The notes below the pieces were generated by a model, which saw only the letters and a program-made list of their open reading frames with translations, had not been told where the DNA came from and ran no database searches. Shown here in pieces: positions 1 to 64,000 of a stretch of 64,000 bases of DNA; position 1 is the first letter of the stretch; each line of letters starts with the position of its first letter. The stretch is from Malacoraja senta (taxonomy: Eukaryota): positions 22,508,001 through 22,572,000 of the forward strand of contig CM075988.1 of NCBI GenBank assembly GCA_038087875.1, written 5' to 3'. The translations under genes and the position numbers were made by a program.

Positions 1-280
1 CTAAGTCAAGATTATTACAGCCCACCTGCCTCACAATGATACAGCATCTCCCACTGCCCCAGGTCCCATAGCAGAAGCGTCCACGTGGCGGGGCTGGAAA
101 CTGGAAGTATCCTGAGGTAATTCTGCCACCACAATCATCTATTGCAACAAGTGATGGCTTCCACTGATTGTCGCCGGAAGCTCGCGTTCGTTTCAGGACG
201 GACGATGACAGCGAGGTCAACATTTAAAACATGGAAGATGGACACGGAAGAAGAAGACGAGCCCAGTCAGGGATACAAAC

Positions 281-371
281 CTGCAGCTGTAAATGTCGTT
301 GATCTGAAAGTGTTTGTTGAAAGCAATGGCCTCGATGCTGTCGGTCAGTGGTCCATCCAGTACACGGATAC
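281..371 (-). CDS. PCSK7: PCSK7 coding exon 4 (catalytic domain); gene continues beyond left edge
   Basis: 91 bp, ccttccag/gtttgt bounded, phase 1/2: (G)[29 protein letters not shown](S). Translated by hand; not in the ORF track. Confidence 0.95.
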
Positions 372-1575
372 CTGGAAGGAAAGAACAATCCCGTCATGAG
401 TTTACGTGATAGGAGCAGAATTAGGCCATTTGGCCCACGACGTCTACTCCACCATTCAATCATGGCTGATCCATCTTTCCCTCTCAACCCCATTCTCCCG
501 CCTTCGTCCCATAACAATCAAGAAACTGACTATCTCCGCCTTGAAAATATCCATTGACGGCCTCTACTGCCTTCCGCGACAATGAATCGCATACATTTAC
601 CACCCTCTGATTAAAGAAGTTCCTCCTAAAGGTATGTCCTTTTATTCTGAGGCTGTGGCCTCTGGTCCTAGACTCTCCCACTGGAGGAAATGAGTGGCAA
701 AAAAACAGCACCAGGCAAACCTGGATGTGGAAGAGTCATGGACCTGAGGTATTAGCGCTGTTTGCCTCTCCACAGATGCTGCCTAACCCACTGAGTATCT
801 CCAGCACTTTCGGTTTCTACTCCGGCATTGCGGCATCTGCAGAGTATTTTTGCTTTTCAATTACTGTTGATTTCACAACCACTTTTCTTCTGGAGAGGCT
901 AAGCTTGAATAAACTCTGCAACAATTACCCAGGGCATTTGTCCAACTCTCTTGCCTTGAAGGTGTTCTGATGAAATGTCATCGACCTACAAGACACACTC
1001 TGTTTTTCCCTCCACAGGTGCTGTTCGACCTACTGAGTAACCCCAGAATTTTCAGAATTCATTTCCTGGCGAGAGGGGTAAAGTTTAAAGGAGATGCGTA
1101 CGGCAAGAACTAGAAGACATGGGTTTAAGACGAGAAAGGAAAGATTTAATAGGTACCCGACAGGCAACTTTTTCCCCACACAAAGGTTGGTGGGTATATG
1201 GAACAAGCTGCCAGAGGAAGTGAAAATGAAGAACTGCAGATGCTGGTTTGTACCAAAGACAGACACAAAGTGCTGGAGTAACTGTGGGTCAGGCAGCTTC
1301 TCTGGAGAAAATGGAGAGGTGATGTCTCGCATTAGAAAGAAGTCTTCATCATATCAGTCTGAAGGGTCCCAACCATAAACATCAACTCTCCATGTTCTAG
1401 TTGAAACAGGTACTATAACAACATTTAAAAGACACTTGGACTGGTCCATGGATAGGAAAGGATAAGGGGGATATGGTCCAATCGGCCGAATAGGACCAGC
1501 TCGGATGGGACATTGATCAACATGGCGAAGTTGTGATGAAAGGCCTGTTTCTGTGCTGTATGACTGTGACTGTGA

Positions 1576-1813
1576 AGGGCCTGTCCTACTTAGCGATTTT
1601 TTCGGCGACTGCCGGCATCATTGACTGACGTATCAGGTCACCAAATAAGTCGCAGCGTGACGACGTATTGACGCGCGGTGATTCCTCAAGTGTCGCAACA
1701 TTTGTTTTGTTGCCGCTGGGTTTTGAAATGTTCTAAATCTTTCGGCGACCCTGACACGTCAGTCAATGACGCCGGCAGTTGCCGAAAAAAAATCGCCAAG
1801 TGGGACAGGCCCT
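1576..1813. mobile_element. PIF/Harbinger-type MITE (family B)
   Basis: TIR AGGGCCTGTCCYAC with long subterminal inverted repeats; flanks TGA/TAA. Confidence 0.8.
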
Positions 1814-2307
1814 TAAATCTCCCAACTATGAAGATCTCAAGGACATTTCAACAGTCAGCTTTCAACGGTAGACTTTGCAGTCAACAGCACCACCTGTTGG
1901 CCCAGCAGTGTGATGCTGCACCGACTGTGCCAGGTGTTTCATTGGCATTTGACCAGCCTGCTGTGTGGCCCATCCACTGCTTCTCCTTTGGGAACAGGAA
2001 GGAAAGATGCAACAGCATAGATCAGTACGAGTAAGTGTTTGTTCTAATTAGCCCGCCAGAACATCATTTAATTGCAGCATTGCCATCAACTGTTGAGCCA
2101 CACAATTGCACCGCATGCTTCTGCTGGGACAGCCCCCTGGCCGGGTTCCTGGGCTGAACGAGACGGGTGGAAATGCACGGAGATAAGTTACCTCCGAGTT
2201 GTCGCCTTCCAGCAGCTAATTCAAACCAAATCTCAAACAAAAGCTTTTCACTGTACCTCAGTACACGTGACAATAAACTAAATAGGACTAAAGCTGGTGG
2301 AAATGTA

Positions 2308-2945
2308 ATAACAAGGAACGGCCGACGACAGTTCATATCATAGACGGACACGGGTTTATACCAAAGATAGATAGAAAAAATATATACAGAATGGCTAAAA
2401 GGACACAAGGTGCTGGAGTAACTCAGCGGGTCAGGCGGCATCTCTGGAAAAACATGGACAGGTAACGTTTCGGGTTGGAATCCATCTTCAGACTGATTGT
2501 GGGAGGTGGTGGGGGGGGGGATTTCAAACTGGAAGTGAGAAAAAAACAGGACCTGCAACAATGACCTCAGGTAAGGGGGTTCCCTGATAGGCAGATTTTG
2601 TGACTGTGTGACAAGAGGGATACATTATTGCGAACTATGGAGCTGGTTAATGGACTTTTAGTGAACGAAGATGTGGGAGAAGAGGGAGGGAGGTGTTACC
2701 TAAAATTGGAGAATTCAACTTTCATACCGCTGGGTTGTAAGCTCCCCAAGTGAAATATGGGGAACATTCCTCCGATTTGCATGTGGCCTCACTCTGGCAT
2801 TGGAGGAGGCCCAGGACAGAGGGGCCAGTAGGGGAATGGGAAGGGGAGTTAACGTGGTTGGCAAATGGGAAATCCAGTGGGCCTTGGCGGGCCGAGCGCG
2901 AGTGTTCAGCCAAACGGTGGCAGAGTCTACGCTTTGTCACGGTTG
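2308..2945 (-). mobile_element. Penelope-like element 3' fragment
   Basis: TKRRLCHRLAEH...ANHVNSPSHS...; hammerhead-like core at about 2464-2491 on the minus strand. Confidence 0.78.
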
Positions 2946-3088
2946 CCCTCTGCTGACGGAATGGTTGCCAGTGATTCAACTGGAGCAGACATTTGATAGA
3001 AAGCAGGGAGGAAGGTGCGGAGGGAGGGGGAGATGAAGAAAGGAAGGGGTGAGATGGAAGAGGAGAATTAACTCCAAGTTACGATTAC

Positions 3089-3251
3089 CTGCAATACGAC
3101 TTCCAAAGGCCACACCGACTGCACAGAAGTTGTTTGGGGCAGCCGCAATCTCGCCAGCACATCGAGTCCCGTGATGATTGTCACTGTGTTCGTCTGGGTG
3201 AGGCATGGGGTCCTCATCGTTCGAATTCAGGTCATAGCTTCCTTCGGGAGA
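3089..3251 (-). CDS. PCSK7: PCSK7 coding exon 3 (catalytic His, HGTRCAGE)
   Basis: 163 bp, AG/GT bounded, phase 0/1: [54 protein letters not shown](G). Confidence 0.96.
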
Positions 3252-3564
3252 CTGGCAAAAGGTTGGTTGAAAACCAGAGTTCATTATTTTGTCCAGAACT
3301 TCCCACGCTAGACTAAAGATCAGGTGGATAGGGAGAGAGTTTCGGCAGCTGTGGAGAAATGGCCAGAGCCACCTTCCCAATCTCCAAGAGGATCTCCATG
3401 GGGAATGTGCAATGGAGAGCTACCTCATTGACTACCTGGTCCAACGAGCAGATGTTGGGGAGAGAAATGTCACAGCAAGCGTGCCGTGATGCCACAGAAT
3501 AGGGGAATCGGGAACCAGAGGACAAGGGTTTAAGGTAAGGGGCAATAAAGTTCATAAAGTCCGG

Positions 3565-4133
3565 TACCTTAAAATTTTTGGATATTGTGCATGTAAAGAC
3601 ATTAGAAATACTTTTCCGAGTTAGGAATAAAAGCCTTCCTGTTAGTATTCAAAAAAAATGTTAACTAAGAGATGGACATTATAATTTAAGAGGGTTGTGT
3701 AGTTTTTGAAACATGTAAAGTGAGAATCAATGTAAGGTATAGATGTGTCTCAGTTTTGGGAGTCAAATTATGGAACGGGCTTAGTGATGTTGAAATTTTG
3801 TAGCTCTCTGCCGAGTTTCAAAAAAGCCTTAAAATGTAAAATAATTAAGGATTATAATGTAAAATGATTAAAATGTAAAATAAGTAAGGATTACAATTTA
3901 GAGTAAATTTTTTTTTCTTTCCTTTGTAATGCTGATATTCTGGGTTATCTTATCTTATGGATTGTATAAGATTGGCAAACATAAGCTTTGTGGCTTCAGC
4001 CTATTCCTTTTTCGGTCATTGATTATGTGAACGTTGTGTGAAATGGATACAGTGTTGGTTCATATTCACACAGATTGGAAAGTTTTGTTCTTTTTAATAT
4101 ATGACCCAAATGAACTATTCATTCATTCATTCA
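3565..4133 (+). mobile_element. AT-rich L2/Crack-like LINE 3' fragment
   Basis: Hand translation LKFLDIVHVKTLEILF...HYNLRG...CVSVLGVKLWNG; (TTCA)n tail. Confidence 0.6.
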
Positions 4134-4985
4134 TAGATGAATCCTTACAAAGAACAAAGGTGACCGTTCAGCCCATGGAATCTATGCCAGCTCAAACCAA
4201 TCCCGTTCCCCCAAGATTTTTCCTGTAACCTGTTCTCCCCACATTCCTTTCAAAAACCTCACCCACCCCTCAATTAGCCCCTTCCTCTGCCAATCTTACC
4301 ATTCACCAAAACACTGGGGGTAATTTACAGATGCAGATTTATAACAACAACTACGAACACTTGGGCAAGTATATGGATAGGAAAGGTTTCGATGGATATG
4401 GGCCAAATAGGACTACCTTGGATAGATATCTTGGTGAACATGGACGAGTTGGGCTGAAGGGCCTGTTTCTGCGACTCAAACTCAACCAATAAACTGTGTC
4501 TTTGGAATGTGGGAGGAAACCAGAGTGCCCGTAGGACATCCATGCAGTCACCCAGAGAAGGGGCAAACTCCACAGAGAAGGCACCAGTGGTGAGGATTGA
4601 ACTCTGATCACTGGTGCCGTGAGGTAGGACCTCTACCTGCTACGCCATTGCCTCATCTAACTTTATCTAATCACGCACGCAGTGACCAAGGTATAGCTGG
4701 TGAGAACAGGTGATATCACTGGCTGATCAAGATCGGCGACCAGTTAAGTGACCGGGTGAGAAATCTCAGGTCCGATCCTGACTACGGATTCTGTCTGTAC
4801 GGAGTTTGCACATTTTCCGTGACCGCGTGGGTGTTCTCTCAAATTCCAAAGACGTGTAGGTTTGTAGGTTAATTGGCCTCAGTAAATTGTCACGAGTCTA
4901 CAGGATAGAACTAGTGTACGTGTGATCGTAGGTCGGCAAGGACTTGGTGGGCTGAAGGGCCTGTTTCCACGCTATATGTGTAAAC

Positions 4986-5824
4986 CAAGAGATACAAGAT
5001 ACAAGATTCAAGTGAGTTTATTGTCATGTGTCCCAGATAGGACAATGAAATTCTTGTTTTGCTTCAGCACAACAGAATATAGAAGGCATGAATACAGAAC
5101 AGATCAGTGTGTCCATATACCATTATATAAATATATACACACATGAATAAATAAAACAGATAAAGTGCAAATAAACAGATAATGGGTTATTAATGTTCAG
5201 AGTTTTGTTTGAGTTGAGTTTAATAGCCTGATGGCTGTGGGGAAGAAGTTGTTTCTGAACCTGGACGTTGCAGTCTTCAGGCTCCTGTACCTTCTATCTG
5301 AAGGTAGCAGGGAGATGAGTGTGTGGCCAGGATGGTGTGGGTCCTTGATGATACTGCCAGCCTTTTTGAGGCAGCGACTGCGATAGATCCCCTCGATGGT
5401 AGGGAGGTCAGAGCCGATGATGGACTGGGCAGTGTTTACTACTTTTTGTAGTCTTTTCCTCTCCAGGGCGCTCAAGTTGCCGAACCAAGCCACGATGCAA
5501 CCGGTCAGCATGCTCTCTACTGTGCACCTGTAGAAGTTAGAGAGAGTCCTCCTTGACAAACCGACTCTCCGTAATCTTTTCAGGAAGTAGAGGCGCTGAT
5601 GTGCTTTCTTTATAATTCCCAACCTGGGGTAAATTTATCCTCAGGGGGTAAATTTGTTGATTCTGGATTTGGACATATTTTTTCTCATTGACTGACTGTT
5701 TGGTTCTGGTATACCGGTCGGTATCTGTTCATCATTAGTTGTTCATAAATAAGCAAAATAACATTGTTACGTGCTATTAAAGTTGCCAGGGGTAAACGGG
5801 ACGAAAAAGGTTGGGAACCCCCTG
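4986..5824. mobile_element. hAT-type MITE with its left TIR split by the Rex1 insertion
   Basis: Right end ggttgggaaccccctg; left end CA...ttcccaacc; imperfect 8-bp flanks gtgtaaac/ctctaaac. Confidence 0.6.
4988..5615 (-). mobile_element. Rex1/Babar-type LINE 3' fragment (related copy 26710-27140)
   Basis: KKAHQRLYFLKRL...CIVAWFG...IKDPHHPGH...FFPTAIRLLN; 3' end gacaataaa plus simple tail. Confidence 0.8.
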
Positions 5825-6481
5825 CTCTAAACTAAAGTAACAGGCCTTTTTAATGGATATAATCATCACATTTTACATAACTATCCTCCCTTAACTGTAA
5901 TTTTATGGAGAAATTACCCTGCTTTTACCAAGAGAGGTTGCTGCAGTATTTCCTCTATGTTCCTCCACTCTTTTCTGGATAAGGTGTCCACACAATGAAC
6001 CATTTGCTGCAAGCCTTACATCCTGCCGCCTCCTCCACCATTCAACAGATGACAGCAATGTCAACATGTACACTTTATGGTATCCTCCCACTCTTCCCGT
6101 TCTTCTGCTTATCTAGCCGCCCCACCATCGAAGGGCTCTGCATCATCAAAGACCACTACCACCATGACCCTCATTTCACTCAATCATTGGGGAAGGTATA
6201 GGGGTCTGAAAACCTTTATCACCAGGTTCAAGACTAGCTTCTTCCCAACGACCATCAGGTTACACAACAGGAACGACAACTATGAACGATGGACTTTCTT
6301 TGGTTGCTAAGGACTTTGGATATTATTTCTGCACGAGTATTGGCATTATTGATTTTTTGTATTTTTTTAAATATGCACATTGTTTACAGGCCTGTAATGC
6401 TGCTGGAAGTAAGAATTTCATGGTTCTGTTGCCGGTACATATGAAAACAAAATTCTCTTGACTCTTGGTCCAACAACTTAC

Positions 6482-6616
6482 ATAATTGACCTGTATGTCC
6501 GGAATGGTGTACTGAACGCCATCATCGACCACCACCACCGTCACACCTTCACCGGTGATATTGCGCTCCCACACGCCCGTGACGTTGACGTCCATCCCTC
6601 GCTTCCTCCGATTGTG
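6482..6616 (-). CDS. PCSK7: PCSK7 coding exon 2 (subtilase catalytic Asp, VVVVDDG)
   Basis: 135 bp, AG/GT bounded, phase 0/0: [45 protein letters not shown]. Confidence 0.96.
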
Positions 6617-8626
6617 CTGCAAGAGATTTAGGTGTCAGAGGTTACGGGGAGAAGGCAGGAGAGTAGTGTTAGGAGACAGAGATAGATCAGCCATGGCGGA
6701 ATAGACTTGATGGGCCGAATGGCCTAATTCTACTACCCCTATCCCTTATGAGCCCAGAAATACAGCAAGGGAACAGGCCTTGTGCAGGCCCCCCCCCACC
6801 CCTTTCCACCCAAGTCCGCGCCGACCAGCGATCCCTGTCCACCGACACTATCCTACACACACTAGGGACAATTTACAACTTTACCAAAGCCAATTAAACT
6901 ACAAACCTGTACGTCTTCGAAGTGTGGGAGGAAACCAGAGCACCCGGAGAAAACCCACGCGGTCACGGGGAGAGAATGTACAAACTCCGTACAGACAGCA
7001 CACATAGTCAGGATCGATCCCGGTTCTCTGGTGCTGTAAGGCAGCAACTCTACCGCTGTGCCACTGTGTCGCCCTAATATACCTCCAGTTGATAGAGTAA
7101 ACAGGAAGGACCAATCTCTGTTCAATTCAGTTTAGTTTATTGTCACATGTACCGAGGTACAGAGAAAAGTTCTTGTTGTGTGCCCACCAGACAATACATG
7201 ATTACAATCGAGCCATTGACAGTGCATGATAAGGGCTTACCCTGATTTAGTGCAAGGTAAAGCCAGTAAAGTCCTGTCAAAGATAGTCCAAGGGTCACCA
7301 AGATAATAGTTCAGGACTGCTCTCTAGTTGTGGTAAGATGATTCAGTTGACTGATAACAGATGGGAAGAAACTGTTCCTGAATTTGGAGGTGTGCATTTT
7401 CACACTTCCTCGGCAGCAGGCAGGCCCAAAATCAATGGGTATGGGTTTAAAGTGATTGGTGGAAGGTTAGGAGGGGAGATGAGGAAAGATCTTTTCTACC
7501 CAGATTGTTGGTGATCGACGACCTGGTGTTCTTGCCACTCGGCCTTCGATCATCCGGAATTGGAGGCAGTAGGGGACATGAGGACGTATGGGGGACATGT
7601 CAATAACCAAAAGTCTGAAGCCTCCTTTTGCTCTGGTATTTTATTTAATTTACATCTTTAAACTATAATGTTTTATTATTAATGTTTAATGTTTTATGTA
7701 TCATTCTTAATTGTTACTGTATGTCGTGTCGCTACTTGCGAGCGGAGCACCAAGGCAAATTCCTTGTATGTGTACATATTTGGCCAATAAATTCATTCAT
7801 TCATTCATGAACCAACGGGCAAACTCAGCATTGGTTAGCTAGGGGGAGAGGGGGGGAGAGAGGGGGGGAGAGGGAGACACACACACACACACACACAGAG
7901 CATGTTGAGGGCATTACTGACACCATTTCCAATGACTAATTAGGACTGGAACTCGTTTAACAGACGGATTTTTCTTTTTTTGAGATGATTGCGTGACCTT
8001 GGGTTGTTTATTTTGCTCTGAGGCCAAAAGGATGTTCATTCCTCTGCAGACAAGCTGGAGATTTACTGGTAAACATCATTTTGACGTTTGTCTCCAAGTC
8101 TTGGAAGCCAATAAATAGAAATGCATTTCCATAGCACCGTGCTCCACCATTTAACAAGGTCTTTTTAGGTGAGAGGGGCAAATTTTAAAGGATATGTGCA
8201 GGCCATGTTTTTATTTACACAGAGGGTATGGTGCTGCCAGGCACTGTTAGATCACTACAACAATCCCCAGGATGCGACCATTTACAATGCAAGCCCTGCC
8301 CGTCTGTCTTACCTAAGTGTAACACCTCCCATTGATCCCAATTAAATTACATTTAGTTTTTAGTTTAGAGATACAGCACGGAAACAGGCCCTTCGGCCCA
8401 CCGGATCCGCGCCAACCAGCAATCCCCGCACATTAACATCCATTAGGGACAATTTTTACATTTACCAAGCCAATTAACCTACAAACCTGTACGTCTTTGT
8501 AATGTGGGAGGAATCCGAAGATCTCGGAGAAAACCCACGCAGGTCACGGGGAGAACGTAAAACTCCGTACAGACAGCACCCATAAGCGGGATAGAACACG
8601 GGTCTCCGGCGCTGCATTAGCTGTAA

Positions 8627-8957
8627 TAGCCCTGTCCCATGGTATGAGTTCATTCCAAGATTTCTCCCGAGTTTGCCCTGATTCGAACTCGGAGATTTAC
8701 GGTAATGGCCGCTCGTCGGTACTCGGGGCTCTCGTGGACATTTTTCATCATGTTGAAAAATCTTCACGAGTCTTCCCGTGCTTATCTGCCGTTAGCGAGT
8801 CTTCCCGAGTACCCTGCCGTTAGCATTACAAGCCGCTAAGAGATGTCCCCGAGCTCCGACGTACCATCTACGTTCATTCTCCGTGCTTAACACGAGTTTG
8901 ATTTTTTTAAAACTCGGGAGAGCTCTTGGAATGACCTCGTACCGTGGGACAGGGCTT
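8627..8957. mobile_element. PIF/Harbinger-type MITE (family A) inserted in a SINE
   Basis: TIR WAGCCCTGTCCCAY; TAA/TAA duplication splits the SINE motif ctgTAAggcagc; 331 bp. Confidence 0.85.
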
Positions 8958-9050
8958 TAAGGCAGCAACTCTACCGCTGTGCCACCATGACATCCGGCAT
9001 TCCTCGGCCCATTGACCCAGTAGTTCAAAGTAGAGCAGAAAGTCACTTAC

Positions 9051-9605
9051 CAGGTGCCACTGGAATGGGTACTTTGGGTCATTGAAGTGCAGACTCCGTT
9101 TGGAGCGCTTCAGCAGCTTTTGTTCGGAATGCCACCTCACACTGTCGTGTTGGGCAAGCAAGGCCTCAATGGAACTCCGAATCTTCAGTGCCGTCTCCTC
9201 CTCCAGGCCACTGTGGGCACATCGATGCGGCGGGAGAGCAAAGAGGTAATGTCCGGCCAATTCCCCAATCTGCCCCCGGTTCTCGAGGTCGGCAAACTCT
9301 GCGAGTTCATCTGCAAGCCGATCGAGCGACAAGGCCTTCCTTGTGCCGGAGTCATTTCCCAGTGATAAATGCACTGCCCAGGTGAAGGTTCCCCTTTCTA
9401 CACCCGATCCCGCAATTCCTCCATTGTCCATTTCGTTGCCAGCTCGACGATTAGATGCTGAAGTCCCAATGTTCAAGGCTCCGGCAAATCCATTGTGTGC
9501 AACCACCGGTGACAAGATGGTCACCGCTGATAGGCTAAAGAGAGTTGGCAGTAGGACCTCCATCGTTATTCCCCATGGTGACACACTCCACTTCAGATGC
9601 TGCAT
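9051..9605 (-). CDS. PCSK7: PCSK7 first coding exon (signal peptide, prodomain, RSKR activation site)
   Basis: Acceptor ttttcattgcag (AG at 9618-9619), 12 nt of UTR with an in-frame TGA, ATG at 9605. Hydrophobic MEVLLPTLFSLSAVTILSPVVA, then TWAVHL...GQIGELAGHYLF...RSKR/SLHFNDPKYPFQWHL. Donor gtaagt at 9050. Confidence 0.93.
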
Positions 9606-12600
9606 CAGATCTAATCACTGCAATGAAAAGCAAATTAAACATGAGCACGGTGATGCAGCGGTAGAGTTGCTGCCTTGCAGCGCCAGAGACTCCCGACGAC
9701 TGATGCTGTCGGTACGGAGTTTGCACGTTCCCCCTGTGACCCTGTGGGTTTTCTCCGGGTGCTCTGGTTTCCGCCCACACCCCAAAGACGAGCAGGTTCG
9801 TAGGTGGTGGAGGAAGGAACTGCAGGTGCTGGTTTAAACCGAAGAGAGACACAAAGTGCTGGAGTAGAAACATAGAAACATAGAAAATAGGTGCAGGAGG
9901 AGGCCATTCGGCCCTTCGAGCCAGCACTGCCATTCATTGCGATCATGGCTGATCGTCCCCAATCAATAACCCGTGCCTGCCTTCTCCCCATATCCCTTGA
10001 CTCCACTAGCCCTTAGAGCTCTATCTAACTCTCTGTTAAATCCATCCAGTGACTTGGCCTCCACTGCCCTCTGTGGCAGAGAATTCCACAAATTCACAAC
10101 TCTCTGGGTGAAAACGTTTTTTCTCACCTCGGTCTTAAATGGCCTCCCCTTTATTCTAAGTAACTCAGCGGGATAGGCAGCATCTCTGGAGAGAAGGAAT
10201 GGGTGACGTTTCAGGTCAGGATGCTTCTTCAGACTAAAAGTAAGACGTTGGGGTGGGGGGGGGGGAGAGGGGGAGGGAGAAAGAGCTGCGGTGAGAATAG
10301 GAGGTCTTTCCTCGCCTCAAGCTTCCCCCACACCCCACCCCCTTCTTTCAGTCTGAAGAAGGGTTCCGGCCAGAAACATCACTCATCCTTTTTCTCCAGA
10401 GATGCTGCCTGACCCGCTGAGTTGCTCCAGCACTATCTTTTGAATAAACCAGCATCAGCAGACCTTTGTTTCTACTTCCTCTAGTTCTTGATTCCCTAAC
10501 CCTGGGAAAGAGACTGTGCATTCACCCCATCTACTCCCCTTTTGAGTTGTATACACCTCTATAAGAACCGCCCTCCCCAGCCTCATGCACTCCAAGGAAC
10601 AAAGCCCTACCCTGCCCAATCTCTCCCTGTAGGTCAGGCCCTCGAGTCCTGGCAATATCCTCATAAATCTTTGTGCTAAATGCATCTTTCCTCTAGCAAG
10701 TATTTACAGGAGTGGTTGGGAGAGGATGAGCAGTGGAACCAGGGCCTTGCAATCCCAAACTCTTATGCATCCTGTCATTGTTGACCACAGGCAAATATTG
10801 ACCACCTTACCAGCAGGAATTCCCCAGGTTTATACTCCAGGATGAAATGCGACTGGATATTTGGCCTCCTTAGACTATATTGCTTTACTCTGGGAATAGG
10901 ATGTCACGAGGGATAAATTACCATTGTCCAGAAGCCTGGAGCTTTGATCCGGAGTTCAGTTTTAATCCCATTGCAACAGCTGGGAAATTTCACACTCGCA
11001 TAATTAAGTCTGGAAAGATAGCTGGCATTGTTAATGGTAACAAAGAATGTTACTGCATAGGCAGTAAAATCCCCAATAATTCACCAGTGTTTATCAGTGT
11101 TTACCAGTTGACTATCGCTATTCAGACTGGCCCACGTGTGACTCGTTTTATCAATGGTGCTTTTATCGTCACATGCGCGAAGTGTAAATGCACAGTGAAA
11201 TTCTTACAAACAGCCCAGTGGAGCATTGCCAAACTTAAGCACATCCCCGATTAGCAAATTATACAGAAATAAGTCTACTGATCACGCGTGCAAGAAGCAC
11301 CATTTTTGACGCCATTTTCAAAGTGTAGTCCACACACTCTAGGTGTTATGAGCGGTGCCCGTTCTAGGCAAGGCCCAGGCTGCTGCGGGCCTCTAGCCAT
11401 CGCCTTCCTTGTACGTATGGGTCGACCTGCGAACCGATGTCCCACTCCTCTCCCGTCCACCTTTGTTCCCCGGGGGCATCTGGGAAGAAGGCAGGAACGG
11501 GGTACTGATTGGGGATGATCAGCCATGATCACATTGAATGGCGGTGCTAGCTGGAAGGGCCGAATGGCCTACTCCTGCACCTATTGTCTATTATCTCCCG
11601 CAGCCGACCACGAGGGTGTGGTAGGCCAGACGTCGGTTCCCTCTCCTCTCCAATTCCCTTCAATAATGGCAAGTTATGAATCAGAGTACCGATGTTGCCA
11701 TGTCAGATTTTTCATACGTATGCCACATTAATATATTAATTAAATTTCCATAATGTTTCCCATAACCAGTTTAGCAGGAAGTGCCTTGCACCCAACGGTT
11801 GTTTATTATCATGTATACCAAGGTAAAATTAAATTCTTTAATTCGCATACAGAGTCGTAACATTATTGCCATACACGAGTACAAACCCCCATTAAGTACA
11901 GAATGCATAGAAACAGCCCAATCAAGTCCACATGCAAGAGTCACCAGGTTTTGGCGTCATTTTCAAAGTTTGTAAAATGACGCCATTAAATGAGGCCATA
12001 AAGGCCCAACTAATTGGCTCCATTTTACAGCTGGAACTAGTTGCACTGAGAAGTTTAGAAATCCCATGGTCAACAAAAATGCTGGAGAAACTCAGCGGGC
12101 GAGGCAGCATTTTTGTCTACCTTCGATCGTTCCAGCATCTGCAGTCCCTTCTTAAACAATTTAGAAACCCTAGTTGGATTCGGACAACTTGGATTAGTCC
12201 TTCCCTATGTTAAGGTATCTGGATGAACCAAGCATCTAAACATGGAGATAATAAAAGACACCTCTGACGATGCTGCACCTGGATGGCGGTCAGATCGTAC
12301 TCTGAAGTCTCTGAACTGTTTCTTGCGATCATGATCTCCCAACTCAAGACGTTTTGCGTACACACAGATAATGTCCCCCCTTTCTCTGTACCAAGAACTT
12401 CCATGTATTTTTGCCACAGACAGTAAAAATGTAAATGGAGTCAGACGCAGACAGATTTGGCCCCAGGATCAAATTTTCAAAAGGCCCTAAAAGAAATGCG
12501 ATATAAAGTGTTAGGAGAAGATATTCCAGAGGATCTGAAGGCAATGTGGGAACAATTAAAATCTGGGGTGAGCAATAGACTAGAATTGTAGCAAAACATA

Positions 12601-14716
12601 TCTGAGAGCATTGTATGATTATTACTCTACACTAAGTTCATGACATCAATACTTTCATCATTCCATTTGGCCCCTAGTGTCTGACTCATGGCCTGACTCT
12701 TTATTGAGGAATTGCAAGGTCTCACATTCATCAACCCAACCCTTCTATTGTTTTGCTCTCTGCAAATTCCAAAAGGAAAAATAAACACATGCTCAACATT
12801 TAATTTCAGTGTGAAGATTTTTCTCAGAGATCAAGCAGATACAAAATTAGTCTCCATCCCAACAAGAGAATAACAATTTGAAGCAAATCTTAGATTTAGG
12901 TTTATTATTGCCAAGTGTACAGAGGTACAGTGAAAAGCTTTGTTTTGCATGCTATCCAATTGGATCAGATAATAGTCTTTATAAATACAATCAAGTCAAA
13001 CTCAAGTACAATAGTTAGAGCAAAGGCAAAGATCATAAGATCGCAAGTGATGGGAGTAGAATTAGGTCAATCGGCCCAACAGGTCTACTCCACCATTCAA
13101 TCATGACAGATCCATCTCTCTCCTAACCCCATTCTACTGCCTTCACCCCATAACCTCTGACACCCGCAAAGATAAAGTGCAGAATATAGTTCTCGCATCT
13201 CCCAAAAGGCTGAGCATTGACTAATCGCAAAATACTTCACCCCTGCCATCTGGAAGAAGTCGGAAAACTGTAACGACCAGGTTCAGAATCAGTATCGTCC
13301 CAACAACTATCAGGCCAATGAACACTGCAAACTCCAACTAAAGTCCAAAATATATACTCCCTTGGTGACACTAGGGAATTTGGGCATGGTTTTGTTTTTG
13401 GGAATATTGCCCAGTGCTCTGTTTTACTGCTCGTAAGATTGCAACGCAGTTGCTCGAGCTGATGTCCATATTGGTTTTTAAAAATAATTTAATGTAGAGA
13501 CACAGCACGGAAACAGGCCATTGGCCAACCGAGTCCGCGCCGACGAGCGATCCCCGACATTAACACTATCCTACACACACTGGGGACAATTTACATTTAC
13601 ACCAAGCCAATTAACTTACAAACCTGTACATCTTTGGAGTGTGGGAGGAAACCGAAGATCTCGGAGAAAACCCATGCAGGTCACGGGGAGAACGCATAAA
13701 CTCCATACAGACAGCACCCTTGGTCAGAATCGAACCCGGGTCTCTGGCGCTGCAAGGCAGCAACTCTAACACTGAGCCACTGTGCTGCCCAACTTATTGA
13801 ACTTTTTTAATGTTTATTAAATTATCTATTGAGCATCATTTTTACACACCTGTTGTGCAGCTGCAATTAAGAACATTGACAGATTCCGTACAAATGGCAA
13901 TAAAATGCTCTCTTCACTCTCTAGTTATGGCTGCAATAGATGCTGTTCACCACAAACCTGACCAGTGAATATGGCCTGGTGCAGTCAACAGCAGTGGCAC
14001 CGAAGTCCACGTGACTTGTGTTTGAGGTGTGTACCTTTGTGCCACCATCAGCATTCTCAGAATCACCTTTCTAGGACGGCACGATGGCGCAGCAGTAGAG
14101 TTGCTGCCTAGCAGCATCAGAGACCCAGGTTCAATCCCGACTACCCCGGGTGCTGTCTGTACAGTTTGTACGTGACCGCGTGGGTTTTCTCCGGGTGCTC
14201 CTGTTTCCTCTCACACCCCAAAGATATACGGGTTCATTGGTTAATTGGCTTAGTAAATTTGTAAATTGTCCCTAGCATGTGTGTAGGATAGTGCTAAGTG
14301 TGCGGGGATCGCCGATCGGCATGAACTTGTTGGGCCGAAGGGCCTGCTTCCACGCTGTATCGCTAAACTAAACTATCATACACCAGTAAATAGAACTCCT
14401 CCTCTCATACACAGAACTCCTCCACATGTACATCAACAAGTTCCAAGAAACTCAACAGGTCATCCAATGTGTACATGGCAAAGTTTATATTTAAAGTTAG
14501 CCAGTAACAGCAGGAGATCCTTCATCCCAGAAGTTGGAGTTGATGGAGCAAAGCTTCCTGAAAACGTTTCCCATTAGACACAGCCCCTTAGTTGCTCTGC
14601 ATTCTTTGGTTTTAGCACTATCATGATCTAGGTTACTTCAGATAACTGATAGTTTATTATACATTTATTTTTCTTGTGGTTGTATTTTACGTGCCTGTAA
14701 AAGCCAAGGCAAGTAA

Positions 14717-14943
14717 AGGGCCTGTCCCACTTGGTGATTTTTACACCATCATATCAGTGTCGCCAAAAGATTTTGAACATTTCAAAATCCAGCGGCGGCA
14801 AAAAAAAACGTTGCGGCACTCGAAAAAACACAGCGCGTCAATACGTCATCACGCAGCGTCACGGCGCGACGTTTCGGTGGCCGGATACGTCAGTCAAAGA
14901 TGCTGGCAGACGCCGAAAAAAATCGCCAAGTGGGACAGGCCCT
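14717..14943. mobile_element. PIF/Harbinger-type MITE (family B)
   Basis: TIR AGGGCCTGTCCCAC; flanks TAA/TTA. Confidence 0.8.
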
Positions 14944-17152
14944 TTAAGATTATCTTCCCAGTTCATATCCAGTGGATAGGACAAATCAGCACTCTTGAAC
15001 TCTTGAGATAATGGTGAGATACAGGGGAACATAAAAGACAAGAGAGATCTGTTGACATACCATTCCTATCTGTAGCACGACTTCCCTGATGCAATATGCT
15101 GGTTTCAGCAAGAGTGCAGCTTACACCACCTCCTCGGGTTAAGCAAACCTTGGATTAACATGAAGACAACATGCATTACCCACACCACTGCGAAACAGAT
15201 TGTTGTCGACCTTGGCTTGTGATGCTTCCAATTTGACAGCAATACGAACTAACTAATTCCTGGGAGGAAGAGACAAGAGACTGCAGAGGTTGGAATCTTG
15301 AGTGATATACAAAGTGCTGGAGGAAGACAGCAGGTCGATAGACAATAGGTGCAGGAGTAGGCCATTCGGCCCTTCGAGCCAGCACCGCCATTCAATGTGA
15401 TCATGGCTGATCATCCCCAATCAGTACCCCGTTCCTGCCTTCTCCCCATATCCCGCTGAGTTTCTCCAGCATTTTTGTCTACCTTCGATTTTTCCAGCAT
15501 CTGCAGTTCTTTCTTAAACATTAATATGGTCAGTGGTACTTTACAGCACATTTCTTGTTCTGCTTTCTCTCAATATTTACTCATTATACTTTACCCACGA
15601 CCTCATTTCAAAGGAATGTTTCATCTCCACAGCTCTTCCTTCAGCCTGCACACAAAAAGTTTCTAAACCCAATCACACACATCCTGTCTTGCTCTATGCT
15701 GGCATTCTGTACTGATCAGTCTAGAATCTTTCTCTTTACACAAAAGGTCAGAACACACATTCTGGCAAGAAGTATCCAGACAAGTCTGCATCACCATCAC
15801 ATACCAAACTGGGGTCAATTAGATTAGTATAGAGAGTAGGTATATGATGATCGGCATGGATATGTTGGGCTGAAGGGCCCATTTCTGTGCTTTATAACTA
15901 TGACTAACTGCTTGGACGTTACAAGCATTTGCTAATTCCTGGGTCGGTTCAAAATTGCTGCACAACTGGGTTAGAGACCTGTTCTCTGAAAAAACAAATC
16001 TAAAGGCAATAAAAACTAAAATGCTGCAAAGACATTAAGATAAGCAAAAGACAAATCCTTCACCAATTTTTTTTCAAACATCACTTCATCCCAGTCAAAC
16101 ACACCCTCACCTAGAAATTCATAAGAAAAATATGTGTAGCAGGTTTTCAGCATGAAATCACACACAAAACATATTGAGGTGTATGGACCATTTAGAATAG
16201 AAATCTCACCCAACTAAAGAAATGGTGTTGTGCACATTGGATCGTGGACATCACTGCTCTGGTGTTTCATGCTTGATAGTGCCATTAATAGGTGTAGCAT
16301 GTGTTTCTGACTTAAAAGCACGCGGTTAAAACCAAAAAGCTTTGTTGTCAAGTCTCGATAGAACACGAGGAAAAAAAATTCAGGATTCCTACATGCATTA
16401 AAAGGCTCATCTGAGACGTCCATTTTATTTTCAATGAGCCTCCTGCATTCGCTTAACTATCACTTCCTTTCTGTGTACAGACATCACTAATGAAGATCGC
16501 AGGTTCTTGCGAGCTGTGACCCGTTTGTTGCGGCATTAGCGGCGTGATCAGTACAGGAGGACGTTTATGAACGATGCACTGAAGCTCAATGCAGCCACCA
16601 CAAAGGTGTAGAAATGAACTGCAGATGTTGGTATCTACCAACGCTAGACTGGATGGATCGTGCTGGAGTAACCCAGCGGGTCAGGCAGCATCCCCGGAGA
16701 AAAAGTATGTGAGACATTTCGGCTCGGGACCCTTCTTCAGACTCTTCGGATCTGGACCCTAGGGAAGGAGCCGAGGACTTGTTGCCTCAGGGCACCAAGG
16801 GACCAGGCTCTGTGTGACAGCCACTCGAACATTTCAATGGGCGCAGTGTTAATGGAGGAAATGTGAGCAAGAGGAAGTAATGAAGATGGAAAAAGTGCAT
16901 GGATTGCATTTGCTGTATAAGTCCTATATGAACCTTGTTATTAAGAATTAAAAAATTAATATGAATAAAGCATTTTTTTTTTTTAAGTGATCTAATTACA
17001 ACATTAGGTCCGTGTCGACATTTCCCCACCACAGGGAACCCCATTACTGACACTGTGACACTAATCTTTGACCCCCAGTGCCTCATTTTCCCATTTATTA
17101 TATTGTTTACCGTATACTATGTTTCCATATTCTGTTGTGCTACTGCAAGTAA

Positions 17153-17391
17153 AGGGCCTGTCCCACTTACGTGATTTGTTCGGCGACTTGCCGGCACGCG
17201 TCATAGTTGCACAGCAGGTTGCCGAAAATTTTCAACATGTTGAAACTTGTCGCAGGGTGACGCCCGTTTGGTGGTGAGTAGTCGCCCAAAGAGTCGCTCC
17301 TTTTTCTGGTCGCCACTGGATTTTCAACATTTGAAAATCCTGCTGCGACTATGACTGGTGCTGGCAAATCGCCGAGAAAAAAATTGCGTAA
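17153..17391. mobile_element. PIF/Harbinger-type MITE (family C), right TIR lost
   Basis: TAA plus left TIR; interior matches 58321-58666. Confidence 0.7.
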
Positions 17392-17880
17392 ATTGCTTAA
17401 GAATTTCATTTTTCTATCTGGGGCATACAACAATAAAACACTCCTGACTCAATTGCCCCCCCATCCCCCCTCACACCATCTACTTTCTACTCACCCCACT
17501 GCCCCTTCTCACCCTTATCCTTTTTGTCCAGAGTTGCACTTTGCGTCTATCTTCGGTACACACCAGCATCTACAGTTCCTTCCTGCACGTTTTGTTTGCT
17601 CCAACAGATATTCATCTGCGTTACAGTTGCCTGATAAGCTCAGTGAGGAGCATGTGGCCATGTCATGGGAATTGTTGCACCATTTTCAGTAGGTGATGAA
17701 AGGAAAATGTAGGTAAAAGGGAAAACTTCCAATTGTAACACAGTTTACATAACCTCAGGGTGCACAACAGCATTTTACAGCCAATTAACATCTTTTGAAG
17801 TGTGGTCGGTCGCAGTAATATGCAGCAATGTAATAACAAATGGCTCGTAGGGATTCCATTGTCGGTGGAGCGGAGATTTA

Positions 17881-18579
17881 AGGCCCTGTCCCACTGTGCG
17901 AGGTAATTCAAGAGTTCTCCTGAGTTCTCCCCTGATTCGAGCTCGTGTAATAGACAATAGACAATAGGTGGAGTAGGCCATTTGGCCCTTCGAACCAGCA
18001 CCGCCATTCAATGTGATCATGGCTGATCATCCCCACTCAGTACCCCGTTCCTGCCTTCTCCCCATATCCCCCGACTCCGCTATCTTTAAGAGCCCTATCT
18101 AGCTCTCTCTTGAAAGCATCCAGAGAACCTGCCTCCACCGCCCTCTGAGGCAGAGAATTCCACAGACTCACCACTCTCTGTGAGAAAAAGTGTTTCCTCA
18201 TCTCCGTTCTAAATGGCTTACCCCTTATTATTAAACGGTGGCCCCTGGTTCTGGACTCTCCCAACATCGGGAACATGTTTCCTGCCTCTAGCGTGTCCAA
18301 GCCCTTAACAATCTTATATGTTTAAATGTACGTAGCGGGAACGTAGGAGCTCGTGGATGTCACGTAGCGGCTCGTACGAGTAACGGTAGGTACTCGGGAA
18401 ATCCGGTAAACTCGTGACGTTATTTCAACACTGTGAAAAATGTCCACGAGTAAAAAACCTCATGATGAAAAAAATGGTTACTTTTTACTCGTACGAGCCC
18501 CTACGTACATTACACGAGCTCAAATCAGGGGAGAACTCGGGAGAACTCTTAAATTACCTCGTACAGTGGGACAGGCCCT
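17881..18579. mobile_element. PIF/Harbinger-type MITE (A-related) interrupted by a CR1 3' fragment
   Basis: TIRs at both ends, TTA/TTA; CR1 at about 17952-18327. Confidence 0.82.
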
Positions 18580-21500
18580 TTACAGACCACACCGGAGCCA
18601 ACACGTTTCAAAGACACCACTACCCAAACTGCGATCATGAGCTTCCAGCACAACCTCCGATTTCAAGGACACATTCTACCATTGGTAATGAGCAGAGAGA
18701 TCTGCAGATTTAATGATTTGTAAAGTATAATTCTGGATGAAACAGGTTCCGCTGGCATATTCCGCTGCAAATACACACAACCGCTTGTGGCTGAAGGCAA
18801 CTTCTCAGATTTAATGCTCCTGCGTTAGTTAACATTATTCTCGCTTTTTAACCTTGTTTCAAAACATGGTAAAAAGGGGGATTGGCGGAGGAGATTCAAA
18901 AAGTAAATTCCAACAGCAAAGGAAGGAGCAAGTACAAATCTAAAGTGAGAATTGCCAGGCAGCTACTCAAAATGCCCCAGAATTTTTCCACATTAAACCT
19001 CTCTGCACTCTCTTTGCTCCATCTCCCAATGCCACAACCTTCCACAAGAATGGAAAGGGATTCAATTTCATAGTACTCTTCACCTTCATTTTACTTCCAA
19101 AAACATAACTACTAAGTGTCTTTGAATGACGACATTGCTGTAATTTAGAGAACATAACAGCCAATTTGTGCGCAGTGATATGTCACAAATCAACCAACAA
19201 CCAGTGATGCCTGATCCACAGAGTTACTCCAGCTTTTTGTGGCGAACTTCGGTTCAAACCAGTTTAAGTCATATTTATTGTCACATGCACCAATTGGTAC
19301 AGTGAAATTTGAGTTACCATACAGCCATACGAATAAAAACACAATACATGATAGAGTTTAACATAAACATCCACCACAGTGGAATCAACATTTCTCACTG
19401 TGATGGAAGGCAATAAAGTTCACTCATTTTCCTCTTTGTTCACCCGTGGTCGGAGCCTTGAACCCTCCGCAGTCGCTGCTACGGACGGCCCGATATACAG
19501 GCCCTCTCGCCGGGATGATCAAAACCCCGGCATCGGAACGGAGGAACACACTCTGCGGCTTGGAGTTTCCGAATCGGCTGCTTCTTACCGGAGACCGCGG
19601 CTTCCGAAGTCCACAGGCCTTGCTGGACGGAGCTGCAACACTGGCGAATTTCGGCAAAAGATCCCAGGCCTCCGCCATGTTAAAGTCAGCGTTTGCAGTT
19701 CCATTCTACACAGAGCCATGGATCTATACTACATGGAAACAGGCTTTTCGGCCCAACTTATTCATGCCAACCAAACTGGAATTCTGGGCACGTCTCATTT
19801 GCCTGCATTTGGCTCAAAGATGCCTCGTAACCTTTCCCATCCATTGATCTGTCCAAATGTCTTTTCAAAGCCAATTGTATCCGTTTCCATAAGCATGTTA
19901 TTATCTGATGTTGATTTGAGGATATGATTTTGACCAAGCTGCCAAAAATAATGTGTTCACTCATCTTGACATTAATGCTGCAGGAATTTCTACATCTGCT
20001 TGCAAGAGTAGACAAGGTGTCTGGCATTGCAGCACTCTCCTAATACGGCACTAGACAGCCAGCCTGCTCTTGTCCACCAAGTCTTTTGAGTTCATAATTG
20101 AAAGGTGGCATAATTGTGGACATTGACCCTCATCCCACCGTCAAATGGCAAACAGCCATCATTGCTAAGGTAGCAACAAAAAGTCAACTTCAGTATGCTG
20201 AGCTAAACAACCTCAAGAAAATTAAACTAAAATTAAATTCTATTTAGTAGAAACAAGGAACTGCAGATGCTGGTTTATACGGAAGATGGGACATGTTGGT
20301 CAGTGTGGGCCAGTTGGGCCGAAGAGCCCGTTTCAACACTGTGTGACTCTAAATCAATGTGCAAGCATCAACAGAAGGCCGACGCAATCATTTGCACGAC
20401 TCAAAATGAAACTATATCGGCAGAATGTGGCACATATGTTGACTAGAGGGTAGCGTGTTCCAGCACTGGAAGTCACAAAGCAGAAGGACAATCAATTTAC
20501 AACAGTGTTGTGTGCGACAGCTGTGTGCAGTCTCTGTGGAAAATCACTCGGCTTTCTTACGGACAAGGAACAAAATGTCCTCTTCATTATAAAGCACTGA
20601 AAATAGCTCGTTATGCAACCAATTTCACGAGATCCTTGTTGAGGGAACCTCCACGTCTTCGCAGGCACTCAGCTCGAGCAAACCAATACAAATGCAACTT
20701 GAGCAGTTGGGTGTCAGGGGTTATGGGGAGAAGGCAGGAGAATGGGGCTGAGAGGGAAAGATAGATCAGCCATGATTGAATAGCCGTGATTGGAGTAACA
20801 CTCGATGGGCCGAATGGCCTAATTCTGTTCAAGTGACATGAGCTTCCTCATTGTGAATTTATTGTCTGAAACCCAGAGTCTTAGCGTGGATGATGGCAAC
20901 TACAATAGCGACTACTCACGACCATACGTGTCAAATGTATTGGAGCACATTGAGATTCAGTCCAGAAACAGTTCCCAACCCACCTGCAACTAAATCTGTT
21001 GCTTAAATTCCAATGAGCTGAACACACTGGTGTAATGTAGGTAACACAGCAGCCAATGAGCTGAACATTAGTAGTTTATTATGGATATATGTTTGTATTG
21101 TATTATGGTGGTGGGTTCTGGCTTGCTTTATTGTAGTGTAAATATTATTTTTTAATAATTGAATACATTTTTTGATTACATTTAAAAAAAAAAAATTTTA
21201 TGAGCTGAACATGCTGGTGTAATGTAGGTAACACAGCAGCCAATGGCCAACACTATTTAATGACCAAATGATTTGCATCTTCACCAATGTTGCTGTGGGA
21301 TGAACATTGGCCGGGGCTCAAGATGTAACCAAGACGCCTCCTCAAACCAACCGAACAAATATTAGTCCTTGATCAGCTTGTCACGATGTTTTGACACAGA
21401 TTTAGATTTCTGCAGAGTGAAAGCCAAACCAGTTCCACCTTGGACAGTATTTCGCAGAATTCTGGAAAAAAACACTGAACCGTTCTTCTGAAAATTCAGT

Positions 21501-21718
21501 TCCTCAGCAGTTTCCACCACATCAGTCACGAGCAACAAATCCATAAGCACCAACTCCTGCCAAACTCAGTTCTTTCGCATCTCAAATAGCCATAAAACAA
21601 CCCAAAACAGTTCCCAACACATCTGTAACTATTGCTGTTGCTTAAATTCCATCACCGACGCAATTTTATTTTTTTAACCAAAGAATTAACCTCAAACCCA
21701 ATTTCAACCCAGCAGTAA

Positions 21719-22368
21719 AGGCCCTGTCCCACATACGTGTCCTTGGCACGCAAATTACGCGATCTCGTCGTCACGTTGAGGCGCATGGGCATCGTGTGGC
21801 CGCGCGGGGCCGGTCCCACTGAGAAGCGCGGAGGGGTATGTAGTTGTGCGCGGCATCGCGCGGGGCTCCGAAATTTTTGTAGCGAACGAAATCTTCGCGC
21901 GCCAACGGCCTGTCGCGTAACTGACGGCCAAAGTGGGACAGGCCCAAGACCCTGGCGCGACGCAACGTCTCACCTCCAACAGCAGCAGAAGCAGGCAAAC
22001 GATCGCCGAGCTCGGCCTGGGGCTCACGGCCGTTGCGGATCCGGATCCGGCCCCACTCCTACTCCCAGAGCGGGGCCAAGAAAATTGAAGATGGACACAA
22101 AATGCTGGAGTAACTCAGCGGGACCGGCAGCATCTCTGGAGAGAAGCAATGGGTGACATTTCGGGTCAAGACCCTTCTTTCAGACTGAAGAAGAGTCTTG
22201 ACCCGAAACATCACCCATTGCTTATCTCCAGAGATGCTGCCGGTCCCGCTGAGTTACTCCAGCATTTTGTGTCCATCTTCAAATGACGTCACGCGCTCCA
22301 GACGGTTGTGCGGGCGAATGAAGGTCGCGTAATTAGCGTGCCAAGGACACGTAAGTGGGACAGGGGCC
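21719..22368. mobile_element. Composite PIF/Harbinger-type MITE (family D)
   Basis: TIRs with subterminal IR (acgtgtccttggcacgc), TAA/TAA, extra internal TIR near 21933, internal palindrome. Confidence 0.8.
22085..22282. repeat. Near-perfect ~198-bp palindrome of the Penelope-derived repeat
   Basis: Left and right arms are reverse complements centred near 22183. Confidence 0.92.
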
Positions 22369-23782
22369 TAAGGCATTTCTGTAGTCTCCAAGAATCTCCT
22401 CCACTCTCAAATGAAAACAATAATATTTTAAAGACACACACAAAATGCTGGAGCAACTCAGTGCGTCAGGCAGCCGCGCTGGAGAAAAAGAATAGGTGAC
22501 ATATTGGGTCAGAGCCCTTCTTCAGAGTGTGAATGTTGGTATTCTATCTGCCTCCACTACTTCCTCTGGCTGCTCATTCCATGCGCCCACCACCTTTATC
22601 TCTGCATCTCAAGAGCTATCCACTGAAGAGCATTCTCCTTCTTCTGACCAAACCTGCACATCAGAACCTGAAGAAGGGTTCAGACCCAAAACGTCTCCTC
22701 GTCCTTTTCTCCAGAGATGCTGCCTGACACATTGAGTTACTCCAGCATTTTGTGTCTATCTTCTGTGCAAACCAGCATCGGCAGTTCCTTCCCATATATT
22801 TTAAGATCTCAGCTCCCATCAGGAGAATTGATCTGCAAACCCAGTCTGATGCAGATGAAAAATGTCTGCAAAATTCCAGAGATAATGCCAAAACAAATAA
22901 ATGACATACTTTGAGCTTTACAATCCAGTATCATCAAGTCTGGAGGCACATTGAGCAACTGTGATCAACAGGGTAGCAGGCAAAGTGGCCAGACTCACCA
23001 AACAAGCAAGACTCTTGCTCAAAAATTATATGGGAAGTGAACAGTGAGCACCAGGCCAATTGTTCTGTTAATAGTGTGCTATGGAGAGATGCAATACCAA
23101 TGGGCAGATTGTCAAACATAATAACTTGAAGCAAAGCCACCCACAAACTTTCTTAAACTTTAGACTTTAGAGATACTGCATGGAAACAGGCCCTTCGGCC
23201 CACCGAGTCCGCGCCGAAAAGTGGTCTCCATGTACAGTAACACCATCCTATGCAATTGGGACAATTTTACAGCTTACTGAAGCCAATTAACCTACAAACC
23301 TGTACGTCTTCGGAAAGTGGGAGGAAACCAGAGCACCCGGAGAAAAGCCACACGGTCACAGGGAGAACGTCCACATTTTTTATACAGTCAGCATCCGTAG
23401 TTAGGATCCAACCCAGGTCTCTGCCGCAGTGAGGCAGCAACTCTGCCGCTGTGCCAAATATTTCACCTATGATGGAACGGCCAATACTTAAACAAGTGAA
23501 CATTCCAACTTGTTGCAATGAAAATTAACAAAGAGCTGGTCAACAGTGAGCTGCAGCAGGATTGGGACAAGATTCATGCCAGTCTAGTTAGAAGATAAAA
23601 TTCACAGCACACTAATCCGAAGTACAGTAAAAAGCTTTTGTTGCATGCTAACCAGTCAGCGGAAAGACAATACATGATTACATTCAAGTCGACCACAATT
23701 TACAAATACAGGATAAAAGGAATGATGTTTAGTGGAAGATAAAGTACAGTATAGTCCGATTTATAGTCCAGTATAGTCTGAT

Positions 23783-24100
23783 TTAAACCTCCACTGCATT
23801 GTGGCCATATCCAGTCATGGAAAAGGCTCCAGGAGTAAACCTCAAGAAAATCCAGAGTCGGAGCCCCTAAGGCAGTTCGTCGTTGTCTGCAACCTCGCTC
23901 TGACAGCTCCTGCGACGGCGCTGGTGCCAAACTGTAACGGCCCTGCTGTTCCTTTGGATTGATCAGCGACGTGGAGAGGGGGGGGACGTGCTGCATGGGC
24001 AACAGCCTGTCCTCCATATGACATCGCCCAGGCTTGCATCCGACCAGGATGCATCACCCATGGTCAGTCATGACCGAGGGGGGGGGGGGGGAACTACTAC
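23783..24100 (+). mobile_element. Short non-autonomous retroelement, possibly RTE-derived
   Basis: 9-bp duplication tagtctgat at 23774-23782 and 24101-24109; (ACT)n tail. Confidence 0.5.
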
Positions 24101-24222
24101 TAGTCTGATCAAAGATAGTCCGAGATTCTCCAATGAGGTAGATTGTAGCTCGGACTGCTCTGTAGCTGTTGGTAGGCTGGTTCAGTGGCCAGTAGGGAAG
24201 AAACTGAACGGATCTGGATGTG

Positions 24223-24422
24223 NNNNNNNNNNNNNNNNNNNNNNNNNNNNNNNNNNNNNNNNNNNNNNNNNNNNNNNNNNNNNNNNNNNNNNNNNNNNNN
24301 NNNNNNNNNNNNNNNNNNNNNNNNNNNNNNNNNNNNNNNNNNNNNNNNNNNNNNNNNNNNNNNNNNNNNNNNNNNNNNNNNNNNNNNNNNNNNNNNNNNN
24401 NNNNNNNNNNNNNNNNNNNNNN
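24223..24422. other. Assembly gap (200 N)
   Basis: Run of exactly 200 N. Confidence 1.
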
Positions 24423-24619
24423 GTTCTGTGGGGAGGAGCGGGCAGGGACACTGGGTCTGCCAGGGTGGTCCTGTTTGTGGATTATGGGAAGGATTAAATT
24501 CAATTAAATGACAATATGTTAGTGAACCAAACGTGTATGTATTTTGAACCTATTATGTTTATTCACCACGTTTTGTGCCGCTACATTCCTCCTCATCTCC
24601 TTTCTAAAGGTACATCCTA

Positions 24620-25425
24620 TTAGACAATAGACAATAGGTGCAGGAGCAGGCCATTTGGCCCTTCGAGCCAGCACCGCCATTCAATGTGATCATGGCTGAT
24701 CATCCCCAATCAGTACCCGTTCCTGCCTTCTCCGCATATCCCCTGACACCGCTATTTTTAAGAGCCCTATCTAGCTCTCTCTTGAAAGCATCCAGAGAAC
24801 CCGCCTCCACCGCCCTCTGAGGCAGAGAATTCCACAGACTCACCACTCTCTGTGAGAAAAAGTGTTTCCTCGTCTCCTTTCTAAATGGCTTACTCCTTAT
24901 TCTTAAACTGTGGCCCCTGGTTCTGGACTCCCCCAACATCGGGAACATGTTTCCTGCCTCTAGTGTGTCCAAGCCCTTAACAAACTTATATGTTTCAATG
25001 AGATCTCCTCTCATCCTTCTAAACTCCAGAGTGTACAAGCCCAGCTGCTCCATTCTCTCAGCATATGACAGTCCCGCCATCCCGGGAATTAACCTTGTAA
25101 ACCTACGCTGCACTCCCTCAATAGCAAGAATGTCCTTCCTCAAATTAGGGGACCAAAACTGCACACAATACTCCAGGTGTGGTCTCACTAGGGCTCTGTA
25201 CAACTGCAGAAGGACCTCTTTGCTCCCATATTCGATTCCTCTTGTTATAAAGGCCAACATGCCATTCGCTTTCTTCACTGCCTGCTGTACCTGCATGCTT
25301 ACTGTCATAGACTGATGTACAAGGACCCCCAGAACCCGTTGTACTTCCCCTTTTCCCAACTTGACACCATTTAGATAGTAATCTGCCTTCCTGTTTTTGC
25401 TACCAAAGTGGATAACCTCACATTC
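24620..25425 (-). mobile_element. CR1 LINE 3' fragment
   Basis: RT C-terminus (LVRPHLEYCVQFWSP...RTRGHSL) and (TATTGTC)n tail. Confidence 0.92.
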
Positions 25426-25856
25426 TGAAGCAATGACAGTTAAAAAGAGGCAGTTAAAAGATTTGCATCAACAATTGAAATACAAAGCACTAACATGGGC
25501 GACTATTAGCGTGTTGTCCAGAGAAGCAGATCTACAATTACATATTACAAGCGTTCCACACTCTTGAATCCCTACTATGATCTTCTTAATCTCCTCTATT
25601 CCCTTATCATGTATCTGTACACTGTAAATAGTGTAGCTCGATTGCAATCAGGTATAGACTTTCCACTGGCTTTTGCTAGCACGCAACAAAACTTTCCCAC
25701 TGTACTTTGGAACCCGTGACAATAAACTAAACTGAACTGAACCTTTTAACTTGGTGCAGTGCCGCACGGCAGAATGACTAAAATTTGACTTTGAGACAAA
25801 CAAGGATGATCTGGAGAGGTGGTTCTGATCTCGGTGGAACAACCAGCTTTACTCAC

Positions 25857-25970
25857 AAGGAAAGATCCGAATAGTGCTATGGAGGACAAAAAGTGCCAAA
25901 TGTCATGATCGTCAAAGAATTCGAGCAGGATGCAGTCTCTGTTGTGCTCCCGGGATTCTGCTGGCGTTTT
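25857..25970 (-). CDS. SIDT2: SIDT2 penultimate coding exon (HxxxH zinc motif, HDIWH)
   Basis: 114 bp, gtgaag/gtgagt: [38 protein letters not shown]. Ends at a donor with no stop codon. Confidence 0.97.
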
Positions 25971-26024
25971 CTTCACATTGGGAAAGAAAGCAGACGTTTA
26001 TTCGGAATGTTAAATGAACCGTTA

Positions 26025-26355
26025 AAGCCCTGTCCCACGGTACGAGTTCATTCCAAGAGCTCTCCCGAGTTTGCCCTGATTCGAACTCGGAGGTTTACGG
26101 TAATGGCCGCTCGTCGGTACTCGGGGCTCTCGTGGACATTTTTCAACATGCTGAAAAATCTTCAGGAGTCTTCCCGTCCTTACCTGCCGTTAGCGAGTCT
26201 TCCCGAGTACCTGCCGTTAGCGTCACGAGCCGCTAAGAGACGTCCCCGAGCTCCGACGTACCCGCTAAGTTCATTCTCCGCGCTTACCACGAGTTTGATT
26301 TTTTTTAAAACTCGGGAGAGCTCTTGGAATGAACTCGCACCGTGGGACAGGGCTA
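26025..26355. mobile_element. PIF/Harbinger-type MITE (family A), 54 bp from a SIDT2 acceptor
   Basis: 331 bp, near-identical to 8627-8957; TTA/TTA. Confidence 0.85.
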
Positions 26356-26472
26356 TTATTGTAGATTTTACAATTAAATAACAACAGCAACATAGACATT
26401 ACTTTAGAATTTAGAGATGTAGCGTGGAAACTGGCCCCATCTCTAAAATTACAAACTAACAATGACCCTTAC

Positions 26473-26583
26473 CTGCCATGTGCTGAGACCCTGGAAGAAG
26501 AAGAAGAGAGCAAAGCCCCAGACCACCGCCGTACAGATGATGCAGATCAGTGGAATGGCTCTAATCCGTTCACCACTGCGCAA
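26473..26583 (-). CDS. SIDT2: SIDT2 exon
   Basis: 111 bp, ccccag/gtaagg: [37 protein letters not shown]. Confidence 0.97.
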
Positions 26584-27467
26584 CTGGGGACCAAGAGCAA
26601 ACAGCCATGAAAAGCTCAGCAGCTTCATCCTACCACAACTAGAGAGCTGTCCTGAACTAATGTCTACCTCATTGGTGACCCTCGGAAATCTCTCTCGTGG
26701 AAATCTCTCAAGAGAGTTTATTGTCATGTGTCCCAGATAGGACAATGAAATCCTTGCTTTGCTTCAGCACAACAGGATATAGTAGGCATGAATAATACAG
26801 AACAGATCAGTGTGTCCATATACCATTATATAAATATATACACACGTGAATAAATAAACAGATAAAGTGCAAATATACAGATAATGGGCTATGAATGTTC
26901 AGAGTTTTGTATGAGTTGAGTTTAATAGCCTGATGGCCGTGGGGAAGTAGCTATTCCTGAACCTGGACGTTGCAGTCTTCAGGCTCCTGTACCTTCTACC
27001 TGAAGGTAGCGGGGAGATGAGTGTGTGGCCAGGATGGTGTGGGTCCTTGATGATGCTGCCAGCCTTTTTGAGGCAGCGACTGCGATAGATCCCCGGGATG
27101 GTAGGGAGGTCAGAGTCGATGATAGACCGGGCAGTGTTTACTTTACTGGCTTTAGCTTGCACTAAACGTTATTCCCTTATCGTGTGTCTGTACAGCGTGA
27201 ATGGTCAGAAAGTCATAAGTGATAGGAGCAGAATTAGGCCATTCGGCCCATTACGTCTACTCCACCATTCAATCGTGGCTGATCTATCTCTCCCTCCTAA
27301 CCCCATTCTCCTGCCTTCTCCCCATAACCCCCGACCCTGAATGGCTCGATTGTAATCATGTATTGTCTTTCCGCTGATTGGTTAGCACGCAACAAAAGCT
27401 TTTCACTGTACCTCGGTACACGTGACAATAAACTGAACTCAACTGAACTAATCAGCTGTGCTGTTAC

Positions 27468-27573
27468 CTTCATGATGATGTAAAATGCAAAATACAGGAG
27501 CAAGTTGCAGATCCCAATTGCCAGCAAGTAGGAGGCAAAATCTTTCGGCCTCAGAATAAGTCCGTACGCAGCT
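27468..27573 (-). CDS. SIDT2: SIDT2 exon
   Basis: 106 bp, tttttcag/gtaaca: [35 protein letters not shown]. Confidence 0.97.
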
Positions 27574-28694
27574 CTGAAAAATAAACCCAAGTCAGTTAGT
27601 CCCGGGTCAGGCCAGGTGGGGCTTGAGACCAGACGCCTCAACCTTTCTCGGCTTCAGGATGCCTCCCCCCCCTATCGGTTTGAAGCACCAACCCGAAACG
27701 CCACCTTTTCCTTTTCTCCAGCGATGCCGCCTGTCCCACCGAGTGATGTCTATCTTTGGTGTAAACCGCAGTTCCTTCCAGCACGTCGCAGCCTGAGTTT
27801 AGTTTAGAGATCCAGCGTAGAAACGGGCCCTTCGGCTCACCGAGTCCGCGCCGACCAGCGACCAGCCTGTTCTGTGGTTGTGCCCTACACACTAGGGACA
27901 GTTTACAGAAGCCAATTCACCTGCAAACCCGTACGTCTTTGGAATCTGCGGGGGGGGGGGGGGGGGAGGAGCCGGAGGGAACCCACGCGGTCACGGGGAG
28001 AACGTGCAAACTCCACACACACAGACAGCACCCGAGGTCAGGATCAAACCCGGGTCTCTGGTGCCGTGAGGCAGCAACTCTACCGCTACCGTCACCGTGT
28101 TTGTTGGAGCTGGCTGTGCAAAGGTCTTCCACACTGGCGGGACTGACATATGGTGAAAGAATGGGTGGACTGGGCTTGTATTCACTGGAATTTGGGAAGG
28201 ATGAGAAGGAATCTTATGGAAACATATCAAATTCTTAAGGGATTGGACAGGCTGGATGCAGGAAAAATGTTCCCGATGTTGGGGGGAGTCCAGAACCAGG
28301 GGTCACACTGTTTAAGAATAAGGGGTCGGCCATTTAGGACTGAGATGAGGAATTTTTTTTTCACCCAGAGAGTTGTGAATCTGTGGAATTCTCTGCCACA
28401 GAAAGGCAGCGGAGGCCGATTCACTGGATGTTTTCAAGAGATAATTAGATTTAGCTCTTAGGGCTAAAGGAATCAAGGGATATGAGGGAAAAAGCAGGAA
28501 CAGGGTACTGATTTTGGAATGAACAGTCAGGATCATATTGAATGGCGGTGCTGGATTGAAGGGCCGTATGGCCTACTCCTGCATCTATTTTCTATGCTTC
28601 CGTCTCAATTAAACCTGAGGCCCAGGTCTGGGGAGATTCAGGTGGATGTGCGGGCGGGCGTGTGTCAGGGGAGAGGGAGCACTCTAATACTCAC

Positions 28695-28741
28695 AATGAC
28701 CAGTTCACAATGTTCCCCATGATCAGCAGCACCATCCGATC
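28695..28741 (-). CDS. SIDT2: SIDT2 exon
   Basis: 47 bp, ctctcag/gtgagt: DRMVLLIMGNIVNWS(L). Confidence 0.95.
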
Positions 28742-29067
28742 CTGAGAGCAAAAAGACAAAGGCCTTTAGTAAACCCTCCCTTGTCATCCCCCCCAGATAT
28801 CCCACCCCACCCCTCCCCTTACGCGCACCTTTCTTTCCATTTCCCCCACCCGCACCCAGTTCCTTTCCCCTCCTCCACCTCCTCTACCCGTCATCTCCCA
28901 CCCCAGGTCTCCCATCTTCCCGTCTCCCCACCACCCCTTCCGCTGGTTCTATATGTCACTCCCCATCTTCCTTCCTTATTGGATCCCATCACGTGCACCT
29001 CTTTGTCTTCTCCACCTCCAGCCTTCTTTACTATCTCCACTCTTCTCTTCCCCCACCTGAATCATCC

Positions 29068-29430
29068 CCTCCTCACCTGGATCCCCCTCACCTGGGTCCC
29101 ATTCACCTGGATCCTCCTCACCTGGATCCCCCTCACCTGGATCCCTCACCTGGGTCCTCCTCACCTGGATCCTCCTCACCTGGATCCCTCACCTGGGTCC
29201 CCCTCACCTGGATCCTCCTCACCTGGATCCCCCTCACCTGGATCCCCCTCACCTGGATCCCCCTCACCTGGATCCCCCTCACCTGGGTCCCCCTCACCTG
29301 GATCCTCCTCACCTGGATCCCCCTCACCTGGATCCCCCTCACCTGGATCCCCCTCACCTGGTTCCTCCTCACATGGGTCCCCCTCACCTGGATCCCCCTC
29401 ACCTGGTTCCTCTTCACCTGGATCCTCCTC
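29068..29430. repeat. 15-bp minisatellite (CCTCACCTGGATCCC)n, about 24 copies
   Basis: Periodic cacctgg every 15 nt, occasionally 13 nt. Confidence 0.97.
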
Positions 29431-30058
29431 TGACTCTTGCCCCATCCCTTCCCTTCACCTCCCTTTACCAGCCAAGGCCCCTCGACTCCATCCGTCTGAA
29501 GAAGGGTCCCGACCTGAAATGTTATCTGTCCATTTGCCTCCCCTGATGTTGCCTGACCTATTGATTTCTTCCAGCAGTTTTTTGCTTGCCACCAGCCTAT
29601 ATGACTGTCATAATGGAGTTCATTAGTCATAGGAGCAGAATTAAACCATTCGGCCCATCGAGTCGACTCCGTCATTCAATCATGGCTGATCTATCTTTCC
29701 TTCTCAACCCCATTCTCCTGCCTTCTCCCCGTAACCTTAAGACACCCTTATTAAGATAGAACCTGTCAATCTCCACTTTAAAAAAAACCCATGTCTCAGT
29801 GACTATGAGGAGGCAGTTGAGGCAGGCACGGTCAAAATGTTTAAAAAACATTTAGACAGGTACATGGATAGGACGGGTTTAGAGGGATATGGTCCAAACG
29901 CAGGTAGGTGGGATTAGCGTGGATGGGCTATGTTGGTCGGTATGGGCAAGGTGGGTCGAAGGGCCTGTTTCCACACTGTATCACTCTGTGACTGTAAAAT
30001 GGGAGATGAGACTATTCGAGATTACAGCTGTGATGGTGACCATTTAGAGGGCACTTAC

Positions 30059-30135
30059 TATATAAGCAGGTCCGCTGCACTGCCTGATGTGATCAGTGTA
30101 AATGACACGAATAATCCTTCTGCATATCCCTACAT
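30059..30135 (-). CDS. SIDT2: SIDT2 exon
   Basis: 77 bp, tttacag/gtaagt: DVGICRRIIRVIYTDHIRQCSGPAYI. Confidence 0.93.
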
Positions 30136-30762
30136 CTGTAAAAGGAAAGACGCACCGTTTAAAATCCTCCCTATTAACAAAAGCGTAGAGAACCGGCATA
30201 CAAACAGGTCAAATGTCTTTATGTAGGAAGGAACTACAGATGCTGGTTTAAACTGAAGATAGATACAAAATGCTGGAGTAACTCAGTGGGTCAGGCAGCA
30301 TCTCTGGAGAGAAGGAATGGGTGACGTTTTACATTCCTTCTCTCCAGAGATGTTGCCTGACCCGGTGAGTTACTCCAGCATTTTGTGTCTATCTTAGGTC
30401 TATCTCATCGCTTTGTTGTCTCCACTTTACCCGTCAGCCTTTGTTCCTCTTTGGCAGTGAACAGGGACCAACGCTGAAGACAGATACAAAGTGCTGGAAT
30501 AACTCAGCGGTTCAGGCCAAAATGGATGGGTGACGAAGACGAATTCTGACCCGAAACCTCGCCCACAACCTTTTTTCTCCAGAGATGCTGCCCGAGCCGC
30601 TGAGTTACTCCAGCACTTTGTGTCTATCTTTGGTATAAACCAGCGTCTGCAGTTCCTTCCTGCGCACCAACGCTGAACCTTAAATGAACCCCACTGGAAC
30701 ACAGCTGTCATCACATTGCCATCCGCAGAGGTTCAGTGTTAACACCAGCAACCTCCAGCCAG

Positions 30763-31185
30763 AGTAGGCTTGGCGATCGTTTCGCCCAACACCTCCGCTC
30801 GGTCCGCATTAACCAACCTGATCTCCCGGTGGCTCAGCACTTCAACTCCCCCTCCCATTCTGAATCTGACCTTTCTGTCCTGGGCCTCCTCCATTCCCAG
30901 AGTGAGCACCACCGGAAACTGGAGGAGCACCACCTCATATTCCGCTTGGGCAGTCTGCACCCTAGCGGCATAAACATTGACCTCCAATTTCCGGTAGCCC
31001 TTGCTGTCTCTTCTCCTCCCCTTCTCAGGTCTCCCTCAGCCCTCGGACTCCTCCTCTTCCTTTCTTCTTCCCGCCCCCACGCTACATCAGTCTGAAGAAC
31101 GGTTTCAGCCCGTAACGTTGCCTATTTCATTCACTCCATAGATGCTGCCTCACCCGCTGAGTTTCTCCAGCGCGTTTGTCTACCA
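30763..31185 (+). mobile_element. Penelope-like element 3' fragment (GIY-YIG C-terminus plus hammerhead-like 3' repeat)
   Basis: RLGDRFAQHLRSV...PVAQHFNSPSHS...RKLEEHHLIFRLGSLHPSGINID, a pyrimidine tract, then CTGAAGA...GTAACGTT. Confidence 0.85.
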
Positions 31186-31820
31186 GCAACCAATATCCAG
31201 CCAGGTAAGACCGGGTTTTTGCACAATACAACGACATTCGGAATATTCCTGGAGAAAAGTGGAAGGTGCAACAGGAATACAATTCCTTCTCTCTCCCACT
31301 GAAACTGATGCCGGTTCTGAGATAGAGATTCAAGTTGTACCATGCGAGTCCCAGACTTTACCCACGGTAACTAAATAAGAAGCAAGGTGTTCAAAATCAT
31401 GAGAGGAATAGATTGGGAGGACACAAGGTGTTCAAAATCATGAGAGGAATAGATTGGGAGTCTCTTGCCCAGAGTAAGGGAATCGAGAACCAGAAAAGGT
31501 GAGGGGGGGAAAGATTTAATAGGAACCTGAGGGGTATCTTTTTCATTGAAAAATGTGAGGTGGGTGTATGGAACGAGATGCCGGAGGAGGTAGTTGAGGC
31601 AGGGACTATAGCAACGTTTAGACAGGTACTTGGATAGGACAGGTTTAGAGGGGTATGGACCAAAACGCAGGCAGGTGGGACTAGTGTCGATGGGACATGC
31701 TGGTCGTGTGTGGGCAAGTTGGGCCGAAGGGCCTGTTTCTGCGCTGCACGACTCTATCAGACTGGGACATGGCACTAAGTGCTTGCCTCGCGGCATGTTT
31801 TGAGCAGGGTGGATACTTAC

Positions 31821-31929
31821 CCAGTTTCCAACGACCCACATAATAGAGCTGTATACTGAGCAGCAGTGTCGCCAAGATGTGAATGAAGGAGAAAACTGCC
31901 CAGAATACAATGTAATCCTTTCCAATGAC
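31821..31929 (-). CDS. SIDT2: SIDT2 exon
   Basis: 109 bp, AG/gtaagt: [36 protein letters not shown]. Confidence 0.95.
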
Positions 31930-32008
31930 CTGGGACAGAGAGAAGAAAAGAAGAAAAAAATAAATAAAGCAGAGAACTTGAAGTCATAAAGTCATTCAAC
32001 ACTCCAAA

Positions 32009-32326
32009 GCTCCTCCACGGCCAGAGTGAGCAACACCGGAAATTGGAGGAACAGCACCTCATATTCCGCCTGGGGAGTCTGCATCCTGGTGGCATGAACA
32101 TTGAATTCTCACAATTCTGTTAGCCCTTGCTGTCTCCTCCCCTTCCTAGCTCTCCCTCAGCCCTCGGGCTCCTCCTCCTCCTCCTTTTCCTTTCATCTCC
32201 CCGCCTCCCCCCACCACCCCCCCCATCTGTCTGAAGAAGGGTTTCGGCCCGAAACGTTGCCTATTTCCTTCGCTCCATAGATGCTGCTGCACCCGCTGAG
32301 TTTCTCCTGCATTTTTGTCTACCTTC
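32009..32326 (+). mobile_element. Penelope-like element 3' fragment with intact minimal hammerhead core at 32231-32258
   Basis: RKLEEQHLIFRLGSLHPGGMNIEF, then CTGAAGA-A-GGGTT-TC-GGCCC-GAAA-CGTT. Confidence 0.85.
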
Positions 32327-33012
32327 AGGTTTGTAGGTGAATTGGCGTCGGTAAAATTGTAAATTGTCCCTAGTGTGTGTAGGATAGTGCAAGTGTGCGG
32401 GGATCGCTGGTCGGTGCGGACTCGGTAGGCCAATTTGTCCATTTTGACCAAGATGCCCCATCTAAGCTAGTCCCGCTTTCCCACGTTTGACCCATATCCC
32501 TGTAAACATTTCTATCCACGTCCCTGTCCAAGAGTCTTTTAAATGTTGATATGAATCTGTCTTAACCACGCCCTCTGGCAAAATGTGTAGGAAGGAACTG
32601 CAGATGCAGGTAAAGGTCTGAAGAACAATCTCAACCCGAAACGTCACCTACTCCTTTTCGCCAGAGATGCTGCCTGTCCCGCTGAGTTACTCCAGCTGTT
32701 TGTGTCTATCTTCTGTTTAAACCAGCATCTGCATTTCCTTCCTACACACTTCCGAGTGACAATGTTGCCCCTCGGTTCCTGTATTAAATCTTGCCCCTCT
32801 CACCGTAAATCGATGTCCTCTGGTTCGATGCCCCTCTCCGCCCCACCTTTTACAATTTGTCTTCGTTATTTCTTGGAATCTGACGTCACAGGCAAGGCCC
32901 AACATTGATTGTGTCGGAAGGAACTGCAGATGCTGGTTTACATCGAAGGTAGACACAACATGCTGGAGTCACTCAGCGGGACAGGCAACATCTCTGGATG
33001 GAAAGAATGGGT

Positions 33013-33040
33013 GACGTTTCGGGTCGAGACCCTTCTTCAG
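33013..33040 (-). ncRNA. Minimal hammerhead-ribozyme core motif (Penelope-type), sense to SIDT2
   Basis: Reverse complement reads CUGAAGA-A-GGGUC-UC-GACCC-GAAA-C-GUC. Activity not shown. Confidence 0.6.
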
Positions 33041-33674
33041 ACTGTTTACTGGATGTCAACATGGTCAACATGGCCAACATTTACTGCCTGTCCTAATTGC
33101 TCTTGAGTAAGTTTGGGGTGAATGACATTCTTGAACCCCAGTAGTGCTTCTATTTTATTTGGCTGGCGTCCGCTCCTTGATGGTGTTAAGCTCCTCGATG
33201 CCACCATGTACCCTAGATGACCAGGGCATGAATCTGTTTGTTACGTAAAGCATTCCTCCATCTCCACAAGGCTTCATACAGTTAAATCTTTGGAACAAAC
33301 ACAAATGTATATCAGTATCTGGGGCAGCGTACTGGCGCAGCGGTAGAGTTGCTACCTTTGCAGCGCCAGATACCTGGGCTCAACCCTGACTACCAGTGCT
33401 GTCAGCACAGAGTTTGTATGTTCTCCCTGTGACCGTGTGGGTTTTCTCCGGGTGCTCCGGTTTCCTCCCTCATTCCAAAGACGTGAAAGTTTGTAGGTTA
33501 ATTGGTTTCGATAAATTGTCCCTAGCGTGCAGGGTAGATTCGATGAGTCCACAAACATTTGGACAGGTAGGTGGGACTAATATAGATGAGGCATGTTGGT
33601 CGGCATGTGCAAGTTGGGCCGAAAGGCTTGTTTCCATGGCCTATGATAGAATTGGTGTACGGGGATCGCTGGTC

Positions 33675-34400
33675 AATAGACAATAGATAATAGACAATAG
33701 GTGCAGGAGTAGGCCATTTGGCCCTTCGAGCCAGCACCGCCATTCAATGTGTTCATGGCTGATCATCCCCAATCAGTACCCCGTTCCTGCCTCCTCCCCA
33801 TATCTCCTGACTCCGCTATTTTTAAGAGCCCTATCTAGCTCTCTCTTGAAAGCATCCAGAGAACCTGCCTCCACCGCCCTCTGAGGCAGAGAATTCCACA
33901 GACTCACCACCCTCTGTGAGAAAAAGTGTTTCCTCGTCTCCGTTCTAAATGGCTTACTCCTTATTCTTAAGCTGTGGCCCCTGGTTCTGGACTCCCCCAA
34001 CATCGGGAACATGTTTCCTGCCTCTAGCGTGTCCAAACCCTTAACAATCTTATATGTTTCAATGAGATATCCTCTCATCCTTCTAAACTCCAGAGTATAC
34101 AAGCCCAGCCGCTCCATTCTCTCAGCATATGACGGTCCCGCCATCCCGGGAATTAACCTTGTAAACATACGCTGCACTCCCTCAATAGCAAGAATGTCCT
34201 TCCTCAAATTAGGGGACCAAAACTGCACAAAATACTCCAGGTGTGGTCTCACTAGGGCTCTGTACAACTGCAGAAGGACCTCTTTGCTCCTATATTCGAT
34301 TCCTCTTGTTATAAAGGCCAACATGCCATTCGCTTTCTTCACTGCCTGCTGTACCTGCATGCTTCAATGAGATATCCTCTCATCCTTCTAAACTCCAGGT
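33675..34400 (-). mobile_element. CR1 LINE 3' fragment
   Basis: 195-aa RT C-terminus ORF; same tail. Confidence 0.92.
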
Positions 34401-34546
34401 CGACATGGACTCGATGGGCTGAATGGCCCGTTTCCATGCTGAATCCTTCTAAATATCACCTGAGAAACATTATCCAATAACTCCTCGTCCTGATAACATC
34501 CATGACTCACAGTTTTCTTCCCTTTAGCCAGAGAAGATGAACTCAC

Positions 34547-34683
34547 CACTCCCAACACGGAGATGAAGATGACCAAGGCAAGGCTGGCGTAGGCAGAGTA
34601 GGCACTGGCGTTGATGTCAGGGTGGCGCTTCTGGTAGAGTTTCAGCATGCAAAGGCCAGCTATCATGTACATGAAGGATGTGT
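34547..34683 (-). CDS. SIDT2: SIDT2 exon
   Basis: 137 bp, AG/gtgagt: [46 protein letters not shown]. Confidence 0.97.
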
Positions 34684-35257
34684 CTGTCAACCAAACGGAA
34701 AGAGACGTCACTACAACTGGGAAAAGCTTCCTCCACCAAGAATTAAAATGGATCTCCTGTCTGTCTTTGGAGCGCGGGAGGAAACCGGAGCACGCAGCCG
34801 GAGAAAAGCCACGCAGGTCATGGGGAGAGCGTGCAAACTCCGCACAGACAGCACCCGCAGTCAGGATCGAACCCGGGTCTCTGGCGCTCTGAGGCAGCAA
34901 CTCCACCTGCGCTGCCCCCTCTGGGTCCTGATGCAGGGGTCTCGACCATGAAACGTCGACCATCCACACTCACTGCTCCACCACGAAGTTCCTCCAGTCG
35001 TGTATTCCTGGCTCCAGATTCCAGCTTCTGCAGTTGCCCGTGTTCAAACATTCCTCCCGTTCCAGTGTGGGGGCACGGAGGAACAACCTCGTATATCGTA
35101 AATGCTTTTATAGCACAGTACAGTACAGGCGGGATTCAATACTTTAAATATGATTAGTTACTCATCAAGGGAGGATTTCTTGGTCATTTTTTTAGCAGGC
35201 ATTTGGGAGCCTTTTCCATTGATACTGAGCCAGGAAACCCATGTGGAGAGATCACTG

Positions 35258-35565
35258 TGCAGGAAGGAACTGCAGATGCTGGTTTAAACCGAAGATGGAC
35301 ACAAAGTGCTGGAGTAACTCAGCGGGACAGGCAGCATCTCTGGAGAGAAGGAATGGGGGACGTTTCGGGTCTCGACCCTCGGGTCTCGACCCGAAAGGTC
35401 ACCCATTCCTTCTTCAGACTGAAGAAGGGTCTCGACCCGAAACGTCACCCATTCCTTCTTCAGACTGAAGAAGGGTCTCGACCCGAAACGTCACCCATTC
35501 CTTCTCTCCAGAGATGCTGCCTTTCCCGCTGAGTTACTCCACCATTTTGTGTCCGTCTATCTTCA
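35258..35565. repeat. Penelope-derived fold-back repeat with a tandem 46-bp hammerhead-core array
   Basis: Inverted arms around repeats of cagactgaagaagggtctcgacccgaaacgtcacccattccttctt. Confidence 0.85.
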
Positions 35566-35785
35566 GTATCACACAGCAAGATGCCTTTGCCCCTACAGTG
35601 GCCTTGCCAAACACAATGCCAAGATAACCTAATGTCTTCTGCCTGCACATGGTCCATATCCCTCCACTCCCAGCATGTCCAGGTGCCCATTTGCAAACAG
35701 CTTGTCAAGCACCAGGTTCTGGGCCCAACGCTTGTTGATCTAGGACTTTACCATCTCCAGGCATTAGAAATAAATGCAGACTCAC

Positions 35786-35903
35786 CGAACTGGAAATTGG
35801 TGTAGTTTGGGCAGACATGGTAACAGGCACTGAGGAGGCCCTCCATCATCAACGCCGTTCCCATCGCGTAAAATAACCCAAAGTGTTTCGGGATTCCACA
35901 TTC
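35786..35903 (-). CDS. SIDT2: SIDT2 exon (CREST SxxxH motif, SACYH)
   Basis: 118 bp, AG/gtgagt: [39 protein letters not shown]. Residues ECG, GTAL, GLLS and YTNF are SIDT2-type rather than SIDT1-type, as recalled. Confidence 0.97.
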
Positions 35904-38079
35904 CTGAAAGTCGGAGACAGATAAGGTTGCTTAAAATTAGATCAACTCTGCCCCTGGCGACTTCAACTTGACTCCTTCAGCCTGAAACGTTGCCTATTTC
36001 CTTCGCTCCATAGATGCTGCTGCACCCGCTGGGTTTCTCCAGCACTTTTGTCTACCTCCAACTGATCAATGTCTTTTATTTAAGAAAGAACTGCAGATGC
36101 TGGAAAAATCAAAGGTAGACAAAAAATGCTGGAGAAACTCAGCAGATTGAAAAGACGAGGCTTGTATTCACTGGAGTTTAGAAGGATGAGGGGGGGATCT
36201 TATAGAAACATATAAAATTATAAAAGGACTGGACAAGCTAGATGCAGGAAACATGTTCCCAATGTTGGGCGAGTCCAGAACCAGGGGCCACAGTCTTAGA
36301 ATAAAGGGGAGGCCATTTAAGACTGTGGTGAGAAAAAACTTTTTCACCCAGAGAGTTGTGAATTTGTGGAATTCCCTGCCACAGAGGGCAGTGGAGGCCA
36401 AATCACTGGATGGATTTAAGAGAGAGTTAGATAGAGCTCTAGGGGCTAGTGGAATCAAGGGATATGGGGAGAAGGCAGGCACGGATTATTGATTGGGACG
36501 ATCAGCCATGATCACAATGAATGGCGGTGCTGGCTCGAAGGGCCAAATGGCCTCCTCCTGCACCTATTTTCTATGTTTCTATGGAAACAGGCCCTTCGGC
36601 TCACCGAGTCCGCGCCGACCAACGATCCCCGCGCACTATCACTATCCTACACACCAGGGACAATTTACAATTTTTTTACGCCCTCTGAGGCAGAGAATTC
36701 CACACTCACCACTCTCTGTGGGAAAAAGTGTTTCATCGTCTCCGTTCTAAATGGCTTACTCCTTATTCTTAAATGGACATGGGCCAAACACACAGGCAGG
36801 TGGGACTAGTGTAGATGGGGCATGTTGGTGAGTGTGGGCTGGTGGGCCGAAGGGCCCCTTTCCACACTGTGTGAATCTATGACTCTATTTGGCACTATTC
36901 CCCTTATTCATCAGCAATATTTTAATGAACACTCCCTCATTTTCGCAGAAGGCAAGGCTGCGTTTGTCTCACATCTCTTTAATCTTTCACCATCCTTATA
37001 CTTGACCCAATGTGATTGAGATATTGTCATTGCTTCCACCGGCAGATCCACAGACACCCAGCGTGGAAATCTAAAGTTACTGATTCACACTGAAGAACTT
37101 TAAGTTGTGTAAGGTGCCATCAAATTGCATTTTATAACTCACAAAATCTTAATGGCTTCATTTGATATTTATATACCTACTATTTTAGCTCAGGTATACA
37201 TACCATTTTCATATAGGACTATTTTAAGTTATCAAAGACATTTCCTGCTGGAAGTATTTGCGTGATAATGTGACAAGACATCATTTCATTAACTAAAAGG
37301 TGGTTGAATATGGAGTAGTTCCCTCCTTAACACCAATGTTAATTTGTGATAGGAGCAGAATTAGGCCATTTGGCCCATCATGTCTACCCCGCCATTCAAT
37401 CATGGCTGATCTATCTTTCCTTCTCAACCCCATTCTCTTGCCTTCTCCCTATAACCCCTGACACCCGTACTAATCAAGAACCTATCTTGAGTTTAGTTTA
37501 GAGATACAGCACAGAAACAGGCCCTTCGGCCCACCGGGTCCGCGCTGATCCGCGATCCCCGCACATTAACACTATCCTACACCCACTGGGGACAATTTAC
37601 ATTCTTAACAAGCCAATTAACCTACAAACCTGTACGTCTTTGGAGTGTGGGAGGAAAGCGAAAATCTGGGAGAAAAACCACGCAGGTCACGGGGAGAAGG
37701 TACAAAAGTGGGGATCGAACCCGGGTCTCTGGCGCTGCAAGCGCTGTAAGGCAGCAACTCTACCGCTGCGCCATCGTGACTGCCCTATCTCTGCCTTCAA
37801 AATATCCATTGACGTGGCCTCCACGGCCTTCTGTGGCAATGAATCCCACAGAATCACCACACTCTGACTAAAGAAATTCCTCCTCGTCTCCTTCCTAAAG
37901 GCACATTCTTTAATCCTGAGGCTGTGGCCTCTGCGTCCTACACTCTCCCACTCGTGGAGGCTCCCCCTCTCCACATCTACTCTACCCAGGCCTTTCGCGG
38001 GCTCCCAAAACTGCTCATTGTACGGTAACCGCGGGTGAGACAAGCGGGGGGGGGGGGAGGGGGTTGACTGGGTTTATAC

Positions 38080-38203
38080 CAGGGCACAGACGTCGTTCCG
38101 CATCAAGGCTCGTTTGTGGAGGATCTCACGCTGCAGGACAATGAGAAGGAACAGCAGGCCCAGCATCAGGTAACCAAGGTTACTCAGGATATTATTGAAC
38201 GCA
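38080..38203 (-). CDS. SIDT2: SIDT2 exon (TM helix)
   Basis: 124 bp, caacag/gtataa: [41 protein letters not shown]. Confidence 0.95.
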
Positions 38204-38866
38204 CTGTTGGAACAAGAGCACACAATCACCAGGAGCTCGTGATGAACACGCTGACTCATGAATAGACAACATCACATTGAAGTGTAGAAACAGGGAACTG
38301 CAGCTGCTGGTTAACGCACAAAAGGACACAAAGTGCTGGAGTAATTGGTCATAGAAACATAGGTGCAGGAGGAGGCCATTCGGCCCTTCGAGCTAGCACC
38401 GCCATTCTTTGCGATCATGGCTGATCGTCCCTAATCAATAACCCGTGCCTGCCTTCTCCCCATATCCCTTGATTCCACTAGCCCCTAGAGCTCTATCTAA
38501 CTCTCTCTTAAATCCACCCAGTGATTTGGCCTCCACTGCCCTCTGTGGCAGGGAATTCCACAAATTCACAACTCTCTGGGTGAAAACGTTTTTTCTCACC
38601 TCAGTCTTAAATGGCCTCCCCTTTATTCTAAGACTGTGGCCCCTGGTTCTGGACTCGCCCAACATTGGGAACATTTTTCCTGCATCTAGTTTGTCCAGTC
38701 CTTTTATAATTGTATATGGTTCTATAAGATCCCCTCCTCATCAGGCATCATCTCTGGAGACCATGGATTCTTAGGTAAATAACCTACATATATAGCCCTT
38801 CCTTCCTCCTCCTCCTCCCCTGTGTCCCTCTGGACTCGAACCCATTTCTGGTCACCATCAAGCAAG

Positions 38867-38905
<39 letters not shown>

Positions 38906-38974
38906 ACACCATTACCTCGGCAAAGGAACCCACATCAAATAGGATGTCGTGGTAGCGCAGGTTTGATCACTCAC

Positions 38975-39048
38975 CTCAGCACGCCCAAGGGATGCGCACA
39001 CAAGAAGTTGTAGTAACAGATATCCTGATTCCCTGTGATATTGAAAAC
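38975..39048 (-). CDS. SIDT2: SIDT2 exon
   Basis: 74 bp, AG/gtgagt: VFNITGNQDICYYNFLCAHPLGVL(S). Confidence 0.96.
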
Positions 39049-39469
39049 CTGTCAGAGGGGAAACAATCAGTGAGTCCACCACCATTGCCTGGTCCCCAAG
39101 ACATCAGATCATTCGATCGGGACTCAACTCTTCACAATCCAATGCCATATCAAAGACCACGTGATTAAATATTCCTGATCCAAGCATTGCAAAATCCAGA
39201 CCCAAAACTATCAGATGGCAGGACAAGACATACAGCGTGGAAACAGGCCCTTCAGCCCAATTTGCCCATGCCGACCAACATGGCCCATCTACACCAGTTC
39301 CACCTGCCTGCTTTTGGCCCATATCCCTTTAAACCTGCCCCATCCATGCACCTGTCTGAATGTTTCTTAAACGTTAGGATAGTACCTGCCTCAACTACCT
39401 CCTCCAGCCGCTTGTTCCATACACCCACCTCCTTCTTATGTAAACAAGTTACCCTTCATGTTCCCATTA

Positions 39470-42400
39470 CAGTCCAGACGTCCACATCTGCGCCAGGTGT
39501 ATCGAGATGGGGCTCCTAATGGACCGTATTAGGAACCTGGAGCAGCAGCTCGATGACCTCCGTCTGGTCAGGGAGAGCGAGGAAGTCATTGAGAGGAGTT
39601 ACAGGGATGTGGTCACTCCAACACCACAGGAGGCAGGCAAGTGGATCACGGTTGGGAGAGGCAAGGGGCACAGGCAGGGACTAGAGAGTACCCCGGTGGC
39701 TGTACACCTTGACAATAAGTACTCCTGTTTGAGCACTGTTGGGGTGGACAGCCTACCTGGGGGTAGCGACAGCAGCCGGGCCTCCGGTATAGAGACCGGT
39801 CCTGTTGCTCAGAAGGGTAAGGAAAAGAAGAGGAGGGCAATATTAATAGGGGACTCTATAGTTAGGGGGTCAGACAGGCGATTCTGTGGACGCAGTCGGG
39901 AGACCCGGATGGTAGTTTGCCTCCCTGGTGCCAGGGTCTGTGATGTGTCCCAACGTGTCCAAGACATCCTGAAAGGGCAGGGAGAGGAGCCCGAGGTCGT
40001 GATACATATAGGTACCAATGACATAGGTAAAAAAAGAGAAGAGGTCCTGAAAGGAGAATTTAGGGAGTTAGGAGGGGAGTTAAAGAGAAGGACAGCAAAG
40101 GTAACAATCTCGGGATTACTGCCTGTACCACGCGACAGTGAGAGTAGGAATGGAGCGAGGTGGAGGATAAATGCGTGGCTGAAGGACTGGTGCAGAAGGC
40201 AGGGATTCAAATTTCTGGATCATTGGGACTTCTTTGTGGAAGGTTCGACCTTGTACAAAAAGGATGGGTTGCACTTGAACCTGAGGGGGACCGATATCCT
40301 GGCGGGGAGATCTGCAAAGGCTACTGTGGGAGACTTTAAACTAGAATGGTTGGGGGAGGGACTCAAATAGAGAATGCTATTAGACAGTGTGTGAGGCAGG
40401 AGGCAGAGAAGGAAAGCACTCAGACCCAACATGTAGGGGGGAAAGAAGAAAACAATAATAAACAGAGAATAAGAGGTGGTGGGGTTCTTAAATGGGTGAG
40501 CAGAGAAACAGAGGGGTGTAAATGCGGGCGGAAGAATAGGTAGCAAGGTGAAAGGTAAAAGTGGCAGGCAGACAAATCCAGGACAAAAATCAAAAAGAGC
40601 CACTTTTCAACATAATTGTATAAGGGGTAAGAGCGTTGTAAAAACAAGTCTGAAGGCTTTGTGTCTCAATGCAAGGAGCATTCGTAATAAGGTGGATGAG
40701 TTGAACGTGCAGATAGCAATTAATGATTATGATATAGTTGGGATCACGGAGACATGGCTCCAAGGTGACCAAGGCTGGGAGCTGAACATCCAGGGATATT
40801 CAATATTCAGGAGGGGATAGAGAGAAAGGAAAAGGAGGTGGGGTGGCGTTGCTGGTTAGAGAGGAGATTAACGCAGTGGAAAGGAAGGACATTAGCTTGG
40901 AGGATGTGGAATCGGTATGGGTAGAGCTGCGAAACACTAAGGGGCAGAAAACGCTGGTGGGCGTTGTGTACAGGCCACCTAGCAGTAGTAGTGAAGTGGG
41001 GATGGCATCAACAGGAAATTAGAAATGCGTGCAACAAAGGCAAAACAGTTATAATGGGTGACTTCAATCTACATATAGATTGGGTGAATCAAATTGGCAG
41101 GGGTGCTGAGGAAGAGGATTTCTTGGAATGTATGAGGGATAGTTATCTAAACCAACATGTAGAGGAACCAACGAGAGAGCAGGCTATTCTAGACTGGGTA
41201 TTGAGTAATGAGGAAGGGTTAGTTAGCAGACTTGTTGTGCGTGCCCCCTTGGGCAAGAGTGATCATAATATGGTTGAGTTCTTCATTAGGATGGAGAGTG
41301 ACATTGTTAATTCAGAAACAACGGTTCTGAACTTAAAGAAAGGTAACTTTGAGGGTATGAGACATGAATTGGCCAAGATTGACTGGCAATTAGTTCTAAA
41401 AGGGTTGACGGTGGATATGCAATGGAAGGCATTTAAAGACTGCATGGATGAACTACAAAAATTGTTCATCCCAGTTTGGCAAAAGAATAAATCAAGGAAG
41501 GTAGTGCATCCGTGGATAACAAGGGAAATCAGGGATAGTATCAAAGCAAAAGATGATGCGTACAAATTAGCCAGAAAAAGCAGCATACCAGAGGACTGGG
41601 AGAAATTCAGAGACCAGCAGAGGAGGACAAAGGGCTTAATTAGGAAAGGGAAAATAGATTATGAAAGGAAACTGGCAGGGAACATAAAAACTGACTGCAA
41701 AAGTTTTTATAGATATGTGAAGAGAAAGAGATTAGTTAAATCAAATGTAGGTCCCTTGCAGTCAGAAACAGGTGAATTGATCAGTGGGAACAAGGATATG
41801 GCAGACCAATTGATAACTACTTTGGTTCCGTCTTCACTAAGGAAGACATAAATAATCTGCCGGAAATAGCAGGGGGCCGCGGGTCAAAGGAAGATGGAGG
41901 AACTGAGTGAAATCCAGGTTAGTCGAAGTGGTGTTGGGTAAATTGAATGGATTAAAGGCCGATAAATCACCAGGGCCAGATAGGCTGCATCCCAGAGTAC
42001 TTAAGGAAGTAGCTCCAGAAATAGTGGATGCATTAGTGATAATTTTTCAAAACTCTTTAGATTCTGGAGTAGTTCCTGAGGATTGGAGGGTAGCAAACGT
42101 AACCCCACTTTTTAAGAAGGGAGGGAGAGAGAAAACGGGGAATTAAGCCATTTAGTCTAACATCGGTAGTGGGGAAACTGCTAGAGTCAGTTATTAAAGA
42201 TGGGATAGCAGCACATTTGGAAAGTGGTGAAATCATTGGACAAAGTCAGCATGGATTTACGAAAGGTAAATCATGTCTGACGAATCTTATAGAATTTTTC
42301 GAGGATGTAACTAGTAGAGTGGATAGGGGAGAACCAGTGGATGTGTTGTATCTGGACTTTCAGAAGGCTTTCGACAAGGTACCACATAAGAGATTAGGAT

Positions 42401-43545
42401 ACAAACTTAAATCACACGGTATTGGGGGTTCAGTATTGATGTGGATAGAGGAACTGGCTGGCAAACAGGAAGCAAAGAGTAGGAGTAAACGGGTCCTTTT
42501 CACAATGGCAGGCAGTGACTAGTGGGGTACCACAAGGCTCAGTGCTGGGACCCAGCTATTTACAATTTATATTAATGATCTGGACGAGGGAATTGAAAGC
42601 ACATCTCCAAGTTTGCGGATGACACTAAGCTGGGGGGCAGTGTTAGCTGTGAGGAGGATGCTAGGAGACTGCAAGGTGACTTGGATAGGCTGGGTGAGTG
42701 GGCAAATGTTTGGCAGATGCAGTATAATGTGGATAAATGTGAGGTTATCCACTTTGGTAGCAAAAACGGGGAAGGCAGACTATTATCTAAATGGTGGCCG
42801 ATTAGGAAATGGGGAGATGCAGCGAGACCTGGGTGTCATGGTACACCAGTCATTGAAAGTAGGCATGCAGGTGCAGCAGGCAGTGAAGGAAAGCGAATGG
42901 TATGTTGGCCTTCATAGCAAGAGGATTTGAGTATAGGAGCAGTGAGGTTCTACTGCAGTTGTACAGGGTCTTGGTGAGACCACACCTGGAGTATTGCGTA
43001 CAGTTTTGGTCTCCAAATCTGAGGAAAGGACATTATAGCCATAGAGGGAGTGCAGAGAAGGTTCACCAGACTGATTCCTGGGATGTCAGGACTTTCATAT
43101 GAAGAAAGACTGGATAGACTTGGCTTATACTCGCTAGAATTTAGGAGATTGAGAGGGGATCTTATAGAAACGTACAAGATTCTTATGGGGTTGGACAGGC
43201 TAGATGCAGGAAGATTGTTCCCGATGTTGGGAAGTCCAGGACAAGGGGTCACAGCTTAAGGATAAGGGGAAAATCCTTTAAGACCGAGATGAGGAAAAAC
43301 TTTTTCACACAGAGAGTGGTGAATCTCTGGAACTCTCTGCCACAGAGGGTAGTTGAGGCCAGTCATTGGCTATATTTAAGAGGGAATTAGATGTGGCCTT
43401 GTGGCTAAAGGGATCAGGGGGTATGGAGAGAAGGCAGGTACGGGATACTGAGTTGGATGATCAGCCATGATCGTATTGAATGGCGGTGCAGGCTCGAGGG
43501 CCGAATGGCCTACTCCTGCACCTAATTTCTATGTATCTATGTATA
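39470..43545 (+). mobile_element. CR1-clade LINE, long copy; ORF1 (CxxC, coiled coil, esterase) mostly open, ORF2 broken by many 1-bp indels
   Basis: ORF 39507-40370 with IRNLEQQLDDLRL, GDSIVRG, GTND, DGLH. ORF2 fragments nearly identical to 60150-63224. Same 3' tail. Confidence 0.95.
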
Positions 43546-45994
43546 TGTACAGTGAGGAGGTACCTGGTGAACTCACTGTGGTGGATGTTAATTTGTGTTT
43601 ATTGTGTGTTTTGTCATTTATTGTATATGTATGACTGCAGGCAACGAAATTTCGTTCAGACCGAAAGGTCTGAATGACAAATAAAGGAATCTCTCATCTC
43701 TAATCTCTAATCTCTAATCCCATTAAATCTATCCACCTTCACCTTAAACCTATGTCCACTGGTTCACGATTCCCCGACTCTGGGCGAAAGACTGTGTGCA
43801 TTTACCCCATCGATTCCTCTCATGATTTTGTACCCCTCGATTCGTCCTTCTGCACTCCAAGGAATAAAGCCCTAGCCTGCTCATCCTCTTCCTGTAGCTC
43901 AGTCCCTCGAGTCCAGAGTCAATCTGAAGAAAAGTCTCGACCCGAAACGTCACCCATCCCTTCTCTGCAGAGATGCTGCCTGTCCCGCTGAGTTACTCCA
44001 GTGTTACGCGTCTATCTTCGGAGTAAACCAGCATCTGCAGTTCCTTCCTACACAAGTCTAAGTCTCTACACATCCTTCTCACAACTGATAGTCCCAGCCG
44101 GTTTAGTGTTATCAATAACTTCAAGACATAACATCCTGTAGCCTCAGTCCCTATCAGTAATGTACACTTTAGATAGCTGAGGCTTCAGTGCCATCTAAAT
44201 ACTGCCTGCCACACAATAGACCTTTCTTCATATTATCATTTGCCTGCCTGTTCGTCAATGTTCAAACTAATTGCCACTGAGTTATAACTATTCAGTGGTC
44301 ATTGTCAGACACTTTCTGTAGCCTCCAAGGATACCACATCCCTAATCTTGACCGCCCATTACATCCTCATAAAACCACCGGGTTTTTCTCAAGGGCTATT
44401 TCCTAACCCTAATCCGAACCTTCAGATGCCCATTTTTTATGTTTGTATCGGACCGGCCATTATGCTTCTCCCTTCCTCCCCATGTTTCTCCCCTCCAGGT
44501 TGTGTGTCCTGGCCTGCTCAGTCGTACATAAGCGATAGGAGCAGAATTAGGCCATTCGGCCCATCAAGTCTACTCCGCCAATCATTCATGGCTGATCCCG
44601 GGATGGCGGGACTGTCATATGCTGAGAGAATGGAGCAGCTGGGCTTGTACACTCTGGAGTTTAGAAGGATGAGAGGGGATCTCATTGAACATATAAGATT
44701 GTTAAGGGTTTGGACACGCTAGAGGCAGGAAACATGTTCCCGATGTTGGGGGAGTCCAGAACCAGGGGCCACAGTTTAGAATAAGGGGGTAAGCCATTTA
44801 GAACGGAGATGAGGAAACACCTTTTCTCACAGAGAGTGGTGAGTCTGTGGAATTCTCTGCCTCAGAGGGTTCTCTGGATGCTTTCAAGAGAGAGCTGGAT
44901 AGGGCTCTTAAAAATAGCGGAGTCAGGGGATATGGGGAAAAGGCAGGAACGGGGTACTGATTGGGATGATCAGCCATGATCACAATGAATGGCGGTGCTG
45001 GCTCGAAGGGCCGAATGGCCTACTCCTGCACCCATTGTCTATTGTGTATTTATCTCTCCCCCCTAACCCATTTTCATGGCGTCTCCGCATAACCCCCACG
45101 CCCGTACTGATCGAGAAACTATCCATCTCTGCCTTAGAAATATCCATTGACTTGGCCTCCACAGCCATCTGTGGCGATGAATTCCACATTCACCATCCTC
45201 TGACTAAAGAAATTCCTCCTCATCTCCTTCCCAGCACATGGCCACATCATTGTAGACATTCCTCTGTTGCACCCACTCCACTCCCCCACCTTCTCTGCCA
45301 CTCTAGACCAACATGTTTTCTCACTTCAGTTTGAAGAAGAGTCCTGACCCAAACCACGTCGGTCCATTCTCTCCACAGCACCTGCCTGACCCCCCCCGAG
45401 TTCCTCCAGCACTTTGTGTTTCGCTCAAGATTCTCGCCTCTGCAATCTCTTCCGTCACCTCTTAGTTTTCTCACTTTCTCGTCTGTGGCGATGAATTCCG
45501 CAGATTCACCGACCTCTGGCTAAAGAAATTCCTTCTCATCTCCTTCCTGAAGGTACGTCCAGTTTATTCTGAGGCCCTGACCTCTGGTCCCGAGGCTATG
45601 ACCACTGGTGCAAACATCATCTAATTTCAATTGCAACCAGATTTCACTGCCCAGCAGTGGATCGAGCGAGGTCCACACAACAGCACATGGAGAGAAAATG
45701 AAATCTATTTTTCCCTCTGCGTGTCTGCTAGAAAACGCCCACTTCTGATCATTGGGACCTCTGATGTCAGTGGGTGTAATGGAACCAGCTGCCGGAGAGA
45801 TAGTTGAGGCAAGTACTATCGCAACGTTTAAGAGACAGGTACATGGATAGGACAGGTTTAGAGGGATACGGGCCAAACGCAGGCAGGTGGGACTCGTGTA
45901 GATGGGACATGTTGGTCGGTGTGGGCAAGTTGGGCTGAAGGGCTTGTTTCAACATTGTATGACGTTATAACTGCCACAGGATTGTGAAGGATAA

Positions 45995-46299
45995 AGGGCC
46001 TGTCCCAATGTACGAGCTAATTCAAGAGTTCTCCCGAGTTTCCCTGATTCGAGCTCGGAGAATTACGGTAATAGCCGCTCGTAGGTACTCGGGGCTCTCG
46101 TGGACATTTTTCAACACGTTGAAAATCTTCACGAGCTTACCGCGTTTTCCGAGTACCTGCCGTTAGCGTTACGAGCCGCTAAGAGACGTCCCGAGCTCCG
46201 ACGTACCTGCTACGTACATTCTCCGTGCTTACCACGAGCTTGATTTTTTTTTAAACTCGGGAGAGCTCTTGAATTAGCTCGTACAGTGGGACAGGTCCT
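45995..46299. mobile_element. PIF/Harbinger-type MITE (A-related)
   Basis: TIRs; flanks TAA/TTA. Confidence 0.82.
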
Positions 46300-46489
46300 T
46301 TAACTCCTCGTTCCGCCATTGTTACCCCATTTGTAAAATCCACCTTTAAACTGCAATCCACCTTAACCCACCTTTAAACACAGACCCATGTTTAGAGCCT
46401 TCAACGCCCACAGCCAAGTCTCGCAGTCCCAACATTAAACTCCAGTGTACAAAGCAGCCTGCAATTGTGTGAATAATTCAGCTCCTTAC

Positions 46490-46556
46490 CGTCTGATATG
46501 TGATCACCAGCTGAATCACCGGCAAGGCATAGAAAACCGCGATCGTCGCAATGTTC
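46490..46556 (-). CDS. SIDT2: SIDT2 exon (TM helix)
   Basis: 67 bp, AG/gtaagg: NIATIAVFYALPVIQLVITYQT. Confidence 0.96.
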
Positions 46557-46714
46557 CTGCCACAGAAAAATAAGATGATCAACAAACTCCTGTGCACCAA
46601 ATGATTCTATTAACATCCTTAGAGTGAACACCATGAAGAACTGGTGCTTGCTACCTGATCTACCAAGCAGTACAAATACAATACGATACGAAGAACTATT
46701 ATCCCAGGAGGGAA

Positions 46715-47425
46715 TACCTTGGAGTTTACCTGGACAGTAAACTGGACTGGTCCAGGAACGCCGAGGCCCTGTACAAGAAGGGACAGAGCCGGCTATACTT
46801 TTGCGGAAGCTTCACTCCTTCAACATCTGCAGTAAGAGGCTGCAGATATGTTCTACCAAGTGGTGGTAGCCAGTGCCATCTTCTTCGCTGCCGTGTGCTG
46901 GGGCAGCAGGGCGAAGGCTGTGGACGCCAACAGGATCAATAGACTCATCAGGAAGGCTGCTCTGTCCTGGGGGCGGAGTTGGATTCACGGGAGGTTGGTC
47001 TTGGAGGGGAGGATGCTCCTCAAACTGCGGAGCATCCTGGACAATACAGCTCACCCCCTCCATGACGCACTGGTCAACCTGAGGAGCACCTTCAGCAACA
47101 GACTGGTTCCACCAAGATGCAGCACAGAACGCCACAGGAGATCCTTCTTCCCTGCGGCTATCAAACTGTACAACTCCTCCCCCTGCTGGCGCCGACGATG
47201 GCGGCCACGGTGTATTGCTCCTTGCTGTTTTGTATGTGTTTGTTCGTTTGTGTTGTCTGTGAAAACCCTACAAAGATTAATCATTAATGTTTTATTATTA
47301 TTAATGTTTAGTGTTTCTGAGTCATTCGTAACTGTCACTGTATGTCATGTTGTTACTTGTGGGCGGAGCACAAGGTAAATTCCTTGTATGTGAATACTTG
47401 GACAATAAACTTACTTACTTACTTC
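46715..47425 (+). mobile_element. Rex1/Babar-type LINE 3' fragment
   Basis: KKGQSRLYF...VASAIFFAAVCWG...RRSFFPAAIKLYNSS; (ACTT)n tail. Confidence 0.8.
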
Positions 47426-47702
47426 TAACATGGGGTAGACTGACTCCCCTCCGACCGCCCTCCCCAATCTTTGCACACCCCCAATCCTACTTGTCACTTT
47501 AATTTCATGTTTCATGTATCTTGCCAAGTGTCACGCCTGCTTCTGATATCACAGAGTGAATCAGAATCAGGCCTGCTGCCTCTAATTCACCGTACAACGT
47601 TGCATGTCCTTGTGGTTTGAGGTGGAGGAAGATAAAATTGGTGGCCCACTGTGGAAATTAGCAGGAGTTTGTCAACTTCCCCGTATCAGAGAACCGACTC
47701 AC

Positions 47703-47776
47703 CAGAAGTAGATCTTGTACTTTTTACTGAGGACACGCTTGTCCTTCCGGGAAAGGTCGGAGACGTACAGAAACTT
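47703..47776 (-). CDS. SIDT2: SIDT2 exon
   Basis: 74 bp, AG/gtgagt: [24 protein letters not shown](W). Confidence 0.95.
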
Positions 47777-49413
47777 CTGCAAACGGAAAAAAGAGAGAAA
47801 TATATATATATATTTTTTAATGGTTTGTTGCTCTTTCTTTGTGCCAGGTCCCGGCCTGAGTATATCGATCGGCATGTAATCCCATGAAACCGATAACGCT
47901 GGTCTCTACAGGAACTCAATCAATTATTCATTCACTTACCCTGCTAGTTCATATAAGGTTTTGAACATATGATATTTTGATTATAATTTAGAATCAAAAG
48001 GTAAATGATGATGGGGAATGGGGAGGGGCAGTTACAGTGAAAAACTGACATAAACCCTCATTTACAAAATGTTTTTTTGGACTGTTCACTCTGCTGCCCA
48101 CGGGCAAATGGTATCGCAGTATAAGGAGCAGAACGGCCAGGTTTTGCAACAGCTTCTTCCCCGAGCCATCGGACTCTTGAATTCCTTATAATGTGCCGCC
48201 ACTAGTATCTATTTATCTTTTTATCTATTTTATCCTTTTGTTATTTTATGTTGACACGGTGAGCCGGATGCAACGAAATTTCATTCAGACTTGCATTTGT
48301 TGGTGTATTTTTGAATGACAATCGTTTTAGTTTAGTTTATTGTTACGTCCACCAAGGGACAGCGAAAAGCTTTTTTGTTGCGCCGCTTTCCAGTCAACAA
48401 AAAGACATACACGATTCCAATCAAGCCAGTCACAGTGTACAGATACAGGTAAAGGGAATAATGTGCAGGGTAAAGTCCAAATTAAGATAGTCCAAGGGTC
48501 TCCAATGAGGTAGATGGGAGGTCAGGACCGCTCTCTAGTTGGTGGTAGGATGGTTCAGTTGCCTGATAACAGCTGGGAAGAAACTGTCCCTGGATCTGGA
48601 GGTGTGCGTTTCACACTTCTGTACCCCTTGCCTGATGGGAGAGGGGAGAAGAGGGAGCGGCCGGGGTGCAACTGGTCCTTGATTATGCTGCTGGCCTTGC
48701 CGAGGCAGTGTGAAGTTGTGTAAAATAACAATGAAAAGCCAGTTAAAATAAGTAAATAAATTGGTTCTGCTTTTCGTGCATTATAAGTGACTTGGCCTTC
48801 GACACTTCCTGCTGTGAAAGACGCTATATAAATGCAATCGATTCTTTCCCCGGGTGCTGTGGTATTTTTATAAATGGTTTCACCGCGCTTTCCTTCAAAT
48901 GAGCGGAGCTGCAGCTGGAGTAACGAGTGCCTGTCGTTCCAGGAGAAAAACGTCACCCATTCCTTCTCTCCAGAAATGCTGCCTGTCCCGCTGAGTTACT
49001 CCGGCATTTTGTGTCTATCTTCGGTTTAAGCCAGCATCTGCAGTTCCTTCCCACATATTTTGTGCAGAGATTTTGCGTTGGACTAAACATTGAAACATTT
49101 CCTTCTTTCCAGCGACGGCTGCTTCCTGAGACTGACGGCCTTCTACCACAGGCAGCTGTGGAGGGTGTCTGAGGTTATGGGGAGAAGGCAGGAGAATGGG
49201 GTTGAGAGGGAGAGATAGATCAGCCACGATGAATGGCGGAGTAGACTTGATGGGCCGAATGGCCTAACGCTGCTCCTATCATTTATGACCTTTTGACAAT
49301 TTGTAATGGCATTGATTACTTTGGAACTTTAATAAATCCGCTGGGTTCCATTTATATTCCCGAACGGCCCTAATTCTGCTCCTATGGCTAATGGACTCTC
49401 AGCTCTCACGCAC

Positions 49414-49528
49414 CTTGGTTCTGATGACGTTTTGTCGGAGTCGATGTCCGCCAGTGTGTCGTACTCGTCTTCCTCGATGGAGCTGAGGGAATCGAGGCGT
49501 GGGCGGATCACGTTCTCCAGGGGGCGCT
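49414..49528 (-). CDS. SIDT2: SIDT2 exon with an apparent 1-bp frameshift
   Basis: ERPLENVIRPRLDSLSSIEEDEYDTLADIDSDK, then NVIRTK in another frame. 115 bp where 116 bp is needed; cacag/gtgcgt bounded. Confidence 0.92.
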
Positions 49529-50812
49529 CTGTGAGGGCAACGAGGGGGGTACCATTGGTGCAAACACACGTGGCAGCCCAAGGGTGCGACCAAGGGCGAA
49601 GGGTATAAAGTCTCGTGACCGGCGTGGGTTTTCTCCGGGTGCTCCGGTTTCCTCCCCACACCTCAAAGACCTACTGGTTTTGTAGATTAATTGGCTTCGG
49701 TAAAATTGTAAATTGTCCCTAGTGTGTGTAGGATAGTGTTAGTGTGCGGGGATCGCTGGTCGGCACAGGCTCAGTGGGTCGAAGGGCCTGTTTTCATGCT
49801 GTCTCTCTAAACTAATTGTTCTGATTTCCAATACTCCTGACCTAGTTCTCACCGAGCTACAGCTAACAATGACCCGATTCCTTTATCTTTGTTACTCTTT
49901 GGCATATCTTTTAATCATTTGTTATATATCTCTCTACGTCATCGTCTATATCTCTAGTTTCCCGGACTGTCAAAGCTGCCACAGCCAGACATAAAAACAG
50001 CTTTTTGCCACGAGTAGTAGCTCTACTCAATAACCAAAAATCTGTAGCCTCCTTTTGCTCTGGTATTTTATTTAATTCACACGTTTAATCGATAATGTTT
50101 TTATTATTAATGTTTAATGTTTTACGTGTCATTCCTAACTGTCACTGTATGTCATGTTGTCACTTGCGGGCGGAGCACCAAGGCAAGGCAAATTCCTTGT
50201 ATGTGAATACTTGGCCAATAAACTTATTCATTCATTCATTCTTTCCCGTGACTTTCAGTCTGAAGAAGGGTCTCCGGCATTTTGTGTCGAACTCTTGAAA
50301 CACATCTGTTTGAAGAGAAGGTTTTGCAGCACCATGTTTTGCCTGTGAATCGTTCTTTACATCAGGGCAACACGTACTCTGATGGCCTTGCAGTGAGAGT
50401 TAATCTAGAGTCCGTATAGGCTTGTGTGCCTGGATGGAGTGGATGGGGAGAGGATATTTCCACTGGTGGGAGAGGTCTATGACCAGGGGGAACAGCTTCA
50501 GAATAAAAGGAAGTATCTGTGAAAGGAGATGAGGAGGAATTTATTTAGTCAGAGGGTGGTGAATCTGTGGAATTCATTGCCACAGATGACCGTGGAGGCC
50601 AAGTCTTTGGGTATTTTGAAAAACAGAGATTGGCAGATTCTTGATTAGTGCGGGTGTCAAGGGTTATGGGGAGAAGACAGGAGAATGGGTTGAGAGGGAG
50701 AGATTGATCAGCCGGGATTGAATGGCACAGTAGACGCGACGGGCCGAATGGCCTAATTCTGCTCCCACGACTTATGGACTTGCGCTGCTGTGGGAAGCAG
50801 TTGTCACCTTAC

Positions 50813-50884
50813 CCATGTAGCCGTAGGTAGAATCGGACTCCATGCTGTCTGTAATGGCCTCGGAGCCAACAGTGGAGCCATTCT
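50813..50884 (-). CDS. SIDT2: SIDT2 exon, cytosolic loop
   Basis: 72 bp, ttgcag/gtaagg, phase 1/1: ENGSTVGSEAITDSMESDSTYGYM. Confidence 0.82.
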
Positions 50885-52212
50885 CTGCAACAGATAACGG
50901 ACAGCTTAGAATTAAAAGACACTTGGACGGGTACATGGATAGGAAAGGGGTTAAAGGGATACGAGTCAAACACAGGCAAATGGGACGAGTATAATATAGG
51001 CATGTTTTTGACATGGACGCTGGGCCGAAAGGGCCTGTTCCATGTTTGGACACGCTAGAGGCAGGAAACATGTTCCCGATGTTGGGGGAGTCCAGAACCA
51101 GGGGCCACTGTTTTATGAATAAGGAGTAAGCCATTTAGAACGGAGACGAGGAAACACTTTTTCTCACAGAGAGTGGTGAGTCTGTGGAATTCTCTGCCTC
51201 AGAGGGCGGGTGGAGGCAGGTTCTCTGGATGCTTTCAAGAGAGAGCTAGATAGGGCTCTTAAAGATAGCGGAGTCAGGGGATATGGGGAGAAGACATGAA
51301 CAGGGTACTGATTGGGGATGATCAGCCACGATCACATTGAATGGCGGTGCTGGCTCGAAGGGCCGAAAGGCCTACTCCTGCACCTAGTGTCTAATGTCTA
51401 TTGTTGTACGACTATATAATTTGATTTTTTTTTTTTTTAATTTAAAATTAATTAAATTTTATAATATATATTTTTAAAATAAGAAGCTGTACATAAAATG
51501 TAACATGTCAATATATATTAGGCACCTTGGTGCCATATTACTGTACTTACTTCTAATAAAATTAAAATTAAAAATTAAAAAAAAAAAAAAAATAATAAAT
51601 AATTTGAATTAAGTTCTTGAACAACTGCAAATTATAACTCCCCCCCCCCCCCCCCCCGTTTCCACGATGTGTTGCAATGAGTGGGAATCCGGGTCTCTGC
51701 ACGATAAGGCAGCAACTCCAACATGCCACTGTGCCGCCCCCATTGTTTCTGCCTACATCAATGTGATGGTGTCTTGACTGGCCTTTGTTCATAGCCCATT
51801 GAACCAATCGTTGCCTTAAAAAAAAAACGCAGATGAAAAACGACAGTTCCCAATTCCCAGCTCCTCGCTGAACCCGAGAAAGATGTCCAAAGGTTTAATC
51901 CTTTAGGCTCTCACAATATAGAACATCTTGCAGAGTTTTCCTGACGAGAACGTGGATTGGAATGTCTGGGCAAACTGAACCTCGTGGAGAGTCTCAGGAG
52001 CTGAGCTACTATCAACACCATTGGAGACTTCGGACAATCTTTAATCGGACTTCATATTGCACTAAAACGTTATTCCGGTTATTCCCTTTATCATGTAGAT
52101 TCTGTGGACGGCTCGATTGTAACGATGGATTGTCTTTCCATTGACTGGTTAGCATGCAACAAAAGCTTATCACTGTACCTCAGTACACGTGACAATAAAT
52201 TAAACTCAACTG

Positions 52213-53045
52213 AGGTCGATGGGGGCGCTGCGAGTCGGCTGCCCTGCCAGCAGCGTGTTCGTTATTTCAACTTTTTGGGGGGGTTTTTGGTGTGTCTAAA
52301 TGTTAGTTTAGGTGTCTTTTGGTGTGTCTTGTGTGGGGGGTGGTGGGGAGGGGAAAGGGGAAGGGGGAGAACCGCTTTTGGTTGCCTCCTCGACGGAGAG
52401 GCGACTTTTTCCATGTCGCCTCCCTCGCGGTCTAACAGCATGGACTGGAGCGACCTTTCGCGGAGTTGAGCCCGGAGTTTCAGCAGCGGGCGCAGCATGG
52501 ACTTTTCCATCGCAGAGCGGGCGAACCCTTGCCGCAGGTCACCAGAGAGGAGTGCTCCGATCGCTGGCCTGGTGACTTTGGCATCACGGGGCTGTGGTCT
52601 GCGGAGCCTCTAGCCGCGGGTGTGGCGTGGACTTACCATCCCTTGCCGGGGATCGGCGGAGAAGAGCTCCGTCCGCCGGCCTGCGGCCTATAACATCTTG
52701 AAGCCGCGGTCTCCAGTAGGAAAGTGCCGATTCGGGCACTCCAAGCCACGGAGTGTGTTTGACCGTCCCGACGTCGGAGGTTTGATCATCCCGACGAGAG
52801 GGCCTGTACATCGGGCTGTCCGTAGCAGCGACTACGGAGGGTTCATGGCCCCGACCACGGGTGAACAAAGGAGGACGACTGACTGAACTTTATTGCCTTC
52901 TAACACAGGGAAGAATACTGTGGTGGATGTTTGGGTTAAATCTTATTGTGTATTGTGTGTTCTTTTTAAGTGTATCGCTGCTGGCAAATTCATTTCACTG
53001 CACCTTTGGGTGCATGTGACGAATAAAATTGACTTTCTTGACTTT
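52213..53045 (+). repeat. GC-rich non-autonomous repeat with LINE-type 3' tail (related copy 19265-19690, minus strand)
   Basis: Shared gggcctgtacatcgggc...cgtagcagcgact...cgaccacgggtgaacaaag and a gacaataaa-type tail. Confidence 0.65.
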
Positions 53046-53282
53046 GAACTTGACCTCCAGATGGACTTTTACAATATGTTTCATGGTTACCAATACTGAC
53101 AGTAGCTTCTTCTTTAGACTGGTCAGTTAGAGGAATCTAATGTCCTGAGGTAAAGTTCGGCCGCTAATTTTCCCCACCGGGGATTTGAACTCACGTCTCT
53201 GGATTAATAACCATGGGTTTCTAGCTTACTAATGCCCCAATGCAGTTGTAGCCCTTCATACATAATCAATAGCTGGACTTAC

Positions 53283-53354
53283 CACAGGATCCGTAGCTCG
53301 GACATGCTGGACTTCCAGTGTAGAGGTCGGGGCTCTGGGAATTGTAACTACCCG
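53283..53354 (-). CDS. SIDT2: SIDT2 exon, cytosolic loop (most upstream exon recognised)
   Basis: 72 bp, tttcag/gtaagt, phase 1/1: xGSYNSQSPDLYTGSPACPSYGSC. Joins the next exon in frame; the YGS motif resembles the SIDT2 loop. Confidence 0.72.
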
Positions 53355-55039
53355 CTGAAATAAAACACAGTACCAGAGTTTGAAAGAAGTCGTGGAAGAC
53401 AACATGTAATACTCTGTGGAAACACTGTCCCATCTCATGCCACACTGATAATACAAAGGATAGACACAAAATGCTGGAGTAACTCAGCGGGTCAGGCAGC
53501 ATCTCTGGAGAAAATAGACAAGTGGCGTTTGGGGTTGGGACCTTTCTTCAGATCAGTCTGAAGAATGGTCCCGACCCCAAACGCCTCCTCTCCATTTTGT
53601 CCAGAGATGCTACGTGACCGGCTGCATTTAGTGTCTATATTTGGTATAAACCAGTATCTGTCGTTCCTTTTTTATGACATGAAAATACAAAGGTCTCTGT
53701 CTACCAGCAGTCTTGGCCAGTAGACAAACCTCCTTATTTCATCCCGATTATTCTTCTAGTTATCATCAGTTGTTATAATAGTTATCAACTATTCTAGTCA
53801 TTATTAGTTGCAGTTCACCAATCTGAAGATGGGCCCTGACCCAAAATGTCACCTATCCATGTTCCATGTATCTAAAGATGTTGCCCGATCCACTGAGTTA
53901 CTCCAGCACTTTGTGTCTTTTTTTATTCCTCCAGTTACCTCAGTGGAAATATTGGGTGCGGAACAGGTAGTTCTTCTGCCATCACCTTTGTTGCGTTTGT
54001 GGTGGATGGCGGACAACCAGGTGAAACATGCCCGGCCTAGCCGGTCTTAATTCAGATCTTACAGCAGAGGAAGATCAAATTGAAAATGGCGGGGGAGATA
54101 GAATCATCTCAGCCTGGAAGAGAATCCTTGATCAAGAGGGAGAGGGCCATATTTGTTTAGTCGAGTTTGGAGATACAGCGCGGAAACAGGCCCTTCGGCC
54201 CACCGACCAGCGATCCCCGCACACTAACATTATCCTACAAACACACACGAGGGACAATTTGCATTTTCTACCGAAGCCAATTAACCTACAAACCTGTACG
54301 TCTTTGGAGTGTGGGGAAAAACCGGAGATCCCGGAGAAAACCCACGCGGTCACAGGAAGAACAAACAAACTCTGGACAGACAGCACCTGTAGTCAGGATC
54401 GAACTTGGGTCTCTGGCGCTGTAAGGCTCTACCACTGCGCCACCGTGCCGCCCGTATGAATTGCCTTTTAGCGCCCAAAGTGAAGCACCCCAGTCCCTTA
54501 TAATATTTCTCACTGGGATCAAAAATAGCGATGACCCAGAACAAATATCGATCTTGTGCACTTATTTAAAAAACTGCCAGTACCTCATTAGCGCGTGACT
54601 TGGCTCAGTTGGACTTTGATACAATGGATTTCCTGTTGAGTGATTTAATTGGCCAGCAGGAAGGATGTTGACAGCCTGCCAGGAAGGAAGAGATGAAAGG
54701 GCCTCGTGGAGCCAGCTAGGCTCATTGGCAAGTGGATGTCTCCAATAAATTAATTAGCAAGTCAGTCAGTCAGAACCTTTCACTCAGGGTGGAGATGTCA
54801 AAGATTAGAGGGTGCAGCTTTAAGGTGAGAGGGGCAAAGTTTAAAGATGATGAGTGGGGCAAGATTCTTATTTCTCTGTGAAACATTTCATGACTCCTTT
54901 TTCATTAGAAAATGATTGAAGCACACATGGAAGATGTTGATAATGTTATCTGAGCAGAGAATTGGAAGAAATGTCACTAATTTCTCCTGATTCCCACATT
55001 CATAACTGTGACCGAGGCTGAGATACAATGGTTACATTC

Positions 55040-55508
55040 AATAGACAATAGACTATAGGTGCAGGAGTAGGCCATTTGGCCCTTCGAGCCAGCACCGCCA
55101 TTCAATGTGATCATGGCTGATCATCCCCAATCAGTACCCCGTTCCTGCCTTCTCCCCATATCCCCTGACTCCGCTATTTTTAAGAGCCCTATCTAGCTCT
55201 CTCTTGAAAGCATCCAGAGAACCTGCCTCCACCGCCCTCTGAGGCAGATAATTCCACAGACTCACCACTCTCTGTGAGAAAAAGTGTTTCCTCATCTCTG
55301 TTCTAAATGGCTTACTCCTTATTCTTAAATTGTGGCCCCTGGTTCTGGACTCCCCCAACATCGGGATCATGTTTCCTGCCTCTAGCGTGTCCAAGCCCTT
55401 AACAATCTTATATGTTTCAATGAGATATCCTATCATCCTTCTAAACTCCAGAGTGTACAAGCCCAGCTGCTCCATTCTCTCAGCATATGACAGTCCCGCC
55501 ATCCCGGG
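55040..55508 (-). mobile_element. CR1 LINE 3' fragment (others near 9866-10160, 17952-18327, 28118-28597, 36158-36580, 38350-38742, 44597-45045, 51043-51403, 63225-63381)
   Basis: MFPMLGESRTRGH...GYGEKAGTGY* and the shared 3' UTR and tail. Confidence 0.88.
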
Positions 55509-56632
55509 TTCCAGCTTATATTTCCATCACTGTTGTCATCAGGTTGTAATAAAATGCCTGAATATAGTCATTGGGAATATAAATGGAAACCAGCGGATTT
55601 ATTAAAGTTCCAAAGTAATCAATGCCATACAAGTTGTCATAAGTTCATACGTGAAAGGAGTAGAATTAGGCCATTCGGCCCATCAAGTCTACTCCGCCAT
55701 TCAATCATGGTTGATCTATCTCTCACTCCTAATCCCATTCTCGTGCCTTCTCCCCATAGCCCATACTAATCATGAATCTATCTATCTCTGCCTTAAAAAT
55801 GTCCATTGGCCTCCACTGCATCTTGTGGCAAAGAGTTCCACAGATTTACCGCAGATCTGACTAAAGAAATTCCTCCTCATCTCCTTCCTAAAGGGACGTC
55901 CTTTGACTGTGCTGCAGCTCCAAGATCAGGCATTGTGCAAAGACACCAAGTTCTCGTCCACTGCACGCGTTGGCTTTGGCATCAACCAGTTGCTGAGCTT
56001 CTCAGTCCAATCAGCGGCAAGGGTGGGGGAACAATGACCAACGCCCCCCACAATCACGGCATCAGCTGCAGTAATCCCTGGTCACCTCAGCACCTGGGTC
56101 AACGAGACAATGCCAACCTCTTGCCCTGCATCAGAGGCCAGTGATATAAGTTCATAAGAGATGCAGTCACGGTGGCGCAGCAGTAGAGTTGCTGCCTCAC
56201 AGCGAATGCAGCGCCGGAGACCCGGGTTCGATCCCGACTACGGGTGCTGTCGGGAGAAAGTTTGTACGTTCTCCCCGCGACCTGCGTGGGTTTTCTCCGA
56301 GATCTTCGGTTTCCTCCCACATTCCAAAGGCGTACAGGTTTGTAGGTTAATTGGCTTGGTAAATGTAAAAATTGTCCCTAGTGGGTGTAGGATAGGGTTG
56401 GCGCGGACCCGGTGGGCCGAAGGGCCTGTTTCCGTGCTGTATCTCTAAACTAAACTAAGATAGGAGCAGAATTAGGCCATTCAGCCATCAGGTCTACTCT
56501 ACTATTCAATCACAGCTGATCTATCTTTCCCTCCTAACCCCATACCCCTGCCTTCTGCCCATAACCCCTGGCACCCGTACTAATCAGTGATCGCCAGGGT
56601 AACATTTTTATTTTATTTTATTTTCAATCAGA

Positions 56633-57005
56633 GGGGCGGCATGGTGGGGCAGCGGTAGAGTTGTTGCCTCACAGCGCCAGAGTCCCGGGTGCGATCCTGA
56701 CTACGGGTGCTGTCTGTATAGAGTTTGTACGTTCTCCCCGTGACCGCGTGGGTTTTCTCCGGGTGCTCCGGTTTCCTCCCACACTCCAAAGACGTACAGG
56801 TTTGTATGTTAATTGGCTTCGGTTAAGACTGTAGAAATGCAATTTTGTTCAAACCAAGCTGTTTGAATGACAATAAAAGGCATTCTATTCTATTCTAATA
56901 TTGTAAACCGACCCTGGTGTGTAGGATAGTGTAAGTGTGCGGGGTGATCGCTGGCTGGCGCGGACTCGATGGGCCGAAGGGCCTGTTCCTCGGTGTACCT
57001 CTAAA
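56633..57005 (+). mobile_element. tRNA-derived HE1/V-type SINE (other copies near 4325-4650, 6757-7075, 8353-8990, 9640-9805, 13495-13790, 14074-14373, 23160-23455, 27797-28095, 33322-33675, 34755-34920, 37490-37775, 49612-49815, 54165-54452, 56166-56458, 58052-58688)
   Basis: A-box-like tggcgcagcggt, B-box-like gttcgatcc, core gggttttctccgggtgctccggtttcctcccac, CR1-like 3' end gggccgaagggcctg and (taaac)n tail. Confidence 0.85.
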
Positions 57006-58320
57006 GTCTAATTCAAAACGAGATTGTCAACTGCTCTGCCTTCTTCTGCATTCGGGTGTCTGGGATTATGGGGAGGCAGGAGAATGGGGTTGAGAGGGAA
57101 AGATAGATCAGCCGTGATTGAAGGGCGGAGTAGACTTGATGGGCCGAATGGCCTAATTCTGCTCCTAGAACTGATGAACCTATTACAAGTGCAACACATT
57201 TTAACTCCAACCCTTCCATTAAATGCTCGTACTACACCAATATAAACTGTTCTACATCCTTCCCTAGTTATTCTCCCACCGTCACAGAGCTGGTCAATTA
57301 CTGATGTATTAGGGGAAAAAGTGACTGACGTTGGTCAGTATTTAGCCCTCGTACAAACAACAGCGGGCCGAGAAAGAAAACAGGCAAGTCCACTGTTACA
57401 TAGAAACATAGAAAGTAGGTGCGAGAGTAGACCACCAGGCCCATCGAGCCCGCACCGCCATTCGCTCATGGCTGAACACTAAACAGACACCCTTACCCAC
57501 AAACAGTAGACACAAGACACAGAACACAAGACACTACCCTCCCCTTTATATCGCTATCACCCCTCTCCACCCCAAGAACCGCGTGATCTCCTGGGGGAGG
57601 CAAAAAAACGGATAAAAACCCAGGTCCAATTCGGGAAAAAAATCCGGGAAATTCCTCTCCGACCCCAATCCAGGCGATCGACACTTGTCCAGGAGATCAC
57701 TCAGGTCTTACTATACTAACCATACCTAGGTCCATATCCCTGCCCTCTCCCCGTAGCCCCTTATCCCCTTGGCAGCTAAAAAACCATCTATTTTAGATTT
57801 AAATCAGCTGATTTAATGTATTTTAAATGATGTTGATAATGTTGGATAGAAAAAAAAATAGCTGGTGACCAGGGTTTTGCAAGCACTTAAGTTTGCGTTT
57901 TGTCATGACTTCAGAATTAGCAAAGACACACTTAACATTGTTATAACTTGTAACTGGGTCAATGCCTGTGGTAAAATAGAACGCCCAAGGAGATGGGTGG
58001 GGGCTTTAATTGCTTGCACGGCAACACCATTTGTGGAAATCTTGGCCTTTATTTTAGTTTAGAGATACAGCGTGGAAACAGGTCCCTCGGCCCACTGTTA
58101 CCAAACCGACCAGCGATCCCCCATACACTAGTTGTGCATCCTACACACGAGGGACAATTTACAGACGGCAGTTAACCTACAAATCTACGTCTTTGGGATG
58201 TGGGAGGAAACCGGAGCACCCGGAGAAACCCACGTGGTCACAGGGAGGACGTACAAACGCTACACAGACAGCATCCGAGGTCAGCATCGAACCTGGGTCT
58301 CTGGCACCGTGAGGCAGTAG

Positions 58321-58666
58321 AGGGCCTGTCCCACTTACGCGACTCTTTTGGCGACTTGCCGGCACCCGTCATAGGTCGTTGCAGGTCGCCGGAAAATTTC
58401 AAACTTGTTCAAAATCCAGCGTCGACCAGAAAGACGCTACGACACTTTGGGCGACTGAGGAGACGACTCACGACCGTACAGGCGACACCCTGGCGACATG
58501 TCACGGGGTGAAGCCTGTACGGTCGCGAGTAGTCGCCCAAAGAGTCGTACCTTGTTCTGGTCGCCGCTGGGTTTTCAACATGTTGAAAATTTTCGGCCAC
58601 CTGCAACGACCTATGACGGGTGCCGGCAAGTCGCCAAAAACAGTCGCATAAGTGCGGACAGGCCCA
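58321..58666. mobile_element. PIF/Harbinger-type MITE (family C) inserted in a SINE
   Basis: TIRs; splits the SINE motif gaggcag|taactctaccgctg; flanks TAG/TAA. Confidence 0.82.
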
Positions 58667-59597
58667 TAACTCTACCGCTGTGCCACTATGCAGCAGAGAT
58701 AACATTTCCCATGACATTTCACAGGAGCATTATCGAACAGAATGTGACAGGACGACACAAGGAAGATTTGGAGTATTGCGTACAGTTCTGGTTACCCCAT
58801 TACAGGAAGGATGCAGAGGGGTTTTGAAAGGGTGCTGAGGAGATTTACCAGAATGCTGCCTGCACTAGGGGGTATTAGCTAGGAGAGGCTGAACAAACTT
58901 GGATTTTTTCCCTTGGAACATCTGAGATCGAGGGGGGACCTGTTAGAATATCTCAGATTAACAGAGGCAATGATAAGGTGGACAGTCGGAACCTTTCTCC
59001 CAGGGTGGACATGTCAAAGAGGGCATAGCTTTAGGGTGAGAGGGGCAAATTTTAAAGAAGATGTGTGGGACAAAATTCTCTACACAGATGGTGGTGGGTG
59101 CCTGGAACATGCTGCCAGGGGTGGTGGTGGAGGCAGATATGATAGTGGTGTTTAAGAGGCTTTTAGATATGCAGGGAATGGAGGGACACGGATCACATGC
59201 AGGCAGAGGAGATTAGTTGATCTTGCCATTATCTTTGGCATGGACATCATGGGCCTGTTCCTGTGGTGTACTGCTCTTTTATCGTGGGCCAAAGGGCCTG
59301 TTCCTGTGCTCCACTGCTCTCTGTTCTACAAAAGGCAACTGAAAGCTTAGTCAGAGGACTGGGTTTTTGTTTTTAAGAAACAGCATAAAGGGACCAAGAG
59401 AGGTTAGAAAGGCAGAGAGGTTTAATGTGGAGATTGTTGAACTCGGGGCCCAGGCAGCTGGGTATAAACGGAAGAGTGATGAGGACAAGGGATTGCAAAA
59501 GAAGCCAGTTTTAGTGTGCAGATGTACCGGTATAAATGAAGTACATAAGCTTTCGATGGATTTCAATAGACAATAGGTGCAGGAGTAGGCCAATGTA

Positions 59598-60095
59598 GTG
59601 GGAGACTCCATTGTGAGAGGTACGGACAGGGGTTTCTGTGGCAACAGACGGGATGCGAGGATGGTGTGCTGCCTTCCTGGTGCCAGGATCCAGGATGTCA
59701 CGGACAGAGTGCAGAAAATCCTCAAGGGCGAAGGTGAACATCCGGAAGTGGTAGTGCATGTCGGCACAAACGATGTCGGAAAGAAGGGGATGAATATTCT
59801 GCAGCGTGACTTTAGAGAGCTCGGAAAAATGCTGAAAAGCAGGACCTCCAGGGTTGTTATCTCCGGTTTGCTTCCAGTTCCTCGTGCTGGCGAGAGCAGG
59901 AACAGGGAGATACGGGACCTGAACGTGTGGCTCAGGAACTGGTGCACGGGGCAGGGATTTAGATTTTTAGATCACTGGGATCTGTTTTGGGGTAAGGGGG
60001 AACTGTACAAAAGGGACGGATTGCATCTTAACAGGTGTGGGACCAGCATTCTGGCAGGCAGGTTTGCCACTGCTACACGGATGGTTTTAAACTGA
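59598..60095 (+). CDS. CR1 ORF1 C-terminal SGNH/GDSL esterase domain (partial)
   Basis: GDS block I, GTND block III, DGLH block V; ends MVLN*. Confidence 0.9.
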   Translation: MGDSIVRGTDRGFCGNRRDARMVCCLPGARIQDVTDRVQKILKGEGEHPEVVVHVGTNDVGKKGMNILQRDFRELGKMLKSRTSRVVISGLLPVPRAGESRNREIRDLNVWLRNWCTGQGFRFLDHWDLFWGKGELYKRDGLHLNRCGTSILAGRFATATRMVLN

Positions 60096-63000
60096 ATAAG
60101 GGGGGTGGGGTTTCGAATGGGATAGTGGAGGATGGAGTTAAAGGGAAAGGGTTTCTTAAATGTGTGAGCGTAGAGACAGAGGAGTGTAAAATGAGGGTAG
60201 AAGCAATAGGTAGCAAGGTGAAAAGTAAAAGTGGAAGACAGACAAAACCAGGGCAAAAATCAAAAAGGGCCACTTTTCAACATAATTGTATAAGGGGTAA
60301 GAATGTTGTAAAAACAAGCCTGAAGGCTTTGTGTCTCAATGCAAGGAGCATTCGTAATAAGGTGGATGAGTTGAATGTGCAGATAGCTATTAATGACTAT
60401 GATATAGTTGGGATCACGGAGACATGGCTCCAGGGTGACCAAGGCTGGGAGCTGAACATCCAGGGATATTCAATATTCAGGAGGGATAGAGAGAAAGGAA
60501 AAGGAGGTGGGGTAGCGTTGCTGGTTAGAGAGGAGATTAACGCAGTGGAAAGGAAAGACATTAGCTTGGAGGATGTGGAATCGGTATGGGTAGAGCTGCG
60601 AAACACTAAGGGGCAGAAAACGCTGGTGGGTGTTGTGTACAGGCCACCTAGCAGTAGTAGTGAAGTTGGGGATGGCATCAAACAGGAAATTAGAAATGCG
60701 TGCGACAAAGGCAAAACAGTTATAATGGGTGACTTCAATCTACATATAGATTGGGTGAATCAAATTGGCAGGGGTGCTGAGGAAGAGGATTTCTTGGAAT
60801 GTATGCGGGATAGTTATCTAAATCAACATGTAGAGGAACCAACGAGAGAGCAGGCTATTTTAGACTGGGTATTGAGTAATGAGGAAGGGTTAGTTAGCAG
60901 TCTTGTTGTACGTGCCCCCTTGGGCAAGAGTGACCATAATATGGTTGAGTTCTTCATTAGGATGGAGAGTGACATTGTTAATTCAGAAACAATGGTTCTG
61001 AACTTAAAGAAAGGTAACTTTGAGGGTATGAGACATGAATTGGCCATGATTGACTGGCAATTAATTCTAAAAGGGTTGACGGTGGACATGCAATGGAAGA
61101 CATTTAAAGACTGCATGGATGAACTACAAAAATTGTTCATCCCAGTTTGGCAAAAGAATAAATCAGGGAAGGTAGTGCATCCATGGATAACAAGGGAAAT
61201 CAGGGATGGTATCAAAGCGAAAGATGATGCGTACAAATTAGCCAGAAAAAGCAGCATACCAGAGGACTGGGAGAAATTCAGAGACCAGCAGAGGAGGACA
61301 AAGGGCTTAATTAGGAAAGGAAAAATAGATTATGAAAGAAAACTGGCAGGGAACATAAAAACTGACTGCAAAAGTTTTTATAAATATGTAAAAAGAAAGA
61401 GATTAGTTAAAACAAATGTAGGTCCCTTGCAGTCAGAAACAGGTGAGTTGATCATGGGGAACAAGGATATGGCGGACCAATTGAATAACTACTTTGGTTC
61501 CGTCTTCACTAAGGAAGACATAAATAATCTGCCGGAAATAGCAGGGGACCGCGGGTCAAAGGAGTTGGAGGAATTGAGTGAAATCCAGGTTAGTCGGGAA
61601 GTGGTGTTGGGTAAATTGAATGGATTAAAGGCCGATAAATCCCCAGGGCCAGATAGGCTGCATCCCAGAGTACTTAAGGAAGTAGCTCCAGAAATAGTGG
61701 ATGCATTAGTAATAATCTTTCAAAATTCTTTAGATTCTGGAGTAGTTCCTGAGGATTGGCGGGTAGCAAACGTAACCCCACTTTTTAAGAAGGGAGGGAG
61801 AGAGAAAACGGGGAATTACAGACCAGTTAGTCTAACATCGGTAGTGGGGAAACTGCTAGAGTCGGTTATTAAAGATGGGATAGCAGCACATTTGGAAAGT
61901 GGTGAAATCATTGGACAAAGTCAGCATGGATTTACGAAAGGTAAATCATGTCTGACGAATCTTATAGAATTTTTCGAGGATGTAACTAGTAGCGTGGATA
62001 GGGGAGAACCAGTGGATGTGGTGTATCTGGACTTCCAGAAGGCTTTCGACAAGGTCCCACATAAGAGATTAGTATACAAACTTAAAGCACATGGCATTGG
62101 GGGTTCAGTATTGATGTGGATAGAGAACTGGCTGGCAAACAGGAAGCAAAGAGTAGGAGTAAACGGGTCCTTTTCACAATGGCAGGCAGTGACTAGTGGG
62201 GTACCGCAAGGCTCAGTGCTGGGACCCCAGCTATTTACAATATATATTAATGACCTGGATGAGGGAATTGAAGGCAATATCTCCAAGTTTGCGGATGACA
62301 CTAAGCTGGGGGGCAGTGTTAGCTGTGAGGAGGATGCTAGGAGACTGCAAGGTGACTTGGATAGGCTGGGTGAGTGGGCAAATGTTTGGCAGATGCAGTA
62401 TAATGTGGATAAATGTGAGGTTATCCATTTTGGTGGCAAAAACAGGAAAGCAGACTATTTTCTAAATGGTGGCCGACTAGGAAAAGGGGAGATGCAGCGA
62501 GACCTGGGTGTCATGGTACACCAGTCATTGAAAGTAGGCATGCAGGTGCAGCAGGCAGTGAAGAAAGCAAATGGTATGTTAGCTTTCATAGCAAAAGGAT
62601 TTGAGTATAGGAGCAGGGAGGTTCTACTGCAGTTGTACAGGGTCTTGGTGAGACCACACCTGGAGTATTGCGTACAGTTTTGGTCTCCAAATCTGAGGAA
62701 GGACATTATTGCCATAGAGGGAGTGCAGAGAAGGTTCACCAGACTGATTCCTGGGATGTCAGGACTGTCTTATGAAGAAAGACTGGATAGACTTGGTTTA
62801 TACTCACTAGAATTTAGGAGATTGAGAGGGGATCTTATAGAAACTTACAAAATTCTTAAGGGGTTGGACAGGCTAGATGCAGGAAGATTGCTCCCGATGT
62901 TGGGGAAGTCCAGGACAAGGGGTCACAGCTTAAGGATAAGGGGGAAATCCTTTAAAACCGAGATGAGAAGAACTTTTTTCACACAGAGAGTGGTGAATCT

Positions 63001-63127
63001 CTGGAACTCTCTGCCACAGAGGGTAGTCGAGGCCAGTTCATTGGCTATATTTAAGAGGGAGCTAGATGTGGCCCTTGTGGCTAAAGGGATCAGAGGGTAT
63101 GGAGAGAAGGCAGGTACGGGATACTGA
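60086..63127 (+). CDS. CR1 ORF2, AP-endonuclease plus reverse transcriptase (start uncertain: -1 frameshift at 60086 or ATG at 60191)
   Basis: Uninterrupted frame of about 1010 codons: LNARS, GITETW, MGDFN, SDH (APE); YRPVSL, QHGF, DFQKAFD, GVPQGSVLGP, FADD (RT). Confidence 0.95.
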   Translation, partial: FKLNKGGGVSNGIVEDGVKGKGFLKCVSVETEECKMRVEAIGSKVKSKSGRQTKPGQKSKRATFQHNCIRGKNVVKTSLKALCLNARSIRNKVDELNVQIAINDYDIVGITETWLQGDQGWELNIQGYSIFRRDREKGKGGGVALLVREEINAVERKDISLEDVESVWVELRNTKGQKTLVGVVYRPPSSSSEVGDGIKQEIRNACDKGKTVIMGDFNLHIDWVNQIGRGAEEEDFLECMRDSYLNQHVEEPTREQAILDWVLSNEEGLVSSLVVRAPLGKSDHNMVEFFIRMESDIVNSETMVLNLKKGNFEGMRHELAMIDWQLILKGLTVDMQWKTFKDCMDELQKLFIPVWQKNKSGKVVHPWITREIRDGIKAKDDAYKLARKSSIPEDWEKFRDQQRRTKGLIRKGKIDYERKLAGNIKTDCKSFYKYVKRKRLVKTNVGPLQSETGELIMGNKDMADQLNNYFGSVFTKEDINNLPEIAGDRGSKELEELSEIQVSREVVLGKLNGLKADKSPGPDRLHPRVLKEVAPEIVDALVIIFQNSLDSGVVPEDWRVANVTPLFKKGGREKTGNYRPVSLTSVVGKLLESVIKDGIAAHLESGEIIGQSQHGFTKGKSCLTNLIEFFEDVTSSVDRGEPVDVVYLDFQKAFDKVPHKRLVYKLKAHGIGGSVLMWIENWLANRKQRVGVNGSFSQWQAVTSGVPQGSVLGPQLFTIYINDLDEGIEGNISKFADDTKLGGSVSCEEDARRLQGDLDRLGEWANVWQMQYNVDKCEVIHFGGKNRKADYFLNGGRLGKGEMQRDLGVMVHQSLKVGMQVQQAVKKANGMLAFIAKGFEYRSREVLLQLYRVLVRPHLEYCVQFWSPNLRKDIIAIEGVQRRFTRLIPGMSGLSYEERLDRLGLYSLEFRRLRGDLIETYKILKGLDRLDAGRLLPMLGKSRTRGHSLRIRGKSFKTEMRRTFFTQRVVNLWNSLPQRVVEASSLAIFKRELDVALVAKGIRGYGEKAGTGY

Positions 63128-64000
63128 GTTGGATGATCAGCCATGATCATATTGAATGGCGGTGCAGGCTCGAAGGGCCGAATGGCCTACTCCTGCACCT
63201 AATTTCTATGTTTCTATGTTTCTATTCGGCCCTTCGAGCCAGCACCGCCATTCAATGTGATCATGGCTGATCATCCCCAATCAGTACCCCATTCCTGCCT
63301 TCTCCCCATATCCCCTGACTCCGCTGTCTTTAAGAGCCCTATCTAGCTCTCGCTTGAAAGTATCCAGAGAACCGGCCTCCATTTCATCTCATAAGTGATC
63401 GGAGCAGAATTAGGCCATTTGGCCCATCAAGTCTACTCCACCAATCAATCATGGCTGATCTATCTCTCCCTCCTAACCCCATTCTCCTGCCTTCTCCCCA
63501 TAACCCCAGACACCTGTACTAATCAAGAATCTATCTATCTCTGCCTTACAAATCTCCATTGACTTGGCCTCCACAGCCTTCAGTGGCAATGAATTCCACA
63601 GATTCACCACCCTCTGAGTAAATAGATTTCTCCTCATCTCCTTCCTAAAGGAACTTTAGTTCTTTAATTCTGAGGCTGTGACCTCTGGTCCTCGACTCTC
63701 CCACTAATCCCAACATCCTCGCCACAGCCACTCTATCCAGGCCTTTCACTATTCGGTAAGTTTCAATGAGGAACCCCCCTCATCCTTCTACTTTGGAGTT
63801 TGGATGTCTGATAATGTCAAAGGAACACAAGAGAAGTCTCCAACGGAGAGGACAGAGCAGCACTAACATCAGCCACGGAAGCACACACTGGAAGTCATAT
63901 TGATTGAGAGCATTTCTGGCGACCTTCACTTGCATCGATCAGTCTTAACCCAGCCTGTGAACCGAATATCTCACAGTCAGCTCATTTATTTTTAATGACA

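What the first reader, a model, noticed from the sequence alone, without database searches (positions are those of the whole stretch)
60081..60200. Candidate programmed -1 ribosomal frameshift joining ORF1 to ORF2 in a CR1 LINE
Seen: ORF1 ends ATG GTT TTA AAC TGA. This places the heptamer T_TTA_AAC (60086-60092) in the correct X_XXY_YYZ register just before the ORF1 stop. ORF2 is open in the -1 frame from there (FKLNKGGG...) through APE and RT with no stop. After a 7-nt spacer comes a G-rich tract (GGGGGGTGGGG...GGG...GG..GG..GG). Established: U_UUA_AAC is the coronavirus-type slippery site, stimulators lie about 5-9 nt downstream, and G-quadruplexes can act as stimulators; well-studied LINEs such as L1 use termination-reinitiation instead. 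Inference: this lineage may make a gag-pol-like ORF1-esterase/EN/RT fusion. The alternative is reinitiation at ATG 60191. I could not check whether this is already reported for CR1.
Basis: partly seen in the sequence, partly recalled or inferred. Interest (0 to 1): 0.85.

Follow-up and report, generated by a model that had tools for sequence, protein, structure and literature searches.

The report
Slippery frameshift site in CR1 LINEs
A very common jumping gene of fishes, reptiles and birds (CR1) keeps a virus-style 'slippery' sequence exactly where its first gene ends, so its copying enzyme is most likely made when ribosomes slip back one base and fuse the two genes, which is not how the well-studied human LINE does it.

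Summary
Observation confirmed; the frameshift reading is well supported by comparison but untested at the bench. The window holds a young, 5'-truncated CR1 LINE. T_TTA_AAC (60086-92) ends ORF1, and ORF2 is open in the -1 frame for 1013 codons. All 145 of 145 genome copies picked by ORF1 keep the heptamer. Eight lineages with different preceding codons, all three stop codons and linkers of 33-110 codons all have the heptamer and a G6-7 run 6-10 nt behind it. The -1 linker was open in the 7 copies scored. One young family (150 matches at 99-100%) has its first in-frame AUG at codon 269, past the endonuclease, so AUG reinitiation cannot be general. 119 of 171 anchored ORF1 homologues, from sharks to a bird, end x-Leu-Asn, and x avoids residues that cannot end in U (3/119). 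More distant relatives end Gln-Gly-Asn or carry x-Lys-Asn, which fits swaps to G_GGA_AAC and A_AAA_AAC (protein inference only). No stem-loop or pseudoknot was found, and a G-quadruplex is not predicted in most lineages. Eight literature searches found no CR1 report, but the 1997-2003 CR1 papers were unreadable. Dictyostelium TRE5-A is a LINE precedent. This scan noted the same site earlier in another shark genome.

The parts
59589..60095 (+). 3' part of CR1 ORF1 (SGNH esterase domain, ends x-Leu-Asn-stop); copy is 5'-truncated here, full ORF1 in sister copies is about 308 aa
60086..60092 (+). Slippery heptamer T_TTA_AAC in ORF1 register
60093..60095 (+). ORF1 stop (TGA here; TAG or TAA in sister lineages), first codon 3' of the heptamer
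60100..60110 (+). G6-T-G4 tract, 7 nt behind the heptamer; candidate stimulator (G6-7 run at 6-10 nt in the eight lineages compared; mode of action unknown)
60086..63127 (+). ORF2 in the -1 frame, 1013 codons from the heptamer to the stop
60092..60337 (+). 82-codon linker between the slip site and the first APE motif (NARS); 0 stops in the -1 frame, 11 and 8 in the other two
60191..60193 (+). First in-frame ATG of this family; lies in a 165-nt block absent from families B2 and A0, not conserved
60353..60937 (+). APE endonuclease (PF03372)
61796..62449 (+). Reverse transcriptase (PF00078)
63128..63225 (+). Short 3' UTR and (TTTCTATG)n octamer tail at 63203-63225, typical of CR1 (typicality recalled)
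40335..40341 (+). Same heptamer in a second, decayed CR1 (family B) in this window, followed by TAG and a G run

Best explanation
Esterase-ORF1 CR1 LINEs express ORF2 by programmed -1 ribosomal frameshifting. Most ribosomes read UUA AAC and stop, giving ORF1p (zinc finger, coiled coil, esterase; about 308 aa). A minority, with tRNA-Leu and tRNA-Asn on UUA and AAC, slip one base back onto UUU AAA, bypass the stop and continue through a variable charged linker into APE and RT. That gives an ORF1p-ORF2p fusion of about 1,320 aa, gag-pol-like in stoichiometry; no protease domain was detected. The pause probably comes from the adjacent stop codon together with the G6-7 run that would sit at the mRNA entry channel. 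SHOWN: heptamer, register, open -1 frame, their conservation, absence of a conserved AUG. INFERRED: slippage itself, the fusion protein, its level, and any role of the G run (quadruplex, bound protein or neither).
For: (1) DNA: heptamer in 145 of 145 G000 loci picked by ORF1 or by junction DNA. It is in 8 of 8 lineage representatives, whose preceding codon is GTT, GTT, ACT, ACT, TCT, GGT, GAT or CAT (always T third) and whose stop is TGA, TAG or TAA. Of the last 26 ORF1 codons only 23-26 have invariant third bases; those of the invariant DGLHLN residues all vary. 0 of 27 Leu-Asn pairs in four ORF2s are spelled T-TTA-AAC; codon use gives about 0.011 per pair. (2) Frame: linkers of 33, 55, 64, 65, 66, 82 and 110 codons have no stop in -1 and 1-11 stops in each other frame; P(open) in shuffles 0.0004-0.097 each. 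Open in 116 of 145 loci (A 31/31, B/B2 64/84, C 21/30). (3) No usable AUG: L174 is open for 986 codons with the first Met at 269, after the APE SDH motif at 258. The same holds in 24 of 30 sister loci; the other 6 break earlier without a Met. 150 scored matches at 99-100%. L056 has its first Met after NARS. (4) Proteins: 119 of 171 anchored homologues end xLN; x is Q/K/E/M/W (no U-ending codon) in 3/119 against 115/476 at positions -4 to -7 (non-redundant 1/51 vs 47/204, p 2e-4). Named members include skates, rays, sharks, coelacanth, sturgeon, teleosts, frogs, turtles, lizards, a snake and a swallow. (5) The solved ZfL2-1 esterase 4C1B ends before the Leu-Asn positions, so the fold does not need them. 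(6) xGN enders have x = Gln in 7 of 8 and xKN enders Ser in 2 of 2, as G_GGA_AAC and A_AAA_AAC require; these and U_UUA_AAC are named among the most shifty eukaryotic heptamers (PMC5009743, passage). (7) Annotated stingray proteins from decayed copies run from the esterase through FKL into APE (P0021, P0024).
Against: No translation product was observed; all evidence is comparative. No stem-loop, pseudoknot or conserved long-range partner was found 3' of the site, and a quadruplex is predicted in only 3 of 8 lineages (B, B2, E), not in the window's own. Without a stimulator a heptamer shifts poorly (0.4% control in PMC3919603, passage). 29 of 145 loci are not open (19 frameshifted, 10 of these with a changed G-run length; 8 with stops; 2 unresolved). 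Among 20 older loci with a readable junction 3 have a substituted heptamer and L208 has no G run; this fits decay but is not proof of it. The lineages are related, so the p values overstate independence. B2 loci were picked by identity to a Met-free 200-aa query, so only codons 201-269 and the three ORF1-picked copies (L122, L130, L150) test that point freely. The A0 and E representatives were chosen as open copies. Protein picks favour Leu-Asn, though not its codons. 93 of 264 proteins could not be anchored and were dropped, and 36 of 171 do not end in Asn. DNA outside this genome is one contig (L056) plus one read consensus.
Confidence: 0.85

Rival explanations
1. AUG-independent termination-reinitiation as proposed for mammalian L1: ribosomes stop at the ORF1 stop and restart near it in the -1 frame at a non-AUG codon. 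In this family C-UGA gives an overlapping CUG/stop.
For: Explains the open linker and the missing AUG equally well. L1 ORF2 initiation is described as independent of its AUG (PMC5009743, passage). The G run could hold a post-termination ribosome, as a downstream structure does in SART1 (PMC3894237, PMC10275272, passages).
Against: It gives no reason to fix the wobble U, UUA and AAC upstream of the stop, nor for x-restriction in the proteins. The overlapping CUG exists only in the two TGA lineages; near-cognate starts are not shared and families C and D have none nearby. The UGGGA core of TURBS (motif recalled) is present in 3 of 8 lineages at two different distances.
Confidence: 0.08
2. Reinitiation or internal initiation at the first in-frame AUG (60191 in this family).
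For: ATG 60191 is in frame with A at -3 and lies upstream of APE; families A0, B, C and E also have a Met before NARS.
Against: First-Met positions are 36, 40, 57, 64, 68 (42 in one E copy), 44 (after NARS) and 269 (after APE), i.e. not conserved. Three out-of-frame ATGs come first. The 33-63 codons upstream of the Met need not stay open under this model, yet they do.
Confidence: 0.03
3. The frames are joined in the RNA (polymerase slippage in the T/A or G run, splicing or editing), with ordinary translation.
For: G-run length varies in 16 of 145 genomic loci, so the run is slip-prone for some polymerase or for sequencing.
Against: An indel in the G run lies behind the ORF1 stop and cannot fuse the frames. 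In three RNA runs of a related organism (junction depth about 107, 86 and 1,170) no indel at 5% or more was listed at the junction and no joint across it had more than 4 reads. These reads lie on both strands and may come largely from copies inside other transcripts.
Confidence: 0.02
4. The heptamer is kept for another reason (C-terminal Leu-Asn as a protein signal, or an RNA/DNA motif for packaging or module swapping) and ORF2 translation is unrelated to it.
For: Leu167 and Asn168 are invariant in alignment A1. ORF1/ORF2 module swaps occur near the junction.
Against: A protein signal would not fix codons or the wobble base of a freely varying residue. The swaps seen map to a point about 75-165 nt downstream, not to the heptamer. 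Leu-Asn occurs at 22-39 residues from the catalytic Asp and lies beyond the end of the solved fold.
Confidence: 0.02

Closest known systems
Vertebrate canonical CR1 LINEs with esterase ORF1 (CR1 clade; skate/ray HER1-like, name recalled)
   Same: SGNH esterase ORF1, APE-RT ORF2, octamer tail, 5' truncation; nearest named ORF1 is 93% identical, Leucoraja erinacea.
   Different: The CR1 papers I could search do not mention a slip site: 0 hits for frameshift, slippery or overlap in the 2026 vertebrate survey PMC13343379 and 0 for frameshift in PMC3905857.
Dictyostelium TRE5-A and TRE3-A (APE-type non-LTR elements)
   Same: [quoted passage not shown]
   Different: Different clade, host kingdom and ORF1. 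I could not read the primary paper, so whether that frameshift was measured or which heptamer it uses is unknown to me.
Viral and retroviral -1 PRF at U_UUA_AAC (coronavirus 1a/1b) and gag-pol/PEG10-type signals
   Same: Same heptamer class and register, stop-bypass logic, candidate 3' element at a 6-10 nt spacer, structural protein in excess of enzyme.
   Different: No pseudoknot or hairpin found; the stop directly follows the heptamer; no protease domain found; host is a LINE.
Mammalian L1 and silkworm SART1 ORF2 translation
   Same: Bicistronic LINE RNA, ORF2 made in small amounts.
   Different: They use reinitiation (AUG-independent for L1, UAAUG overlap for SART1) and make a separate ORF2p.
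PRRSV nsp2 frameshift stimulated in trans by nsp1-beta with poly(C)-binding protein
   Same: A precedent for protein-stimulated shifting (PMC5009743, passage); its short unstructured C-rich motif about 10 nt downstream is recalled, not read.
   Different: Here the motif is a G run and no binding protein is identified.

Membership tests
CR1 clade LINE | ORF2 with APE endonuclease and RT | tested here: met
CR1 clade LINE | ORF1 with SGNH esterase (plus N-terminal Cys motif in full copies) | tested here: met
CR1 clade LINE | Short 3' UTR with octamer repeat tail, no poly(A) | tested here: met
   the defining tail type is recalled
CR1 clade LINE | RT phylogeny places it in CR1 rather than L2 | not tested
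   no RT tree built; assignment rests on ORF1 relatives and tail
-1 programmed ribosomal frameshift signal | X_XXY_YYZ heptamer in zero-frame register before the zero-frame stop | tested here: met
-1 programmed ribosomal frameshift signal | -1 frame open from the heptamer into the downstream coding region | tested here: met
   116 of 145 loci; 7 of 7 scored representatives
-1 programmed ribosomal frameshift signal | Nucleotide-level conservation beyond coding need | tested here: met
-1 programmed ribosomal frameshift signal | 3' stem-loop or pseudoknot 5-9 nt downstream | tested here: not met
   z -0.11, -0.02 and 0.48; no conserved partner. A non-canonical stimulator is not excluded
-1 programmed ribosomal frameshift signal | G-quadruplex stimulator | tested here: inconclusive
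   G4Hunter-type score 0.97-1.87, top of ORF2 windows (0/588 higher or equal in this family), but a quadruplex fold in 3 of 8 lineages only
-1 programmed ribosomal frameshift signal | Measured transframe product dependent on the heptamer | not testable with these tools
   needs reporter, ribosome profiling or MS
Termination-reinitiation (SART1/calicivirus type) | AUG overlapping or close to the ORF1 stop | tested here: not met
Termination-reinitiation (SART1/calicivirus type) | Conserved upstream TURBS-like UGGGA | tested here: not met
   3 of 8 lineages; motif recalled

The most novel reading that the evidence does not exclude
-1 frameshifting is the ancestral way esterase-ORF1 CR1 elements across animals make their enzyme. 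It has been kept since the split of sharks and bony vertebrates at U_UUA_AAC and swapped to G_GGA_AAC or A_AAA_AAC in more distant lineages. It is driven not by a pseudoknot but by a bare G6-7 run acting as a quadruplex or as a landing site for a G-tract-binding host protein. That would be a natural G-tract-stimulated frameshift, which the 2016 review called anticipated but not known, and it would make the working CR1 enzyme an uncleaved esterase-EN-RT fusion.
Probability: 0.3. Interest if true: 0.92.

Novelty: new variant of a known kind. Interest (0 to 1): 0.78.

Why it matters
How LINE ORF2 is translated is an open question: a 2013 review calls it 'interesting and important' and lists reinitiation, IRES and 2A without the word frameshift (PMC3894237, passages). 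CR1-group elements are the dominant retrotransposons of most vertebrates (PMC13343379, abstract start). If right, the true CR1 enzyme is an ORF1p-ORF2p fusion, ORF2 annotations that start at the first ATG are wrong (in family B2 they would drop the whole endonuclease), and the criteria for an intact CR1 change. Vertebrate genomes would then hold many copies of a natural -1 signal with an unusual stimulator. The hypothesis is testable with a 150-nt reporter cassette.

Tried and rejected
Identical young copies (30 of 40 scored matches at full score) cannot test conservation, so divergent families were sought through ORF1 queries and an ORF1 motif pattern. Of those 30 pattern loci, 8 were chance matches, L227 was too decayed and L219 breaks off before the junction; these 10 were left out of the 17-of-20 count. 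A local hairpin or pseudoknot 3' of the heptamer was not supported. A long-range partner for the G run: the best duplexes fell at different places in each family. A DNA search with the B2 junction returned nothing although the locus is in the genome (filter artefact), so a protein query was used. Viral contigs held no relative for alignments A1, A2, A3 and prokaryote genome contigs only weak GDSL-type matches. The metagenome scan gave one vertebrate-type locus among 18; L057-L061 lack the heptamer, and in the two I translated downstream (L057, L060) I saw no APE-like sequence. So no DNA confirms the G_GGA_AAC or A_AAA_AAC reading. Alignments A2 and A3 were assembled by that motif, so their invariant Asn or Lys-Asn is not independent support. 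No RNA holder was listed in the run index. An AlphaFold job on the esterase had not finished at the last collection; nothing is drawn from it. Literature: searches found no report of frameshifting in CR1; one search found the TRE5-A statement; one search was uninformative. Not held and so not read: Haas 1997 (chicken CR1), Kapitonov and Jurka 2003, Kojima 2005, Marschalek 1992, and one L1 translation paper. The turtle CR1 paper of 1997 and Repbase notes were not seen. Any of these may already remark on the overlap or the heptamer. No supplements were read; those of PMC13343379 and PMC3905857 could bear on it.
Full report
What is there. Window 59589-63225 is a CR1-type LINE on the + strand. It has the esterase half of ORF1 (PF13472), an ORF2 frame of 1031 codons stop to stop with APE and RT, a short 3' UTR and an octamer tail. 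The copy is cut at 59589; sister copies carry the full ORF1 of about 308 residues. The family is young: 30 of 40 scored genome matches reach the full score over 401 bases, from 2,082 candidates. The nearest named ORF1 is from Leucoraja erinacea at 93%, so the host is probably a skate or ray (inference).

Is it more than chance? One TTTAAAC is not (22 in the window), and identical copies say nothing. I therefore collected other families through ORF1 or junction DNA queries, an ORF1 motif pattern and a metagenome scan. All 145 of 145 G000 loci have the heptamer. Of 30 pattern loci, 20 had a readable junction: 17 intact and 3 with one substitution. Eight lineage representatives (A, A0, B, B2, C, E, F from G000; D = L056) read GTT/GTT/ACT/ACT/TCT/GGT/GAT/CAT, then TTA AAC, then TGA, TAG or TAA. 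The amino acid before Leu changes six ways and the stop three ways, while the seven bases do not change. Third positions of the invariant catalytic DGLHLN codons all vary; only codons 23-26 of the last 26 have fixed third bases. In four ORF2s none of 27 Leu-Asn pairs is spelled this way, and codon use gives about 0.011 per pair. RNA reads of a related organism show common variants at 60081 and 60085, directly 5' of the heptamer, and none inside it among the 40 rows shown (173 rows hidden); a loose-end consensus shows one more family ending TTAAAC-TAA with a G6 run.

The -1 frame. Linkers from slip site to the first APE motif are 33, 55, 64, 65, 66, 82 and 110 codons. Each has no stop in -1 and 1-11 stops in the other frames (the F copy is frameshifted and was not scored, and the A0 and E copies were chosen as open). 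Across all 145 loci 116 are open. Nineteen are frameshifted (10 with a changed G-run length, which may be sequencing or RT error), 8 carry stops and 2 were unresolved. Families A and B share a 165-nt block and ORF2 behind different ORF1-linker modules, and both joins keep the frame.

No conserved AUG. The ATG at 60191 lies in that 165-nt block. Family B2 lacks the block: L174 is open for 986 codons from the heptamer through RT, with the first Met at 269, after the APE SDH motif at 258. B2 is a large young family (150 scored matches at 99-100%). In 24 of 30 fetched loci the first Met is 269 and the other 6 break earlier without one. These were selected on the Met-free first 200 residues, so the free tests are codons 201-269 and L122, L130 and L150, found through ORF1. 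One older B2-like copy has a Met at 156, still inside APE (L212). L056 has its first Met after NARS. In the window three out-of-frame ATGs precede 60191. AUG reinitiation therefore cannot be the general mechanism.

Breadth from proteins. Of 264 homologues, 171 could be anchored on the catalytic motif and 93 were dropped as fragments or divergent. 119 of 171 end x-Leu-Asn. A heptamer predicts that x must have a U-ending codon: Q, K, E, M or W occur at x in 3 of 119 but at positions -4 to -7 in 115 of 476 (non-redundant 1/51 vs 47/204, p 2e-4, inflated by kinship). Named carriers run from sharks and rays through sturgeon, teleosts, coelacanth, frogs, turtles and squamates to a swallow. Unnamed distant homologues end x-Gly-Asn (x = Gln in 7 of 8) or Ser-Lys-Asn (2), and seven carry internal T/S/A/R-Lys-Asn at the same place. 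These are the residues that G_GGA_AAC and A_AAA_AAC would encode, and those two with U_UUA_AAC are among the most shifty eukaryotic heptamers (PMC5009743, passage). This is inference: no DNA could be fetched for them. 36 of 171 do not end in Asn, including ZfL2-1-like proteins. The solved ZfL2-1 esterase (4C1B) ends before the Leu-Asn positions.

The stimulator is the weak point. A G6-7 run begins 6-10 nt after the heptamer in all eight representatives, in different codon phases, and is the most G-rich 30-nt window of ORF2 in this family (0 of 588 as high). No hairpin or pseudoknot beats shuffles, no long-range partner is shared, and ViennaRNA folds a quadruplex only for B, B2 and E. One old copy has heptamer and stop without a G run (L208). 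Synthetic quadruplexes 6-8 nt behind UUUAAAC give up to about 7% shifting and lose effect with long loops (PMC3919603, abstract and passages), and the window's tracts would need long loops. A G-binding protein or a pause at the adjacent stop are open options.

Mechanism and rivals. Best reading (0.85): tandem slippage of tRNA-Leu and tRNA-Asn on U_UUA_AAC yields an ORF1p-ORF2p fusion of about 1,320 residues at a few percent of ORF1p. AUG-independent reinitiation (0.08) explains the open linker but not the fixed upstream bases; an overlapping CUG exists only in the TGA lineages and a TURBS-like core in 3 of 8. RNA-level joining (0.02) finds no support, with the caveat that those reads come from a related species and both strands.

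What is known. Frameshifting is claimed for the Dictyostelium LINEs TRE5-A and TRE3-A (PMC5911963, figure-legend passage; primary paper not held), so a LINE using -1 shifting is not without precedent. For CR1 I found nothing in searches. The held 300,000 of 449,034 characters of the Atkins 2016 review have no 'CR1', the 2026 CR1 survey has no 'frameshift', and the 2013 review of non-LTR protein biogenesis has none either. I saw passages only, also for PMC11835228, PMC3905857, PMC4255032, PMC5006619 and PMC10275272. The founding CR1 papers were not available, so a prior remark on the overlap is possible. This scan noted the same site in another shark genome (e1-8041403); that note gave me the TRE5-A lead and is not counted as evidence.

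Verdict. Real, conserved across jawed vertebrates at protein level and across eight lineages at DNA level, and most likely a programmed -1 frameshift. It is a known mechanism in a major element class where I could not find it reported, with an unexplained G-run element. Interest 0.78.

Noticed in passing
window 59545-59592 and 63226-63400: The young CR1 sits inside the 3' UTR of an older minus-strand CR1 and splits it; the two flanks are the two halves of that UTR, with short microhomology at the 5' joint.
   Followed up: partly
window 40481-42175 vs 60150-61850; L174, L225: ORF1/ORF2 module swapping: families A and B have different ORF1s (64% identical esterase) but 96% identical ORF2 DNA, joined in frame at a shared GFLKCV-like stretch; B2 and A0 carry the same ORF1 ends on other ORF2s.
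   Followed up: partly
window 39400-42200: Second, decayed CR1 (family B) with the same junction at 40335 and several frameshifts; ORF2 fragments of other CR1 families are scattered across the window.
   Followed up: partly
L172:5440-5780: Family C has a 3' UTR of about 310 nt, against about 75 nt in A and B, with the same octamer tail; B2 (L174) ends in a different (GGTTATAT-like) repeat.
   Followed up: no
P0052: A protein named 'SGNH/GDSL hydrolase, Pseudomonas aeruginosa' is a shark-type CR1 ORF1 (68% to the window's, ends EGLN); probably contamination of that record.
   Followed up: no
P0024, P0020: CR1 ORF1 or ORF1-APE sequence is annotated as isoforms of host genes (hydroxyacid oxidase 2, ribosomal protein S24) in ray genomes; probably annotation artefacts.
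   Followed up: no
P0187, P0222, P0264, P0167, P0237, P0214: Other distant ORF1s end in Phe-Phe-x or carry Trp-Gly-Phe near the end, which could spell U_UUU_UUY or G_GGU_UUU slip sites; no DNA available.
   Followed up: no
G000 C14:18115566-18197571: Six matches to the ORF1 motif pattern at about 15-18 kb spacing on one strand, suggesting a tandem segmental array containing a CR1.
   Followed up: no
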